Below are positions 1-64,000 of a stretch of DNA of 64,000 bases, piece after piece. The notes beneath the pieces were generated by a model that saw only the letters and a program-made list of their open reading frames with translations, ran no database searches and was not told where the DNA came from. The translations under genes and the position numbers were made by a program. The DNA is from a virus. The stretch spans positions 83,249 to 147,248 of the IMG/VR virus record IMGVR_UViG_3300032224_001591; one strand, written 5' to 3'. Position 1 is the stretch's first letter, and every line of letters begins with the position of its first letter.

Positions 1-45
1 AAATTTGGTACTGGATATGCTTTAGGCAATTTTAAAGTTCAATAA
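1..45 (+). CDS. 3' end of an upstream gene (KFGTGYALGNFKVQ*), partial
   Basis: Frame 1 is open up to TAA at 43-45 and is followed by an intergenic TATTTATA motif. The product cannot be identified. Confidence 0.45.
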   Translation, partial: KFGTGYALGNFKVQ

Positions 46-51
46 ATAAAA

Positions 52-59
52 TATTTATA
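52..59 (+). promoter_or_regulatory. TATTTATA motif (putative late promoter)
   Basis: Intergenic, about 14 nt before ATG 73. The same motif recurs before several transcription units. Confidence 0.5.
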
Positions 60-72
60 ATAAAATAATACT

Positions 73-540
73 ATGGGATTACTAAGTAAATTACAACAAG
101 GATCAAATTTAACATCATATGATGGTAATACTCCAACATCTTATAATGGAGTATCGCAATATCCGTTAGATTTAAAGGTATCACAATTAGATTTAAACGG
201 ACAAACACCACCATCATATAATGGTGTATCTCAATATCAATTAGATTTAAAAACATCACAATTAGACTTAGGCGGTTTACAACCACCGGTTTATAATCAA
301 CAAAGCCAATACCAAAAAGATTTAGCAGTATCACAATTAGATCTAGATGGTAAACAACCACTTGTTTATGATCGTAAAACTAAATATCCTGATGATTTAA
401 AAGTATCGCAATTAGATTTAGATGGTAAAACACCTCAATCTTATAATCAAGTAAGTCAATATCCTACTGATTTAAAAATATCAAGATTAGATTTAGACGG
501 TAATACTCCGGATCAATATTTAAACAATTTACCTCAATAA
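73..540 (+). CDS. 25-aa tandem repeat protein, probably virion-associated
   Basis: Repeats of SQLDLxGxxPxxYxxxSQYxxDLKx. Lies directly upstream of the baseplate genes. Confidence 0.75.
   Translation: MGLLSKLQQGSNLTSYDGNTPTSYNGVSQYPLDLKVSQLDLNGQTPPSYNGVSQYQLDLKTSQLDLGGLQPPVYNQQSQYQKDLAVSQLDLDGKQPLVYDRKTKYPDDLKVSQLDLDGKTPQSYNQVSQYPTDLKISRLDLDGNTPDQYLNNLPQ
121..520 (+). repeat. 75-bp coding tandem repeat, about 5.5 copies
   Basis: TCACAATTAGA-like anchors at 181, 256, 331, 406 and 481 (exact 75-nt period). Confidence 0.9.
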
Positions 541-541
541 C

Positions 542-2392
542 ATGCCTTTAGTTACCTTAAAGACAAATTTAAAGTCCCTTACATATGGGCATGATCGAAT
601 TTACGGGGCTAGTAGTAAACAACCTTATATTGTTGATGCTATTCCTGAAAAGGAGACTAATCCTGACTTTACGGCCTATAATAATGATTATATTTTAAGA
701 GGAGGAACATTTGCGGCTCGAAATTCAGCTATAGATGTTTTACGTTTAGGTAAAATGTTTAAAGATGCAACTTCTCCAAGTGGTATATTTTTTACATCAA
801 AACAACAGTTATTATCTCGTACATCCGTTCGTACTCAAACAAGCGGATTATTAAATCAAGGAAATTATACTCCATTAAATACTTTAGCCGAAGCAGGATT
901 AGTTGCTTTTGGAGGACATGTTTTGAAAAATGGTTTAGGAAATAGTTTAAATCCATTTGGGGGAACAGGCGCTTATTCTACTAATGAAAACTTATACGGG
1001 GTTAGGATTACAAACCAAAGAATTAATGAAACTGATTCTGAATTAAACAGACTTTTATTAATATATAATGGTTTAATGCTCCAACAATCTATAACATCGC
1101 CTATACCTGATGGTTTTACATATAATAAAGGCATAAACCTTTTATCATACTCTGGAGGCCCCGGATCTATATTAGGAATAGGTAAAACTAATATTAGATA
1201 TGGTAGCAATACAACCTTTAGCCCCTCAGTAGGTGTAGCTGAAAAACCAAATATTAGAAAATTTTTAAACGATACTTTAGTAAATAGTGCTTTAGATAAT
1301 ATTGATGATTCTAATATTAATAATGGTAGAAGTACATATGTTTATACTCCTAAATCTTTTGATTTTAGAGCTAAATTAAGAAAAGGATTAACTAAATCCA
1401 CAGTTATGTCTGATGCTCCCTCATATATTTTAGGTGAAGGAAAAACAATTGAAAATAGAGTTAATTTAGGAAATCCAGGAAATAGAACAAATAAAAATTT
1501 AATATCTTATACTAATGGTTCAGGAACAGGTCCTGTAGATAAAATTACAGCTTTACCTATTTATAGAAGTGAGAATGCTTCAGATAAACATATAGTAAAT
1601 GATTTAGTTAAATTTAGAATTGCTGCTATTGATAATAATGACCCAACTCAAAAAACATTTATACATTTTAGAGCATTTTTAGATAATATGTCTGATGCTT
1701 ATAATGCTACTTGGAGTCCATTTACATATCTAGGACGTGGAGAAAATTTTTATACATATAGTAATTTTACAAGAACTATTAATTTAGGATGGACTGTAGC
1801 GGCTCAATCTAAAGAAGAACTTATCCCAATGTATAAAAAATTAAATTATTTAGCATCTCTTGTAACTCCCGACTATACTCCTAAAGGATACATGGCTGGT
1901 AATTTAGTTCAATTAACAGTAGGAGGATACTTATACGAACAGGTTGGCTTTATAACTTCTCTTACGTATGATGTACCCGCGGAATCACCTTGGGAAATTG
2001 GTATAACTGATAAAGCTGAAAAAAATACAGATGGTACTGTTAAAGAATTACCTCATATTATTAAAGTAACAGGATTTCAATTTACACCAATTCACGATTT
2101 TATTCCTAAAAAACAAACTATTAGTGATTTTAATGAAGCTAATCAACTTGAAACACTTGGAAGAGATGATAATAATGTGTATGGCCCTCAAAGATATATA
2201 GCTTTATCTAATGGAACAGGTAATACAGATAGTAATTATGATTATTGGGATACAGCAAATAATATAAAAAAGCCACCTAAAAATACTCCTCCTTCACCTA
2301 ATAATACTCCTCCTCCCCCACCTAATAATACTCCTCTTAAGGGACGATCGAATACATATGGTGCTGAATCTTTATTAAATAGTAGAGCTTAA
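542..2392 (+). CDS. Baseplate / tail-tube-initiator-like structural protein
   Basis: The C-terminal half (FRAFLDNMSDAYNATW...YLGRGENFYTY...GFITSLTYDVP) resembles contractile-tail tube-initiator proteins. Context is next to LysM and hub genes. Confidence 0.55.
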   Translation: MPLVTLKTNLKSLTYGHDRIYGASSKQPYIVDAIPEKETNPDFTAYNNDYILRGGTFAARNSAIDVLRLGKMFKDATSPSGIFFTSKQQLLSRTSVRTQTSGLLNQGNYTPLNTLAEAGLVAFGGHVLKNGLGNSLNPFGGTGAYSTNENLYGVRITNQRINETDSELNRLLLIYNGLMLQQSITSPIPDGFTYNKGINLLSYSGGPGSILGIGKTNIRYGSNTTFSPSVGVAEKPNIRKFLNDTLVNSALDNIDDSNINNGRSTYVYTPKSFDFRAKLRKGLTKSTVMSDAPSYILGEGKTIENRVNLGNPGNRTNKNLISYTNGSGTGPVDKITALPIYRSENASDKHIVNDLVKFRIAAIDNNDPTQKTFIHFRAFLDNMSDAYNATWSPFTYLGRGENFYTYSNFTRTINLGWTVAAQSKEELIPMYKKLNYLASLVTPDYTPKGYMAGNLVQLTVGGYLYEQVGFITSLTYDVPAESPWEIGITDKAEKNTDGTVKELPHIIKVTGFQFTPIHDFIPKKQTISDFNEANQLETLGRDDNNVYGPQRYIALSNGTGNTDSNYDYWDTANNIKKPPKNTPPSPNNTPPPPPNNTPLKGRSNTYGAESLLNSRA

Positions 2393-2415
2393 ATAAGTAA
2401 TAAAATATAAAATAA

Positions 2416-2739
2416 ATGAATAGATATCAACAAATACCTCAAACAAAAATAAACGGACGATTAGTCTACAGAACATCTCGTTACCCACAAGTACCGTTAA
2501 CTGCAGACGATATTTATGTTTATACTGTTCAAGGAGATAGATTTGATACACTAGCAAATCAATATTATAGAGATAGTTCATTATGGTGGATTATTTCAAT
2601 TGCTAATACAGCAACCGCAGGTACTTCTAGCCCTTCAGATTTACCACAAAATTCATTATTAATACCTGAAGGATTACAAATTAGAATACCAGCAAACCCA
2701 CAATCAATAATAAGTGCTTTTAAATTAATAAACCAATAA
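2416..2739 (+). CDS. LysM-domain baseplate wedge protein (T4 gp53-like)
   Basis: YTVQGDRFDTLANQYYRDSSLWWIISIAN...GLQIRIP matches the LysM/gp53 pattern. Confidence 0.75.
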   Translation: MNRYQQIPQTKINGRLVYRTSRYPQVPLTADDIYVYTVQGDRFDTLANQYYRDSSLWWIISIANTATAGTSSPSDLPQNSLLIPEGLQIRIPANPQSIISAFKLINQ

Positions 2740-2743
2740 AGTT

Positions 2744-5700
2744 ATGAATATAGTAGGAGAAGGATTTGCCAAAGAAATTATTGATCAAATAGACACTCGC
2801 CAAAAATTAAAAGGTAAACGTGATCGAAATCTTGGAGGAAATCCAGAATGGTTAGTTTGGCAAAATGGAAATACAGGATGGGTTAAAATGATATCATCAA
2901 TAGATGTTGATCCTGAAAAAAAATATTTTAATACTGGATCCGTTGTAACAAACCCCGGTGTAGCACCTGGACCCGATAACTATATTAAACTTGAAAATAG
3001 TAATACCCCTATTTATTACTCAGGCAGAGGATCAGCATCTACTAATCCTAATCAAAATCTTACTAGAGGAGATGCTAATAATTTATTAGCTAGATCAAAC
3101 ATATTAATGGGGGGAATTTATACTCCATATAATTTAATCCGATCAGAGGAAAATAATAATCTTCAAGCAGGTATATCTCGTAATGGTTCTTTTCAAAATC
3201 CAAACGCTTATGGGTTTGGTGGTTTAGAATTTGGTTTACAACCAATTCCAGGTATTACTTCATTTAATATTAGAAGTGAAAATAGAGGTTCAATAAGAAC
3301 GGCAACTATTGGTATTCGTGCTTATAATAAAGTACAATTTGATATTATTAATACACTGTATATGAGTTTAGGTTACACTATGCTTATTGAATGGGGAAAT
3401 ACTATGTATTATGATAATAATAAACAATTTCAATCTAATAATCAATACAGTTTACAAGATGAATTTTTATTAGGACAACCAAAATGGACTGGGCTTTTAA
3501 AATTAATGAAAGAAAAAAGAGCAGCATCAAATGGAAATTATGATGCTGCTTTAGGTAGAGTAGTAAATTTTAATTGGAAATTAAATAAAGATATGAGTTA
3601 TGATATTACTGTAACTTTATTAACAGTAGGTGATATAATTGAATCTTTAAAAATAAATACTTTATCTAATAATTTCTCATTAAATATTAAAAATCCAACA
3701 GCACCCCAACCAAATACACCTATAACTCAATCCGTAGATAAATTCGCAGGGTTAGGATTAACAGAGCAACAAAAAGAAATATTTAATTCTATTAATGCTT
3801 CTATAAATAAAAATGTTCCTTTAGGTCAAGTAGCAGATATTTCAAATTATGCTAATTCTCACGATATTGGAGCTTTATTATATCAACATAAACAAAATTT
3901 AGATGCTAACGGAATAGAATCAACTATTAATAAAACAACAAGATTTTTAAAAGATAAAGATATTGTTACTGATATATCTCAAACTTTTAATAATATTTCT
4001 AATCCAAAAGATATTCAAAGTCAAACAGTTTATTACATGCATTTAGGATATTTTTTGTTTTTATTAGAAAAATATATTATACCTAATATTAATGGTGATG
4101 ATACATTAAAATCAATTAAAATAGATTATGCTATAAATTCTAATATTATTTCTATAGATCCTCTTTTAGTAAGTGCTGATCCTACAGTTTGTTTACTTAG
4201 TCGAAATATAACTTTAAAACCAAGTAATACAACTATATCTTTTATACCTGAAGGAAATAAATTTCCATTTCAATTAAAAAATAAAGATGGTAGTAAAAGT
4301 AAAGAATTTTATGGATATTTAATGAATATTTATATTAATTATAATTGGATACTTAATAATTTAAATACTTTAGTTGACAATGAGGGAAATGTTGTTTTAA
4401 TTGATTTTTTACAAAGATTATGTATTGATATTTGTCGTGCTACGGGTAATTATAATAAAATTCAACCTGTAGTAAATAATGAAGATTTAACTATACGTTT
4501 TATAGATGAAGTAGCTCTTCCTAATAGAGATTATTTTTTAAAAAAATTCGACCTTCCAACTAATCCCGCACATTTTAGAATGTACGGATATTATCCTACA
4601 GATACCACTTCAGATAGTGTATTAGAAGCAGGAATAGTTAGAGATTTAAATTTAGTAACTACTGTATCTCCTAGATTAGCTAATATGCTTACTATATCTG
4701 CTCAAGCTCATTCATATGTGGTAGGTGAAGATGCAACGGCATTATCAACGTTAACTAGAGGATTAACTGATCGGATAAAAGAAAAAGTTTATTATCCGGG
4801 ACAAAAAACAGATATAGCAACTGAAAAAAATTTATATGAACAATATACTAAAGTTATTGAAAACTTTAATAATTTTTTGAAAAAAATAGGATCGGAACCT
4901 GGTACTCCACCTTCTTGGAATCTTAATGAAATTGAAATATATTTAAATACTAATAAAGCTTTTATTGAGTATAACCAAGCAAAAGCCACATTAGAAAAAC
5001 AAAAAACAGATCCTAGTGCTGGGTCAGCTAAAACAGGATTTTTACCTTTTAATTTAAATTTTACAATAGATGGAATTTCAGGTATAAACATATATCAACG
5101 ATTTATAGTTGATACAGAATATTTACCCCCTAATTATCCGGCAAATATAGAATTTTTAGTAATGGGGGTAACACATGAAATAAAAGAAAATCAATGGCTT
5201 ACTCATATAGACTCTGTAGGTATTCCTAAAAATCCTCTTAATGGTAATTTTGAAGATACAACAACAGAAGATAGACAACCTACTATGGAAAAAATTCCTG
5301 GTAAACAACCTACTCCTGTTAAATCATCTACTAATCCAGTACCAACACTTAAACAAGCTGTTAAAGATCAAGCAGAATATTATTTCGGAAAATATGGAGA
5401 GGGTCTTAAATGTGCTCGTTGGACTTATAATATAGCTTATAAGTTAAAAGAATACATAGATACTAATAGTACAAAAGCTATTCCTTTTAATTTACAATTC
5501 TCCGATAATGCTGACTCAAACGCATGGAGAGATTATGTAAATAAATTAGGTTTTTATGATAAAGTTTTTGTAGGTGACATGAATCTTGATCAATTAAAAG
5601 CATGGATAAATAACAGTACATTTAATTATGGAGATATTTTAAATTATTATGCCCCAGGACACACTGCTAGAACTAACATGCATACCCAAATATATACAGG

Positions 5701-5878
5701 AAATATTTTCTCTACTGGAGGCTCAGCTGGTAAAAATAAAAATATAATACCTAACTCCGCAGGAAACTCAGGGTGGTCAACATCTACAAAAACAAACTAT
5801 GGAACAAAAGTAGTTTATAATAATAATTATACTTATAAAGTGTACTATTTTAAAGTTAAATCACAATATATAAAATAA
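2744..5878 (+). CDS. Large baseplate hub-like protein with a C-terminal Cys-His (NlpC/P60/CHAP-like) amidase domain
   Basis: 1044 aa following the LysM gene. Hub-like V.H.I...W.T segment, a P/T linker, then CARWT...GDIL...HTQIY. Confidence 0.55.
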   Translation: MNIVGEGFAKEIIDQIDTRQKLKGKRDRNLGGNPEWLVWQNGNTGWVKMISSIDVDPEKKYFNTGSVVTNPGVAPGPDNYIKLENSNTPIYYSGRGSASTNPNQNLTRGDANNLLARSNILMGGIYTPYNLIRSEENNNLQAGISRNGSFQNPNAYGFGGLEFGLQPIPGITSFNIRSENRGSIRTATIGIRAYNKVQFDIINTLYMSLGYTMLIEWGNTMYYDNNKQFQSNNQYSLQDEFLLGQPKWTGLLKLMKEKRAASNGNYDAALGRVVNFNWKLNKDMSYDITVTLLTVGDIIESLKINTLSNNFSLNIKNPTAPQPNTPITQSVDKFAGLGLTEQQKEIFNSINASINKNVPLGQVADISNYANSHDIGALLYQHKQNLDANGIESTINKTTRFLKDKDIVTDISQTFNNISNPKDIQSQTVYYMHLGYFLFLLEKYIIPNINGDDTLKSIKIDYAINSNIISIDPLLVSADPTVCLLSRNITLKPSNTTISFIPEGNKFPFQLKNKDGSKSKEFYGYLMNIYINYNWILNNLNTLVDNEGNVVLIDFLQRLCIDICRATGNYNKIQPVVNNEDLTIRFIDEVALPNRDYFLKKFDLPTNPAHFRMYGYYPTDTTSDSVLEAGIVRDLNLVTTVSPRLANMLTISAQAHSYVVGEDATALSTLTRGLTDRIKEKVYYPGQKTDIATEKNLYEQYTKVIENFNNFLKKIGSEPGTPPSWNLNEIEIYLNTNKAFIEYNQAKATLEKQKTDPSAGSAKTGFLPFNLNFTIDGISGINIYQRFIVDTEYLPPNYPANIEFLVMGVTHEIKENQWLTHIDSVGIPKNPLNGNFEDTTTEDRQPTMEKIPGKQPTPVKSSTNPVPTLKQAVKDQAEYYFGKYGEGLKCARWTYNIAYKLKEYIDTNSTKAIPFNLQFSDNADSNAWRDYVNKLGFYDKVFVGDMNLDQLKAWINNSTFNYGDILNYYAPGHTARTNMHTQIYTGNIFSTGGSAGKNKNIIPNSAGNSGWSTSTKTNYGTKVVYNNNYTYKVYYFKVKSQYIK

Positions 5879-5879
5879 T

Positions 5880-6512
5880 ATGCCTTACTATCCACTGTCA
5901 CAAATAACATCTAATTTACATACTAATGGACTTGAATACGCTGTTAATTTAAAAAACCCAAGTAATTCATACTCCGGTTATTACTGGAAAACATCTGATG
6001 GAAAATACTTTACAGGTAAAACTCCACAAGATACTCCTTGTGTTGAATTATTTGTTATTCCTAATTTAGAAGGAGGCGAAAACGGTGATTCTACATTTAG
6101 TCAAGTTACTATTAATAATGTAACCGTATTTGAAGGTGATCCTTTAATAGATAACTATTTACGTCTTAAAAATATATCACCAACAACAGTTACATCTATA
6201 CCTCCATATTATTCACCCCAACCAACTCAATCAGATTATCAAACAGGTGAATTTAGACGTTATTTTTGTAAAAAAACAAACGAAATACAATATACGGAAA
6301 TTAGTGAAGCAACATATGCTTTATTATTAAATAAAGACCCACAAATATTATGGCAGTTATATTTTCCATTTTATATTCCGTGGAGTTTAACGGGGACTAA
6401 GGAACAGGTCGCAAATACTAATAGAAATATTGTAGCTTTAAATATAAAAAATTTAAAATTACCGCGTTTTAATGATTATCTCAAAAACGATTACACAAAA
6501 TATTATAAATAG
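5880..6512 (+). CDS. Hypothetical protein of the baseplate module
   Basis: 210-aa ORF coupled to the hub gene. Confidence 0.7.
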   Translation: MPYYPLSQITSNLHTNGLEYAVNLKNPSNSYSGYYWKTSDGKYFTGKTPQDTPCVELFVIPNLEGGENGDSTFSQVTINNVTVFEGDPLIDNYLRLKNISPTTVTSIPPYYSPQPTQSDYQTGEFRRYFCKKTNEIQYTEISEATYALLLNKDPQILWQLYFPFYIPWSLTGTKEQVANTNRNIVALNIKNLKLPRFNDYLKNDYTKYYK

Positions 6513-6513
6513 T

Positions 6514-6546
6514 TTGGAGATTTAAAAAACAGGTCGTATATTTATA
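6514..6546 (+). promoter_or_regulatory. TTGG-N19-TATATT promoter overlapping a TATTTATA motif
   Basis: TTGG at 6514, TATATT at 6537, TATTTATA at 6539. Confidence 0.65.
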
Positions 6547-6564
6547 ACAATAAAAACATAAAAC

Positions 6565-7230
6565 ATGAAAAAACAAATTAACGAAATTAAAAGAATGCAG
6601 CATATTGCTGGATTAATCACTGAAAGCGAATACCGTCAATCATTAAATGAAGAAACTAATGAAGAAACACTTGATGATGTTACTTTTACTTTAGATATGG
6701 CATTAAATAATATGTTTCCAATGTATGGATTTAAAGCAGGAGACACAGTTACAGGTATTTTACCAGCTGAAGAATTTGCTGATGAAACTAAACGCAATAG
6801 TGCTGAGGATTTTCAAGCAGCACAAGCTTACATTAAGAATAAGGGAGGAGAAATAAAAATTAATTCAAGTGATCCTTATCTTATGTTTAGAAATATAAAC
6901 ATAACATATAAATTGAAAGATAATGGAGATATTGAATACGCAGTAGAAGTTCCAGCTAAAAAAATGGACGAAGCTGAAATAAAAGAAGAAGAAAAAGGTC
7001 TTCCTTTTTTACTAGCTAAAACATGGTTAAACGAATATAATGGTAATATTCAATTTGCGGTCCGTACAGAAGAGATTATAGGTTTTTTATACAATTTAAG
7101 AGATAAAGAATTTAAACAATATAAAGGAGAAATTGAACGTATGTACTTACCATATAAAAAAGCTAAAGACGCTTTTGAAAAGTTATGGGATGAAGCATCT
7201 GTTTTTTCAGATAAAGATCTTAAAGACTAA
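6565..7230 (+). CDS. RMQxxAGLITE-leader protein 1 (putative capsid-internal/cargo protein)
   Basis: N-terminus MKKQINEIKRMQHIAGLITESEY, followed by an acidic body. Confidence 0.75.
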   Translation: MKKQINEIKRMQHIAGLITESEYRQSLNEETNEETLDDVTFTLDMALNNMFPMYGFKAGDTVTGILPAEEFADETKRNSAEDFQAAQAYIKNKGGEIKINSSDPYLMFRNINITYKLKDNGDIEYAVEVPAKKMDEAEIKEEEKGLPFLLAKTWLNEYNGNIQFAVRTEEIIGFLYNLRDKEFKQYKGEIERMYLPYKKAKDAFEKLWDEASVFSDKDLKD

Positions 7231-7231
7231 A

Positions 7232-7306
7232 TAAATAATAAAAACATAAAACATGGCAAACGATTTTAAAAGAATGCAAAAATTAGCAGGTTTAATTACC
7301 GAAGCA
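7232..7306 (+). repeat. 75-bp direct repeat, copy 1 (translation start region plus leader codons)
   Basis: Matches 7789-7863 with one mismatch (7285 A vs 7842 G). Confidence 0.9.
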
Positions 7307-7795
7307 AAGGCTGAAGTATATTCTTATGAGGCAACTCCGGAAAAACAAGCTTTATACGATAAAATTGCTACAGAATTAGAAAAACTTATTAAGGATATAG
7401 CTTCAAAACTAAAAATTAAACCATCTAACATTAGAATATCATGTGATGGGTTATGGGATGATGGAGGTTATAAAAACAGAGGATTAGTAGTTCAAATTAA
7501 AGCTAATGATAATACATGGGAAAAACCATGGAAAGGAAATAATAGAATTATCCAAACCCCAAATAGTGAAGGTATATTAATACACCCCGGAATATCAGGT
7601 AATGGAATAGTTGGTCTAAAGTTAGATATGGATAACACGTATAATAAAGAATTAGAAACTATTTACAAAAAAGCACGAGAACAAAATTTAGGTAAGTATG
7701 TATCCGATTTTAATGTTCAATTAGCAAACTCTCTTACACCACAAGAAATAAAATTAATAGCACCAAACACTCCAATAATAGTAACCGGTAAATAA
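7253..7795 (+). CDS. RMQKLAGLITE-leader protein 2
   Basis: N-terminus MANDFKRMQKLAGLITEA, followed by a unique body. Confidence 0.75.
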   Translation: MANDFKRMQKLAGLITEAKAEVYSYEATPEKQALYDKIATELEKLIKDIASKLKIKPSNIRISCDGLWDDGGYKNRGLVVQIKANDNTWEKPWKGNNRIIQTPNSEGILIHPGISGNGIVGLKLDMDNTYNKELETIYKKAREQNLGKYVSDFNVQLANSLTPQEIKLIAPNTPIIVTGK

Positions 7796-7863
7796 TAAAA
7801 ACATAAAACATGGCAAACGATTTTAAAAGAATGCAAAAATTGGCAGGTTTAATTACCGAAGCA
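7789..7863 (+). repeat. 75-bp direct repeat, copy 2
   Basis: Matches 7232-7306. Confidence 0.9.
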
Positions 7864-8319
7864 CAATCACAAAAATCAAAATATATCCTTACAGATGAAG
7901 AGGGTGATGTTTATTTAAACGACGATGCTATCAAATCATATCTTAAATCAGTAATCAATTCAGAAGAAATTGAATCTGTAAACGATTTTATGAACGATGA
8001 AGAAGGATTTGGAGAATCAGCAATGCATTTCTTTAAAGATGGTAGTGAAGATATATCGGATAAAGATGTTGAAGATTGGGCTAAACAAGAAATGAGCTAC
8101 TATTTATATTCTGAACCTGATGAATTTCCAGGCAAAGAATTAAATGAAAATATATCTGATGAAGCTATTGACCGTATGGAAGGTTTAGCTAACACACATC
8201 ATTTATCAACTTTAAAATTCAGTTTAGAAAACCTAGTTCCAGAATGGATACAAGATGGAGGATTTGATGAAGATGATGTAATTGATTATTTAACACATTT
8301 AGTAAGAAACTCATACTAG
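7810..8319 (+). CDS. RMQKLAGLITE-leader protein 3
   Basis: Same 18-aa leader as protein 2. Very acidic body with an internal LNE. Confidence 0.75.
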   Translation: MANDFKRMQKLAGLITEAQSQKSKYILTDEEGDVYLNDDAIKSYLKSVINSEEIESVNDFMNDEEGFGESAMHFFKDGSEDISDKDVEDWAKQEMSYYLYSEPDEFPGKELNENISDEAIDRMEGLANTHHLSTLKFSLENLVPEWIQDGGFDEDDVIDYLTHLVRNSY

Positions 8320-8333
8320 TAAAAAAAATCATA

Positions 8334-8340
8334 TATTTAT
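8334..8340 (+). promoter_or_regulatory. TATTTAT motif (putative late promoter)
   Basis: Intergenic, before ATG 8364. Confidence 0.45.
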
Positions 8341-8363
8341 TATAAACATATAACTGATAAAAC

Positions 8364-8873
8364 ATGAAAAAACAAATTAACGAAATCAAAAGAATGCAAC
8401 TTATCGCTGGTTTAATTACTGAAAGTGAATATCAAGAGTCAATGACTAAAATAGACGAATCTAAAGATATTAACCAAACCCTAACATCAGGAGGTTTTGA
8501 TCCTATCGATGATGAAAAATTATTGATGAAAGCATCAAAAATTCTATCTTTAATAGGTGGTAATCCAAGTGCAGAAGCAGTTAATGCTCTTGTTATGGTT
8601 ATTGAAGATGCTGAAGGTGGAAATATATCTTGGAATGAATCAATGAACGAAGCTGAAGATACTTTATCATCATTTAAATCATTAGATCAAATGAATGATT
8701 ATCTTGAAAAAGGTGGTTGGGATCCATATGAAGTAGCAGATGAAAAAGCAGAAAAAAAAGGTTTAATGTTAATCAACAAATATATTAAATCTAATATTTT
8801 AGATAAAGGAAAAACTTTATCCCCAAATAAATTAAATGCTTTGTTAATAAAAATCGAAGATTTACTTCCTTAA
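8364..8873 (+). CDS. RMQxxAGLITE-leader protein 4
   Basis: MKKQINEIKRMQLIAGLITESEY. Two internal GG(F/W)DP...DEK...NAL...IED modules. Confidence 0.75.
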   Translation: MKKQINEIKRMQLIAGLITESEYQESMTKIDESKDINQTLTSGGFDPIDDEKLLMKASKILSLIGGNPSAEAVNALVMVIEDAEGGNISWNESMNEAEDTLSSFKSLDQMNDYLEKGGWDPYEVADEKAEKKGLMLINKYIKSNILDKGKTLSPNKLNALLIKIEDLLP

Positions 8874-8903
8874 TAAAACATAATTAAAATAAAAATTTAA
8901 ATT

Positions 8904-8928
8904 AAGCTTGGGAAACCAAGCTTTTTTT
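8904..8928 (+). terminator. Intrinsic terminator
   Basis: AAGCTTGG-GAAA-CCAAGCTT followed by a T-tract, at the end of the leader-gene array. Confidence 0.8.
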
Positions 8929-8936
8929 ATTATCGT
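8908..8936 (+). promoter_or_regulatory. TTGG-N19-TATCGT promoter variant
   Basis: Same 19-nt spacing as the other copies. Upstream of the polA-like gene. Confidence 0.5.
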
Positions 8937-8956
8937 TATCGGAGACAATAGAGGTT

Positions 8957-10237
8957 ATGGCATTTTACTTAATAGAAAATACGGAACAATTATCAACGTT
9001 TTATTACCAAGAGTTCAAACGAGCTTTTGTAGAAGTAATTCCGTTTAATGATTTAGTACACCCAACCTTAAATAAAGTATCATTAGTGTATATTAAACCC
9101 TTAACGGATGATAACGAAAAAGGTTACATGATATGCATTGACCATAGTGAAGCATTAAACGTGCAAATAAAACACGTAAATCAAGTACTTAAAAGCTTTG
9201 ACGAAATATATGTTAGAGACAAGAAAACGTTTTTATACTACTTTCAACTTAAAAGCAGCTTAGACATTACCCACACCACTCCTACGTATATACACCCCAC
9301 AACGCAAGTCCACACACATTTTTATAATACGTATTCTTCGCGACTTGATATAAACCGCATTATACCGCTAGTTAAACACTACCAACGTTGTGAAGCCATA
9401 TTTGAACAAGTAAAAGATCATTGTGTAACCTTAACTAGTAAAACAAATGATGTCTTAGCATATTCATTTCTATTTATTGAAAAAAACGGCATCAAAATAG
9501 ATGAAACATTATTTAAACAATACTTTAAACCTACAAATGAGTCATTTAGCATTAAAGACGGTAAGATTTATACACAATATAACTTACATACTACAACCGG
9601 ACGCCCCTCAAATAGTTTTAACGGCGTTAATTTCGCGGCTCTAAACAAAGACAACGGCTGCCGACAAGCATTCATACCGGAACATGATCGATTTATGGAA
9701 ATCGATATTTCCGCCTATCACCCAAATATAGTAGCGCAACTTGTTGATTATCGGTTTGATAAACCGATTTACGAGGCATTTGCCGAATATGCTGGTGTTG
9801 AAATAAAGCAAGCGAAGGAATTGATGTTTAAACAACTATACGGAGGAATATATACGGAATATAAACAATGGGAGTTTTTCATTAAAGTACAGGAATATAT
9901 AGATAAAATCTGGGAACATTTTGAAACGCTTAATTGGGTTATGGTTCCGAATTCGGGTAAGTATTTTTATAAGGATAGATTGGGTGAAATGAATCCGCAA
10001 AAGTTGTTTAATTATTTTTTACAAAATTTGGAGACCGTAAATAACAGTCGTATCATTCAGGATATAATTAAGGTTTTAAGAGGTAAAAATACAAAGTTGG
10101 TTCTTTATACTTACGATGCGTTCCTGTTTGACTTAGATGATACGGAAAAAGATATTATTGACGAATTAAAAGAGATATTCAGTTCCAGGGAACTGCAAAT
10201 AAAATATAAATATGGAACAGATTACGACTTTGAATAA
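8957..10237 (+). CDS. Short family-A DNA polymerase-like protein
   Basis: TTTGRPS, motif A EIDISAYHP, motif B KELMFKQLYG, motif C YTYDAFLFD. Confidence 0.8.
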   Translation: MAFYLIENTEQLSTFYYQEFKRAFVEVIPFNDLVHPTLNKVSLVYIKPLTDDNEKGYMICIDHSEALNVQIKHVNQVLKSFDEIYVRDKKTFLYYFQLKSSLDITHTTPTYIHPTTQVHTHFYNTYSSRLDINRIIPLVKHYQRCEAIFEQVKDHCVTLTSKTNDVLAYSFLFIEKNGIKIDETLFKQYFKPTNESFSIKDGKIYTQYNLHTTTGRPSNSFNGVNFAALNKDNGCRQAFIPEHDRFMEIDISAYHPNIVAQLVDYRFDKPIYEAFAEYAGVEIKQAKELMFKQLYGGIYTEYKQWEFFIKVQEYIDKIWEHFETLNWVMVPNSGKYFYKDRLGEMNPQKLFNYFLQNLETVNNSRIIQDIIKVLRGKNTKLVLYTYDAFLFDLDDTEKDIIDELKEIFSSRELQIKYKYGTDYDFE

Positions 10238-10685
10238 GCAGCGTAATATTTATTGGGAGAATCTAAACGAAAGTTTTAACCTATTAAATATTACAGAATT
10301 GAATAATAGATTATTTTGTAGCTTTACTACCTTAGATGGCATCGATCCATTAGTAGAGAGTATAACAAATTCATATACGATAATGTACAACAAAATGTTT
10401 GTACTTTATATTAAGAGTACTGATGAGTACGTAGTTACATATAACGTTGAGCAAGGCAATGTTAGTGATATTCCTGACAATACTATATTGGTTCACAGGA
10501 AAAAGGAAAGCAATACATTATATACAATCAATGCGTTAAACGAGTTGATTAAAAAATTAAATGGTGGTGTTGTTAATCCTAAATTTATTATTGATTGGCA
10601 ACATTATAGAAATTGTGTGTTGTTAACCAATCATAACGAGTTGAAACAATTGAATACTAAGATTTACAAGATAGTAGAGCTATAA
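10212..10685 (+). CDS. Hypothetical protein
   Basis: 157-aa ORF overlapping the polA-like stop. The start codon is uncertain. Confidence 0.7.
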   Translation: MEQITTLNKQRNIYWENLNESFNLLNITELNNRLFCSFTTLDGIDPLVESITNSYTIMYNKMFVLYIKSTDEYVVTYNVEQGNVSDIPDNTILVHRKKESNTLYTINALNELIKKLNGGVVNPKFIIDWQHYRNCVLLTNHNELKQLNTKIYKIVEL

Positions 10686-10693
10686 TATTTATA
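10686..10693 (+). promoter_or_regulatory. TATTTATA motif (putative late promoter)
   Basis: Immediately upstream of leader gene 5, which sits alone inside the replication cluster. Confidence 0.55.
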
Positions 10694-10711
10694 CCGTACA
10701 AATAGAACACG

Positions 10712-11278
10712 ATGAACGAGTTTAAAAAAATGCAAAAATTGGCTGGTATTATTACCGAGTCTCAATTAAACGAAGCTGAATTAGAAAATTATATGTTCTT
10801 TTCAAATTTAAAACAAATGAAAAGACAAATTGAAATGATGATGGAGATGGATCCTGTTATGATTGATAGTATTCTTCAAAATGGCCATGATTGGGCTGAC
10901 GATCATATTTCTGAAGCAAAAACTAATATGGATCAAGTATTTGATTTTTTAAAAAATGAAATGGATAAAAGTTATCCATTAAACGAAGAAGTATATGGTG
11001 GTCAATCCGTAGATAGAGGTGAAACTGGATCTTCAATTGAATTTGAAGTAAAAGAAAACACACCAGAATATTATACAATTGATTATACTATTACTCCTAA
11101 TTCAAAATATTCATCTAGATCTGCTGCTAGAAATTATGTACGTACTAAAAAAAGCGGAACAGCACGAATTAAAAAAAATTACGATTCATCTCAAAAAGAA
11201 TGGATAACAGTAGAAGGCGATAGTTTTCTCGTAGGTAAACAGTTCGCAAAAGAAATATTCGGCGATAAAATGGATTAA
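10712..11278 (+). CDS. KMQKLAGIITE-leader protein 5
   Basis: MNEFKKMQKLAGIITESQLNE. Two modules separated by LNE. Confidence 0.75.
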   Translation: MNEFKKMQKLAGIITESQLNEAELENYMFFSNLKQMKRQIEMMMEMDPVMIDSILQNGHDWADDHISEAKTNMDQVFDFLKNEMDKSYPLNEEVYGGQSVDRGETGSSIEFEVKENTPEYYTIDYTITPNSKYSSRSAARNYVRTKKSGTARIKKNYDSSQKEWITVEGDSFLVGKQFAKEIFGDKMD

Positions 11279-11284
11279 AATAAA

Positions 11285-11304
11285 GAGCTTTCGAAAGAAA
11301 GCTC
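11285..11304 (+). terminator. Stem-loop (terminator or processing hairpin)
   Basis: GAGCTTTC-GAAA-GAAAGCTC with no U-tract. Confidence 0.5.
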
Positions 11305-11312
11305 AAATAAAC

Positions 11313-11341
11313 TTGGCTTAGCCAAAATAGGTTATTATATT
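11313..11341 (+). promoter_or_regulatory. TTGG-N19-TATATT promoter
   Basis: Exact motif upstream of the SSB gene. Confidence 0.7.
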
Positions 11342-11366
11342 AATGTTATAAAAAAATAGATTAGTT

Positions 11367-12197
11367 ATGGATTTATCAGAAATCAAATCGAGACTGAACG
11401 CAATGCAGTCAAACTCCAAAGGAAACGGAGGCGGTGAAAGGAAACAAGTATTCTTTAAACCAAGTGTCGGTAAACAAGCCGTACGCGTTGTACCAAACAA
11501 GTACAATAAGAAAAACCCATTTACCGAAGTATTAATTCACTATACTATCGGAAACAAAGCAATGATCTCTCCATTGAACTGGGGTGAAAAAGATCCAATT
11601 GTAGAATTTGCAAAAGAACTTCGTAAAACAAGTGACAAAGACAACTGGCGTTTGGCTAAGAAATTAGAACCAAAAATGCGTGTATTTGCTCCTGTAGTAG
11701 TACGTGGCCAAGAAAGTGACGGTGTCAAATTATGGCAGTTCGGTAAAGAATTATATATGGATTTCTTGAACCTTGCAGACAATGAAGATGTAGGTGATTT
11801 TACTGACATCGCTGAAGGTAGAGACATTACTTTAACCACAGTAGGACCTGAAGTAACTGGTACTGCGTATAATAAAACAACTATTATGCCACGTACAAAA
11901 CAAACACAGTTATCAGATGACAAAACATTGGTTAAATCATTGTTAGAAAATCAACCTAACCCAATGGAAATCTTCAAGAAATATTCTTATGATGAGATGA
12001 AACAAGCTCTACAAGAATGGTTAAATCCTGAAGATGAAGCACCAGAAGAAGGTTCAATTATCGATGATGAAAAAGAACCAGAAAGTGACTTACCTTGGGA
12101 AGATCCAGCTCCTAAAAAAGCAAATTATAGCTTAAACACAGCTAAAAAACCAGTGAGCAAAGCAGACAAATTTGATGCTATGTTCGACGACGAATAA
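11367..12197 (+). CDS. Single-stranded DNA-binding protein (T4 gp32-like)
   Basis: FFKPSVGKQAVRVVP...GVKLWQFGK...FTDIAEGRDI, an acidic C-terminal tail (FDAMFDDE) and replication context. Confidence 0.8.
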   Translation: MDLSEIKSRLNAMQSNSKGNGGGERKQVFFKPSVGKQAVRVVPNKYNKKNPFTEVLIHYTIGNKAMISPLNWGEKDPIVEFAKELRKTSDKDNWRLAKKLEPKMRVFAPVVVRGQESDGVKLWQFGKELYMDFLNLADNEDVGDFTDIAEGRDITLTTVGPEVTGTAYNKTTIMPRTKQTQLSDDKTLVKSLLENQPNPMEIFKKYSYDEMKQALQEWLNPEDEAPEEGSIIDDEKEPESDLPWEDPAPKKANYSLNTAKKPVSKADKFDAMFDDE

Positions 12198-12221
12198 TCA
12201 CAAAATAAAAATTAGTTATAT

Positions 12222-13304
12222 ATGGCAAAAGGTAAAAATTCAGCATCGCTGACAGCGGCAGTGTCTTCTGAACTTAGAAGTAAGTTCGACTTGAATAAAT
12301 TCAAGGAAAAAAAGATGTTGTCTGCGAACACAAAGTTCAAAGAACAAAAGTGGATTCCCCTTAGCCCTGCATTTCAAGAAATAACCTCTGTGCCCGGTAT
12401 TCCTGCCGGTCACATTGTGTTACTTCGAGGTCACAGTGATACAGGTAAAACAACCGCAATGATTGAAGCAGCAGTTTCTGCTCAAAAAATGGGTACATTA
12501 CCTGTATTTATTGTTACTGAGATGAAGTGGAATTGGGAACACGCAGTACAAATGGGATTAGAAATTACTCCTGTACCGGATCCAACAACCGGCGAAATTA
12601 CTAGTTATGAAGGTAATTTCATTTATGTTGACCGTGAATCATTACATACAATTGAAGATGTAGCAGCATTTATTTTAGATTTAGTAGACGAACAGAAAAA
12701 AGGTAACTTACCATTTGATTTATTATTCTTATGGGATAGTATTGGTTCAGTACCTTGCGAATTATCAGTTCGTTCAAATAAAAATAATAATGAGTGGAAC
12801 GCAGGCGCAATGTCAACTCAATTTGGTAATGGTGTAAATCAAAGAATAGTATTATCACGTAAAGAAAGTTCACCATATACAAATACTCTGGTTTGTGTTA
12901 ATAAGGTATGGACAGCAAAAGCTGAAGTTCCAATGGGACAACCAAAACTTATGAATAAAGGTGGTTTTGCAATGTGGTTTGACGCAACATTTGTTATTAC
13001 CTTTGGTAACGTATCAAATGCTGGAACTAGCAAAATTAAAGCTATTAAAGATAGTAAACAAGTTGAATTTGCTAAACGTACAAACATTCAGATTGATAAA
13101 AACCACATCAATGGTATTACCACAAGAGGTAAAATCATTATGACACCACATGGTTTCATTAACGATACTGAGAAGGATCTTAAAGCTTATAAAGAAGCTC
13201 ATGCTAAAGAATGGGTTAAAGTATTAGGCGGAATGGATTTTAACATCTATGAAGAAGAAGAGACATCAGAATCAATGAACACATTTGACCAAGAACCAGA
13301 TTAA
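12222..13304 (+). CDS. RecA/UvsX-like recombinase
   Basis: Walker A GHSDTGKT, Walker B FLWDS, and a KGG RecA-like loop. Confidence 0.8.
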   Translation: MAKGKNSASLTAAVSSELRSKFDLNKFKEKKMLSANTKFKEQKWIPLSPAFQEITSVPGIPAGHIVLLRGHSDTGKTTAMIEAAVSAQKMGTLPVFIVTEMKWNWEHAVQMGLEITPVPDPTTGEITSYEGNFIYVDRESLHTIEDVAAFILDLVDEQKKGNLPFDLLFLWDSIGSVPCELSVRSNKNNNEWNAGAMSTQFGNGVNQRIVLSRKESSPYTNTLVCVNKVWTAKAEVPMGQPKLMNKGGFAMWFDATFVITFGNVSNAGTSKIKAIKDSKQVEFAKRTNIQIDKNHINGITTRGKIIMTPHGFINDTEKDLKAYKEAHAKEWVKVLGGMDFNIYEEEETSESMNTFDQEPD

Positions 13305-13305
13305 T

Positions 13306-14346
13306 ATGAGCAACAAAAAAGACTTACTTAAACTTCTCGACAACATGTCTGAGGATAACGCCAATGACGACAAAGTTCATGACCGAGTTATTTTAATAGA
13401 TGGATTAAATCTATTCTTAAGAAACTTTGCAATGATAAACTTTGTAAACTCTTCAGGATCGCACATTGGCGGTTTAGGTGGTTTTCTAAGATCGTTGGGT
13501 GCTCTGATTAATCAGATACAACCTACCTCTGCCTATATGATATTCGACGGAATAGGTTCTTCTACTAACAGGAAGAACTTACTCCCCGAATACAAATCAG
13601 GACGTAATATTACTCGTATTACTAACTGGGATGTATTCGAAGATTTAGGAGATGAAAACGATGCTAAAGTAGATCAAATTCGCAGATTAATACATTATCT
13701 GGATTGCCTACCAGTTAAAACCATCTCAATCGATAAGGCCGAAGCCGACGATATTATCGCTTATTATAGCGATATATTACCCAAAAAATATGGCTCTAAA
13801 GTATACATTGTTTCAAGTGATAAGGATTTCTTACAGTTAATAAACGAAAACGTTATTGTATATCGTCCAACTGAAAAAGAATTCTATAACCGTGAAATGA
13901 TTAAAAATAAATTTGGAGTATTAGCTGAGAATTTTATATTATATAAAACACTTTTAGGTGATAATTCCGATAAAATACCAGGTGTAAAAGGTTTAGGTGA
14001 AAAAGGAATATTTAAAAAATTCCCTGAATTACAAACCACACCTATGACATTAGAAGATTTATTTGAATTAAGCGCTTCTAAATATAAAGAACACGTAGTT
14101 TATTCTCGAATCGTAATGGAACGAGATCGTTTAGAAAATACTTATAAAATAATGAATTTAAAAAGTCCGTTGTTAAGTGATGTAGAAAAAGAGTTTTTAG
14201 AAGAAGTTGCAGAAGAGCCAACTCCTACTTTGAATATTGAAAAATTTTTACGATATTACGGAGAAGATGGCTTAGGTCATTTAATTAAAAACACAGAGTA
14301 TTGGTTAAACAACACATTTAAAGTATTAAACAGTTTTAATAAATAA
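13306..14346 (+). CDS. 5'-3' exonuclease / flap endonuclease (Pol I N-terminal / T4 RNase H family)
   Basis: LIDGLN, FDG, YKSGR, EADD, SSDKD, GDNSDKIPGVKGLG. The ATG at 13306 is preferred over TTG 13285. Confidence 0.9.
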   Translation: MSNKKDLLKLLDNMSEDNANDDKVHDRVILIDGLNLFLRNFAMINFVNSSGSHIGGLGGFLRSLGALINQIQPTSAYMIFDGIGSSTNRKNLLPEYKSGRNITRITNWDVFEDLGDENDAKVDQIRRLIHYLDCLPVKTISIDKAEADDIIAYYSDILPKKYGSKVYIVSSDKDFLQLINENVIVYRPTEKEFYNREMIKNKFGVLAENFILYKTLLGDNSDKIPGVKGLGEKGIFKKFPELQTTPMTLEDLFELSASKYKEHVVYSRIVMERDRLENTYKIMNLKSPLLSDVEKEFLEEVAEEPTPTLNIEKFLRYYGEDGLGHLIKNTEYWLNNTFKVLNSFNK

Positions 14347-14349
14347 GTT

Positions 14350-15720
14350 ATGACATTAATAAATTTATCACAATATGGACCTGGTTTCCAGATCAAAGTA
14401 TTGTCTTCATTATTAACACACAAAGGATTCTTATTGAATATCCATGATGTACTAAGTGAAGATTACTTTGATAACTCAGCCCATAAATGGGTGGTGAGAG
14501 AAATTCTTAAGTATTATCAAAAATACCACACTACTCCTACAATGGAAGTGTTAAAGGTAGAATTGAAAAAAATTGACAACGAAGTTATGCAGTTGTCAAT
14601 TAAAGAACAACTTAAGGAAGCATATAAAGCATCAGATGAAGATTTAAAATACATCGAAGAAGAATTTAGCAATTTTTGTAAAAACCAACAATTAAAAAAA
14701 GCACTATTATCTAGTGTTGATTTATTAAACGCAGGTGATTATGATTCTATTAGACATTTAGTTGACAACGCTTTAAAAGCAGGTCAAGATAAAAACATAG
14801 GTCATGAATATGAAAAAGATACTGAATCACGTTATCGTGAAGAACATAGAATAGCAATCGCTACTCCATGGGATAAATTTAATGATTTATTACAAGGCGG
14901 ACTTGGTGGAGGTGACTTTGGTTTGATATTCGGTAATCCTGGTGGTGGTAAATCTTGGTCATTAATCGCATTAGGCGGACACGCTGTTAAAATGGGATAT
15001 AATGTTATCCATTACACACTAGAATTAGGTGCGGATTATGTTGGAAGACGTTATGACGCTTTCTTTACAGGATGTGATGTTGGTAAAATTACTAAACATA
15101 AAGCACGAGTGGAAGAAATTATCGCAGAATTACCTGGTAGATTAATTATTAAAGAATATTCACCAGGCAAAGCAACAATATCAACATTAGAATCACATAT
15201 TAAAAAATGTATCGATTTAGAATTCAAACCTGATTTAATCATTATCGACTATGTTGATCTATTGAGATCAAAACGTAATAATCGTGAACGTAAAGAGGAA
15301 ATTGACGATATTTATCTTAGTACTAAAGGATTAGCTCGAGAATTAAACATACCAATTTGGTCAGTTTCTCAAGTAAATCGCGCGGGTGCAAAAGACGATA
15401 TTATTGAAGGCGATAAAGCAGCAGGATCTTATGATAAAATCATGGTCACTGACGTAGCAATATCCCTTTCACGTAAACGTCAAGATAAAGTAAACGGTAC
15501 TGGTAGATTTCATATTATGAAAAACAGGTATGGTATGGATGGTTTAACTTACTCGGTTAGAGTTAATACAGCAAATGGTCATTTCGAAGTGAATGATACT
15601 ATAGAAGACGATGACGAACCATCCCAACCAACTCAGAATAATAATAGTTTCAACCAAATCGATACTTTCGACAAAAAGCATCTTGCACAAAAGTTTTTTG
15701 AATTAACTCCAAACATATAA
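14350..15720 (+). CDS. Replicative DnaB/gp41-like helicase
   Basis: GNPGGGKS, YTLEL, IIIDYVDL, SQVNR and KNRYG motifs. Confidence 0.9.
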   Translation: MTLINLSQYGPGFQIKVLSSLLTHKGFLLNIHDVLSEDYFDNSAHKWVVREILKYYQKYHTTPTMEVLKVELKKIDNEVMQLSIKEQLKEAYKASDEDLKYIEEEFSNFCKNQQLKKALLSSVDLLNAGDYDSIRHLVDNALKAGQDKNIGHEYEKDTESRYREEHRIAIATPWDKFNDLLQGGLGGGDFGLIFGNPGGGKSWSLIALGGHAVKMGYNVIHYTLELGADYVGRRYDAFFTGCDVGKITKHKARVEEIIAELPGRLIIKEYSPGKATISTLESHIKKCIDLEFKPDLIIIDYVDLLRSKRNNRERKEEIDDIYLSTKGLARELNIPIWSVSQVNRAGAKDDIIEGDKAAGSYDKIMVTDVAISLSRKRQDKVNGTGRFHIMKNRYGMDGLTYSVRVNTANGHFEVNDTIEDDDEPSQPTQNNNSFNQIDTFDKKHLAQKFFELTPNI

Positions 15721-15726
15721 AAATAA

Positions 15727-16716
15727 ATGAATAAAAATATTTTAACACCACGCATAATTTATAAACCCTTTGAATACCCCGAAGCATATGACTACTGGTT
15801 AAAACAACAACAAGCACATTGGTTACATACAGAAGTTCCCATGATGTCAGATTTAAATGACTGGAATCAAAATTTAACCGCAACTGAAAAAAATGTAATA
15901 GGTTCTATTTTAAAAGGTTTTGCCCAAACCGAAACAATTGTGAATGATTATTGGAGTGGATTAGTTACAAAATGGTTTCGTAAACCTGAAATTATAATGA
16001 TGGCTGTTACATTTGCTAATATGGAAACAGTACATGCTGAAGCATATGCATTATTAAATGAAACTTTAGGTTTAGATAATTTTAGCGAATTCCTTGAAGA
16101 TGAAGCTACAATGGCGAAAATCCAAACACTAATGGACGTTAGAGATCACCACACATCAGAAGAAAATTTACCTGAAATTGCTAAATCATTAGCTATATTC
16201 TCAGCGTTTACTGAAGGTGTAAATTTATTTAGTTCGTTTGCTGTATTATTATCATTCAAACTAGAAAATAAACTTAAAGGTGTAGGTCAAATAGTTGAAT
16301 GGAGTATTAGAGATGAATCAATGCACTCAGAAGCCGGTTGTTGGTTGTTTAGAACATTAATGGAAGAAAAACCAGAATTAAAAACTGACGAATTAATTAA
16401 AAGTATTAAAGAAGCAGCATTATTATCGTTAAAATTAGAATTAGATTTTATTAATAAAGTTTTTGAATTAGGTGATTTAACAACTATATCAAAATATGAT
16501 TTAATTAATTTTATCAAACATAGAGTAAATACCAAAATGAATGATTTAGGTTTACGTGCTGTGGTTCCTACAAAGGATATAGATAAAGAAGCAGTTAAAA
16601 GAATGAAATGGTTTGACTCATTAAGTGCTGGAAAACAACATACAGATTTCTTTGCATCACGAGTAACCAATTATAGTAAAGGAACAATGACTTGGGACGA
16701 ATCAGCAATTTTTTAA
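15727..16716 (+). CDS. nrdB: Ribonucleotide reductase class Ia beta subunit
   Basis: ETVHAEAY, EGVNLFSSF, DESMH and DFF motifs. Confidence 0.93.
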   Translation: MNKNILTPRIIYKPFEYPEAYDYWLKQQQAHWLHTEVPMMSDLNDWNQNLTATEKNVIGSILKGFAQTETIVNDYWSGLVTKWFRKPEIIMMAVTFANMETVHAEAYALLNETLGLDNFSEFLEDEATMAKIQTLMDVRDHHTSEENLPEIAKSLAIFSAFTEGVNLFSSFAVLLSFKLENKLKGVGQIVEWSIRDESMHSEAGCWLFRTLMEEKPELKTDELIKSIKEAALLSLKLELDFINKVFELGDLTTISKYDLINFIKHRVNTKMNDLGLRAVVPTKDIDKEAVKRMKWFDSLSAGKQHTDFFASRVTNYSKGTMTWDESAIF

Positions 16717-16728
16717 TAAAACAAATTT

Positions 16729-18441
16729 ATGGACAATAACTTAATATCAGATTATACACAGTGGGAAGCAGGTAAAGATTATCCCGAATTTTTCGACGAA
16801 ATCTCTCTTGCTACAATATCAAAAGGTTATCTTTTACCTGGTGAAACGCCTAAAAAAGCATATAAAAGAGTTGCGGCGGCTGTAGCACAACGTATTAACC
16901 GCCCTGACTTAGAAAGTAAATTTTTTAAATACATTTGGAATGGATGGATTGGACTTGCAAGCCCTGTTCTCTCAAACACGGGAACTGACAGGGGATTGCC
17001 AATCAGCTGCTTTGGGATCGATACTCCGGATTCAATCAGAGGCATTGGCCTTACAAACGCTGAACTTATGCGACTCACAAGCCTTGGAGGCGGTGTCGGG
17101 ATCTCATTGTCAAGAATTAGACCTAGAGGAAAAGAAATTACCGGAAACGGAAAATCAGAAGGAGTAGTACCTTGGGCTAAAATTTATGATTCTTCAATTA
17201 TTGCTACAAATCAAGGTAGTGTAAGAAGAGGAGCAGCATCAGTAAACTTAAATATCGAACACCCTGATATTAAGGAATTTTTAAATATTCGTAGACCTAA
17301 AGGTGACCCAAATCGCCAATGTTTAAACTTACATCAGTGTGTTGTGATAAATGATAGTTTTATGCGTAGAATTGAAAACCGCGACCCTGAAGCAATTTCA
17401 TTGTGGTTAGAGGTATTAAAAACACGTATGGAAACTGGTGAACCTTACGTTATGTGGGAAGATAATGTTAATAAAGATAATCCTATTGCTTATGCAATGA
17501 ATAATCTTAAAGTATCAATGACAAACATTTGTACTGAAATTACATTATTCACAGATGAAGAACATAGCTTTATTTGTTGTTTATCTTCACTTAACTTAGC
17601 AAAATATAATGAATGGAAAGATACGGATTGTGTTGAAACAGCAATTTACTTCTTAGATGGTGTAATGGAAGAATTTATCCAAAAAACCAATGGTAAAGAA
17701 AGTATGCGTCGTACACATAATCACGCTAGAAAAGGTAGAGCATTAGGTTTAGGTGTAATGGGATGGCATACATTCTTACAAGCACAAAACTTACCATTCA
17801 ATTCAGTTGCATCAACAGCTTGGACACATAAAATATTTAGTGATATTAAGACTAAAGCAGAAGCGGCGTCAATGAAATTAGCACAAGAATATGGTGAACC
17901 GCAATGGTGTAAAGGTACTGGTATGAGAAATACTCACTTGTTAGCTATCGCACCTACCGTGTCAAATTCGGTTATAACGGGCGGAATAAGCGCAGGCATC
18001 GAACCTTTACCCGCTAACATATACACGTTTAATGGAGCGAAGGGTACGTTCATTAGAAAAAATAAATCATTAGAAGCTTTATTGGAATCTAAAGGACATA
18101 ACACTGAAGATGTTTGGGATAGAATATTAGGAGATGGTGGTTCAGTACAAAATCTATCAGATGATATTTTAACACCAACTGAAAAAGAAATATACTTAAC
18201 ATTCAGCGAAGTTAACCAATTAGAATTAGTTCGTCAAGCAGCAATTCGCCAAAAATATATTGACCAAACACAGTCATTAAATTTAAGCTTTGACCCTACA
18301 GATTCACCAAAATGGATTAATCAAGTACATATGGAAGCGTATAAATTAGGTATTAAAACGCTTTATTATTTACGTACCGATTCAGTCATAAAAGGTGATT
18401 TAGGTTCTCGCACAGCTGATTGTATCGCCTGTGAGGGGTAA
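16729..18441 (+). CDS. nrdA: Ribonucleotide reductase class Ia alpha subunit (no ATP cone)
   Basis: ISCF, TNICTEI, CCLSSLNL, GLGVMG, AIAPT, KTLYY and a C-terminal CIACEG. Confidence 0.93.
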   Translation: MDNNLISDYTQWEAGKDYPEFFDEISLATISKGYLLPGETPKKAYKRVAAAVAQRINRPDLESKFFKYIWNGWIGLASPVLSNTGTDRGLPISCFGIDTPDSIRGIGLTNAELMRLTSLGGGVGISLSRIRPRGKEITGNGKSEGVVPWAKIYDSSIIATNQGSVRRGAASVNLNIEHPDIKEFLNIRRPKGDPNRQCLNLHQCVVINDSFMRRIENRDPEAISLWLEVLKTRMETGEPYVMWEDNVNKDNPIAYAMNNLKVSMTNICTEITLFTDEEHSFICCLSSLNLAKYNEWKDTDCVETAIYFLDGVMEEFIQKTNGKESMRRTHNHARKGRALGLGVMGWHTFLQAQNLPFNSVASTAWTHKIFSDIKTKAEAASMKLAQEYGEPQWCKGTGMRNTHLLAIAPTVSNSVITGGISAGIEPLPANIYTFNGAKGTFIRKNKSLEALLESKGHNTEDVWDRILGDGGSVQNLSDDILTPTEKEIYLTFSEVNQLELVRQAAIRQKYIDQTQSLNLSFDPTDSPKWINQVHMEAYKLGIKTLYYLRTDSVIKGDLGSRTADCIACEG

Positions 18442-18462
18442 TGGACTTTTATATAATTTGAT

Positions 18463-18484
18463 AGGGGGTCTTTTGACCCCCTTT
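18463..18484 (+). terminator. Intrinsic terminator
   Basis: AGGGGGTC-TTTT-GACCCCCT then TT, after nrdA. Confidence 0.75.
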
Positions 18485-18486
18485 CA

Positions 18487-18493
18487 TATTTAT
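18487..18493 (+). promoter_or_regulatory. TATTTAT motif (putative late promoter)
   Basis: Directly after the terminator, upstream of the envelope module. Confidence 0.45.
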
Positions 18494-18546
18494 GTATAAC
18501 AAGTTGTCTTAAATAGTTCTATAAACCCTTAAATTATTTAAACAAC

Positions 18547-19653
18547 ATGAAAAAACTTCTTTTAGCACTATTGTGCTTGATCCCTGCGGTAACATTCGCG
18601 CAAACGGGTCCCGCTGCTCCCGGAGCAGGTAATTACCTATTAATTGACACCACTTACACCGTAGGTACGTCAGTAGCAAACCAAACCAAAGCAAAAATCA
18701 CGTACAAAAACTCAACAGGTACGAAAGTAACCGGGGTTCAGTTCCGTGTATTCTATGATAAGGTTGCGTTTAAAACACCATCAGTAGCATTAGTTACAGC
18801 AAATTCAGATTTGAACTTGCAATATGTAAATGATACTACAAATGGTAATATCACTATTACATTAGTGTACATTGGTAGTTCTTCTACTTATACACTACCA
18901 AATGCTGAAACGTTTGAAATTACGTTCAACCACGCTCCAGCAGCAACATTCCAGTATTTAACAGCAATTGATTCGATGAAGTTTACAGGTGCTTTATCTT
19001 ATAGTCAATTAGCATCTAAACAATCAGGTATGGATACTACCTTAAGCTTATATAGCTATGGTGGTTATTTTTACAGACCTAGATTTACTTACACAGCTAC
19101 ATTTACAAACGTAACTGGTACTCCATCTAAAAACATCACTGTATCATTAGAGAAAAAACCTAAAACAAGTGGTGCTTGGACTATCGTTACAACTAAATCA
19201 ACTGGATTAACGGGTACTGTATCTTATGATGAATTCATTGATACTACTTATTGGGCAGTTAGATTAGAAGTTAAAGGCGATACAATATCAACGGGTAATA
19301 TAGTTTCAGTAGCAGATGCTCAAAAAGTAAACCAATTCGTATTAGGCACAGCAACACCAGCAGGATTTGATTTTTATTCATCTGATGTAAATGGTGATAA
19401 TCAAATCTCAATCTCAGATGCTTATGTAATATTTGGTAGAATTGCAGGTAGATTTAATACTTGGGTTAACAACGTTAAAGATATTAAATTCTTTACAGCA
19501 ACCGAATACAATACAATTAACACATCAACAACTAACTTAACAGCAACTACACCAGGAGTAACCAATTTCACATACAATATCGTAGCAGGCCAACCAAACT
19601 CAGTAACATATTACGTGTTAGGTATGGGTGATGCTAATGGAACGGGTATATGA
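18547..19653 (+). CDS. Secreted cohesin-like plus dockerin-like protein (N-terminal part of a possibly single gene)
   Basis: Sec signal peptide, cohesin-like GVQFRVFYD, dockerin-like SDVNGDNQISISDA and GDANG. Ends at a TGA in frame with the next ATG. Confidence 0.7.
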   Translation: MKKLLLALLCLIPAVTFAQTGPAAPGAGNYLLIDTTYTVGTSVANQTKAKITYKNSTGTKVTGVQFRVFYDKVAFKTPSVALVTANSDLNLQYVNDTTNGNITITLVYIGSSSTYTLPNAETFEITFNHAPAATFQYLTAIDSMKFTGALSYSQLASKQSGMDTTLSLYSYGGYFYRPRFTYTATFTNVTGTPSKNITVSLEKKPKTSGAWTIVTTKSTGLTGTVSYDEFIDTTYWAVRLEVKGDTISTGNIVSVADAQKVNQFVLGTATPAGFDFYSSDVNGDNQISISDAYVIFGRIAGRFNTWVNNVKDIKFFTATEYNTINTSTTNLTATTPGVTNFTYNIVAGQPNSVTYYVLGMGDANGTGI

Positions 19654-20439
19654 ATGGCAAGACTGACGCCTATAAAAATTACTAACCCAAACAATAGTGA
19701 CTATATTATAGACGAAACAGTCGAATACTTGGCTAACTTGAATACGATTGAAGTTAGATTGCCATCTTTATCAGTTGATGAAGGTAATTTAGTAAACATA
19801 CCTATAAAGGTTTTTACTAATGGTGAAAGATTAGGAGCATTACAGCTTGCGATGAAATTTGATACAACATTATTAGCATTTAAAGGTGTAATAGCTGAAG
19901 AAAAAGTTGGTAATTGGATGTCATTTGTGAATCCAAATAGCGGAGTGATTGAGTGGGGTGGATATGATGTTACTAATAACGAACACTTATTAAATAATGA
20001 AGAACAAGTTTTAACGCTTCAATTTCAAGCATTAAAACCTAAAGCAAATTGGAATACATCACCGTTGTATGTTACTCGCAAATTTGCGGGTAACAGTACA
20101 GCGACTGACTTAAACATAACCCCAACTGATGGTAGAGTTGAGATTAAAAGAATTAAAAATCCAAACGCGATTCAAGACGATGCTGTAGCAACTATACAAG
20201 TAAGTCCAAATCCAACAACAGGAGAAATAACAGTTCAATTCTCAGTACCTAAAGACGGACAAACAATGGTTGCACTATATGACCAAAATGGAAGAAAAAT
20301 ATATACAGTTGTCGAGGGAAACATGCCTAAGGGTATTTATACGTATAAAGCAAACATTAGTGATTTTAAAGCAGGTATGTACGTAGCTAATTTAAGTACT
20401 AGTGAATATAAAACATATAGTAAATTAATATTAAATTAA
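19654..20439 (+). CDS. Cohesin-like domain plus T9SS type A C-terminal sorting domain
   Basis: VNIPIKV...LGALQLAMKFDTTLL (cohesin-like) and VSPNPT...LYDQNGR...GMYV...SKLILN (T9SS CTD). No signal peptide. Confidence 0.75.
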   Translation: MARLTPIKITNPNNSDYIIDETVEYLANLNTIEVRLPSLSVDEGNLVNIPIKVFTNGERLGALQLAMKFDTTLLAFKGVIAEEKVGNWMSFVNPNSGVIEWGGYDVTNNEHLLNNEEQVLTLQFQALKPKANWNTSPLYVTRKFAGNSTATDLNITPTDGRVEIKRIKNPNAIQDDAVATIQVSPNPTTGEITVQFSVPKDGQTMVALYDQNGRKIYTVVEGNMPKGIYTYKANISDFKAGMYVANLSTSEYKTYSKLILN

Positions 20440-20440
20440 A

Positions 20441-20569
20441 ATGAAAAAATTATTAATATTTATAGTTATAACAATGTTAAGTTCTTGCGTTGTTATGGTA
20501 AAACCAAAATACGGATGTAAAGGTAATTATTTCCACCATCCAATCCATAAAATAAAACACCATTTTTAA
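20441..20569 (+). CDS. Small lipoprotein, 42 aa (not in ORF track)
   Basis: MKKLLIFIVITMLSSC lipobox. Fills the gap between its neighbours exactly. Confidence 0.65.
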   Translation: MKKLLIFIVITMLSSCVVMVKPKYGCKGNYFHHPIHKIKHHF

Positions 20570-20920
20570 ATGAAAAATCCATTTAATAAATTACTAGGAC
20601 AACCAGATCCAGTACAAGTAGAAGATAAAAATCGCTTCTATTACATGTTGCAACAAATGCAAGTTAATCGTTGGAAAATTACAGGTATTGTATTATTCCT
20701 ATTTTTCTTTATCATATTCGGTATTAATATGGCCGTTATGTTTAAATTAGAAATAGCTGAAAATTGGAAAGAAATGTTACTTATATTATTAGGTGCATTC
20801 GTAGGTAACTTAAATAAAGTAGTAGACTACTGGTTTAACTCTGAAGACAGAGATAAAATGCTAATTCAGAAAGTAGACGAAGAAGACGGAGTATCATTAT
20901 CAAACACTTTAAATCCATAA
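20570..20920 (+). CDS. Two-TM membrane protein
   Basis: Hydrophobic segments ITGIVLFLFFFIIFGINMAVMF and MLLILLGAFVG. Confidence 0.7.
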   Translation: MKNPFNKLLGQPDPVQVEDKNRFYYMLQQMQVNRWKITGIVLFLFFFIIFGINMAVMFKLEIAENWKEMLLILLGAFVGNLNKVVDYWFNSEDRDKMLIQKVDEEDGVSLSNTLNP

Positions 20921-20924
20921 TAAA

Positions 20925-21257
20925 ATGTCAGAAGAACAAAATGTAGAGACTAACGACGGAACTTGGTCAGGTCTTAAAAAAACAATCGTTGGTGCAATTT
21001 CAACAGCAGTATTAGCAGGTGGTACTTGGGTTACTACAACATTATTTGGTGGTGGTCACGATAAAGAAGAGACTAAAACTGAACAACCCGCAGCCGCTCC
21101 TGTTATTAATGTTAATTTAGAAAATAACAATACTAACCAACAAAAACAATCAGGTGGAACTACTACAATTATTAAAGAAAAAACTGTAGAAAAAGCAGCT
21201 CCAGCTAAAGAAGAAAAACCAGCTAAAAAATCTGAAACAGAAGACGCTCCATGGTAA
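20925..21257 (+). CDS. Membrane-anchored low-complexity protein
   Basis: One TM segment, then an N/Q/T/K/E-rich tail ending in EDAPW. Confidence 0.7.
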   Translation: MSEEQNVETNDGTWSGLKKTIVGAISTAVLAGGTWVTTTLFGGGHDKEETKTEQPAAAPVINVNLENNNTNQQKQSGGTTTIIKEKTVEKAAPAKEEKPAKKSETEDAPW

Positions 21258-21958
21258 GATTATTAATCATATTATTGTTTTTACCTTTGTTTTCTTGTGC
21301 TCAAATTGGTAGCATAAAAACAGAAAAATTTAAAGCTAAATTTGAAACCGGGATCTCTATAGACTCGGTTTCAAACTATACTGATACTATCAAAGTACCA
21401 ATTCAATTATTAAAAATTGGATTTACTGAAGAATTATATGAAATGTATCCTGAATTAAAGGATAAACGTGTTGGTTTAGGTGTAACAAATATTGTTATTG
21501 AATACCTTGAAATGACTAATCGTTTTGAATTTACAGAAGATAAATTGGAAATTAAAGAAAGAATGATTAACCAATTTAAAGCATCTGCTAAAGGATTTAC
21601 TGAAAACAAATTAGATGGTAAAGGTAAAATTAAACTAGCTAAATATTTCGTTTATATTGAAGTATATGACTTCAGTGTTTCCGAAGACGAAGTTGTAAAA
21701 GTAAAAGGTAAAGCAACAGCAACACAAACTACTCGTTTAGGTTTACAAGTTAAATTTGTAGATGCTGAATCAGGAACTATTATTACAGGTAGTGATATGG
21801 GTGAAGCATCAACTGTAAAAACATCTTCAATCTTAAGCGATGTAGATGAAATTAAATTTAACCAATCTACAATTGGTATTACAACTAAAAAAGCACTTGA
21901 ATCAGCTAGTGCTAATGTTATTGTAAAATTAATTAAAAAAGGAGTATTTAAGTCATAA
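21251..21958 (+). CDS. CsgG/HfaB-like exported protein
   Basis: Signal peptide plus the CsgG-family pattern L...NRF..TE...AKYFV...LQVKFVDAESGTII. Confidence 0.65.
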   Translation: MVRLLIILLFLPLFSCAQIGSIKTEKFKAKFETGISIDSVSNYTDTIKVPIQLLKIGFTEELYEMYPELKDKRVGLGVTNIVIEYLEMTNRFEFTEDKLEIKERMINQFKASAKGFTENKLDGKGKIKLAKYFVYIEVYDFSVSEDEVVKVKGKATATQTTRLGLQVKFVDAESGTIITGSDMGEASTVKTSSILSDVDEIKFNQSTIGITTKKALESASANVIVKLIKKGVFKS

Positions 21959-22278
21959 TGAAAACAAAATTATTTGTACTAGCACTTATTTTAATAGTTG
22001 TAACAAACGCTTATTTTAAATATACTGAGCGTAAGGAAATAATTAAACAAAATGAAGAATTAGTTCAAACCATAAATGCTGTAGAAAAAACAGTTAAAGA
22101 TTATAAAAAAATAGTTACTGAAGTAGAAAATGATCCTTGCTTAACAGAAGGAGCAGCTGCCGCTATTATAGATAGTGCAATTACTGGAAGTGATAGTTAT
22201 ACTGAAACAGGTTACCAAGATCCCTCAATGGTTGTAATAGATTCAGTATTGGCTATAACTTCAAAAGTAAACAAATAA
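21958..22278 (+). CDS. Membrane-anchored coiled-coil protein
   Basis: N-terminal hydrophobic anchor followed by a heptad-rich helix. Confidence 0.65.
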   Translation: MKTKLFVLALILIVVTNAYFKYTERKEIIKQNEELVQTINAVEKTVKDYKKIVTEVENDPCLTEGAAAAIIDSAITGSDSYTETGYQDPSMVVIDSVLAITSKVNK

Positions 22279-23519
22279 TGAAATATTTACTAACCATATT
22301 GTTAGTAATAGTTGGATTGGTTAGCTACGGCCAATCCTTCAACTATGCTTACTTCGATCCGTGTGACGGTAATTTAAAAACAGTAGCTGTTCCTTTAGGA
22401 CAAAATCAAATAGCAGTTACTTACTTTAATCAAGTAAAATCATTTGACTTAATAGATTTAACAAATGGTGTATTTGATACTTGGGTAAAAAATACTTATA
22501 ACACTTATAGAACAACTTCACCTTGTGCTGGTGTAGGTATTACAAATGTAATAACACAATCTCAAGGTACAACTGTTACTTTAACAGGTATAATAAATAC
22601 AGTTGCTAATCTATCATTTCCTAGCCCTAACGCTCCTGATCCTAACGAACCACCAGCAACACCTGATATAGATGTAAGTAGTGATGTTGGAGGTGGAGAA
22701 GGAACTGGAGGTGATATAGGTGGAGGTGGAGACGCAGCAGGCGGAGGATCAGATGTAATGAGTGGAACAAGCAATAGTATTAAATCATCAGACGGAGGAG
22801 GAGATAGCGGAGGAGGAAGTGGAGGTTCATCTGGTGGTGGGAGTAAAAGTGGAGGTGGTAGTAATAAATCATCTTCAAACCAAAAACAAAATGTTTTAAA
22901 ACCAACAGTAATTGGCTCAAGTGATTTAGTGGCTTATAGTTCAGCTGATAAAACTAGAGGTGGTAAAATATCAGGTGGTTATACTTCAACTAGATGGGAT
23001 GGATTAAGAACAAGTGGTTGTTTATTTGATTATTCAACTCAAATACAAGGACCTAACATTACTGGTTTTTATGGTTGGATAGGTAAGAAACGAACTACAT
23101 TATTATCAAACACAGTATCAATTGGATTTGAAGGTAAAGGTTCACTTTACAATTCAGTTGCGTTTGGTCAAGTAGTTAACTGGGCTGGTATTAAATTAGT
23201 TTATATGGCTTCGGCTTCATATGGACATATTTATAAACAGCAACTAATTGGTACTTCAGCGATTGTAGGTGCAATGTATGATTTTAAAATAGCAAAAGTT
23301 ATAGGTGTTAAGTTAACTAGTTTATTAGTTTATTCTCCTTACATGCAATACTATAACGATTTACTTTTAAAATCACCATTAGTAGTATTACCATCAATAG
23401 GTACTAATGTTAGTTTAACTAAAAACTTTAAAATTAATTTGAATTTAGGAGGTGCTTATCAAGTAGGTACTGGTGCTCTAAATTATTCATTTATTATAGG
23501 TTCTAGAATAGCATTATAA
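22278..23519 (+). CDS. Exported protein with a Pro/Gly/Ser linker and a probable C-terminal outer-membrane beta-barrel
   Basis: Signal peptide, long GGS linker, and alternating-hydrophobic strands ending in YSFIIGSRIAL. Confidence 0.6.
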   Translation: MKYLLTILLVIVGLVSYGQSFNYAYFDPCDGNLKTVAVPLGQNQIAVTYFNQVKSFDLIDLTNGVFDTWVKNTYNTYRTTSPCAGVGITNVITQSQGTTVTLTGIINTVANLSFPSPNAPDPNEPPATPDIDVSSDVGGGEGTGGDIGGGGDAAGGGSDVMSGTSNSIKSSDGGGDSGGGSGGSSGGGSKSGGGSNKSSSNQKQNVLKPTVIGSSDLVAYSSADKTRGGKISGGYTSTRWDGLRTSGCLFDYSTQIQGPNITGFYGWIGKKRTTLLSNTVSIGFEGKGSLYNSVAFGQVVNWAGIKLVYMASASYGHIYKQQLIGTSAIVGAMYDFKIAKVIGVKLTSLLVYSPYMQYYNDLLLKSPLVVLPSIGTNVSLTKNFKINLNLGGAYQVGTGALNYSFIIGSRIAL

Positions 23520-24676
23520 TGAAACATTTATTAACTATATTATTCGTTTTATTATCATTTGTAGGTTACAGTCAATTTACTTACAGTGGTTATATTTATA
23601 ATTCAGATGGATCAGGAGCAAATAATGTGCCTGTTAAAGTATATAAACGTACAACCACAACTACATCTACAGGTACTACATCAGTAAGAATATTTAGAAC
23701 ACACGCTGGTAATGGTAGTACAAATCAATATGCTCAGTGGCCACTGAGTAGAGTAGAAATGGATAAATGTTTTAATACCGCTTATACAAATACTACTTTA
23801 TGGTGGAGTGGCAGTTTAGCAGCTACAGCATCTTTAAATTTTAACGCTTATACAACATTAACATCAGCTGGAGCATCAGTACCAGGTGGTGGGGATTATT
23901 ATGCTACTGAAGTTACATTTGTAATTTATCCTAAAGAAACAGGAACATATACTTTTGGATTAACATCAGACGATGGTGGTGATTTATGGTTAGTTGGATA
24001 TGGAAATGTAATTGAATGGTATGGAGGTAAAGGTACAGGTCAATATGTTTATGGTAGTGTTAGTTTAACAGCAGGAACCGCTTATACATTTATAGCTAGA
24101 ATGCAAGAATATGCTGGGGGTGATGGTTTATTAGTTTATTGGAAACGTCCTTCACAAGTGAGTTATTCATTACAAACAGACGAAATAGGACAATCATCAA
24201 CTTCAACTACAGCTTGGGCTTTAGATGCTACTGCTTATACAAATTCGTCAGGATTATATTCAATATCAAGACCAACAGGTACAGGTGTTGAATGGTATTT
24301 ACAATATGATGCTCCAACACCCGTTACAGCGCTCACAAATACTGATATAACAGCAGTAAGTAATATAGTTAATACTAAAACAGCATTTAATGGTATTTAC
24401 TATTACATGTATGATGTAAATGGAGATAACAAAGTAACAATATCAGACGCCTATTATATTAGTGGTAGAAAATGGAATATATTTACTGATTGGATTAGTT
24501 CATTTAAATCAAGATACTTTACTCCAGCGCAATATAATGCTATTAAAGCAACAACATCAAATCTAAAAACAACATATCCAGGTGTAAGTTCAATTACAAC
24601 AAATAGCCCTACATCAGGCGGCACAGCAAACTATTATTTAATCGCACCTGGTTATTCAGGAGCAGTAAGTTACTAA
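23519..24676 (+). CDS. Secreted PA14-domain plus dockerin-like protein
   Basis: Signal peptide, PA14 pattern TGTYTFGLTSDDGGDLW...EYAGGDGLLVYWKRP, and DVNGDNKVTISDA. Confidence 0.75.
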   Translation: MKHLLTILFVLLSFVGYSQFTYSGYIYNSDGSGANNVPVKVYKRTTTTTSTGTTSVRIFRTHAGNGSTNQYAQWPLSRVEMDKCFNTAYTNTTLWWSGSLAATASLNFNAYTTLTSAGASVPGGGDYYATEVTFVIYPKETGTYTFGLTSDDGGDLWLVGYGNVIEWYGGKGTGQYVYGSVSLTAGTAYTFIARMQEYAGGDGLLVYWKRPSQVSYSLQTDEIGQSSTSTTAWALDATAYTNSSGLYSISRPTGTGVEWYLQYDAPTPVTALTNTDITAVSNIVNTKTAFNGIYYYMYDVNGDNKVTISDAYYISGRKWNIFTDWISSFKSRYFTPAQYNAIKATTSNLKTTYPGVSSITTNSPTSGGTANYYLIAPGYSGAVSY

Positions 24677-24678
24677 TT

Positions 24679-25128
24679 ATGAAAAAACTATTATTTTTAT
24701 TGTTATTATTACCTACAATGTCTTTTGCACAAAACTGTATTAAAATTGATTCGGTATGGTGTAATAAAAAAGTTAAACAAATAAGCACAAGAAACGTATT
24801 ATTTGGTATAAAACAAGTAGCCGAAGAAATATTATCTGAAAAATACAATTTATGCGACTCTAATGCTACTTCAGTTAAAATTGAAGTAACTCGTATAGGA
24901 ATGCCATCAAGTACATTTAAAATAGGTGGTGTAGGAGAAGCAACACAAATTACACAAGTCTATATTAAACTTTATTTTGGAGACAAAATCATAGATGGTA
25001 TGGGTGAGTCCGAGACCCGCGCAGGATTCGTCCTTATTGAACTAACAGACGGCAAAGTACCATTTAATAATACAACTATAGGAACGGCTATAAAAAAGGC
25101 GATATTAAACGCTTCTGAAAAACTTTAA
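24679..25128 (+). CDS. Exported protein, short paralog of the CsgG-like protein
   Basis: Signal peptide. MGESET...FNNTTIGTAIKKAI aligns with MGEAST...FNQSTIGITTKKAL of 21251-21958. Confidence 0.6.
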   Translation: MKKLLFLLLLLPTMSFAQNCIKIDSVWCNKKVKQISTRNVLFGIKQVAEEILSEKYNLCDSNATSVKIEVTRIGMPSSTFKIGGVGEATQITQVYIKLYFGDKIIDGMGESETRAGFVLIELTDGKVPFNNTTIGTAIKKAILNASEKL

Positions 25129-25136
25129 TATTTATA
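25129..25136 (+). promoter_or_regulatory. TATTTATA motif (putative late promoter)
   Basis: Directly upstream of the holin/endolysin pair. Confidence 0.55.
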
Positions 25137-25157
25137 ATTAACCAAAAACTAACGAAC

Positions 25158-25406
25158 ATGAATTTTAAACAATGGATCATTGATCTTTTTAAAGATGAAA
25201 GAGGATCAACATCAGTAAAACCAGTAGTAGCCATGATGGGTACTTTATTTTTATGTGTTACAATGACTTTAAACAGTTATTCACATGCAGATTTCGCTCC
25301 ATCTCCAGATTTAGTACAAGCAGTATTAGTAATTACAGCAATTGGAATGGGGGCGGACTCTATTGACAAATTTACACATAAAAAAGAAAATAAAACAGAA
25401 GAATAA
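25158..25406 (+). CDS. Putative holin
   Basis: 82 aa with two TM segments and a charged C-terminus. Overlaps the endolysin start. Confidence 0.6.
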   Translation: MNFKQWIIDLFKDERGSTSVKPVVAMMGTLFLCVTMTLNSYSHADFAPSPDLVQAVLVITAIGMGADSIDKFTHKKENKTEE

Positions 25407-26005
25407 TGGACTTACAAAAATTAAAAGGACACGTTCCGGATGCAGTTATTGAAATGTTACCGGACACAATGGCAAAATTTGAATTAAACACTCCATTACG
25501 TTTAGCACATTTTCTAGCTCAAGCTGGTCACGAAAGTGGTGGTTTTAAAGCTGTAAATGAAAATTTAAACTATGGTGCTAAAGGTTTACGTGGTATTTTT
25601 GGAAAATATTTCCCAACAGATGCTAAAGCATTAGAATATGAGCGCAAACCTGAAAAAATTGCTAACCTAGTTTATGGTAGCCGTATGGGTAATGGTGCAG
25701 AAGCAACAGGTGAAGGATACAAATTCAGAGGCCGTGGTTATATTCAATTAACTGGTAAAGATAATTACGTTGCTTTCGGTAAAGCTATTAACGAAGACTT
25801 AACAGCAAATCCTGATTTAGTAGCAACTAAATATCCATTAGCATCAGCTGCATGGTTTTTTCACAAAAATGGTTTACATAAAATAGCTGACGAAGGTGCT
25901 AACGAAGCAACAGTTACTAAAGTTACGAAACGCGTTAATGGTGGAACAATCGGTTTAGCTGATCGTTTAAAACACTTTAACGAATATTATAAATTATTAG
26001 CATAA
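25406..26005 (+). CDS. Endolysin, glycoside hydrolase family 19
   Basis: AHFLAQAGHESGGF, ENLNY, FRGRGYIQLTGKDNY, TKRVNGG..GLADR. Confidence 0.92.
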   Translation: MDLQKLKGHVPDAVIEMLPDTMAKFELNTPLRLAHFLAQAGHESGGFKAVNENLNYGAKGLRGIFGKYFPTDAKALEYERKPEKIANLVYGSRMGNGAEATGEGYKFRGRGYIQLTGKDNYVAFGKAINEDLTANPDLVATKYPLASAAWFFHKNGLHKIADEGANEATVTKVTKRVNGGTIGLADRLKHFNEYYKLLA

Positions 26006-26008
26006 AAC

Positions 26009-26956
26009 ATGAATGAAATAAGGAAACGAATATTTCCGTTGTTGATAGCACTCTCGGCTTTGTCCGTGAGTGCTTCTGCAGCGTTTTATAGCGTAACAGG
26101 TCTTACTAAACTATTTGCTGGAGCTGCTTTTGCAGTTGGTATAATGGCTGGTTCTTTAGAATTTGCTAAATTAATAATAGCATCTTTACTTTACCAATAT
26201 TGGGATAATATAAATAAGGTTTTAAGAACATACCTAACCATTGCTGCAGGAGTTTTAATATTAATCACTTCAGCTGGTATCTATGGTTTCTTATCTTCAG
26301 CCTATCAAGATACAGCAAATAAAGAAGCAATTGTTGAACAACAAGTAGCTGCTTTAGAAACTAAAAAACAATTATTTGAGCAAAATCGTGATAACTATCT
26401 TACAGAGAAAAAATCACTAACTCAGAATACAGCTCAACTTCGTTCTGCTTTGACAAGTGAAAAACTTAAAGGTAAAAAATCATTTGAAAGACAAATTACA
26501 AGTGCTTCTAAATCAGATGAAAAAGTAACTGCTAAACTAGACATAGTGAATGATTCTATTTTTGCTTTAGAAAATAGAATATTAGAAATCAAAACAGCAA
26601 GCACTACTACTTCAGAACTAGGTCCTTTAAAATATATAAGCAATCTTACAGGACAGCCTATGGATAAAATTATAAATTGGTTTTTACTAATCATAATTTT
26701 TGTTTTTGATCCGTTAGCTATAGCTTTAGTAATAGCTGCTAACTATGCTTTTGCACAAATTAAAAAAGACGATAAAGTTATTGGTGAAGAACCTGAAAAA
26801 GGTATTCCTTTAATGGTAGATCCTGAAACTAATGAATTATTTTATGATGATGGAAATGACGATTCTCAAATAGATTATGAAAATGCGCCGTCTTTTGAAG
26901 AAAGCGGATTAGAACCCAAAGAATATGCGCGAATTTACCGAAAACGCCCATATTAA
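26009..26956 (+). CDS. Multi-TM coiled-coil membrane protein
   Basis: Three N-terminal TMs, a long coiled coil, a further TM (IIFVFDPLAIAL) and an acidic tail. Confidence 0.7.
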   Translation: MNEIRKRIFPLLIALSALSVSASAAFYSVTGLTKLFAGAAFAVGIMAGSLEFAKLIIASLLYQYWDNINKVLRTYLTIAAGVLILITSAGIYGFLSSAYQDTANKEAIVEQQVAALETKKQLFEQNRDNYLTEKKSLTQNTAQLRSALTSEKLKGKKSFERQITSASKSDEKVTAKLDIVNDSIFALENRILEIKTASTTTSELGPLKYISNLTGQPMDKIINWFLLIIIFVFDPLAIALVIAANYAFAQIKKDDKVIGEEPEKGIPLMVDPETNELFYDDGNDDSQIDYENAPSFEESGLEPKEYARIYRKRPY

Positions 26957-27020
26957 TATCATATATAACGCGTTAATTACTAACGCTCTATAAAAATTTT
27001 TAAGAAAAACGCAAAAAAAC

Positions 27021-27049
27021 GTGGCTACCGCAAGGTAGCTTCGTATATT
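27021..27049 (+). promoter_or_regulatory. GTGG-N19-TATATT promoter with an embedded GCAA-loop hairpin
   Basis: Same spacing as the other copies. GCTACC-GCAA-GGTAGC at 27024-27039. Confidence 0.65.
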
Positions 27050-27075
27050 TACGTATAATAAAAAATGAAAAAAAT

Positions 27076-27273
27076 ATGGAAAATCAAGTAAAATTATCAA
27101 TGGTTATCAAATCGCACCTTTCAGATGCTGAATATGAAGTAGAAATATTTCCAGTATTAGCTGCAAAACGTATTAATTTTGTTAAAATGTTATTACACAA
27201 ATACCCGGATACTGATGTAAGAATTAATGAAGATGAGTTAAACAAATTGTGGGAAACATTTGGAAAAGCGTAA
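27076..27273 (+). CDS. Hypothetical protein
   Basis: 65-aa ORF lying between two promoter motifs. Confidence 0.65.
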   Translation: MENQVKLSMVIKSHLSDAEYEVEIFPVLAAKRINFVKMLLHKYPDTDVRINEDELNKLWETFGKA

Positions 27274-27288
27274 AAAAAGTCGTATATT
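27260..27288 (+). promoter_or_regulatory. TTGG-N19-TATATT promoter
   Basis: Exact motif, which places the true start of the next gene at or after 27321. Confidence 0.7.
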
Positions 27289-27320
27289 TAGGTATAATAA
27301 AAAATAAAAATAAAGGTTTT

Positions 27321-28160
27321 ATGATTAACATCGAAATGAAAAAAAGAGGTCGTCCTTCAAAAGCTATGAACACAAACGAAACTAAACGTAGAGGACGTCC
27401 GTCCACAAAATTATTTGTTAGTACTTTTAATCCTGACGAAGTAAAGTTATTTCGTGGTAGTGATTTAAGATTTAGTGATTCATTGTTTCAACCAATGAAA
27501 ACTAATCGTGAAATAGATACTATCTTATCTACAGATGGTGGTTTAATGCCAGGTACAAATATGGTACTAGTTGGTGGTCCAGGATCTGGTAAATCTACAG
27601 TAGCATTAGATATGTTAGCTGATTTTACAAATCAAGGATATAAATGTTTATTCGTTTCAGCTGAAATGGATGAAATCGCTCACTACAAATATTGTAAGCG
27701 TATGCCTAAATTTCAAAATGTACAAACGTTATTTTTGAAAAATTATGCTGATAATATTAAAGATGCTATTGAATATGTTTTTGATCAAGGATATGATGTT
27801 ATAGCAATCGACTCAATTGCTGAAGTTATTGAAATGTACAAAGATACTTATCGTACAACTGAATCTGCTGCTGAATTTTGGTTTTTAAATTTACAAGATA
27901 AACATAAAAAAGGCGGTAATGGTCCTGGTTTTTATACAACATTTATTAATATTCAACAAGTTACTAAAGCTGGTGATTTTGCTGGTAGTAACAGATTAAA
28001 ACACATGACTGACGCCATGTGCCATGTTGAACGTGATAAAGATGGTTTACAACGTAGTTTACATTTTAGTAAAAATCGTGATTGCGATAAAGATTATAAA
28101 GTATACTTCAATATATTTCAAGATTTTGTTCATTATTCATACGAAACAGTTAGCGAATAG
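27321..28160 (+). CDS. RadA/Sms-like ATPase with N-terminal AT-hooks
   Basis: GGPGSGKS, IAIDS, QVTKAGDFAG...LKHMTD and SKNR. Two RGRP motifs at the N-terminus. Confidence 0.75.
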   Translation: MINIEMKKRGRPSKAMNTNETKRRGRPSTKLFVSTFNPDEVKLFRGSDLRFSDSLFQPMKTNREIDTILSTDGGLMPGTNMVLVGGPGSGKSTVALDMLADFTNQGYKCLFVSAEMDEIAHYKYCKRMPKFQNVQTLFLKNYADNIKDAIEYVFDQGYDVIAIDSIAEVIEMYKDTYRTTESAAEFWFLNLQDKHKKGGNGPGFYTTFINIQQVTKAGDFAGSNRLKHMTDAMCHVERDKDGLQRSLHFSKNRDCDKDYKVYFNIFQDFVHYSYETVSE

Positions 28161-28162
28161 TT

Positions 28163-28669
28163 ATGGCTTATTCTCACGTATTAGACGGCTTTAAAACGTC
28201 ACCAAAGGAAATTGTTGATTATGAAATTAGCAAATTACAAAGGTTAAATTACAATCGTTTCTTTTGGTGGCGTAATTTTGCCATTAAACAAAAACCACTA
28301 CACAAATATTCTCCATTAATAGATAAAATAAAAAATGGTGATTATGATCCTTCACCATATCGTTGGATGGCTCAACACGCTGTTTTAGAAGCATATCCTA
28401 AAATTGATGTTGAAAAAGATGACCCTGTAAAACAATCAGAAATATTAGTATTAGATGTAGCTCGTTATCGCCGTTTAATGGCTGATTTTGAAAAAGATGA
28501 AGCAGAACGAATGAGTAATTTGTACAAAGAGTTTAAAATTAACTTCAAATTAGATGAAGAAACAGTGCAAAACGAAATGCTTAATTTTGATGGTACCTTA
28601 GAAGAATTTTATCACTATATCAGAAAAAAATATAGGGAAAATAATAGAGTTTTTGGAGATTTCAGTTAG
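28163..28669 (+). CDS. Hypothetical protein
   Basis: 168-aa ORF. Confidence 0.7.
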   Translation: MAYSHVLDGFKTSPKEIVDYEISKLQRLNYNRFFWWRNFAIKQKPLHKYSPLIDKIKNGDYDPSPYRWMAQHAVLEAYPKIDVEKDDPVKQSEILVLDVARYRRLMADFEKDEAERMSNLYKEFKINFKLDEETVQNEMLNFDGTLEEFYHYIRKKYRENNRVFGDFS

Positions 28670-28685
28670 ATTAATTATATTTATA
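28653..28685 (+). promoter_or_regulatory. TTGG-N19-TATATT promoter with overlapping TATTTATA
   Basis: TTGG at 28653, TATATT at 28676. Confidence 0.65.
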
Positions 28686-28700
28686 GATACAACATAGGTT

Positions 28701-29501
28701 ATGAATAAAAAAATAAAAGTTTTTCATGAAGTTCCTTTTGAACTATTAGAATTAAGTAGAGAATTTACAGATGGAGACTATTGTCTTCCTCATTTAATGG
28801 ATCAATATGAAATCTATCGTGATTATTTTTACGATTCAAAACAACAAGGACGTTATATCATTATGGATAACTCCTTACATGAGCTAGGTACAGCTTATGA
28901 TACTGAACGTTTATTATATTGGATAAACGAACTTAAACCAAATGAATTTATAGTACCGGATGTTTGGGAAAATACAACTCAATCAATTGTTAATGCTAGA
29001 AAATGGTCTCAAATTAAATTACCGGACGAAGTAACTAAAGTAGCAGTTGTTCAAGCAACAAGTATTGGAGATGCTATTACTTGTTATCAAACATACAAGG
29101 ATTTAGGTTATAAGAAAATAGCATTTTCATATGGTGCTTCTCATTATAATAATATAAGCGATCATCCCCATAAAGACTTAGGTAAAGCATTAGGCCGAAT
29201 TAAATTGATAAGTCAAATGTATAGAACCAAAGTAATATCAGCAACTGATAGAGTGCATCTTTTAGGATGTGCTGTGCCTCAAGAATTTGGTTGGTATGTT
29301 GATATGCCTTTTATTGAAAGTATTGATACATCAAATCCGATTATGGCAGCTTTAGAAGGTACAGCTTATGGTTTTAATGGATTAAATGAAAAACCAAAAT
29401 TAAATATGAATCAAGCTCAAACTTGCCCTTATGATGAAATTAATATTGATTTAGTACGTCATAATGTAGAGTTATTTCGATCAATAAACAATTTAAACTA
29501 A
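28701..29501 (+). CDS. TGT-fold protein, putative DpdA-like DNA deazaguanine transglycosylase
   Basis: IMDNS, VPDV, VVQ, RVHLLG and ESIDTS TGT-like motifs. Upstream of queC/D/E. Confidence 0.6.
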   Translation: MNKKIKVFHEVPFELLELSREFTDGDYCLPHLMDQYEIYRDYFYDSKQQGRYIIMDNSLHELGTAYDTERLLYWINELKPNEFIVPDVWENTTQSIVNARKWSQIKLPDEVTKVAVVQATSIGDAITCYQTYKDLGYKKIAFSYGASHYNNISDHPHKDLGKALGRIKLISQMYRTKVISATDRVHLLGCAVPQEFGWYVDMPFIESIDTSNPIMAALEGTAYGFNGLNEKPKLNMNQAQTCPYDEINIDLVRHNVELFRSINNLN

Positions 29502-29507
29502 TATATC

Positions 29508-29756
29508 ATGTCAAATCAAACAGAATTAATTTCACTTTACGATTATTTAGGTAAAGCAGCAGGTAAAGAATTAGGAGGTAAAGTATATCAATTTGCCGTA
29601 ATTATGGGAGCTAGAACAGGTACTAAAACTGTATCTCATTCTCCATCCCCTCAGGGCCGTATTATGACATATGAAAAACACTTTTTAGATCAATTTTTTT
29701 ACGTACAATCATTATTTACAAATACAACTATTAAACAATTAGAATTACCATTTTAA
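29508..29756 (+). CDS. Hypothetical protein
   Basis: 82-aa ORF. Confidence 0.65.
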   Translation: MSNQTELISLYDYLGKAAGKELGGKVYQFAVIMGARTGTKTVSHSPSPQGRIMTYEKHFLDQFFYVQSLFTNTTIKQLELPF

Positions 29757-29757
29757 T

Positions 29758-30657
29758 ATGAAAAATAAAAAATACGCAGTACTAAGTCTATCAGGTGGGA
29801 TGGATAGCAGTACATTATTGCTCCATTTATTGGCAACAGGACATCAGGTGTGTGCTCTCTCATTTGATTATGGACAAAAACATAAAATAGAACTAGAACG
29901 AGCAGCATCATTAGTAGAATATATCAATTCAGATCCATCACAAGGATGGTTATCTAAAGATTATCCTAAAGTAAGACATCAAATTATCAAATTAGATGGT
30001 TTATCTCAGTTATTAAATTCATCATTAGTTGAAGGCGGAAGTGATGTTCCTGAAGGACACTATGCTGAAGAAAATATGAAAGCAACTGTAGTACCTAATC
30101 GTAATAAAATATTTGCATCTATTATTCAAGCAGTAGCATTATCAATTACTGAACAAAATAATGCTGAATGTACTATTGCGATGGGGATTCATGCTGGAGA
30201 CCACCAAATTTATATGGACTGTAGACAAGAATTTAGAGATGCTGATTTTGAAGCATTCAAACTAGGTAATTGGGGTTCTGAAAAAGTAACAATATCAACT
30301 CCATTTTTAGAAGTAGATAAATTTGATATTTTAAAACATGGTTTAGAATGTTGTACTGAATTAGGTTTAGATTTTGATGAAGTATATAAACGTACTAACA
30401 CATCTTATAAACCAATTTATATCCCACACATAGCTGTATTAAATACAACAACTGGGAAATATGACGATGTTTTAGATAAAGGTAATTGGTACTCAGATTA
30501 TAAATCAGCAGCATCAGTAGAACGTATTGAAGCATTTATTAAACTAGGTCGTCCTGATTCAGTAGCATATGCGGATGAAACTGGTCCTGTAAGTTGGGAA
30601 GTAGCTAGGGCACATGCAGAACAAGTTCTTGCAAATCATTTGGAAAACCAAAAATAA
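29758..30657 (+). CDS. queC: 7-cyano-7-deazaguanine synthase
   Basis: SLSGGMDS, FDYGQKH..E, VVPNRN, HAGD...YxDCR.EF. Confidence 0.9.
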   Translation: MKNKKYAVLSLSGGMDSSTLLLHLLATGHQVCALSFDYGQKHKIELERAASLVEYINSDPSQGWLSKDYPKVRHQIIKLDGLSQLLNSSLVEGGSDVPEGHYAEENMKATVVPNRNKIFASIIQAVALSITEQNNAECTIAMGIHAGDHQIYMDCRQEFRDADFEAFKLGNWGSEKVTISTPFLEVDKFDILKHGLECCTELGLDFDEVYKRTNTSYKPIYIPHIAVLNTTTGKYDDVLDKGNWYSDYKSAASVERIEAFIKLGRPDSVAYADETGPVSWEVARAHAEQVLANHLENQK

Positions 30658-30668
30658 GGTTGTATATT
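30640..30668 (+). promoter_or_regulatory. TTGG-N19-TATATT promoter
   Basis: Exact motif overlapping the end of queC. Confidence 0.6.
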
Positions 30669-30674
30669 ACGGAC

Positions 30675-30881
30675 ATGAAAAGAAAAAAAGATGAAGTACC
30701 ACAACCATTTTATGTCGTTATGAATCAAGATGGACAAGTATATGTTGGGTTAAAAGGCGGTAAACCTAAATATTCAGATAAATGGAGTGAGTATAAACCA
30801 CTACATGAATGTAACACAACATTACTTCGTTTTTTAGATTCTAAAATTGAATTAATTAAAGAAGAAGAATTTATAAATTAA
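30675..30881 (+). CDS. Hypothetical protein
   Basis: ATG 30675, downstream of the promoter motif, is preferred over TTG 30660. Confidence 0.6.
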   Translation: MKRKKDEVPQPFYVVMNQDGQVYVGLKGGKPKYSDKWSEYKPLHECNTTLLRFLDSKIELIKEEEFIN

Positions 30882-30886
30882 AAAAC

Positions 30887-31132
30887 ATGAAACAATTATT
30901 TTATTTTAGTGCTGGTTGGTGCCAGCCATGTAAAGCCTTAGGTCCTACAATGGATCAAGTTGCTAAAACAATTCCCGTTAGAAAATTTAACGTTGATTAT
31001 GAACCCGAAGTAAGTATACGTTTTGGTATTACTAGTATTCCTACGGTTATACTTGTGGAAAACGAACAAGAAGTTCGTAGATTTAGTGGAGTAAAAACTT
31101 ATAACGAAATTATTAATTGGGTAAATCAGTAA
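30887..31132 (+). CDS. Thioredoxin
   Basis: WCQPC active site and IPT cis-Pro motif. Confidence 0.9.
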   Translation: MKQLFYFSAGWCQPCKALGPTMDQVAKTIPVRKFNVDYEPEVSIRFGITSIPTVILVENEQEVRRFSGVKTYNEIINWVNQ

Positions 31133-31134
31133 AA

Positions 31135-31614
31135 ATGGCTAGATACATTTCAACAAAAACATTTGACAACTATTCAGTTGCAATTAGACAATGGAGAGCA
31201 CAACATTCACACTGTCAACTATTACACGGTTACGGAATGTATTTTAAAGTATGGTTTGCAAGTAATGAACCCGATATCGAAAATCAATTAGACGATATGA
31301 ATTGGATAGTTGACTTTGGTGGTTTTAAAGAAGCACCTAGAGGTAATGGACTTAAAGCTTGGATGGATCATATGTTTGATCATACTCTACTTATTGAAAA
31401 AGATGATCCATATTTAGATTTTTTTAGAGCAGCAGAAATGGAAGGATTATGTCATTTAAGAGTTATGGACAAGATGGGATGTGAAAACTTAGCCAAACTT
31501 GTTTATGATAAATTCAATGATGTGTTATCTAAAAATGATGCTGGTCGTTGTAAAGTAATTAAAGTAGAATGTTTCGAACACGAAAAAAATTCTGCAATAT
31601 TTCAAGAAGACTAA
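31135..31614 (+). CDS. queD: 6-carboxy-5,6,7,8-tetrahydropterin synthase
   Basis: HSHCQLLHGY, IVDFG, FDH, ENLA, V.CFE. Confidence 0.85.
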   Translation: MARYISTKTFDNYSVAIRQWRAQHSHCQLLHGYGMYFKVWFASNEPDIENQLDDMNWIVDFGGFKEAPRGNGLKAWMDHMFDHTLLIEKDDPYLDFFRAAEMEGLCHLRVMDKMGCENLAKLVYDKFNDVLSKNDAGRCKVIKVECFEHEKNSAIFQED

Positions 31615-31624
31615 ACTAACAATT

Positions 31625-31801
31625 ATGGAAATCAAAGAAATTATCATATGCGAGCGTTGTAAAGGAAATGGTACCGAATACAAACCCATTCTAGCACAAC
31701 CCGTTAAATATGTTACATGTGAAGCCTGTAACGGTTCAGGTAGATTAGTTAAAGAAACAACCGTTAAATATTATCCATTTAAAAACAATAACGATGAGTA
31801 A
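31625..31801 (+). CDS. Small DnaJ-type zinc-finger protein, 58 aa (not in ORF track)
   Basis: CERCKGNG and CEACNGSG (two CxxCxGxG motifs). Confidence 0.7.
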   Translation: MEIKEIIICERCKGNGTEYKPILAQPVKYVTCEACNGSGRLVKETTVKYYPFKNNNDE

Positions 31802-32624
31802 AATAGACCCACACAAACTACTTATTAGTAGTGACTTCTACTCAGTACAAGGAGAAGGTATTAGTACAGGTGTTCCATCTTACTTTATTAGACTAGGTTT
31901 ATGTAATTTAACCTGTGGTATGTCTAACCGTTTTTTAAAAGCGCTAATTAATGAGAAAGAATTAGCTGACGGTGAGATATTCAAAGGTGACTTAGAACTA
32001 GAAGGTAAAGCAACTTGGACTTGTGATAGTACATCTCAATGGGCTTGGAGAGGTGAAGATAAAGATTTTCAATATCTAATTGATAGATGGAAAGAACAAG
32101 ACATTTATGATGATATTAAAAACGGAACAATTCATTTAATTTGGACTGGTGGTGAACCTACAATTAAAGGACATCAAGAGGCAATTACTAATTTCTTAAC
32201 TTACTGGTACGAACAGGATGCTTCAATTGAACCATATAATGAAATTGAAACAAACGGTACTGTAGAAATTGGAGATAATTTATTCGAACAACTACACCAA
32301 ATCAATAGCTCACCTAAGTTATCAAACTCAGGTATGACTGAGAAACAACGTATTAAACCAGAAGCGATTAAACGCATTATGGAACATTCTAATTACCAAT
32401 TTAAATTTGTTATATCTAATGAAGAAGACGTACAAGAAATATTCCGTGACTTTATCGTACCATTTAGCATACCTCTTGCCAATGTGGTTTGTATGCCAGG
32501 ACTAGATAGCCAAACTGATTTTCATGAGCGTACTCAATTTGTATTAGAGATGAGTAAAAAATATCGCTTCAGAGGCCTTACACGCCTGCATATATCAGCC
32601 TGGGATAAAACGTTGAATGTTTAG
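31794..32624 (+). CDS. queE: 7-carboxy-7-deazaguanine synthase (radical SAM)
   Basis: FYSVQGEG, FIRLGLCNLTC...WTCD, TGGEP, ETNG, SPKLSNSG, RLH. Confidence 0.9.
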   Translation: MSKIDPHKLLISSDFYSVQGEGISTGVPSYFIRLGLCNLTCGMSNRFLKALINEKELADGEIFKGDLELEGKATWTCDSTSQWAWRGEDKDFQYLIDRWKEQDIYDDIKNGTIHLIWTGGEPTIKGHQEAITNFLTYWYEQDASIEPYNEIETNGTVEIGDNLFEQLHQINSSPKLSNSGMTEKQRIKPEAIKRIMEHSNYQFKFVISNEEDVQEIFRDFIVPFSIPLANVVCMPGLDSQTDFHERTQFVLEMSKKYRFRGLTRLHISAWDKTLNV

Positions 32625-32662
32625 TAGAAAACGAAATAAATAAAACATTAAACAAATAATAT

Positions 32663-33229
32663 ATGAAATCAGTATTAGCAGAAAAATTAATGAGCATATG
32701 CTCACCAGACAAAGATCTATCAAATGATCACAACCCGGATAATACATTCGGCATTGACAATTTAACAGACAAGCAACGCACTCAGATAGAAGAGGAGTTG
32801 ATCAAACATTTTGGATTTGAAAGGATAATATGGATGGATCTACCATCAGGCCTAACAGAAGATGGTAATCCTATAGTAGCCAAAACAATTAAAATAAACG
32901 ATACGGACAATCCAGACTATGCAGGTAAAGTAGGATACCTATATAAAGTATTATTTACTCCGCTAGTATACGATCCAAATAGCCTCCACCAGCCAATAAA
33001 AGACGGATGCGTAATAACACCTTTGATTTACAATCCAATATCATTTCTACCAAAAAGAAGTATTACGATTGAATGGTCGCCTGAGTTTCCTCAAGATATA
33101 GATAATCCTATAACTTGGGAAGATCAAAAGAAAATGCTACACGATAAATTAGAAACTATATTAGAAAATCCAGACTTATTCTTACCAGAAGGATATAGAG
33201 GATGTTTAGTAAGATTTGCAGCAGTATAA
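32663..33229 (+). CDS. Hypothetical protein, apparently a recent insertion
   Basis: 188-aa ORF with atypical codon use, flanked by duplicated sequence (see findings). Confidence 0.7.
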   Translation: MKSVLAEKLMSICSPDKDLSNDHNPDNTFGIDNLTDKQRTQIEEELIKHFGFERIIWMDLPSGLTEDGNPIVAKTIKINDTDNPDYAGKVGYLYKVLFTPLVYDPNSLHQPIKDGCVITPLIYNPISFLPKRSITIEWSPEFPQDIDNPITWEDQKKMLHDKLETILENPDLFLPEGYRGCLVRFAAV

Positions 33230-33247
33230 AACATTAAATGTATAATT

Positions 33248-33427
33248 ATGGATAATTCTATTGAGCAGCACTTAAAAGATATCTTAGTAGAAAAAGGAAT
33301 TGAACTATCACTAATAAGCGATTATATAGAAGATATATTCGCTTTTAGTGGGTTCGAATCTTACGAAGGGATATCAGATAAAGAAGTATACGAAGACTTT
33401 AAACAATGGCAACTACATGCAGGATAA
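33248..33427 (+). CDS. Small acidic hypothetical protein, 59 aa (not in ORF track)
   Basis: MDNSIEQHLKDILVEKG...WQLHAG*, which fills the gap. Confidence 0.55.
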   Translation: MDNSIEQHLKDILVEKGIELSLISDYIEDIFAFSGFESYEGISDKEVYEDFKQWQLHAG

Positions 33428-34079
33428 CAAATATAGTATTATCATAGAATATCAAAATGGACTTAGAATTACATGTTACGATTTACATGATGATACAACT
33501 GAATTTTGGGTTAAAATTTATATTAAACAACAAAAACAAAACCGAAAATTAGTTTGGGAATATAACAATGTTGGTGGTCAAATTGTTGATGAAGTTATAA
33601 TTAATAATGAGATTTTTAAAATACCATTTGCTGAAAGTGCAATTAAACATGCTTATTTTGTAGATTATTTCTATAAAGGATTAGTCCCTTATCATATCGA
33701 AATTTATAAACGTTATACAGATGAACTTATACATTCCGAATCATTTGATTGTCGTCATAAATTAGTTAATTTTACTTTACACAGTGATGATCCTAAAGAA
33801 TTACATACTTGGGCTTGTGCTATTAAAAAGTTTAAGGAAGAAAATAATTGTGAAATATCAGTTATAAATGATGTATTATGGGAAACTAAAGAATATGACT
33901 TTGTAGATGCTTATTATCGTGTTGAAGATAATTTTTCACAATATTATGCTGGATTTACTGTTGGAGAATTTGGTGATGAAAATGCTCCGGATTTATTTCG
34001 TAATCCTGATGGTATAAAAAATAAAACATCATTAGATATTATTGAAGACATTTTATATCATTATACTAAGAATCTATGA
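33417..34079 (+). CDS. Hypothetical protein, weakly similar to the N-terminal part of autotransporter heptosyltransferase-like proteins
   Basis: KLVNFTLHS...W...KFKEENNCEISV pattern. ATG at 33417. Confidence 0.45.
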   Translation: MQDNKYSIIIEYQNGLRITCYDLHDDTTEFWVKIYIKQQKQNRKLVWEYNNVGGQIVDEVIINNEIFKIPFAESAIKHAYFVDYFYKGLVPYHIEIYKRYTDELIHSESFDCRHKLVNFTLHSDDPKELHTWACAIKKFKEENNCEISVINDVLWETKEYDFVDAYYRVEDNFSQYYAGFTVGEFGDENAPDLFRNPDGIKNKTSLDIIEDILYHYTKNL

Positions 34080-34750
34080 GAAACGTTTTAATAATAATGA
34101 ATGCTCGAAACATGGCTCCTTTTAAAGAGTGTGTTGATAAACTAAATATAGATAAAGTTTGGTTTAAGGGCTATACTGAGTTTGAACTAAATACCCACAT
34201 TAATAAATTCATCCAGGAAACAGATTATGACAATTATTTTTTAGCACCTGATGATTTATTAATTAAAAAACATCATTTTGAATTATTAGAACGAAAGCTT
34301 CAACATCATGATATTGTTACGGGATGGGGTGTTTGGAGACAAAACTATACATGGACTACTATCTATAAACAAAATAGATTATACACTTATGGTCAAGGAC
34401 CGGCATTACCATTATTTAAAAAACATTATAATCTAGTCAAAACATATGAGGTAGACTCATTACCAGACGAAATAGAAACCGCTTTTACCGGCTGGTTTTT
34501 TACAGGAGCTAAACGACAAGTATGGTTAGAATATCCTTACCAAACATTAGCTATACATGATTATCAACCCGGAGCTTCTACGGATTTACATTGGTCTAAA
34601 AGAATATTATCCGATAAAAAATATAAGCAAATATGTATTAAAGACGCTAAAGTAATACACATATCATATATTGGTAAAGATTACTTAGATTTAAAATTTG
34701 ATACTAAAGAAATTAAATATGAACAAGCAACTATTAAAAGAGTCAATTAA
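34076..34750 (+). CDS. Glycosyltransferase (GT-A/GT2-like)
   Basis: APDDL DxD-like motif, FTGWFF, STDLHWS...H. Confidence 0.55.
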   Translation: MRNVLIIMNARNMAPFKECVDKLNIDKVWFKGYTEFELNTHINKFIQETDYDNYFLAPDDLLIKKHHFELLERKLQHHDIVTGWGVWRQNYTWTTIYKQNRLYTYGQGPALPLFKKHYNLVKTYEVDSLPDEIETAFTGWFFTGAKRQVWLEYPYQTLAIHDYQPGASTDLHWSKRILSDKKYKQICIKDAKVIHISYIGKDYLDLKFDTKEIKYEQATIKRVN

Positions 34751-35003
34751 TCGCAAAGAAAAATCAATTTTATTCTTTAACGCTACATGGTGTGGCGCTT
34801 GTAGGGATAGTTATGAAATAGTAGACCAAATCAAAGAATCAAAACCCGATTATAAATTTCATGACATTGATGTTGATGATAAAGATTCGAATGAAATTGG
34901 TGAATTATTCGAAGTTGACTTTTTACCTACCATAGTTATAATATCTGAAACAGGATATAAAACATACAGTGGTAAAAGCCAAATAAAGAAATTATTAAAA
35001 TAA
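34719..35003 (+). CDS. Thioredoxin-like protein
   Basis: WCGAC and LPT motifs. Confidence 0.8.
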   Translation: MNKQLLKESINRKEKSILFFNATWCGACRDSYEIVDQIKESKPDYKFHDIDVDDKDSNEIGELFEVDFLPTIVIISETGYKTYSGKSQIKKLLK

Positions 35004-35004
35004 T

Positions 35005-35033
35005 TTGGTTTCTTAAAAATTAGTTATTATATT
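35005..35033 (+). promoter_or_regulatory. TTGG-N19-TATATT promoter
   Basis: Exact motif upstream of folE. Confidence 0.7.
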
Positions 35034-35054
35034 ATAGAAATAAAATTTATACAA

Positions 35055-35690
35055 ATGGAGTTATTAAAAAAATCAAATGGTAGTTTACCACGTACACAAG
35101 ACGAAGTTAATCAAATGATTGACCAAGCTGAAAAAGCGTATGGTGAATTTCTCACAGCAGTAGGTTTTGACTATAAAGCAGATCGTCAAACTGAAGATAC
35201 ACCTCGTCGTGTAGCTAAAGCATGGTTAAAAGATTTAATCGTGGGTTCAATTACAGATGAACCAAATATTACAGTATTCCCTAATGACGATGGTTATGAT
35301 GGATTAGTAATCCAATCAGGTATTCCTATTGTTAGTATGTGTGCACATCACAACTTAGCATTTACTGGATTTGCTACAGTAGCATACGTACCAGGTGAAA
35401 ATGTAATTGGATTATCTAAATTAAATCGTATTGTAGAATGGTTTAGTCGTCGTCCACAAATGCAAGAGTCATTAACACAACAAATTCATGATTACTTAGC
35501 TACTAAAATGGATTGTCCCTCTGTAGCAGTAAGTATTGCTTGTAAACATACATGCTGTAGTTCAAGAGGAATAAAGCATAATTCAACAATGACAACTAAC
35601 AAATTTTCTGGGGTATTTATGGATCCTAGTAACTTAATTCGTGAAGAATTTTTACACGCAATTGAAGTTAATGGAACTAAAATGAAATAA
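35055..35690 (+). CDS. folE: GTP cyclohydrolase I
   Basis: TPRRVAK, SMCAHH, GLSKLNRIV, RPQMQE, HTC...RG. Confidence 0.95.
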   Translation: MELLKKSNGSLPRTQDEVNQMIDQAEKAYGEFLTAVGFDYKADRQTEDTPRRVAKAWLKDLIVGSITDEPNITVFPNDDGYDGLVIQSGIPIVSMCAHHNLAFTGFATVAYVPGENVIGLSKLNRIVEWFSRRPQMQESLTQQIHDYLATKMDCPSVAVSIACKHTCCSSRGIKHNSTMTTNKFSGVFMDPSNLIREEFLHAIEVNGTKMK

Positions 35691-35691
35691 T

Positions 35692-35853
35692 ATGCAACCA
35701 AAAGAATCAAAATCAAGTAGACACTTTAAAATTAGCTTAATTAAATCAGCATTTAGAATAATAGCGGGTGCTGCTCTAGCAATGGGAAATTTATATATAG
35801 CAGGAGCAACGCTTGTAGTAGCTGAATTATTAGGTATTGTAGAAGAATTATAA
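35692..35853 (+). CDS. Small membrane protein, 53 aa (not in ORF track)
   Basis: MQPKESKSSRHFKISLIKSAFRIIAG...AELLGIVEEL*. Confidence 0.6.
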   Translation: MQPKESKSSRHFKISLIKSAFRIIAGAALAMGNLYIAGATLVVAELLGIVEEL

Positions 35854-35864
35854 AAATATAAGTT

Positions 35865-36347
35865 ATGGAAAAAACAAATTATGTTCCATTTGTAAGTGAA
35901 GTAGAAATATTTAACGCTACAATGGGAAAACCAAACAATTACTCCCCTGTAATTCCAGAAGAAAAAGAATGGATGTTTGTGTATAATTTTATTCTTGAAG
36001 AATTAGAAGAATACAAACACGCTTGTGAAACTGGAAATATTGTTGAAGTATTAGATGCACTTTGCGATATCGCTTATGTATCAATAGGTAATGGAGTAAT
36101 GTTACACGGTTTAAAAGATCAAATATTACCAGCATATGCTGAAGTGCAAGCATCAAATATGTCTAAAGCTTGTAAAACTGAAGAAGAAGCAATTGAAACC
36201 GTAAAAGTAAGAAGCGTTGAACAAAATGCTGATTGCTATTATGAAAAACAAGGTGAATTTTGGGTTGTGTATCGTACGTATGATCGTAAAGTAATGAAAA
36301 GTATAAATTACTTTAAACCAAATCTTAAACAATTTTTAAATAAATAA
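35865..36347 (+). CDS. MazG-like / PRA-PH family NTP pyrophosphohydrolase
   Basis: EELEE...EVLDALCDI...EVQASNMSK...KVMKS. Confidence 0.8.
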   Translation: MEKTNYVPFVSEVEIFNATMGKPNNYSPVIPEEKEWMFVYNFILEELEEYKHACETGNIVEVLDALCDIAYVSIGNGVMLHGLKDQILPAYAEVQASNMSKACKTEEEAIETVKVRSVEQNADCYYEKQGEFWVVYRTYDRKVMKSINYFKPNLKQFLNK

Positions 36348-36349
36348 AC

Positions 36350-36655
36350 ATGACACAAGAAACAAGAAATGCAATTAATGCTTTAAAAGAAGTTATTTTT
36401 TCATCTAACCCAAATCCAAGATATGGAGCTATGATTGAAGCTTTAAACGCTTTAGAAGCAACATTACCTGTAGAAGAAGTAGTTGTAGCTAAATTAGAAG
36501 AAGTTAAAGCAGAAATTATCCATGAGATGCAAGAATTAGGTGCTACTGAAGAACAAATAGAAAATGTTGTAGAAGAAGTACAAGAAGCAATTGAGGAAGT
36601 AGTTACTCCTAAAAAGAAAACTACTAAAAAAACAACTGACACTCCAACAGTATAA
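36350..36655 (+). CDS. Hypothetical acidic protein with a basic tail
   Basis: E/V-rich body with a PKKKTTKK tail. Confidence 0.6.
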   Translation: MTQETRNAINALKEVIFSSNPNPRYGAMIEALNALEATLPVEEVVVAKLEEVKAEIIHEMQELGATEEQIENVVEEVQEAIEEVVTPKKKTTKKTTDTPTV

Positions 36656-36682
36656 TTTAATTTAAAAACGGTTTTGTAAATA

Positions 36683-39277
36683 ATGTATCAAAGTATATAT
36701 TACGATAGAGAAGAAAAACAATATTATCTTAGAGATGATAAACGAGGATGGAAACAATTTCAATATTGGCCTACTTACTATTTCCCTCATGAAGATGGAG
36801 AGTTTGAAACTCTAGATGGTAATAGAGTAATGCCTACTAAAAAAATAGCTGACTGGAATGATGTTAGTTATTATGAAAAAGATGTAGACAAATGTACTCG
36901 ATTGCTTGTAGATTATTATTACGAATCTGACGATACGCCTAATTATCACAATATCGTTTACCTGGATATTGAGTGTGAAATAGCAGGAGCATTGACTGAA
37001 GAAAGCATCAAAAATGCTCCTACTAAAATCACATCGGTAGCTCTATATGATAACAATAGTAAAAAATACTACTGTTTAATTCTAGATGAAACCAAATCAA
37101 TGAAATCAGTAAGCGATGAAAGTAAAGAAGTAATTCCGTATCACACTGAAAAAGAATTATTACGTGGATTTTTAGATTTTTGGATTGAACTAGATCCAAC
37201 AATCATTTCAGGTTGGAACAGTGGTTTCTTTGATATCCCTTATTTGTATTATCGTATTAGTAAGGTATTAGGAGAAGCAGTTGCTAATACTTTATCCCCA
37301 CTAGGTAAAATTACATTTACACCTCAATTCCCAGAACAACCTGTAAACATAGCAGGTGTTAGTCACTTAGACTATTTATTATTATTTAAGAAATTTATAA
37401 CAAAACAAGAACCGAGTTATCGTTTAGGTGACATAGGTACAAAATATGTTAAGTTAGGCAAAATTGATTATCATGGTTCGTTAGACAAATTATTTAAAGA
37501 AGATGTAAATAAGTTTATTGAGTATAATATTCGTGACGTTGAGATTATTGTTGAATTAGAAAAGAGTCAAAAATTTATTGATTTAACAGTTGCAATTGCT
37601 CACTTATGCCATACTGAATATGAACAAATATTCTTCTCAACGGTGTTAAATGAAGGTGCTATTTTAACTTACTTAAAACGTAAAGGTATTGTTTCACCTA
37701 ATAAACCAACTACATACAATCCAGCTTTAAGAGAGTTAAAGGAAGAATATGCTGGTGGTTACCTAAAAGATCCGGTTCCGGGTTTATATGAGTGGGTTAT
37801 TGACTTGGACTTTACATCACTATATCCTTCAATCATTCGTTCTCTTAATATGGGAATTGAAACATTAGTAGGACGTGTTGTAAATAGAGGTAAATTTGAT
37901 AATCAATGGTCACTTAAAGAATTAAAGGAAATGGATCCTGAATTCGTTGTAACTATTGAAAAAGTAAAAAAAGATAAACGATTATCTCAAGCACAAATCA
38001 CTGTAGGTAAATTAATCGAATTAATCGAAGGAAATGATTTATTAATTTCAGCACCCGGTGTTATGTTCCGTAAAGACAAAACAAGTGTAGTGTGTGAAAT
38101 TCTATCTGACTGGTTTGCTAAACGTCAAGAATATAAAAAGTTGATGAAGAAAGCATACAAAGAAGATAAAGATCCGGTTATGGGCGAATTTTATAATCGC
38201 CGTCAACACGCATATAAAATTAAATTAAACGACGTTTATGGTGTATTCGCTATCAATAGTTGGAGATACACAGACGGAAATAAATTCATTTCTAAAGCAA
38301 TTACTTTAACCGGTCAACGTTTAATCCAAGAATCTATCAAATTCACAAATGATTGGATAAATGAACAATTAGGTACCAAAAATAAAGATTACATTGTAAC
38401 TTCAGATACCGATTCATTGTTTATTCAAGTTAAGGATTTAATATTAAAACGTAATCCAAGTCTAAAAAATGCACCACGTAACGAAATCACAGCTGAAGTA
38501 TTAAAAGTAGCTACTGAAATACAAAAATTAGCAAATAATAATCTTCACATAATGGTTAAGGAATTATTTAATGTTGATTATCCTAACGAACCTCATTACT
38601 TTGAATTAAAACAAGAGGTTATACTTGAAAGGGGCTATTTCTCAGGTAAAAGAAGATATGCTCAATTTATTGTAAATAAGGAAGGTGTACCCGTAGAAGA
38701 ACTAGACATGAAGGGCTTAGATCTAATGAAATCTAATTTTCCACCATTGTTTAGAGATTTTGGAGAACATATCCTTAAAGAACTTATGTTTGGTAAAACT
38801 AAATCTTCTATTGATAAACAAATTTTAGACTTTAGAACATCACTACGAACAGTAGAATGGGAAAAAATACTTAAACCAACTGGTTTAAAGAAATTAGAAG
38901 AATATATTGCACGGGGACCAAGTGCAGGTGAAATATTTTCTAAATTAGCACTAAAATGTCCTATTAATACTAAAGCAGCAATTTATTATAACGATATGCT
39001 TCGTTTTAAAAAATTAGATAAAAAATTTCCATGCTTTCAAATTGGTGATAAAATGTTTATTGCTTATTTAAAAGAAAATCCATATCAAATAGAGGTTATA
39101 GGATTCAACGGATACAATGATCCTCCAGAAATAATGGAATTTATTGAAAAATATATTGACCGTGATGGTATCTTTGAATCAGTTATGAAAAATAAATTAG
39201 AATCGGTTTATAGTGATTTAGGATGGGGTGCGCCGGTATTTAATAACAACGTAAGCAAGTTTTTCTCATTTGGCTAA
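36683..39277 (+). CDS. DNA polymerase family B (T4 gp43-like)
   Basis: Exonuclease DIE and GWN...FD motifs. Polymerase DFTSLYPSII, KIKLNDVYG, SDTDS, KRRYA and KGLD. Confidence 0.95.
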   Translation: MYQSIYYDREEKQYYLRDDKRGWKQFQYWPTYYFPHEDGEFETLDGNRVMPTKKIADWNDVSYYEKDVDKCTRLLVDYYYESDDTPNYHNIVYLDIECEIAGALTEESIKNAPTKITSVALYDNNSKKYYCLILDETKSMKSVSDESKEVIPYHTEKELLRGFLDFWIELDPTIISGWNSGFFDIPYLYYRISKVLGEAVANTLSPLGKITFTPQFPEQPVNIAGVSHLDYLLLFKKFITKQEPSYRLGDIGTKYVKLGKIDYHGSLDKLFKEDVNKFIEYNIRDVEIIVELEKSQKFIDLTVAIAHLCHTEYEQIFFSTVLNEGAILTYLKRKGIVSPNKPTTYNPALRELKEEYAGGYLKDPVPGLYEWVIDLDFTSLYPSIIRSLNMGIETLVGRVVNRGKFDNQWSLKELKEMDPEFVVTIEKVKKDKRLSQAQITVGKLIELIEGNDLLISAPGVMFRKDKTSVVCEILSDWFAKRQEYKKLMKKAYKEDKDPVMGEFYNRRQHAYKIKLNDVYGVFAINSWRYTDGNKFISKAITLTGQRLIQESIKFTNDWINEQLGTKNKDYIVTSDTDSLFIQVKDLILKRNPSLKNAPRNEITAEVLKVATEIQKLANNNLHIMVKELFNVDYPNEPHYFELKQEVILERGYFSGKRRYAQFIVNKEGVPVEELDMKGLDLMKSNFPPLFRDFGEHILKELMFGKTKSSIDKQILDFRTSLRTVEWEKILKPTGLKKLEEYIARGPSAGEIFSKLALKCPINTKAAIYYNDMLRFKKLDKKFPCFQIGDKMFIAYLKENPYQIEVIGFNGYNDPPEIMEFIEKYIDRDGIFESVMKNKLESVYSDLGWGAPVFNNNVSKFFSFG

Positions 39278-39298
39278 GCCAAAAAAATTTATTATATT
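39270..39298 (+). promoter_or_regulatory. TTGG-N19-TATATT promoter
   Basis: Exact motif upstream of the clamp gene. Confidence 0.7.
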
Positions 39299-39306
39299 AA
39301 TAGTAT

Positions 39307-40047
39307 ATGATTAGCAAATTAGATTTAGTATCCGTTATTTCAAAGTATTATTTGAACGGAATGAATGAAGCAGTTAGATGGGAAATTAAAGACGAAACAG
39401 TAAACATTAAATTTACTTCCCCTGCAAAAGAAATGATTGGTAGTGTTGTTTTCAAAGGAATGCCTCTTGAAGATTCAACTATTGCTATTAGTAATACTAC
39501 TCAATTGATTAAATTGTTATCTATTACAAGTGGTTATTTAAAATTAGATTATGTTAAACAACATAAACTGATTGAAAAACTTATGGTAGCTGATAATCAA
39601 TTTACACTTAATTATGCTTTAGCAGATTTGATGATTATTCCTAAAACAGGTGAATTGAATGGAGAAATTGCATTTAATATGGAAGCTGATTTAGACAATG
39701 AAAGTATCAATGCTATTGTAAAAGCAAAATCAGCATTAGCTGAAAGTGAAACTGTAGTAATTAAACCAACTTCAAACGATGATGGTGAATTTCAATTAGA
39801 ATTGGAATTTGGTGGTAATGTAGAATATGCTAATAAAGTATCATTTTATATTCCTAATGTAGAAACTACAAACATACCAGATGAATTTAAAGTACATTAC
39901 AATTCAAACATGATTAAAGAAATTATGTATTGTAATAAAGATATGGCATCAGGTCGTATTGCTATAAATTTAGATGGTTTAATGAAATTAGAGTTCGAGA
40001 ACGATACTCTTAAAAGTACTTATTACCTTGTTGCAAATGAAATATAA
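39307..40047 (+). CDS. DNA sliding clamp (gp45/PCNA-like)
   Basis: 246 aa ending in STYYLVA. Lies between polB and the clamp-loader genes. Confidence 0.65.
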   Translation: MISKLDLVSVISKYYLNGMNEAVRWEIKDETVNIKFTSPAKEMIGSVVFKGMPLEDSTIAISNTTQLIKLLSITSGYLKLDYVKQHKLIEKLMVADNQFTLNYALADLMIIPKTGELNGEIAFNMEADLDNESINAIVKAKSALAESETVVIKPTSNDDGEFQLELEFGGNVEYANKVSFYIPNVETTNIPDEFKVHYNSNMIKEIMYCNKDMASGRIAINLDGLMKLEFENDTLKSTYYLVANEI

Positions 40048-40054
40048 GGCAACA

Positions 40055-40062
40055 TATTTATA
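40055..40062 (+). promoter_or_regulatory. TATTTATA motif (putative late promoter)
   Basis: Intergenic, before groES. Confidence 0.5.
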
Positions 40063-40092
40063 ATATATAAACAAAGTTTTAAAAAATAGTCT

Positions 40093-40383
40093 ATGAAATT
40101 ACAAGCAGTTTACAATGCAATTATTGTAAAGCCCTTCGATGAAGAGGAAACAATGTACGGAAACATTATCGTTCCAGATTTAGGAAAAGAAAGAAATTTA
40201 AGCGGCACTATTGTGTCTGTAGGACCTGGTCAACATTCCATCTCAGGTGAACTTTTACCTACATTATTAAAAGTAGGTCAAAAAGTTATTTTACCCCAAA
40301 TGGGACCTGTAAAAGTAGAACATGATGGTATTGAATATTATGTGTGCCCAGAAAACCAAGTATTGGCAATTATAAACGATTAA
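40093..40383 (+). CDS. groES: Co-chaperonin GroES
   Basis: GNIIVPD mobile loop, GTIVSVGPG, KVGQKV. Confidence 0.92.
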   Translation: MKLQAVYNAIIVKPFDEEETMYGNIIVPDLGKERNLSGTIVSVGPGQHSISGELLPTLLKVGQKVILPQMGPVKVEHDGIEYYVCPENQVLAIIND

Positions 40384-40393
40384 AATAAGTTAT

Positions 40394-42010
40394 ATGAGTA
40401 AAATTATAGAATTCGGCCCAGAAGCCCGTAGAAAGTTATCTAGTGGTGTTGACAAATTGTCAAACGCAGTAACCGCAACTTTAGGTCCTAATGGACGTAA
40501 CGTTGTTATTTCAAAACCAGGTGAATACCCTCAATCAACTAAAGATGGTGTTACAGTAGCTAAAGCTATTACCTTAGAAGATCCAATTGAAGAATTAGGT
40601 GTTCAAATGGTTAAACAAGCAGCTATCAAAACTGCAGAAACAGCAGGTGATGGTACTACAACATCTACTTTATTAGCACAAGAAATGGTTAAACAAGGTT
40701 TAACTTATTTAAACAATGGAGCTAACGCTGTAGAAATTAAACGTAGTATTGATGTTGCTGTTAGAGATGTTTTAAAACATATTCGTGAAGAAATTAAAGA
40801 AAATATTTCATCTGAAGATCAATTAAAACAAGTAGCATCCATTTCAGCTAACAATGATCCAGCAATTGGAGAATTGATTGCAACGGCAATGCAAAAAGTA
40901 GGACGTGAAGGTGTTGTTCACATTGAAGAATCAAAATCAGGTGAAACGTATCTTGAAACAGTAGAAGGTATGCAATTTGATCGTGGTTATAAATCACCTT
41001 ACTTTGTTACTGATAACAATACAATGTCTAGTACTTTAAATGATATTTTAGTTCTTATCTTAGATAAAAAAATTACTCAAGTAAAAGAATTATTACCTAT
41101 TTTAGAAACAGTATCTGCTCAAAATAAATCATTATTGATTGTAGCTGAAGATATTGATGGTGAAGCATTAGCAACGTTGATCGTAAATAAAGCAAGAGGT
41201 ATTTTAAAAGTATGTGCTGTTAAAGCTCCTGATTTTGGTGATCGTCGTAAATTAATTCTTGAAGATTTAGCTATTTTAACAGGTGGTCAAGTAGTTAGTT
41301 CTGAAAAAGGAATGAAATTAGATCGTTTTAATACTGATTGGTTTGGTAAAGCTAGAGTAGCTACCATTGATAAAGACAATACAACTATTGTTGATGGTAA
41401 AGGTGAAGAAACAGCAATTAATCAACGAATTGAAGAATTACAAATCCAAATTGAAAATGCAAAATCACCATTTGAACAAGAAAAATTACAAGAACGTTTA
41501 GCTAAATTCATTGGCGGTGTAGCAATTATTCACGTTGGTGGAAACACTGAAACTGAAATGAAAGAAACTAAAGATCGTGTTGACGATGCTTTACACGCTA
41601 CAAAAGCAGCAATTGAAGAAGGTATTGTACCCGGTGGTGGAGTTACATTATTACACGCACGTAACGGTATTAATAACCGCGATACTATTGGTTCTAAAAT
41701 CGTTTGGAATGCTTGTGCTGCTCCATTTAAGAAAATACTTGAAAACGCAGGTTACGAACCTGAAAATGTTTACAATGCTATCAATGCCGTTACAGGTGGT
41801 GATTATTGGTTCGGATGGGATTTAAAAGCAGAAACATTTACTGATATGAAAGAAGCAGGAATTATTGATCCAGCCAAAGTAACACGTTGCGCTTTAGAAA
41901 ATGCAGCATCCGTAGCAGGAACAATTTTATTAACAGAATGTACTGTTGTTGACAAACCTGAAGAAAAGAAAGACCAACAAGGATTTGGAGACATGGGAGG
42001 AATGTATTAG
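40394..42010 (+). CDS. groEL: Chaperonin GroEL
   Basis: TLGPNGRNV, TKDGVTVA, AGDGTTT, EGMQFDRGY, KAPDFGDRRK and a GGM tail. Confidence 0.97.
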   Translation: MSKIIEFGPEARRKLSSGVDKLSNAVTATLGPNGRNVVISKPGEYPQSTKDGVTVAKAITLEDPIEELGVQMVKQAAIKTAETAGDGTTTSTLLAQEMVKQGLTYLNNGANAVEIKRSIDVAVRDVLKHIREEIKENISSEDQLKQVASISANNDPAIGELIATAMQKVGREGVVHIEESKSGETYLETVEGMQFDRGYKSPYFVTDNNTMSSTLNDILVLILDKKITQVKELLPILETVSAQNKSLLIVAEDIDGEALATLIVNKARGILKVCAVKAPDFGDRRKLILEDLAILTGGQVVSSEKGMKLDRFNTDWFGKARVATIDKDNTTIVDGKGEETAINQRIEELQIQIENAKSPFEQEKLQERLAKFIGGVAIIHVGGNTETEMKETKDRVDDALHATKAAIEEGIVPGGGVTLLHARNGINNRDTIGSKIVWNACAAPFKKILENAGYEPENVYNAINAVTGGDYWFGWDLKAETFTDMKEAGIIDPAKVTRCALENAASVAGTILLTECTVVDKPEEKKDQQGFGDMGGMY

Positions 42011-42019
42011 ATTCAACCA

Positions 42020-42283
42020 ATGGCAAAGCAAGTAAAAGAAGTAAACATATTAATCGCTACAAGAGTTCCACCTTCTGATAGGTGGAAACTTGTAAGTGAT
42101 GGTCCTGAGGGAACAATTTACAAGTCGCTTACTGAAACATTAGAAGCATATTTTCAAAAAACAAAAGAACCTTGTGAATTTAGATTAGCTCCTTTAAAAG
42201 GAGAGTTGTATATGATTACAACAAAAGAAGAAACAATAAAGCAAGATCCTCCTAAGAAATACAACATTTACGGAGATCATTAA
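42020..42283 (+). CDS. Hypothetical protein
   Basis: 87-aa ORF. Confidence 0.65.
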   Translation: MAKQVKEVNILIATRVPPSDRWKLVSDGPEGTIYKSLTETLEAYFQKTKEPCEFRLAPLKGELYMITTKEETIKQDPPKKYNIYGDH

Positions 42284-42299
42284 GTTATAAAAATTAGTT

Positions 42300-43229
42300 A
42301 TGAAACAACACACAATTTGGAACGAATTGTATAGGCCAACGACCTTAGAAGGTTATGTTTGTACCGAAGAGAACAGAGACAAATTTCAGGAATTTATTGA
42401 TAAACAAGATATTCCACACTTATTATTTGCTGGTAAACCTGGCTCAGGTAAAACCACATTAGCAAAAATATTAGTTAATAACATTGATTGTGATTTTCTT
42501 TATATTAATGCTGCTGATGAAAGAAGTATGGATGTTATGAGAGAAAAAGTAGGTTCATTTGCTGCTGCTAGTAGCTTTAAACCACTTAAAATTGTAATAC
42601 TAGACGAGGCAACTCATATATTGCAAGCATCTCAGGTAGTATTATTAAACATGATGGAAACGTATAGTTTAAAAACCCGTTTTATATTAACAGGTAACTA
42701 TCCAGAACGTTTAATAGATCCGCTTCGTAGTCGTTGTCAGGAATTTGATTTACAACCACCATCAAAAAAGGTAATTGCTCAACATATTGACAATATCTTA
42801 AATAGTCAAAACATAGAACACACATTAGAAGATATTGCTGTTATAATTAAAAAATTCTACCCTGACTACAGACGAATTATTAACAGTTGTCAAAAATATA
42901 CTGTAAATAATGTATTAAAATTAGATAACACAATCAATGTATCTAATGACTATAAACAGCAAATACTGGCCGAATTAAAAGCACCAAATGCTAAATCGTT
43001 TAATACACTTAGACAAATATTGGCCGACGCTGATTTAAATGATTATGAGGATTTATATCGATTTTTATATGATTCGTTAGGTGAATATTCTAAGAACAAT
43101 GATGGTATTTTAATCATTTATATTGAAGAATACAAATTTCATTCATTATCAAGAGTAGACCAAGAAATATGTTTCATGGCTCTATTATCAAAAATATTAC
43201 AAACAATTTCAAATAAAAAAGTACTATGA
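42300..43229 (+). CDS. Clamp loader ATPase subunit (RFC/gp44-like)
   Basis: W.E.YRP, PHLLFAGKPGSGKTT, ILDEA, LRSRC. Confidence 0.92.
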   Translation: MKQHTIWNELYRPTTLEGYVCTEENRDKFQEFIDKQDIPHLLFAGKPGSGKTTLAKILVNNIDCDFLYINAADERSMDVMREKVGSFAAASSFKPLKIVILDEATHILQASQVVLLNMMETYSLKTRFILTGNYPERLIDPLRSRCQEFDLQPPSKKVIAQHIDNILNSQNIEHTLEDIAVIIKKFYPDYRRIINSCQKYTVNNVLKLDNTINVSNDYKQQILAELKAPNAKSFNTLRQILADADLNDYEDLYRFLYDSLGEYSKNNDGILIIYIEEYKFHSLSRVDQEICFMALLSKILQTISNKKVL

Positions 43230-43462
43230 ACCAACCAAAATTAAACATTGACATTAAGTCAACAACATCAATCACGTCTCCTGAAGGAAACAAATTATTT
43301 GCTGAAGGAGTTATTTTACGTAAAGTATCTAAATTTGTAGCTGGCACTCCAGAAGATGCAGTTATACCAGTACCAGTTTTTTATGATATAAAAACAGGAA
43401 ATATATTAGTTGAAATGTTACCTAAAGAATTAAGAGAAGAATTTAGCAATGACAATATTTGA
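43226..43462 (+). CDS. Hypothetical protein
   Basis: 78-aa ORF with an ATGA overlap. Confidence 0.65.
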   Translation: MNQPKLNIDIKSTTSITSPEGNKLFAEGVILRKVSKFVAGTPEDAVIPVPVFYDIKTGNILVEMLPKELREEFSNDNI

Positions 43463-43871
43463 TTGGCTTAAACAAATAACAGGAGAGAAACGTAGATGGG
43501 AATTATTTACAGAAGTTGAAAAGGAGTCATTTAACCCTTATATGACTCATCGTTTCATCAGTATGTATGAAGGATATATTAATATAGCAAATTACATTCA
43601 AACCATACCATACACCGAAAAAGAAAAAATCTATAAAATCTATTGCGACATGATTCCGAAAAAAAATGTTTTTTTAAAGTACATTAAGTCATCTAAAAAA
43701 CGTACCCCCGACACTCTTTTACAGTACATTGCTAAAGAATATACCGTTTCGCTTGGAGAAGCCGAAGAATATTCGTATATTCTAGGTAAAGCTGGCATTA
43801 TTCATATTCTACATAAACATGGTGTAGATGAAAAAGAACAGAAAAAATTATTAAAAGACTTAATTCTATGA
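43449..43871 (+). CDS. Clamp loader small subunit (gp62-like)
   Basis: F...FNPYMTHRFISM...IPKKNVFLKYIK pattern, adjacent to the clamp loader. Confidence 0.65.
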   Translation: MTIFDWLKQITGEKRRWELFTEVEKESFNPYMTHRFISMYEGYINIANYIQTIPYTEKEKIYKIYCDMIPKKNVFLKYIKSSKKRTPDTLLQYIAKEYTVSLGEAEEYSYILGKAGIIHILHKHGVDEKEQKKLLKDLIL

Positions 43872-44245
43872 CAAAAAACAATGAGTTATATCCTTACTCA
43901 TATGAGAATCAAAATGCAATAAAAGCATTTGAAGAAACATATCCTACATTAGCTGAAGAATTTAAAAAAATTCAAACCGAACAATACGCTTTGTTTGCTA
44001 AAAAAATGATGGATTACGGAATTGGAAATATTGCTTTAGGATCAGATTTATCAGATGCTGAAGATGTAAAATTCTCAATTATGGGAATTTGGTTGCGTTG
44101 CAGTGATAAAATTAACCGCCTAAAAAACTTACTTAAAAATGGTAAGAATTATGTTGGTGGAGAAGGAATGATTGATAGTTTTATAGACATTGCTAATTAT
44201 GGAATTATAGCAATGATGGTTTTACGAAATAAATGGAAAAAATAA
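43868..44245 (+). CDS. Nucleotide modification associated domain 1 (DUF1599-like) protein
   Basis: K..DYG..N, R..DKINRL, DSFIDIANYGII. Confidence 0.75.
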   Translation: MTKNNELYPYSYENQNAIKAFEETYPTLAEEFKKIQTEQYALFAKKMMDYGIGNIALGSDLSDAEDVKFSIMGIWLRCSDKINRLKNLLKNGKNYVGGEGMIDSFIDIANYGIIAMMVLRNKWKK

Positions 44246-44246
44246 A

Positions 44247-44780
44247 ATGCCCTCAAGTTTACACGATTTAAAAGAAGCTATATTTGAACACATCAGAACG
44301 ATGGTGTTAGAACATTTACCTCAACGATATAAAATATTAGATGTAGGTCCAGGAATAGGTATTTATGGAAGTAATTTAACAGATTTAAATATAGATGCTG
44401 TTGAAATTCATGAACCCTATATTGAAAAATATAATATTAAAAGATATTATAAAAATGTATTTGTAGGAGATATTACTGAATTTGATATAGACGATTATGA
44501 TTATATCATTATGGGAGATGTTTTAGAACATATTCCGGTTTGGAAAGCTCAAAGATTAATCCAATCAATTACTGAAAAAAATATTAAGTGTTTAGTTGCT
44601 GTTCCTTATTTATGTCCCCAAGACGCAGTTGATGGAGTAGAATCAGAAATACATTATCAATGGGATTTAACTCCTAGAGTTATGAAATCAAGGTATCCTG
44701 AATTAGAATTATTTTTAAGTACTAACCATGTAAACGGATACGCTTACTATACAAATTACCATACATTCAATAAGTTTTGA
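44247..44780 (+). CDS. Class I SAM-dependent methyltransferase
   Basis: ILDVGPGIG, DAVE, GDVLEHI. Confidence 0.8.
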   Translation: MPSSLHDLKEAIFEHIRTMVLEHLPQRYKILDVGPGIGIYGSNLTDLNIDAVEIHEPYIEKYNIKRYYKNVFVGDITEFDIDDYDYIIMGDVLEHIPVWKAQRLIQSITEKNIKCLVAVPYLCPQDAVDGVESEIHYQWDLTPRVMKSRYPELELFLSTNHVNGYAYYTNYHTFNKF

Positions 44781-45736
44781 GTAAAAAGAAAAAGGTTATA
44801 CCCGCAATAATAAAGGAAGTCAGACAACGTACTTTTTTACCAATTGAATATGCATATCAAAAATCGATATCATTTAGTCAGTTGTCTGTATTCCGTAGTT
44901 GCCCTCGTAAATGGTCTTTACAATATAAAGATGGACATTATACTTCAGAACAGTCTATCCATATGACGTTTGGTACAGCATTACATGAAACATTACAACA
45001 TTATATAATTACATTGTATGAAGTAAGTGCTGCTGAAGCTGATCGACTTGATTTAGAGACTTATTTTGAAGATAAATTAGGTGAGGTTTATAGAAAAAGT
45101 TATGAGGATAATAAAAAAATTCATTTTAGTAATCCTAGTGAATTAAGAGAATTTTATAACGACGGGGTTGAAATTTTAAAATATATTAAGAAAAAAAGAA
45201 ATACTTATTTTAGTAAAAAGGAATGGAGTTTAGTAGGTTGTGAATTACCTATTCAACTAACACCTAATCCACTTTACAAAAATACAATTTATAAAGGTTA
45301 TTTAGACTTAGTTTTATATCATGAACCAACAAATAAAATCAAAATTATTGATATTAAAACATCAACTCGTGGTTGGAGTGATATAAATAAAAAAGACGAA
45401 GATAAACAGTTCCAATTAATATTATATAAACAATACTTCAGCCAATTATACAATATCCCTATTGACAATATTGAAGTAGAATTTTTTATAGTCAAACGAA
45501 AGGTACCTGAAGTAAGTGATTTCCCTATTAGACGAGTTCAAATATTTGAACCAGCAAGCGGTAAAGTAAAATTGAATAAAGCGACAAGCGCTGTAAAAGA
45601 ATTTATCGAAGAAGTATTCAATATAGATGGAACTCATAAAGATAAAAATTACCAACCTCAACCAAGCAAACACAATTGTTCATTTTGTCCTTTTAAAGAT
45701 AAAAAAGAACTTTGCGATAAGGGTTTGACTTTATAA
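44777..45736 (+). CDS. PD-(D/E)XK nuclease (Cas4/AddB-like, 4-Cys Fe-S)
   Basis: S.SQL...CP, GTALH, GYLD, IIDIKT, QL.LY, CSFCPF...C. TTG start. Confidence 0.85.
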   Translation: MSKKKKVIPAIIKEVRQRTFLPIEYAYQKSISFSQLSVFRSCPRKWSLQYKDGHYTSEQSIHMTFGTALHETLQHYIITLYEVSAAEADRLDLETYFEDKLGEVYRKSYEDNKKIHFSNPSELREFYNDGVEILKYIKKKRNTYFSKKEWSLVGCELPIQLTPNPLYKNTIYKGYLDLVLYHEPTNKIKIIDIKTSTRGWSDINKKDEDKQFQLILYKQYFSQLYNIPIDNIEVEFFIVKRKVPEVSDFPIRRVQIFEPASGKVKLNKATSAVKEFIEEVFNIDGTHKDKNYQPQPSKHNCSFCPFKDKKELCDKGLTL

Positions 45737-45747
45737 GAATCCTAATA

Positions 45748-45755
45748 TATTTATA
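45748..45755 (+). promoter_or_regulatory. TATTTATA motif
   Basis: Intergenic, upstream of the glycosyltransferase cluster. Confidence 0.45.
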
Positions 45756-45776
45756 TACGATAACAAAATTAAATTT

Positions 45777-45968
45777 ATGAGCAAAAAAGACATGACATTG
45801 ACCTCTGTAAAGGTACAGAGCGAGTTATTCGAGAGTTTTAAAATCGCTTGTGTTAAGTACAAATTTTCCTTGCAAAAACTTGCCGACCGCACTATTCATT
45901 TGTATCTTACTGATGAGAATTTTAGAAAACAAATTCACAATCACAACAATATAGACACAAAAGATTAA
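45777..45968 (+). CDS. Small protein, possible ribbon-helix-helix regulator
   Basis: LTSVKV beta-strand followed by two helices. Confidence 0.5.
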   Translation: MSKKDMTLTSVKVQSELFESFKIACVKYKFSLQKLADRTIHLYLTDENFRKQIHNHNNIDTKD

Positions 45969-45992
45969 TTAAAAACAACTAAAAAAAGTTAT

Positions 45993-47426
45993 ATGAATTC
46001 AGAGTTTATGTATTTGCCTCCCGAGAAGAGGAAAAAAATTCTCCTAATCACAGACGATATTCGAGTACACTCAGGTGTAGCTACAGTAGGTAGAGAAATC
46101 GTTTTACACACAGCACAACATTTTAATTGGGTTACTTTAGGGGGATCTATTAAACACCCCGAATCCGGTAAACGTTTTGATTTATCCCAATCTACCAATG
46201 ACACTACAGGATTAAAAGATTCATCAGTTATGATTTATCCAGTAGATGGATATGGCAGTCCCGAATTAATACGTAGTATTATTGATTTTGAAAAACCAGA
46301 TGCTATAATGTTGATCACTGATCCTCGTTATTTTATTCATATTTTTCAAATTGAAAATGAAATTCGTAAAAATATTCCTATAGCATATTTGAATATTTGG
46401 GATGATTATCCAGCTCCACTTTATAATAAAGCATATTATGAAGCGTGTGATTTATTAATGGGAATTTCTAAACAAACAGTTAATATTAATAAATTAGTTT
46501 TAGGTGATAAAGCTAAAAATAAAGTTATTAGATATGTTCCTCATGGTTTAAATCATAATATGATGAAACCGTTAGATAAAGATAATGTTGATTTAGTTAA
46601 ATTTAAAAAAGCATTATTTGGAAATAAAGAATATGATTTTGTTTTATTTTTTAATTCTAGAAATATTAGACGTAAACAAATTCCTGACACAATGTTAGCT
46701 TATAAATTGTTTATAGATCAATTACCTATTGAACAAGCTAAAAAATGTGCTTTTGTTTTACATACTGAAATAGTAAGTGAACATGGAACTGATTTAGAGG
46801 CAGTTAGAGAATTATTATTAGAAGGAGAACAATATAATGTTTATTTTTCTAGCAATAGATTCAGTACAGAAGAAATGAATTTATTGTATAATTGTACTGA
46901 TGCTCAAATTTTATTAACATCAAACGAAGGATGGGGATTAAGTTTAACAGAAGCTATTTTAGTAGGTAATCCAATTATCGCTAATGTAACTGGTGGTATG
47001 CAAGACCAAATGCGTTTTTCCGTTGATGGTGGATGGATTGATTTTGATGCTGATTTTCCTTCAAACCATAATGGTACTATTAAAGAATGTGGTAATTGGG
47101 CTTTCCCAGTATTCCCAACTAATAGATCGATTGTTGGTTCGCCTCAAACTCCTTATATTTGGGATGATAGATGTACAGCTGAAGATGCATCTGCTCAAAT
47201 CATGAATGCTTATAAATTAGGTAGAGAAGAATTAAAACGTAGAGGATTAGAAGGCAGAGAATGGGCGTTAGGTGCTGAAGCTGGTTTTACTGGTGAAATG
47301 CAAGGTAAACGTGTTATTGAAGCTTTTACAACTTTATTTAATACTTGGAAACCTAGAGAAAAATATGAGCTGATAAATACCAATGACACAAAAGAAAATG
47401 TTATAAACCATAAAATATTATACTAA
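45993..47426 (+). CDS. Glycosyltransferase family 4 (GT-B)
   Basis: SGVA, VPHG, RNIRRK, NEGWGLSLTEA. Confidence 0.85.
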   Translation: MNSEFMYLPPEKRKKILLITDDIRVHSGVATVGREIVLHTAQHFNWVTLGGSIKHPESGKRFDLSQSTNDTTGLKDSSVMIYPVDGYGSPELIRSIIDFEKPDAIMLITDPRYFIHIFQIENEIRKNIPIAYLNIWDDYPAPLYNKAYYEACDLLMGISKQTVNINKLVLGDKAKNKVIRYVPHGLNHNMMKPLDKDNVDLVKFKKALFGNKEYDFVLFFNSRNIRRKQIPDTMLAYKLFIDQLPIEQAKKCAFVLHTEIVSEHGTDLEAVRELLLEGEQYNVYFSSNRFSTEEMNLLYNCTDAQILLTSNEGWGLSLTEAILVGNPIIANVTGGMQDQMRFSVDGGWIDFDADFPSNHNGTIKECGNWAFPVFPTNRSIVGSPQTPYIWDDRCTAEDASAQIMNAYKLGREELKRRGLEGREWALGAEAGFTGEMQGKRVIEAFTTLFNTWKPREKYELINTNDTKENVINHKILY

Positions 47427-47427
47427 A

Positions 47428-48714
47428 ATGAAACCATTATTTGTTATATCTTGCCCCTTCGACACATACTCAGGTTACGGTTCCCGTTCAAGAGATGTTA
47501 TTAAAGCTATTATTGAATTAGATAAATACGATGTTAAATTACTTTCCCAACGTTGGGGTTCTACACCTTGGGGATTTTGTAAAGATAATTCTGAATGGAG
47601 TTTTTTATATAATCATGTATTAGACCAAGCTCAAATGAGTAGACAACCTGATATTTGGATGCAAATTACAGTTCCAAATGAATTTCAACCAGTAGGAAAA
47701 TATAATATTGGTGTTACAGCAGGTATTGAAACTACAATTTGTGCTCCTGAATGGATTGAAGGAATTAATAAAATGAATTTAACTTTAGTTTCATCTGAAC
47801 ATTCTAAAAAAGTATTTGAAACTAGTAAGTTTGAAAAAAGAGATAAAAATACAAACGCACTTCAAGGATTAATTGAACTACAAAAACCAATTGAAGTATT
47901 ATTTGAGGGTGCTAATACTGATATCTATAAAATAATAGAACAAAACCAAATCAAAACAATTGATTTATCTTCAATTAAAGAAGATTTTGCTTACCTATTT
48001 GTAGGTCACTGGTTGCAAGGTGATTTAGGTGAGGACCGAAAAAACGTTGGTTTATTGGTTAAAGCGTTCTATGAAATATTTAAAAATAAATCGAAGAAAC
48101 CGGCCTTAATATTGAAAACAGCCATAGCTGGTTCATCATACATCGATAGAGAAGAAATTCTTAAACGTATTAAGATGATTAAGAAAACAGTTAATTCTAA
48201 AGATTTACCAAATGTTTATTTACTAATAGGTGATTTTTCAGATGAAGAAATGAATGAATTGTATAATCATTCTAAAGTAAAAACAATGGTTAATTTAACT
48301 AAAGGTGAAGGTTTTGGACGTCCATTACTTGAATTTAGTTTAGTTAAAAAACCTATTATTACTTCAAATTGGAGTGGACATACTGATTTCTTAGAAAAAG
48401 AATTTAACATAATGTTAGAAGGTCAATTAACTAATGTTCATCCAAGTGCTGCCAATGAATTTTTACTTAAAGATAGTCAATGGTTTTCTCCAGATCAAGG
48501 TCAAATAGGTTATTATTTAAAAGATGTATTTGAAAATTATAAAAATTATCTAGAAGGAGCTAAACGACAAACCTATAGAAGTAAACAGAAATTTAGTTGG
48601 AATGAAATGAAAAATGAAGTTAATAGTTTATCAAATAAGTATATTCCTGAATTTCCTAAAGAAATAAAATTAAAATTACCTACTCTTAACAAAATTGAAT
48701 TACCTAAAAAATAA
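47428..48714 (+). CDS. Glycosyltransferase family 4 (GT-B)
   Basis: SGYG, RKN, KGEGFGRPLLEF, SGHTDF. Confidence 0.85.
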   Translation: MKPLFVISCPFDTYSGYGSRSRDVIKAIIELDKYDVKLLSQRWGSTPWGFCKDNSEWSFLYNHVLDQAQMSRQPDIWMQITVPNEFQPVGKYNIGVTAGIETTICAPEWIEGINKMNLTLVSSEHSKKVFETSKFEKRDKNTNALQGLIELQKPIEVLFEGANTDIYKIIEQNQIKTIDLSSIKEDFAYLFVGHWLQGDLGEDRKNVGLLVKAFYEIFKNKSKKPALILKTAIAGSSYIDREEILKRIKMIKKTVNSKDLPNVYLLIGDFSDEEMNELYNHSKVKTMVNLTKGEGFGRPLLEFSLVKKPIITSNWSGHTDFLEKEFNIMLEGQLTNVHPSAANEFLLKDSQWFSPDQGQIGYYLKDVFENYKNYLEGAKRQTYRSKQKFSWNEMKNEVNSLSNKYIPEFPKEIKLKLPTLNKIELPKK

Positions 48715-48719
48715 ATAAA

Positions 48720-49187
48720 ATGGATAACTTAACAATATGTGATCGTTGTGGATCAGACGCTTGTTTTGTAAATGAAATTCCTACATCCGATGGTGGTGCT
48801 ATTAAAACGCACCACTGTATGGGATGTGGTTTTACTACAAACTCATTGATGAAAGAAGGAGAAGTATTTTACAATGAACAAAAAGAAATATTACCTGAAA
48901 TTTATCAATCATTATTTCATACCGACTTAGAGGGTAAAATATGGATGCCTTCAGCAGTAAATTTACCCCAAAGTGGAATGGTATTTGCTAATGGAAATAA
49001 AGCAACTAATTGGAAATGGTCAGCGGTTAAAGCAGTTCCTGTTACTGAAGAAGAGAAAGAAAAATATCCAATTAAAGGAAAAGAAGGTCAATATTATGAA
49101 TGGAGAATGGATATGACCACTATCAAACATTTTGATGAAAAAGAATATATGGATGCCTTAAGCTATATAGGAGTAATCCCTGAATAA
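48720..49187 (+). CDS. Hypothetical Zn-ribbon protein
   Basis: CDRC and CMGC pairs. Confidence 0.65.
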   Translation: MDNLTICDRCGSDACFVNEIPTSDGGAIKTHHCMGCGFTTNSLMKEGEVFYNEQKEILPEIYQSLFHTDLEGKIWMPSAVNLPQSGMVFANGNKATNWKWSAVKAVPVTEEEKEKYPIKGKEGQYYEWRMDMTTIKHFDEKEYMDALSYIGVIPE

Positions 49188-49205
49188 TTTAAAAAATAAA
49201 CTAAC

Positions 49206-49613
49206 ATGCAAGAAAGAAAGTATTTACCAACATTAAGTGAATTAGTAGATAGATTATCTATTACACAATTAAAAGAAGTATTCATTACAGATCATAAAGA
49301 AGAATACGCAAAAGAAATTTCAGACATAGTTCATGATATTCAACTATTTTTAGATGAAAATAAAACAGAACCTATTACAGCTGAAACTATTAGAGCAATC
49401 GTTGTTTTATCTCAAATGAATTTACATATTTGGCATAATGAATCCAATTATCGTAAAGGTATTAAAGATGGTAATAACTTAGAATTAACCCATGGATTAA
49501 ATGGGATTCGAAACACAGCAAAAAATAAAATCCAAGAAGTAGTAGGTGGTCGTAAAGATTATAAAATCGATTGTTTAGCTGCTGAATTTAAAGATTGGGA
49601 AATTAGTTGGTAA
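49206..49613 (+). CDS. Hypothetical helical protein (DUF4254-like)
   Basis: ELVDRLSI..LK, N..IWH.E, N..R...KN.I pattern. Confidence 0.5.
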   Translation: MQERKYLPTLSELVDRLSITQLKEVFITDHKEEYAKEISDIVHDIQLFLDENKTEPITAETIRAIVVLSQMNLHIWHNESNYRKGIKDGNNLELTHGLNGIRNTAKNKIQEVVGGRKDYKIDCLAAEFKDWEISW

Positions 49614-49635
49614 TTTAAAAAAAAGGTTGTATATT
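49607..49635 (+). promoter_or_regulatory. TTGG-N19-TATATT promoter
   Basis: Exact motif upstream of the GT2 gene. Confidence 0.65.
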
Positions 49636-49642
49636 TAATAAT

Positions 49643-50284
49643 ATGAAAATAAGTTACGCTATACTAACACACAATGAAGGTCAATACATTGAAACATTAT
49701 TATCCTTCTTAACCAATAACAAACGTCCTCAAGATGAGATTGTTGTTGTAGATGATTTTTCTAAAGATGAATTAACAATTCAAATATTAGATAAATATAA
49801 ATCACAGATTATCCTAGACTATAGAGTATTTGATGGTGACCATACCCAGAAAAACTATTTAAACAGCTTATGTACTGGAGATTATATTCTCCAGTTAGAT
49901 GCGGATGAATTAATATCTGAAGATTTAATTAATGTTCTTCCTACTTTATTAGAAGATAATTCTGAAATAAATTTATTTATAATGCCTCGTATTAATACGG
50001 TTGAGGGATTAACTCAAGAATGGATTCAAAAATGGGGTTGGAATGTTAATGAAAAAGGATGGGTTAATTTTCCTGATTGGCAAATGAGATTATATCGTAA
50101 TAGTGATACTATAAAGTGGGATGGATTATTACATAGTAAAATTGATGGATATAAAACATATGTTACTCTTCCTCCTGAAGAAATTTATTGTATAATACAT
50201 CCTAAACAATTAGACAGACAAATTACTCAAAATAATCTTTATGATAAGATAGAAGCTAATGGTCGTCAAAAATATAAAGTATGA
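49643..50284 (+). CDS. Glycosyltransferase family 2
   Basis: ISYAILTHNE, VVVDDFS, LDADE, PDWQMRL. Confidence 0.85.
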   Translation: MKISYAILTHNEGQYIETLLSFLTNNKRPQDEIVVVDDFSKDELTIQILDKYKSQIILDYRVFDGDHTQKNYLNSLCTGDYILQLDADELISEDLINVLPTLLEDNSEINLFIMPRINTVEGLTQEWIQKWGWNVNEKGWVNFPDWQMRLYRNSDTIKWDGLLHSKIDGYKTYVTLPPEEIYCIIHPKQLDRQITQNNLYDKIEANGRQKYKV

Positions 50285-51084
50285 TATTAAAAGATATTAT
50301 TAATAAAAGCTATTATGGTACTGTAGGTTATATAGGTAGTGAAGAAGATATAGATCGTTTAGAACAATACATTAATCTTAACCTACCTATTTTATCTCAG
50401 TTTAAAGGAATAATAAGTGCTACTACTTTTAGTCAAGATAATCCTCAAGACTTATACGATAAATTATATAAAGTATGGGAAAAATATTTTCCTGATTCTA
50501 AAAATATAAATAACGGTATTAGTAGAGGCCATTGTTTTGGAGCGGCCGACAACGATAACAGTATAATAGATTATTGTAAATCAAATCAAATAGATTGGGT
50601 TTGTAAAAGTGCTTATGATATTGCTTTATTTGAGGAATGTTTGAATATACAAATAGAAGATGCTGATTTTTATTATTTAGAAGGAATTAGTAAACATAAT
50701 ATATTAACTAACAGTTCAAATTTTGAAGCTTTATTTAATAACCATTATTCACCTCAAACAAATTTTTATTTTATAAATACTTCTAAGGTAGATTATTTAA
50801 ATAGTAAAAGTTATATAGATGAAAGTCATTATTATTCTTTAAAAATACCAAACTATAGTGGAAAAATATGGGAATATATTGAAGGATGGAGTAATGAAAA
50901 CTTATTAAAATATTGTACTGTAAGAAACGGATTAAAAAAACAACATTTAGCAGATAAAACAAAATATAAAAAATTATATGATGCTGTAATAATGTACGAG
51001 GTATGGGATCCTTCCCATAAAAATATAGTAATTAATGGTATATGCCATTATCATTACCCTGATGAAAAAATAATTAATATATGA
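50281..51084 (+). CDS. Hypothetical protein (possible glycan-modifying enzyme)
   Basis: 267-aa ORF inside the sugar cluster. Confidence 0.6.
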   Translation: MILKDIINKSYYGTVGYIGSEEDIDRLEQYINLNLPILSQFKGIISATTFSQDNPQDLYDKLYKVWEKYFPDSKNINNGISRGHCFGAADNDNSIIDYCKSNQIDWVCKSAYDIALFEECLNIQIEDADFYYLEGISKHNILTNSSNFEALFNNHYSPQTNFYFINTSKVDYLNSKSYIDESHYYSLKIPNYSGKIWEYIEGWSNENLLKYCTVRNGLKKQHLADKTKYKKLYDAVIMYEVWDPSHKNIVINGICHYHYPDEKIINI

Positions 51085-51605
51085 AATATTCTTATAAAAA
51101 TCTTAAAGACGTACCCTTAATTGAACCCGATATTTTCTATGACCATAGAGGAGAGTATGTAGAAACATTCAATTCAGAATACTATAAAGTATTTGGTGAT
51201 ATTGAATGGAAACAAGATAGTTTTAGTACATCTGTTAAAAATACACTACGTGGATTACATGGCGACTCTAAAACATGGAAATTAATTCAATGTTTAAAAG
51301 GATCTATAATACTAGCAGTAGTAGACATGCGAGAAAATAGTTCTACTTATTTAAAACATGATTTATTTTATCTTAATGAAAAAAATAGACATCAAGTATT
51401 AGTACCTCCAATGTTTGCTAATGGACATTATGTTATAGAAGATTGTATTTTTAGTTATAAACAATCTACTCTATATACCGGAGCACAAAACCAATTTACC
51501 GTAAGATGGGATGATCCAGAATTGAATATTTTTTGGCCTAATCAATCTCCTATATTATCATCAAGAGATAAAAACGCAAACTTTTTAAATTTAAAAAACA
51601 TATGA
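51081..51605 (+). CDS. rmlC: dTDP-4-dehydrorhamnose 3,5-epimerase family
   Basis: DHRG..ETF, QD..S.S...LRGLH, VD.R..S.TY, WDDP.L.I.WP, LS.RD. Confidence 0.88.
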   Translation: MKYSYKNLKDVPLIEPDIFYDHRGEYVETFNSEYYKVFGDIEWKQDSFSTSVKNTLRGLHGDSKTWKLIQCLKGSIILAVVDMRENSSTYLKHDLFYLNEKNRHQVLVPPMFANGHYVIEDCIFSYKQSTLYTGAQNQFTVRWDDPELNIFWPNQSPILSSRDKNANFLNLKNI

Positions 51606-52552
51606 AAATATTAATCACCGGAGCTGCAGGTTATTTAGGATCAGTTTTAATTGATCATTTATTTACTAAACATGATAATATGTTTGATAAAATAATCGCT
51701 GTAGATAATTTAATGTATAAACAAACATCTTTAAGTCATTATTGTCATCGTGATAAATTTGAATTTCACAAATTAGATGTTCGTAATTATGATAAAATGC
51801 TTCCTTTAGTACAACAAGCAGATGTTATTATCCCTTTAGCTTGTATTGTTGGAATGCCTGCTTGTAAAAAATTTCCTGAATTAACAGTAGCAACTAATCA
51901 GGAGGCAATTGAGTGGTTAGCTAAAGTAACTCGTCCTGATCAAAAAATAATTTTTCCAACTACAAATAGTGGATATGGAATAGGTCAAGAAGGAATTCAT
52001 TGTACTGAAGAAACTCCACTAACACCTATTTCTCTTTATGGTGTAACTAAAGTACAAGCTGAAAAAGCATTATTAGATAATGGAAATGCTGTTACTTTTA
52101 GATTAGCAACAGTATTTGGAATGTCTCCAAGAATGAGACTAGATTTATTGGTAAATGATTTTACTTATAAAGCATATAAAGATAATTATATAGTATTATT
52201 TGAATCTCATTTTAAACGTAATTTTATTCATATTAGAGATGTAGCTAAAACATTTGTATTTGCTATTCATAATTTTGATAAAATGAAAGGCCAAACATAC
52301 AATGTAGGTTTAAGCTCAGCTAACATTAGTAAAAAAGAGTTATGTGATGCTATTAAAATATTTATTCCTGATTTTTATATTGCTGAAAGTGAAATAAATG
52401 AAGATCCAGATAAACGAAATTATATAGTAAGTAATGATAAATTAGAATCATTAGGATGGTATCCTGAATATGATTTAAAAACAGGTATAGCTGAATTACT
52501 TAAAGCTTATCCAATAATAGAAAATTCAAACAATAATTTTACAAACCTATAA
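51602..52552 (+). CDS. NAD-dependent sugar epimerase/dehydratase
   Basis: TGAAGYLG, YGVTK, RLATVFG.SPRMR.DL. Confidence 0.88.
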   Translation: MKILITGAAGYLGSVLIDHLFTKHDNMFDKIIAVDNLMYKQTSLSHYCHRDKFEFHKLDVRNYDKMLPLVQQADVIIPLACIVGMPACKKFPELTVATNQEAIEWLAKVTRPDQKIIFPTTNSGYGIGQEGIHCTEETPLTPISLYGVTKVQAEKALLDNGNAVTFRLATVFGMSPRMRLDLLVNDFTYKAYKDNYIVLFESHFKRNFIHIRDVAKTFVFAIHNFDKMKGQTYNVGLSSANISKKELCDAIKIFIPDFYIAESEINEDPDKRNYIVSNDKLESLGWYPEYDLKTGIAELLKAYPIIENSNNNFTNL

Positions 52553-52553
52553 C

Positions 52554-53171
52554 ATGAAAGAATCAGTACAAGAATTATTTGAAAGATGTATTTATTATAC
52601 ACTTTCTCAAGAACCTAGAGATAGTGATTGGCATTTAATGACTTTATTTTCTTTAGTACTACAAAATAAAAGTAAAAATATTTTAGAATTAGGTGTTCGT
52701 TATGGTGATACAACAGAACCTATGATTGCCGGTGCCTCATTAACGGGAGGTAAAATAACATGTGTTGATATTGATCAAACACTTTGGACATGTCCTGAAG
52801 ATTTAAAAGATATCTATACCTTTATAAAATCAGATACTATTAAATTTCTTGAAGAAGCAGTAGCACGAAATGAATATTATGATTTCATTTATATTGATGA
52901 TTGGCATACTTATCCTCATGTTAAAAGAGAACTTGAATTAGTTGATCAGCTTTCAGATGAAAAAACAATTATAGTACTTCATGATTTAATGGGTAGTAAA
53001 TGTGCTCCTGATTATTATAATCCAATAAGTGCCATAGGTACTGAATGGGATGAAGGTGGTCCTTTTAGAGCAGTCAATGAATTAGATTTAGCTAAATGGG
53101 AATGGATGACTATTCCTGTAAATAATGGATTAACATTATTGAGAAAACGTTCTAAAGTATTAGATTTTTAA
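52554..53171 (+). CDS. SAM-dependent methyltransferase (Methyltransf_24-like)
   Basis: ILELGV, DFIYIDD.H.Y, IVLHD. Confidence 0.8.
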   Translation: MKESVQELFERCIYYTLSQEPRDSDWHLMTLFSLVLQNKSKNILELGVRYGDTTEPMIAGASLTGGKITCVDIDQTLWTCPEDLKDIYTFIKSDTIKFLEEAVARNEYYDFIYIDDWHTYPHVKRELELVDQLSDEKTIIVLHDLMGSKCAPDYYNPISAIGTEWDEGGPFRAVNELDLAKWEWMTIPVNNGLTLLRKRSKVLDF

Positions 53172-54052
53172 TGAAAAAAGTATTAGTAACAGGAGCAAGT
53201 GGATTCGTAGGTAGGCATTTAGTGCCTGCCTTAGAAAATTTAGGATATGAAGTTATAAAACTAAATTCTCTTAATTTTCCAGATATGTGGAATATACAAG
53301 AAAAAATAGATTATATAGTTCATTTAGCTGTTAAAACAGCAGCCGGAGGATATTGTCAACAACACCCAGGTGAACAATATTTAATTAATACTAGTATAAA
53401 CATAGATATGTTATATTACTGGCAACAATTTCAACCTCAAGCAAAAATGATTACTTTTGGTTCTTCTTGTGGATATAGTGATAATGTACTTAAATTCGAA
53501 GAAAATTATTTAGAAGGTGAACCTGAAACCGGTTATGAAGTATATGGTAATGTAAAACGTAATTTATTAATTGGGTTAAGGGCATTAAACAAAGAATATA
53601 ACATGGATTATAGTTACTTAATTCCTTCTGTATTTTATGGCCCGGAATATGATTTACATGATAAACATTTCATATTTGATCTAATCAGAAAAATAGTAAA
53701 TGCTAAAAATACCGGTGAAAAAGTAGTGTTATGGGGTACTGGAGACCAAACTAGAGAACTTATTTACATAGAAGATGCAATTGATCTAATTCTCCAATCA
53801 CTTACTTGGAAAAGCAAAATAATTAACTTATCGTCAGGTAAGGCTTATTCGTTAAAAGAATATGCTCAGACAATTTGTAATATAGTAGGGTATGATTTTA
53901 ATTTAATAGAATGGGACGTAACGCAATTTGTAGGTTCCCGTAGTAAAAATTTAATTAATAACCAATTATACGATTATAAATTTACACCATTAAAAGATGG
54001 TTTAATAAAAACAATAAAATATTATGAAGATAGGAGTAGTAGTAGTAAATAG
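53171..54052 (+). CDS. NDP-sugar epimerase/reductase (GDP-fucose synthase-like SDR)
   Basis: TGASGFVG, GSSC, YGNVK, LWGTGDQTRELIY. Confidence 0.8.
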   Translation: MKKVLVTGASGFVGRHLVPALENLGYEVIKLNSLNFPDMWNIQEKIDYIVHLAVKTAAGGYCQQHPGEQYLINTSINIDMLYYWQQFQPQAKMITFGSSCGYSDNVLKFEENYLEGEPETGYEVYGNVKRNLLIGLRALNKEYNMDYSYLIPSVFYGPEYDLHDKHFIFDLIRKIVNAKNTGEKVVLWGTGDQTRELIYIEDAIDLILQSLTWKSKIINLSSGKAYSLKEYAQTICNIVGYDFNLIEWDVTQFVGSRSKNLINNQLYDYKFTPLKDGLIKTIKYYEDRSSSSK

Positions 54053-54908
54053 AAATGATGGTTACAAAGATTTTGAACGTGGGTTAATCCATTTCAAATC
54101 AATGTTAGATACTTTTGATGAAGTAACTTATATAGATTGGAACTCTCCTAATGGTTCATTTTTATGGGAAATAAAAGATCAATTACCCCAAACAGGTAAA
54201 ATAAAACACTTTGTAATCCCCCCAGAAATAGTATCTCAAATTATAGTTCATCCTAAAGCCCAACAATGTAATGAAGGTTTAAGTAGAAATATTGGTATTA
54301 AACGAAGCGAATGTGATTGGGTTGTTTCTACTAATATTGATATTATTCCTCCTAAACGAGAAGATTTAGTTAAATTAATTGAAACTTTAGACCCAAATAC
54401 TTTCTATACTATTTCAAGAAGAGAAGCACCAAAAGAAATAGTTTATAAGTATGGACATGAAAATTGGAAACAACTTCAAGAAGAATTATATAATACAATT
54501 CCTGAAAGACATTTTCCAGCAATGGTTTGTCCTAACGACCATTATAGTTTAATTAATTGCTGTGGGGATTTTCAACTTGCTCCTAAACACGTTTGGGAAG
54601 GTATAAGAGGATTTGAAGAAGAAATGGTATTCGCTTGTTTTGTAGATACTAATGCTCAGAAAAAAGCAAAATTAAAAGGATATGGGTTAGAAGTTTTATA
54701 TAATCCTCCCTTATTTCATATGGAACATGGTGCCTACTATACTAAAGAAGATGGAACACGAGTATCAGATCCAACAAATAAAGGTTCATTTAAAGGTGAT
54801 GATAAAGCGTATAATGATGTTTGGCAGTATGTTGAATTTTTTGAACAAACTGATAACAGTGAAAATTGGGGATTAGGAAATATTGAAATTGAATTTGAAA
54901 AAATATAA
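54024..54908 (+). CDS. Glycosyltransferase (GT-A-like)
   Basis: RND.Y, IDWNS, RNIGIKR, TNIDI, GDFQL, GFEE. Confidence 0.65.
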   Translation: MKIGVVVVNRNDGYKDFERGLIHFKSMLDTFDEVTYIDWNSPNGSFLWEIKDQLPQTGKIKHFVIPPEIVSQIIVHPKAQQCNEGLSRNIGIKRSECDWVVSTNIDIIPPKREDLVKLIETLDPNTFYTISRREAPKEIVYKYGHENWKQLQEELYNTIPERHFPAMVCPNDHYSLINCCGDFQLAPKHVWEGIRGFEEEMVFACFVDTNAQKKAKLKGYGLEVLYNPPLFHMEHGAYYTKEDGTRVSDPTNKGSFKGDDKAYNDVWQYVEFFEQTDNSENWGLGNIEIEFEKI

Positions 54909-54911
54909 AAT

Positions 54912-55067
54912 ATGAAATACGGCTTTTATAGAAAAAACGACCCCAATCAAGAAATCATAGATAAAACAATTAGTTTTTCTAGATTATCAGCAGCAAAATT
55001 CTTTGCACAACGTAAAGGACTAGCTTTAAAATTATTTTTAGGTATTTACGGTGTAAAGAAAGTATAA
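54912..55067 (+). CDS. Small basic protein, 51 aa (not in ORF track)
   Basis: MKYGFYRKND...YGVKKV*, with a TAATG overlap into the next gene. Confidence 0.6.
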   Translation: MKYGFYRKNDPNQEIIDKTISFSRLSAAKFFAQRKGLALKLFLGIYGVKKV

Positions 55068-55453
55068 TGGACATTAAAAAATTTGGACAACGATTAAAAT
55101 TAGAAGAATCTAAGACAACAAAAGTACTTAAGGAAAAAGAGGTATTTATAGAAAATATTAGTATATTAGAAGAAATACTACAACGCTCAGATAAATTATT
55201 TAATGGTTATAGTATAGATTTATACATGTACGAAGAACCATTTTTACAAATTATTGAAAATCTATTTTTACTTAAATATGGAGAAATAATAAGTGAAATT
55301 GTGTTTTGGTATTTATATGATAGAAAAGATGATGATGGAAATATTTACCCTTTAGTACTTGAAGAAGAAGATAAAGAACCGGTAGATATAATTTTAAAAA
55401 CACCTACCGATTTATGGAAATTTATAAATAAAAATTTAAACAATACAAAATAA
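55067..55453 (+). CDS. Hypothetical protein
   Basis: 128-aa ORF. Confidence 0.65.
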   Translation: MDIKKFGQRLKLEESKTTKVLKEKEVFIENISILEEILQRSDKLFNGYSIDLYMYEEPFLQIIENLFLLKYGEIISEIVFWYLYDRKDDDGNIYPLVLEEEDKEPVDIILKTPTDLWKFINKNLNNTK

Positions 55454-55456
55454 GTT

Positions 55457-55780
55457 ATGGAAACAGCAGTACGTTATTGCAAATGCGGAGTTCAAATACC
55501 TGCAGCAAGATTAAAAATTCTACCAAATACACACACTTGTGTTAATTGTTCGGATATTAAAACTAAAAAACCCGTTATCGTACAACGTGGAGAAGGTGAT
55601 CACACTTATACTGAAACATTATTTTTAGAACATGAAGATTATGTCCAATACGTTGAAGAAGAAACTAAATTAAGAAAACGAATGGGTATTTCAACTAAAG
55701 CAGAATTATTAGATTTTGATAACGAAGTACCAATCCCAACTAGAGTACCAGATATCGATTCAGACAAAATTAAACAATAA
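55457..55780 (+). CDS. DksA/TraR-type C4 zinc-finger protein
   Basis: CKCGVQIPAARLKILP...CVNC. Confidence 0.7.
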   Translation: METAVRYCKCGVQIPAARLKILPNTHTCVNCSDIKTKKPVIVQRGEGDHTYTETLFLEHEDYVQYVEEETKLRKRMGISTKAELLDFDNEVPIPTRVPDIDSDKIKQ

Positions 55781-56421
55781 TGCCTAAAGCCAAACACTTT
55801 GAAAAGCAACAGATTTTAGCAGCAATGGCTAAAACAAAATCTAATAAAAGTGCAGCCCGATATATGAATTGTAGTTACATACATTACAAAAAATGGGCAC
55901 AGTTTTATAAAGGTGAGGACGGCAGAAGTTTATTTGAAATACACAAGAATCAAGCCGGTAAAGGCATTCCTAAATTCCTAAGCAATACTCCATTCGGACG
56001 TAAAGAGCCTGCGTTGCTTGATATCATTGAAGGTAGAGTTGATGCATCCCATTTCAATCCCCAAAAGATCAAGCATAGAATGATTGAACAGGGGTACTTA
56101 AAAGAAGAATGTAATTTATGCGGTTTTAAAGAACGTCGTGTACTTGACTATAAAGTACCGCTAATGATGCATTTTAAGGACGGAAATAAACAACATTATA
56201 ACCTAGGCAACGTAGAAATGTTATGTTATAATTGTACGTTTCTTACGGTTGGGGATTTATTTACTGGTAAACAAATTGAAAACATGGAAGACCATGTACC
56301 TAAATCAGGTGGACAACCAGATTGGGAAGTAGATGATTATACACAGCAACGCTTAAAAGAATTAGGATTATACGATTCAAAACCAGTGGACGACGGTTCG
56401 GAATTTATCTCAAGAAGCTAA
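55780..56421 (+). CDS. HTH plus HNH-like zinc-binding nuclease-family protein
   Basis: N-terminal SNKSAARYM helix. CNLCG...HFKDGN..HY..GN...LCYNC. Confidence 0.6.
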   Translation: MPKAKHFEKQQILAAMAKTKSNKSAARYMNCSYIHYKKWAQFYKGEDGRSLFEIHKNQAGKGIPKFLSNTPFGRKEPALLDIIEGRVDASHFNPQKIKHRMIEQGYLKEECNLCGFKERRVLDYKVPLMMHFKDGNKQHYNLGNVEMLCYNCTFLTVGDLFTGKQIENMEDHVPKSGGQPDWEVDDYTQQRLKELGLYDSKPVDDGSEFISRS

Positions 56422-56422
56422 A

Positions 56423-56429
56423 TATTTAT
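56423..56429 (+). promoter_or_regulatory. TATTTAT motif
   Basis: Intergenic, before a small basic ORF. Confidence 0.4.
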
Positions 56430-56443
56430 GATAAAGTTTCGAT

Positions 56444-56611
56444 ATGAAAAAGAATAAAAAATCGAAAAAACATAATGAGATAATTCGTGATTACGAAGGA
56501 CAGAAATCTAAACAACTGGAAAGATTAGCAACTAAAATGTTAGAAAACGAAGAAAAGTTTGCTAAATTAAAGGGTAAAGAAACAAGTTTGAAATTCCTAA
56601 AATTATTTTAA
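56444..56611 (+). CDS. Small basic protein, 55 aa (not in ORF track)
   Basis: MKKNKKSKKHNEIIRDYEG...FLKLF*. Confidence 0.6.
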   Translation: MKKNKKSKKHNEIIRDYEGQKSKQLERLATKMLENEEKFAKLKGKETSLKFLKLF

Positions 56612-56612
56612 A

Positions 56613-56933
56613 ATGGCACTAGAATTAACAGTGAATAGCGTAGATGAATTTCAAGAAATGGTTGATAGTAAAGATTTTAAAATATCCGAATCAATTGTAA
56701 ATTCAATTTTAAGTAACTTAAACAGTAAAAAAAATCATATTCATATACTTTCAATAAATGTACTAGAAGAAGGATCAACATTAGATTTAACACTTGAAAG
56801 AAAATTCTTTATAGAAACATTAGAAGAAAACATTAAGTATTTTATTGAACAAGAAAGATATGAAGATTGTCAAAAAATAGTAGAAGCAATAGATAAATTA
56901 AAAACAAAAGAAAAAAAGGCAAGTAAAAAGTAA
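56613..56933 (+). CDS. Hypothetical protein with a UVR-like C-terminal motif
   Basis: FIEQERYEDCQKI. Confidence 0.65.
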   Translation: MALELTVNSVDEFQEMVDSKDFKISESIVNSILSNLNSKKNHIHILSINVLEEGSTLDLTLERKFFIETLEENIKYFIEQERYEDCQKIVEAIDKLKTKEKKASKK

Positions 56934-57055
56934 TGGCAAAAGCAGTTTCAAACTCTAACAAAGTTACATTTGGTGCTCGAAAAAGAGGCAAAGCACAAAA
57001 GAGTTATAACAAGCACACTCCAAGACCAAAACGTTATAGAGGTCAAGGCAGATAA
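56933..57055 (+). CDS. Small basic YRGQG peptide, 40 aa (not in ORF track)
   Basis: MAKAVSNSNKVTFGARKRGKAQKSYNKHTPRPKRYRGQGR*, with TAATG coupling. Confidence 0.7.
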   Translation: MAKAVSNSNKVTFGARKRGKAQKSYNKHTPRPKRYRGQGR

Positions 57056-57062
57056 AACACAT

Positions 57063-57248
57063 ATGAATCCTAAAAAAAATCAACAGACCATAACGGCTAT
57101 GGAAACCTTCATGTCCCTTCCCGATGAATTATTGATAGAGATGATCAATAAAGACCCGGAAGGGATAGAGGTTATATGTCTCGCGCTAGGAATTGAATTA
57201 AATAACATAAAATATACGAAAAAATCCAAAATAGGGTTGGATAGGTAA
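57063..57248 (+). CDS. Hypothetical protein
   Basis: ATG 57063 is preferred. The TTG-56970 extension overlaps the YRGQG gene. Confidence 0.5.
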   Translation: MNPKKNQQTITAMETFMSLPDELLIEMINKDPEGIEVICLALGIELNNIKYTKKSKIGLDR

Positions 57249-57265
57249 AAAAACGGTCGTATATT
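57237..57265 (+). promoter_or_regulatory. TTGG-N19-TATATT promoter
   Basis: Exact motif. The CGTATATTTACGTA segment is shared with 27042-27055. Confidence 0.7.
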
Positions 57266-57284
57266 TACGTAAATAATAAAGGTC

Positions 57285-57737
57285 ATGCCATTAATTCAAT
57301 TCACAAATTTAAACAAATACGGTACACTACGAAAACGTATAATGTACACCCCAGCAATGCCCTTTAGATTTAATCCTAAAGGATTAGGATCATTTGTATC
57401 TGTTACAATTTTCAAGTACAGATATGAACATTATATTCCTCCAACTTTATTCAATGCAAATGATGGTAAAAGATATATCTTACCAACTTGGCAAGAAGTA
57501 TTACCTGAAACTACTATATCAGATATAGAATGGGTTAAAATGATTTTGACTGATGGAGTGAAAGTAAAAGCAAAAGAAAAAATAGAAGAAAATACCTTCA
57601 AATTTGAATCTAAAAGCGATCCAGGTTCATTTTATACCGTTACTAAAAAAGGAGACAAATATAAATGTACTTGCCCTGGAAGTTTCAGAGCAAAAGATAG
57701 AGAGTGTAAACATATAAAACAAATAAAAAATGGCTAA
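57285..57737 (+). CDS. SWIM zinc-finger protein
   Basis: Y.V...CTCPG...CKH. Confidence 0.75.
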   Translation: MPLIQFTNLNKYGTLRKRIMYTPAMPFRFNPKGLGSFVSVTIFKYRYEHYIPPTLFNANDGKRYILPTWQEVLPETTISDIEWVKMILTDGVKVKAKEKIEENTFKFESKSDPGSFYTVTKKGDKYKCTCPGSFRAKDRECKHIKQIKNG

Positions 57738-58020
57738 AAGAGGAAGACCCGCAGAAATCGAAGTAGTAGAAAAACCATCTAAGTATGAAGTTAGATATGA
57801 AAATGAAGACTCAACTGAAGTTTGGAAGTACAACACTAAATTAAATGCAACTGGTCCTATTGAAGTGGTTATCACTTACAAAGGCGATGCTGTTAAAAAA
57901 TGGGGTACTAAACTTAAAGAAGCAAAAGCAATTAAAAAAGCTGCCAATCAAATGAAAAAAATTGAGGCAAAACAAACAGCTAAGAAAACAGGTAAACGTG
58001 GCCGACCAAAAAGAATGTAA
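57730..58020 (+). CDS. Basic protein with terminal AT-hook motifs
   Basis: KRGRP at both termini. Confidence 0.65.
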   Translation: MAKRGRPAEIEVVEKPSKYEVRYENEDSTEVWKYNTKLNATGPIEVVITYKGDAVKKWGTKLKEAKAIKKAANQMKKIEAKQTAKKTGKRGRPKRM

Positions 58021-58021
58021 T

Positions 58022-58777
58022 ATGAAAACAATAGTACTAGGAGATATCCACGGATTGGATGTATGGAAAAAAATAGTTAAACATGAAAATGCTGATAGAG
58101 TAATTTTCATAGGTGATTATTTTGATTCATTTGATATCCCACATTCAGATCAAATAAATAACTTTTTAGATATCATTGAATACAAAAAATCAAGTGGTAA
58201 AGAAGTTATCATGTTAATTGGTAATCATGATTATCATTATATGAATGGTATTAATGAGACTTATTCAGGATTTAAAGCAGGTTATAAACCAGCTATTTCA
58301 GCTATATTAGAAGAAAATAAAGAACACTTACAAATGGCTTATCAGATGGGTGAGTTTTTATTTACACATGCTGGTGTAAGTAATGATTTCTTAAGTCAAT
58401 TAAAAAAGATCTTGTTTGAGGATGAAATTAAGGTTGAAGGTATAGCTGACTTTTTAAACTTAGCATTTGAACATAAACCATTATTATTTGGTTTTGGTAA
58501 ATTCAAAAATCCAGAGTTTAATATAGACCCATATGGTGATGATAAAGAACAATCTTGTATATGGATTAGACCAAGATCATTATTTAAATCTAATCATGAT
58601 ACCTTAAGAAAAGAAGTCATTCAAGTAGTGGGACATACAGGTATAAAAGAAATGGATATTAAAGGTAAAGCAACAGGTAATAGATATTTTCTTATAGACT
58701 GTTTGGAAACGTCAGGAGAATATCTTATCATTGAGAACGGAATTATAACAAGTAACTCACACAGAAACTATGAATAA
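58022..58777 (+). CDS. Calcineurin-like metallophosphoesterase
   Basis: GDIHG, GDYFD, GNHD, THAG, VGHT. ATG at 58022. Confidence 0.88.
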   Translation: MKTIVLGDIHGLDVWKKIVKHENADRVIFIGDYFDSFDIPHSDQINNFLDIIEYKKSSGKEVIMLIGNHDYHYMNGINETYSGFKAGYKPAISAILEENKEHLQMAYQMGEFLFTHAGVSNDFLSQLKKILFEDEIKVEGIADFLNLAFEHKPLLFGFGKFKNPEFNIDPYGDDKEQSCIWIRPRSLFKSNHDTLRKEVIQVVGHTGIKEMDIKGKATGNRYFLIDCLETSGEYLIIENGIITSNSHRNYE

Positions 58778-58979
58778 TCAAGAAGATTTAGACTATATCA
58801 GTCGCAGAGATGATTTTGTAAGAACAATGCGTAAGCAGAATTTCCTAATGGAAATGGGTTTTTATCGTGAAAGCAAAATCAAAGGTAAACGAGGTAGAAA
58901 ACCTGCACCTTCAAAACGCATAGCAAACATAGACAAATCAAACCCAAGAAATCACTTATCACCACATTTTACAATATGA
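58770..58979 (+). CDS. Small basic hypothetical protein
   Basis: 69 aa containing KRGRKP. Confidence 0.55.
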   Translation: MNNQEDLDYISRRDDFVRTMRKQNFLMEMGFYRESKIKGKRGRKPAPSKRIANIDKSNPRNHLSPHFTI

Positions 58980-60622
58980 AATTATACGATAGCAAATATA
59001 ATATTTTAGGTATAATAGGCGGCACTCACTCTTGTGGTGTTGCTTATGTTGAAAAAGGAAACGTAGTAGCCGTTTTAGAAGAAGAACGTTTAACACGAGT
59101 TAAACCTTGGAAAGATTTTGAAGCTGATTTTTGGCGTTATCCACTTCAAGGTTTACAATTATTAAAAATAAAATACAATGTTGATTTTGATAAGATTGAT
59201 TATGTTACAAGTTTTTTAGAATATGATGTCATAAAAAACATGTTGAAGTCAACAATTGGATTTGACTTACCTGAAGATAAATTTATTAAAACAGAACATC
59301 ATGAAACACATTGTGCTTTAGCTTATTATTTATCTGGATTTAAAGATGATACCTTAGTTATAGCAATTGACGGTAGTGGAGAATATCATAGTTCCAAATA
59401 TTATTTAGGCAGTAACGGTGAAATGAAATACATTGATGGAATTAGTATTTATCAAAATTCATTAGGTATGTTTTATGCTGCTATAACTGAATTATTAGGA
59501 TTTAAACGTCTTAAAGATGAAGGTAAAGTAGTTGGAATGGCTGCGCATGGTGAATTAATGAAAGATATCTACGATGCTTTAGATAAAGTAGTTACAATTG
59601 AAGGATTACAAACCAATAAATCATTCTACCCAGGTTCAGATAGTGCTGGTGGAGATGTATTTTTAAATACTTATAAGAATTTCTTTGAAGTAGTAGGAAG
59701 TAGATGTTGGAAAAATCCTCAAACCATCAAAAATATAGCTTATACAGCACAATTATTATTTGAAAATAAAATACTCGAATTAGTAGATAATATTCATAAA
59801 ATGTACCCTGATGTTAAAAAATTAGCATTGTCCGGAGGTATATTTGCTAATGTTAAGTTAAATAAAAAAATAAATGAGTTAGATTGGGTTGATGAAGTAT
59901 TCATTACACCGCCGATGGGCGATGAAGGATTAATGTTAGGTTCTATAATATTAGCAATGAAACAACTACATCCTCATTTTCATGTAACTAAATTACCTAA
60001 TGTTTATTTTGGAAATGAATACAGTGAAGATGAAGTAAATAATGCTGCTAAATCAATTTTAGGTACTTACAACTATATTCCTTACAATATTGATTTTATT
60101 ACTAGTTTATTATTAAATAAGAAAATATTAGGTTTATATCAAGGTAAAAGTGAACATGGGCCTAGAGCATTAGGTAACAGAACAATTATGTGTGATGCAA
60201 CTCACCCTGAAACATATGATATAATCAACGGTAAATTGCAACGTAATGACTATATGCCATTTGCTCCTGCTGTTTTAGATGAAGATGCAAGTAAATTATT
60301 CCAAATCAAAAAATCAGCTTATACAGCAGAATTTATGACAATGTTATATGATACTAATCCTGAATGGGCTGATAAATTACCTACAGTAACACATCCTAAA
60401 GACAAAACAGCACGTATTCAAATTGTAACTGAAGATAGTAATTTAATGTTTCATCAAATACTTAAGTCATATAAAGAAAAAACAGGATTTGGATGTTTAG
60501 TAAATACATCATTCAATATTCATAACGAACCAATAGTAGATAAACCTGAAGAAGCATTTACACATTTGAAAAATGATATAATAGATTATTTAATAACCCC
60601 TTACGGAATTTACAGCAAATAA
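58976..60622 (+). CDS. Carbamoyltransferase (NodU/CmcH family)
   Basis: EEERLTRVK, HHETH, DGSGE, EGKVVGMA, SGGIFAN, GDEG, GPRALGNR, PFAP, NTSFN.H.EP. Confidence 0.92.
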   Translation: MKLYDSKYNILGIIGGTHSCGVAYVEKGNVVAVLEEERLTRVKPWKDFEADFWRYPLQGLQLLKIKYNVDFDKIDYVTSFLEYDVIKNMLKSTIGFDLPEDKFIKTEHHETHCALAYYLSGFKDDTLVIAIDGSGEYHSSKYYLGSNGEMKYIDGISIYQNSLGMFYAAITELLGFKRLKDEGKVVGMAAHGELMKDIYDALDKVVTIEGLQTNKSFYPGSDSAGGDVFLNTYKNFFEVVGSRCWKNPQTIKNIAYTAQLLFENKILELVDNIHKMYPDVKKLALSGGIFANVKLNKKINELDWVDEVFITPPMGDEGLMLGSIILAMKQLHPHFHVTKLPNVYFGNEYSEDEVNNAAKSILGTYNYIPYNIDFITSLLLNKKILGLYQGKSEHGPRALGNRTIMCDATHPETYDIINGKLQRNDYMPFAPAVLDEDASKLFQIKKSAYTAEFMTMLYDTNPEWADKLPTVTHPKDKTARIQIVTEDSNLMFHQILKSYKEKTGFGCLVNTSFNIHNEPIVDKPEEAFTHLKNDIIDYLITPYGIYSK

Positions 60623-60626
60623 AATT

Positions 60627-60833
60627 ATGGCACGACAACACATTGTAGAAAAACTAAACGCAGTACCCTTTAATCCAAATCTTGAATTCACTCAAGAAGA
60701 AATTGAATACATGGTAAAAAGATATTTATCATCTCACTCTAAAAGTAAGGTTGGAGATATCAAACTTCATCATTATATTGATAACAATAAAGAAAAAATT
60801 GGATTAAAAGCAACTTTAAAACCTAAACAATAA
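60627..60833 (+). CDS. Hypothetical protein
   Basis: 68-aa ORF. Confidence 0.55.
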   Translation: MARQHIVEKLNAVPFNPNLEFTQEEIEYMVKRYLSSHSKSKVGDIKLHHYIDNNKEKIGLKATLKPKQ

Positions 60834-61057
60834 TGGAAGCAATATTAAAATTCAATCTACCTGAAGACAATGATAGTTTTGAATTAGCAACTAAAGCATC
60901 AGGTATGTTTCATGTTTTATGGGAAATGGATAGGTATTTAAAGCAACATACTAAATATGCTCCTGATGATATGAATGAAGAGGCTTATAAAGCATATACA
61001 AATTGTAGAGAAACACTTAATGAACTTATGTCCCAAGAAAATATAAATTTTATTTAA
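60833..61057 (+). CDS. Hypothetical protein
   Basis: 74-aa ORF with TAATG coupling on both sides. Confidence 0.65.
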   Translation: MEAILKFNLPEDNDSFELATKASGMFHVLWEMDRYLKQHTKYAPDDMNEEAYKAYTNCRETLNELMSQENINFI

Positions 61058-62199
61058 TGAACAACATAGATAAACAATACCAGGACTTACTAAGAGATAT
61101 CTTATATCATAACAATCCTAAAGTAGACAGAACTGGAACAGGTACAATAAGTGTATTTGGTAGACAAATCAGACATAAAATGAGTGATGGATTTCCTTTA
61201 CTCACAACTAAAAAGATGCCATTTAAAACTATTGTAACTGAATTAATATGGTTCTTACGTGGTGATACAAACATCAAGTACCTTGTTGACAATAACTGTC
61301 ATATTTGGGATGGTGATGCATATAAGAATTATTCAACATACGTTAAAGAAGAATGGGAGAATGGTTCAATAAATGAATTATTTGAAGACAATTTGATTGT
61401 TGAAGAATCAAACGACGGTAAAAATATATTTTATAGAAAACTGACACAAGAAGAATTCATCAACAAAATCAAAACAGATGATGAGTTTGCTAAACAGTGG
61501 GGTGAATTAGGTCCAATTTATGGTAAGCAATGGAGAAATTGGGGAGCTGGATTTGGAAATAAAAATACTGACCAAATTGCAAACCTAATCTCCGACCTTA
61601 AAACAAATCCAGACTCAAGAAGATTAATGGTTAATGCTTGGAATGTTGGAGAATTAGACCAAATGGTACTTCCACCTTGTCATTATGGATTTCAAGTTTA
61701 TACAAGAGAGTTGAGTGCTAGAGAAAGAACAGCTTTAAAATCTAATGGGAGTACTAGACTTTACGATAGTATTAAAGAAGAAAACTACCAAACAGTTGAT
61801 GCTGATGATGTAATGCATGCAATATGTGATGAATATAATGTACCTAAACGAGCAATCTCTCTAATGTGGAATCAACGTTCAGTAGATACATTCTTAGGTT
61901 TACCATTCAACATAGCGAGTTATGGATTATTATTAGAAATCATTGCTAAAGAAGTTAATATGGTGCCTGATGAATTAATTGGTAACTTGGGTGATGTACA
62001 TTTATATAATAATCATATTGATCAAGCTAAATTACAAATTGAAAGAACACCATTTGAATTACCTAAATTAAAATTCAATCCAATATTTTTAGCTAATTTA
62101 GAACATAAAGGATTAGATGAAGCAATTAATGGTCAAGTTAATTTTGAATTAGAAAATTATAAATCACATCCATCAATTAAAGCACCATTAAGTAATTAA
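61057..62199 (+). CDS. thyA: Thymidylate synthase (with two insertions)
   Basis: DRTGTGT, FPLLTTK, LGPIYGKQWR, SRR, LPPCH, QRSVD.FLGLPFN, GDVHLY. Confidence 0.95.
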   Translation: MNNIDKQYQDLLRDILYHNNPKVDRTGTGTISVFGRQIRHKMSDGFPLLTTKKMPFKTIVTELIWFLRGDTNIKYLVDNNCHIWDGDAYKNYSTYVKEEWENGSINELFEDNLIVEESNDGKNIFYRKLTQEEFINKIKTDDEFAKQWGELGPIYGKQWRNWGAGFGNKNTDQIANLISDLKTNPDSRRLMVNAWNVGELDQMVLPPCHYGFQVYTRELSARERTALKSNGSTRLYDSIKEENYQTVDADDVMHAICDEYNVPKRAISLMWNQRSVDTFLGLPFNIASYGLLLEIIAKEVNMVPDELIGNLGDVHLYNNHIDQAKLQIERTPFELPKLKFNPIFLANLEHKGLDEAINGQVNFELENYKSHPSIKAPLSN

Positions 62200-62207
62200 T
62201 ATTTATA
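62200..62207 (+). promoter_or_regulatory. TATTTATA motif (putative late promoter)
   Basis: Between the thyA stop and ATG 62221. Confidence 0.5.
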
Positions 62208-62220
62208 CCAAAACATAGCT

Positions 62221-64000
62221 ATGAAAAAATTGCTACTAGTACTCGCGTTTCTGTTATCATTTATTGGCACAACCAAAGCATCTCACTGTGCTGGAGGTGA
62301 GTTATTATATACTTGGATTTCGGATTCAACATATAAAATTACATTCAAATTTTATAGGGATTGTACTGGAATTGCAGAACCACCTTGTGTTTTGTGCTAT
62401 TGTGTAAATACTTGTGTACCACCATCATCCACTAGTTGTTTTACTGTGTGTCTTAATAAAGTAACAAATATTCCAAATGGTCAAGAGGTAAGTACCGGTT
62501 GTCCGGGTTATCCAAGCACTTGTAGTGGAGGTACATTTCCAGGTTATCGTGAGTGGATATATGAAAATATAATCACACTCCCATCAAGATGTAATCAATG
62601 GAAATTTTATATTACTGAAGGAGCAAGGAATAATGCAATTACTAATTTATACCAACCTGGTACTCAGAACATGTATGTTGAAGCAATGCTTAACAATCAA
62701 TATGCTCAAGGTAATTCATCACCTTACTTTACAGTAAAACCAGTACCATATCTTTGTGTTAATAATCAATATAACTATAATAATGGTGCTGTTGACCCTA
62801 ATAATGACTCCATGTCATTTTCTATCATTCAACCAAAAACAAGTTCAGGGGTTTGTAATGTCATTGCAGGTTCAGACATAGGTTTTACAAATACAACTTC
62901 ACCACCCGTAACCTATAACTTAACTAATAATCCATTAAGTACAAACAATACCTTTACTATTAGTCCAACAACGGGACAGATATCATTTACACCTAATATT
63001 CAACAAGTTGCAGTTGTTACTGTTTTTGTAAAAGAATGGAGAAATGGTGTGTTAATAGGTTCTGTAATGAGGGATATACAAATTATTGTTAAGTCCTGTA
63101 ATATACCTCCACCTAGTTTTATTTTGGATACTGCAACTATTGTAGGTGGTACTTGGAACAATGGTAGAATAGAAGGATGTGGTGGTCATACAATATCATT
63201 TTGTTTTGATGCTAAATCAACCAACTCAAATGCTATATTAGTAGTATCATCTAACAACAATATTACCACTCCTGGCTCAACACTTACGACAACTCATCCA
63301 TTTACGGATTCAGTTAGAACTTGTTTTAATTGGTCTCCTTCATTAATTGATACAGGTTTAAGGATATTAACATTTACAATTAAAGATTCAACCTGTACAC
63401 CTCCTGGTATTCCTGTATCACAAACATTTATTGTTCCAATTTACATTTGGCAACAAACTCATATTACCACATACCCAACAATATGTATTGGTGATTATGC
63501 TATGTTGCAAGTTGCTGGAGGTACCCAATTCACTTGGTCGGTTCTACCTGGTGGTTCACCTGTAACTTCATTAACTTGTACGAATTGTCCTGCACCATTT
63601 GCTAATCCAACTGTAACAACCCAATATGTGGTTACAAGTAATTTAATGGGTGTTTGTGATAAGTACAAAGATACGACTACCGTAACAGTATCACCAATCC
63701 CGATATTCAATTTGGGACCCGATACCGTAACTTGTATCAATAACTCTTTATTGTTGAATACCAATTTGATTCCAAGTCCTAACACAATTTATAGTATCAA
63801 ATGGTTCCCTTCAACTTTTTTGAATAAAGACACCATCAATAAACCAATTTGCACACCAACCAAAGATACGACTTACATTGTTAAAATAACTCCAAACGGA
63901 TTGAACCAATGTGCTCGTTATGATACGTTGAAAATAAAAGTGTTACAAGGATTTAAATTAAATAATAAAGATACAGCAATATGTGCTGGTAATACAGTTA
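62221..64000 (+). CDS. Large secreted Bacteroidota-type surface protein, truncated by the window edge (not in ORF track)
   Basis: Signal peptide, then SHCAGGELLY...YKITFKFYRDC, GNSSPYF, DPNNDSMSF, EWRNGVLIGSVMRDIQ and Ig-like repeats. I found no in-frame stop before 64000. Confidence 0.75.
   Translation, partial: MKKLLLVLAFLLSFIGTTKASHCAGGELLYTWISDSTYKITFKFYRDCTGIAEPPCVLCYCVNTCVPPSSTSCFTVCLNKVTNIPNGQEVSTGCPGYPSTCSGGTFPGYREWIYENIITLPSRCNQWKFYITEGARNNAITNLYQPGTQNMYVEAMLNNQYAQGNSSPYFTVKPVPYLCVNNQYNYNNGAVDPNNDSMSFSIIQPKTSSGVCNVIAGSDIGFTNTTSPPVTYNLTNNPLSTNNTFTISPTTGQISFTPNIQQVAVVTVFVKEWRNGVLIGSVMRDIQIIVKSCNIPPPSFILDTATIVGGTWNNGRIEGCGGHTISFCFDAKSTNSNAILVVSSNNNITTPGSTLTTTHPFTDSVRTCFNWSPSLIDTGLRILTFTIKDSTCTPPGIPVSQTFIVPIYIWQQTHITTYPTICIGDYAMLQVAGGTQFTWSVLPGGSPVTSLTCTNCPAPFANPTVTTQYVVTSNLMGVCDKYKDTTTVTVSPIPIFNLGPDTVTCINNSLLLNTNLIPSPNTIYSIKWFPSTFLNKDTINKPICTPTKDTTYIVKITPNGLNQCARYDTLKIKVLQGFKLNNKDTAICAGNTV

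Follow-up and report, generated by a model that had tools for sequence, protein, structure and literature searches.

We find that the leader peptide opening seven ORFs in this 147-kb genome of an uncultured T4-like phage is probably a detachable capsid-loading tag, in which a docking peptide resembling the scaffold tail is joined to a protease site so as to load changeable proteins into the prohead. A clip-off capsid-loading tag is the most likely reading because the leader copies the scaffold tail and ends at a site of the head-protease type. The initial annotation had proposed a packaging tag analogous to the T4 capsid-targeting sequence (CTS), distinct in sequence and carried by interchangeable payloads. 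The sequence data presented below lend that proposal indirect support: an S77 protease, an invariant Glu at the leader's site, a leader copy in the scaffold tail, a promoter-like motif shared by three units with the portal gene, hypervariable mosaic payloads and avoidance of (L/I)xE. The link to the scaffold, which that annotation missed, supplies a likely mechanism.

The leader consensus, x-F/I-K-R-M-Q-x-L/I-A-G-L/I-I-T-E, opens five ORFs in the window (the whole 64,000-nucleotide stretch analyzed here; Table 1) and two more elsewhere, at genome positions 28192 and 30861. The five had been described as opening with (K/R)MQxxAG(L/I)ITE and then diverging completely: all five are indeed present on the + strand, and BLASTP among their bodies shows no detectable similarity beyond the leader. 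In the window the leader reads MKKQINEIKRMQxIAGLITE, MANDFKRMQKLAGLITE or MNEFKKMQKLAGIITE, and K, M, Q, A, G, I, T and E are invariant in the alignment. When a leader profile was compared with the six-frame translation of the whole genome, the seven ORFs matched at E values of 1e-15 to 1e-18, the scaffold C-terminus came next (E 0.006), and no further match had an E value below 1. Exactly seven strong matches genome-wide exclude chance resemblance. The leaders of L4 and L1 are identical at 12 of 13 core residues, 5 of which are specified by different codons, indicating selection at the protein level.

The genome encodes a T4-type portal (PF07230), an S77 gp21-type prohead protease (PF03420, 4.8e-29) and a gp23 capsid protein (PF07068). 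Between the protease and capsid genes, in the scaffold position, lies a very acidic ORF of 380 aa with weak collinear similarity to T4 gp22 (E 0.019); from its position, composition and this weak match it appears to be the scaffold protein, a gp22 analogue. This ORF ends with the leader core motif, ...PIIE/VNAAFERMQKLAGIKK-stop, and its last 11 residues are the best non-leader match of the leader profile in the genome. The reverse search gave the same result: a profile built from the scaffold tails of 41 relatives picks out the scaffold of this phage first, followed by the seven leader ORFs and no others. About 70 IMG/VR relatives share the tail, in the form [KQ]PI[ILM]E-xNxx[FV]xR[WM]QxLAG[IL]KK-stop, and it is recognizable in Flavobacterium phage immuto (...RWQKLAGIIK-stop) and in the distant Microcystis phage Mel-JY01 (...ILNE/..ERMKKLAGIVK-stop) and Rhodothermus phage RM378 (...ERIKRLAGL-stop).

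In both settings a protease-type site occupies the body-facing side of the peptide: I-x-E upstream in the scaffolds, where PI-x-E lies just before a conserved tail of 16 residues, and I-T-E downstream in the cargo. All 149 leader representatives keep the Glu of ITE, and T4 gp21 cleaves after L/I-x-E (PMC9026906). Conservation among relatives extends past ITE, to about 28 residues (...ITESEYQESLxNE or ...ITESQLNEA). Leader and scaffold tail do not co-vary across relatives: scaffolds have RWQ, RMRE and other variants while leaders stay [RKH]MQ, so this comparison gives no covariation signal for a shared binding site.

Counting with the leader profile, as the initial annotation had suggested, gives seven copies in this genome and, in all, 744 protein clusters (50% identity), with payloads that are hypervariable and mosaic. 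The leader lies at residues 1-33 in nearly all of the best 150 representatives, and 6-16 residues from the start Met in 145 of 149 IMG/VR copies. Leader genes number 0 to 7 per genome; their absence from some complete relatives shows that the tag is dispensable.

Judged from their sequences, the payloads are mosaics of small, mostly acidic modules (median pI 4.6) joined at L/M-N/D-E linkers, and they fall into 54 to 107 unrelated body groups. In the window, the earlier description of the bodies as mostly acidic holds for four of the five (pI 4.05-4.77) but not for that of L2, which is basic. Every module boundary examined (L1, L3, L4, L5 and L7) is no more than about ten residues away from an [LM][ND]E linker, and several coincide with it. 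In the AlphaFold model of L3 (pLDDT 71) the low-confidence linkers, residues 13-21 and 102-111, fall on or next to the ITE and LNE sites, and in that of L5 (pLDDT 64) a low-confidence stretch, 86-92, covers the LNE site. The bodies under-use (L/I)xE: the observed/expected ratio is 0.82 for them and 1.25 for the remaining ORFs of the genome (p = 4e-6), while the control (L/I)xD shows no difference. This avoidance by the folded modules suggests selection to survive the protease. The payload families have no match in Pfam, PHROG or NCBIfam, and no known fold was found for the two AlphaFold models, leaving without support the earlier suggestion that the payloads are injected anti-defence proteins.

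Table 1. Leader genes and associated elements in the window (slashes mark module joints or linker sites)
Feature	Position	Strand	Details
Late-promoter-like motif ATATTTATA	6538..6546	+	Precedes L1, the first leader gene, by 19 nt
Leader gene L1, 221 aa	6565..7230	+	Leader MKKQINEIKRMQHIAGLITE at 6565-6624; body acidic, pI 4.6, two modules, joint ...KKMDE/AEIKE...
Leader gene L2, 180 aa	7253..7795	+	Leader MANDFKRMQKLAGLITE at 7253-7303; body a single basic module, pI 8.8
Leader gene L3, 169 aa	7810..8319	+	Leader at 7810-7860; body acidic, pI 4.05, two modules, joint ...GKELNE/NIS...
Late-promoter-like motif ATATTTATT	8333..8341	+	Upstream of L4
Leader gene L4, 169 aa	8364..8873	+	Leader MKKQINEIKRMQLIAGLITE at 8364-8423; body acidic, pI 4.4; C-terminal module also found in other proteins
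Terminator-like hairpin AAGCTTGG-GAAA-CCAAGCTT (8904-8923), then T-run	8904..8933	+	Closes the four-gene array, before the polymerase gene
Late-promoter-like motif ATATTTATA	10685..10693	+	Upstream of L5
Leader gene L5, 188 aa	10712..11278	+	Leader MNEFKKMQKLAGIITE at 10712-10759, then SQLNE/A; alone in the replication cluster; body with helical N-terminal and beta-rich C-terminal modules, joint ...SYPLNE/EVYGGQ...
Palindromic hairpin GAGCTTTC-GAAA-GAAAGCTC	11285..11304	.	After L5; T-run on the minus strand only

The context of these genes links them to virion genes. The ATATTTATA motif is strongly strand-biased (33 forward and 2 reverse occurrences in the whole genome) and is found 10-35 nt ahead of the portal gene, which is predicted to encode a virion protein, and of large ORFs assigned by position to the tail module. 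Motifs of this type also precede the leader genes L1, L4, L5 and L7. In the annotated genome of Flavobacterium phage immuto, the same motif stands before the tail sheath, tail tube and terminase genes and before the leader gene gp230. From this gene context we call it late-promoter-like. A leader gene also stands between the protease and scaffold genes in at least six relatives. The initial annotation had placed a motif before the units generally; in the window L1, L4 and L5 each have a ATATTTAT(A) motif of their own, but L2 and L3 have none and instead have 19 nt of upstream sequence in common with L1. Its account of the fifth gene, set apart with its own motif and a downstream hairpin, is likewise borne out, except that the hairpin has no T-run on the + strand.

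From the sequence relationships, conservation, gene context and site statistics, we infer a sequence of binding, packaging, cleavage and ejection. Leader genes would be transcribed late, from a ATATTTATA-type promoter. The docking element, F/I-K-R-M-Q-x-L-A-G-L/I, a copy of the conserved scaffold C-terminal tail (...PIIE/VNAAFERMQKLAGIKK-COOH), would bind during assembly to the prohead site otherwise occupied by that tail, so that, in our proposal, the cargo proteins are co-assembled into the prohead. [quoted passage not shown] The protease element, I-T-E, directly follows the docking peptide and is of the type cut by T4-type (S77) prohead proteases; the activated protease would cut after it, and probably also at PI-x-E of the scaffold and at the L/M-N/D-E linkers that join the modules of a payload. 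Thus freed inside the head, these modules would remain there, and they may exit with the DNA at infection.

The diversity of the payloads bears on a different role, that of accessory core or scaffold components: like T4 gp67 and gp68, the leader proteins would help assembly or fill space, entering the prohead through the same scaffold-tail peptide but being degraded or expelled at maturation and never reaching the host. Their bodies are acidic, as the scaffold is, protease-type sites sit at the module linkers, some leader genes belong to the protease-scaffold-capsid operon, and two relatives (G002 and G004) encode coiled-coil proteins whose N-terminus is CTS-like and which carry the docking peptide close to the C-terminus, a scaffold-like layout. 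A conserved assembly role, however, is a poor fit to such extreme diversity and mosaicism and to a copy number that can fall to zero, and the depletion of (L/I)xE points to modules selected to outlast the protease; we therefore consider this role unlikely.

The binding partner is a separate question. In this lineage the scaffold tail might bind not the capsid protein but the protease, the portal or another scaffold molecule. If the peptide were a tag for a non-capsid partner (an exosite of the prohead protease, the phage GroEL/GroES or a host factor), the proteins would be cytoplasmic and unpackaged. The frequent proximity of leader genes to phage chaperonin genes in relatives would suit such a partner, as would the missing covariation between leader and scaffold tail, but the mobile-loop region of the phage GroES is unlike the leader motif. 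Moreover, the motif is strictly terminal with its protease-type site facing the body in scaffolds and cargo alike, its genes share a promoter-like motif with portal and, in immuto, sheath, tube and terminase genes, and avoidance of (L/I)xE is expected only of proteins that meet the head protease. We judge this alternative quite improbable. Counted against the capsid-loading reading are this missing covariation, the acidity of most payloads, the complete relatives that have no leader gene, and a separate, T4-CTS-like leader class that coexists in the genome with the scaffold-tail leader.

Finally, recombination at the leader is real (19 nt upstream of the ATG are common to L1, L2 and L3; the L2 and L3 leaders differ at 1 nt in 54; relatives show leader swaps and payload fusions in P0001, P0003 and P0004, with the L2 orthologues P0001 and P0002 bearing the other leader flavour and P0003 being an L2 orthologue fused to the L3 C-terminal module), yet it is very hard to credit that the common 5' end matters solely as DNA, as a cassette joint whose constant ribosome-binding and initiation region recombination or gene conversion maintains while the peptide itself does nothing. 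Such a view leaves unaccounted for a peptide that is conserved through different codons, kept across 744 clusters and repeated at the scaffold C-terminus, where there is no initiation region.

It is instructive to compare the proposed capsid-loading tag with known systems. Like the T4 CTSs of the IPI, IPII, IPIII and Alt propeptides, it is a short N-terminal propeptide on unrelated, fast-changing proteins, and its last residues form an (L/I)-x-E site of the kind recognized by a gp21-type prohead protease, cleavage here being predicted (PMC9026906, PMC3012670); the portal, protease and capsid genes of the phage are likewise of the T4 type. Compared by eye with T4 CTSs of the MKTYQEFIAE type, however, the core F-K-R-M-Q-K-L-A-G-L-I-T-E shares only the final x-x-E, and the tag is longer, at 16-20 residues. 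The leader also copies the C-terminal tail of the scaffold, whereas the end of T4 gp22, ...VYAKVASRF, lacks this motif. T4 internal proteins are basic; the payloads here, as read from their sequences, are mostly acidic and modular with linker sites, and might be pushed out by the incoming DNA, as scaffolds are.

In HSV-1, the C-terminal scaffold tail of UL26.5/UL26 docks on the major capsid protein, and the scaffold is released when the assembly protease cleaves at the M site, immediately before this tail. The protease itself is carried into the procapsid through a tail shared with the scaffold, which arises from nested genes and stays C-terminal. The PI-x-E site just upstream of the conserved scaffold tail follows the same plan; unlike in herpesviruses, the peptide here also stands at the N-terminus of many unrelated genes, with the site after it. 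SaPI1 CpmB mimics the C-terminus of the phage 80alpha scaffold, redirecting capsid size and not serving as a cargo tag. Encapsulin cargo-loading peptides are short terminal peptides on diverse cargo that bind the inner face of an HK97-fold shell, but they are usually C-terminal, uncleaved and not derived from a scaffold, and their compartment is DNA-free; the leader resembles them as a short terminal peptide on diverse proteins and differs in being N-terminal, apparently scaffold-derived and predicted to be cleaved. Engineered P22 scaffold fusions load arbitrary cargo into procapsids as a virus-like-particle system (PMC9962691). As with CpmB and these fusions, a scaffold C-terminal binding element would be the route to the scaffold-binding site of the capsid protein, although the P22 system is man-made, uses a C-terminal domain of about 160 residues and involves no protease release.

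The origin of the tag thus suggests a concrete mechanism, in which cargo would borrow the docking peptide of the scaffold and be freed by the protease that releases the scaffold. If true, this would account for the way in which a widespread group of T4-like phages from aquatic habitats brings rapidly changing proteins into its virions, and it would provide a short natural encapsidation tag for phage engineering; hundreds of small unknown domains would become candidate injected effectors for defence and counter-defence screens. More tentatively, the scaffold-tail peptide (roughly 13 residues) plus I-x-E may form a portable code to load, clip and deliver a recombining library of modules from >700 clusters, made as polyproteins cut at L/M-N/D-E linkers and acting as anti-defence effectors in the first minutes of infection, a possibility that we hold to be doubtful at present. 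The tag itself is lineage-restricted: 119 of 120 IMG/VR leader loci share other genes with this phage.

All five leader ORFs named in the initial annotation are present in the window (L1-L5, at 6565, 7253, 7810, 8364 and 10712), which covers bases 83249-147248 of a genome of 147,248 bp and ~30% G+C whose ORFs of at least 90 aa lie nearly all on one strand. The leaders are 16-20 residues long with K, M, Q, A, G, I, T and E invariant, in three forms (MKKQINEIKRMQxIAGLITE, MANDFKRMQKLAGLITE and MNEFKKMQKLAGIITE), and the complete divergence claimed for the remainder is borne out: the five bodies have no detectable mutual similarity. Their description as acidic holds for four of the five; the 7253 body is basic. 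A whole-genome motif scan added two N-terminal copies and one C-terminal copy (Table). Codon choice often differs at identical leader residues: L1 and L4 agree at 12 of 13 core residues, 5 of which use different codons. Because of such synonymous differences, we rejected a purely DNA-level cassette joint. The leaders of L2 and L3 are nearly identical in DNA, which points to recent duplication or conversion.

The 380-aa ORF that carries the C-terminal copy is flanked by two head genes, one for a gp21-type prohead protease (PF03420, 4.8e-29; phrog_207), the other for a major capsid protein of gp23 type (PF07068), with a T4-type portal gene a short distance further upstream. This ORF is extremely acidic, has no family match, and shows collinear but weak similarity to T4 gp22 (E 0.019); by position and composition, we take it to be the scaffolding protein. 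It ends in PIIE/VNAAFERMQKLAGIKK. Run against the six-frame genome translation, the leader profile scored all seven leader ORFs at E 1e-15 to 1e-18, with the scaffold tail next at E 0.006. In the converse search of that translation, with a profile of 41 distinct scaffold tails from relatives, the phage's own scaffold came first (1e-13), followed by precisely these seven ORFs (1e-5 to 0.07).

The nearest cultured relative, Flavobacterium phage vB_FspM_immuto (immuto; capsid protein identity 55%), has two leader genes (gp230 and gp083), both starting MKKQILSEQF[KR]RMQxLAGIITES; among close relatives, one complete genome has none and others have 1-4. Similar scaffold tails extend to the distant phages Mel-JY01, LR756508 and RM378 (Table), in which leader genes were not found at the sensitivity used; T4 gp22 has no such C-terminal tail. 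The tail is thus more widespread than the leader and also older, so that the leader is most simply explained as a copy of the scaffold tail. Covariation between the two was not seen: scaffolds have RWQ or RMRE, while leaders remain MQ.

Leader copies, scaffold C-termini and associated features (slash, position after the Glu of a protease-type site)
Feature	Location	Sequence or size	Source or remark
Extra leader gene	genome 28192	248 aa, variant ...AGIKLNE	motif scan
Extra leader gene	genome 30861	491 aa	motif scan
C-terminal copy of leader motif	extreme C-terminus of 380-aa ORF		motif scan
Scaffold C-terminus	immuto	...SEQVSRWQKLAGIIK	
Scaffold C-terminus	~70 of 80 IMG/VR relatives	[KQ]PI[ILM]E-xNxx[FV]xR[WM]QxLAG[IL]KK	RMRELAG variants
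Scaffold C-terminus	Microcystis phage Mel-JY01	...ILNE/SNNVVERMKKLAGIVK	
Scaffold C-terminus	uncultured phage LR756508	...ILNE/DVEMKSRMQKLADIS	
Scaffold C-terminus	Rhodothermus phage RM378	...LERIKRLAGL	
Second leader class	genome 42569, 9568, 35631, 36637, 38450		outside window
Second leader class	locus L003, 4569-5042, and others		
Terminator-like hairpin	window 8904-8923		end of leader array

The initial annotation had proposed counting leader copies and payloads with a profile. A search of 1.84 billion representatives with a leader profile of 30 positions (E <= 1e-3) matched 744 clusters; among the best 150 of these 744, the match almost always covers residues 1-33, in proteins of 35-511 aa. 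A word-index protein search returned only 8 close relatives, the exhaustive profile search being needed for the rest, and BLAST of DNA and protein against cultured phages gave no close relative of the array. The exact degenerate DNA pattern of the leader occurs in at least 120 IMG/VR stretches, where 145 of 149 copies are N-terminal. At 119 of 120 leader loci other genes are shared with this genome, which indicates a tag restricted to this lineage. Leader bodies form 54 BLAST components among 148 proteins and 107 among 274, with a median pI of 4.6. The window payloads are mosaics of one to several modules, which recur elsewhere in new combinations, and relatives show payload fusions and leader swaps. 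In some metagenomic proteins (P0010, P0059, P0116, P0021) two leaders share one reading frame, either as a tandem of leader-payload units or through duplication of the leader; such proteins may be polyproteins or may result from the merging of adjacent genes.

T4 gp21 cleaves after the Glu of L/I-x-E (PMC9026906). In the scaffolds, I-x-E stands immediately upstream of the conserved tail; the cargo proteins have I-T-E immediately downstream of the peptide, its Glu invariant in 149 representatives. In scaffold and cargo alike, a cut at this site would part the peptide from the protein body. Within payloads, all examined module boundaries lie no more than ~10 residues from an [LM][ND]E linker, several exactly on it (MDE/A, LNE/N, MNE/A, LNE/E and similar), and tripeptides of this type are enriched almost fourfold relative to shuffles (z = 17). 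When each component is represented once, payload bodies contain less (L/I)xE than expected (observed/expected 0.82) and the genome's other ORFs contain more (1.25; Mann-Whitney p = 4e-6 for the difference); the control motif (L/I)xD is in excess to the same degree in the two sets. AlphaFold models of L3 and L5 have low-confidence stretches overlapping or adjoining the ITE and LNE sites. This pattern fits folded payload parts under selection to resist a protease specific for (L/I)xE, with linkers meant for cutting.

The best-supported model, which we regard as moderately probable from sequence, is that the leader is a clip-off capsid-loading tag, consisting of a scaffold docking peptide and a protease site. 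By analogy with other scaffolds, the docking partner would be the capsid protein; we infer that tagged proteins would be packaged, cleaved, retained inside the filled head and ejected. The main cautions are that leader and tail show no covariation, that the payloads are acidic and that the tag is dispensable. The tag would work like the T4 capsid targeting sequence (CTS), whose peptide-then-site layout matches the cargo proteins here, but its origin differs, and by sequence, compared by eye, the leader falls outside the CTS family. The same arrangement of site and peptide is found at the M-site of herpesvirus scaffolds. A chaperonin mobile-loop mimic was rejected because the phage GroES loop is unlike the motif. 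A full-text literature search with the motif strings found no paper containing it.

As for the payloads, scanning the seven proteins together with 149 leader representatives against Pfam, PHROG and NCBIfam gave nothing beyond a single NT5C nucleotidase domain, and Foldseek comparison of the L5 and L3 models (pLDDT 64 and 71) with the PDB gave no match at E <= 0.001. These scans found nothing for or against the anti-defence role that had been suggested.

The genome contains the motif ATATTTATA 33 times in forward and twice in reverse orientation. At a distance of 10-35 nt, it lies upstream of the portal gene, one ORF of the head cluster, large ORFs of the positionally assigned tail/baseplate module and genes with a T4-CTS-like leader, and also upstream of the leader gene at genome 30861. 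In immuto, with genes named by annotation, it stands ahead of leader gene gp230 and of the genes for tail sheath, tail tube and terminase. We read it, from gene context alone, as a late promoter. The leader units had been described as preceded by such motifs: 6565, 8364 and 10712 each have one at this distance, and there is none of their own for 7253 and 7810, which have a 19-nt upstream region in common with 6565 and are thus probably co-transcribed. The fifth gene does stand alone in the replication cluster, as a self-contained motif, gene and hairpin.

The gene-upstream 8-mer form of ATATTTAT(A) shows a strong strand bias over the whole genome (53 forward, 6 reverse), with window sites at, for example, 51, 6538, 8333, 10685, 25128, 28677, 40054, 45747 and 62199; its reading direction sets it apart from the T4 late promoter TATAAATA, and it is also found upstream of the phage GroES gene (window 40093). 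Window 8957-10685 contains a 426-aa ORF, which matches family A DNA polymerase only weakly (E 3e-4), and another of 157 aa; the pair is syntenic with gp001 and gp002 of immuto. Where the fifth leader gene would stand, immuto has gp003, which carries a different leader (MENFDLKKFLVENRL).

Other tag layouts were also observed. In at least 6 relatives a leader gene is located between the protease and scaffold genes, and in some a conserved ~56-aa protein at this place (L024 2995-3165, L078 8506-8679) consists of leader plus EEEYKAKLWYKKYSENISK, a unit placed after an N-terminal domain at loci L142 and L206. The leaders of a second class (MKKSELKKYIKETIIAE, METTKFKKLIKEAVKEAIQEE, MDKIKKLIKEALL) are similar to the N-terminal end of the scaffold (NRDLLKEAIADAK; L003 11783). 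Likewise, T4 gp22 begins MLKEQLIAE/A, which is close to the T4 CTS; both scaffold ends may thus be templates for tags. T4-CTS-like motifs also occur at C-termini: MKKSEFRAMIKEEILKTLK (L002 8274-8612) and, in the gene directly 5' of the prohead protease, FRSVLKSMIKETLK (L024 1598-2377) and LRSVIAKLIKEELK (L021 7108-8115). Finally, relatives G002 (L096 1084) and G004 (L092/L100) have a gene for a ~170-340-aa coiled-coil protein whose N-terminus is CTS-like and which carries, near the C-terminus, the docking peptide with sites on both sides (xLNE/SFLKMQKLAGVITE/AQY), a layout like that of a mini-scaffold.
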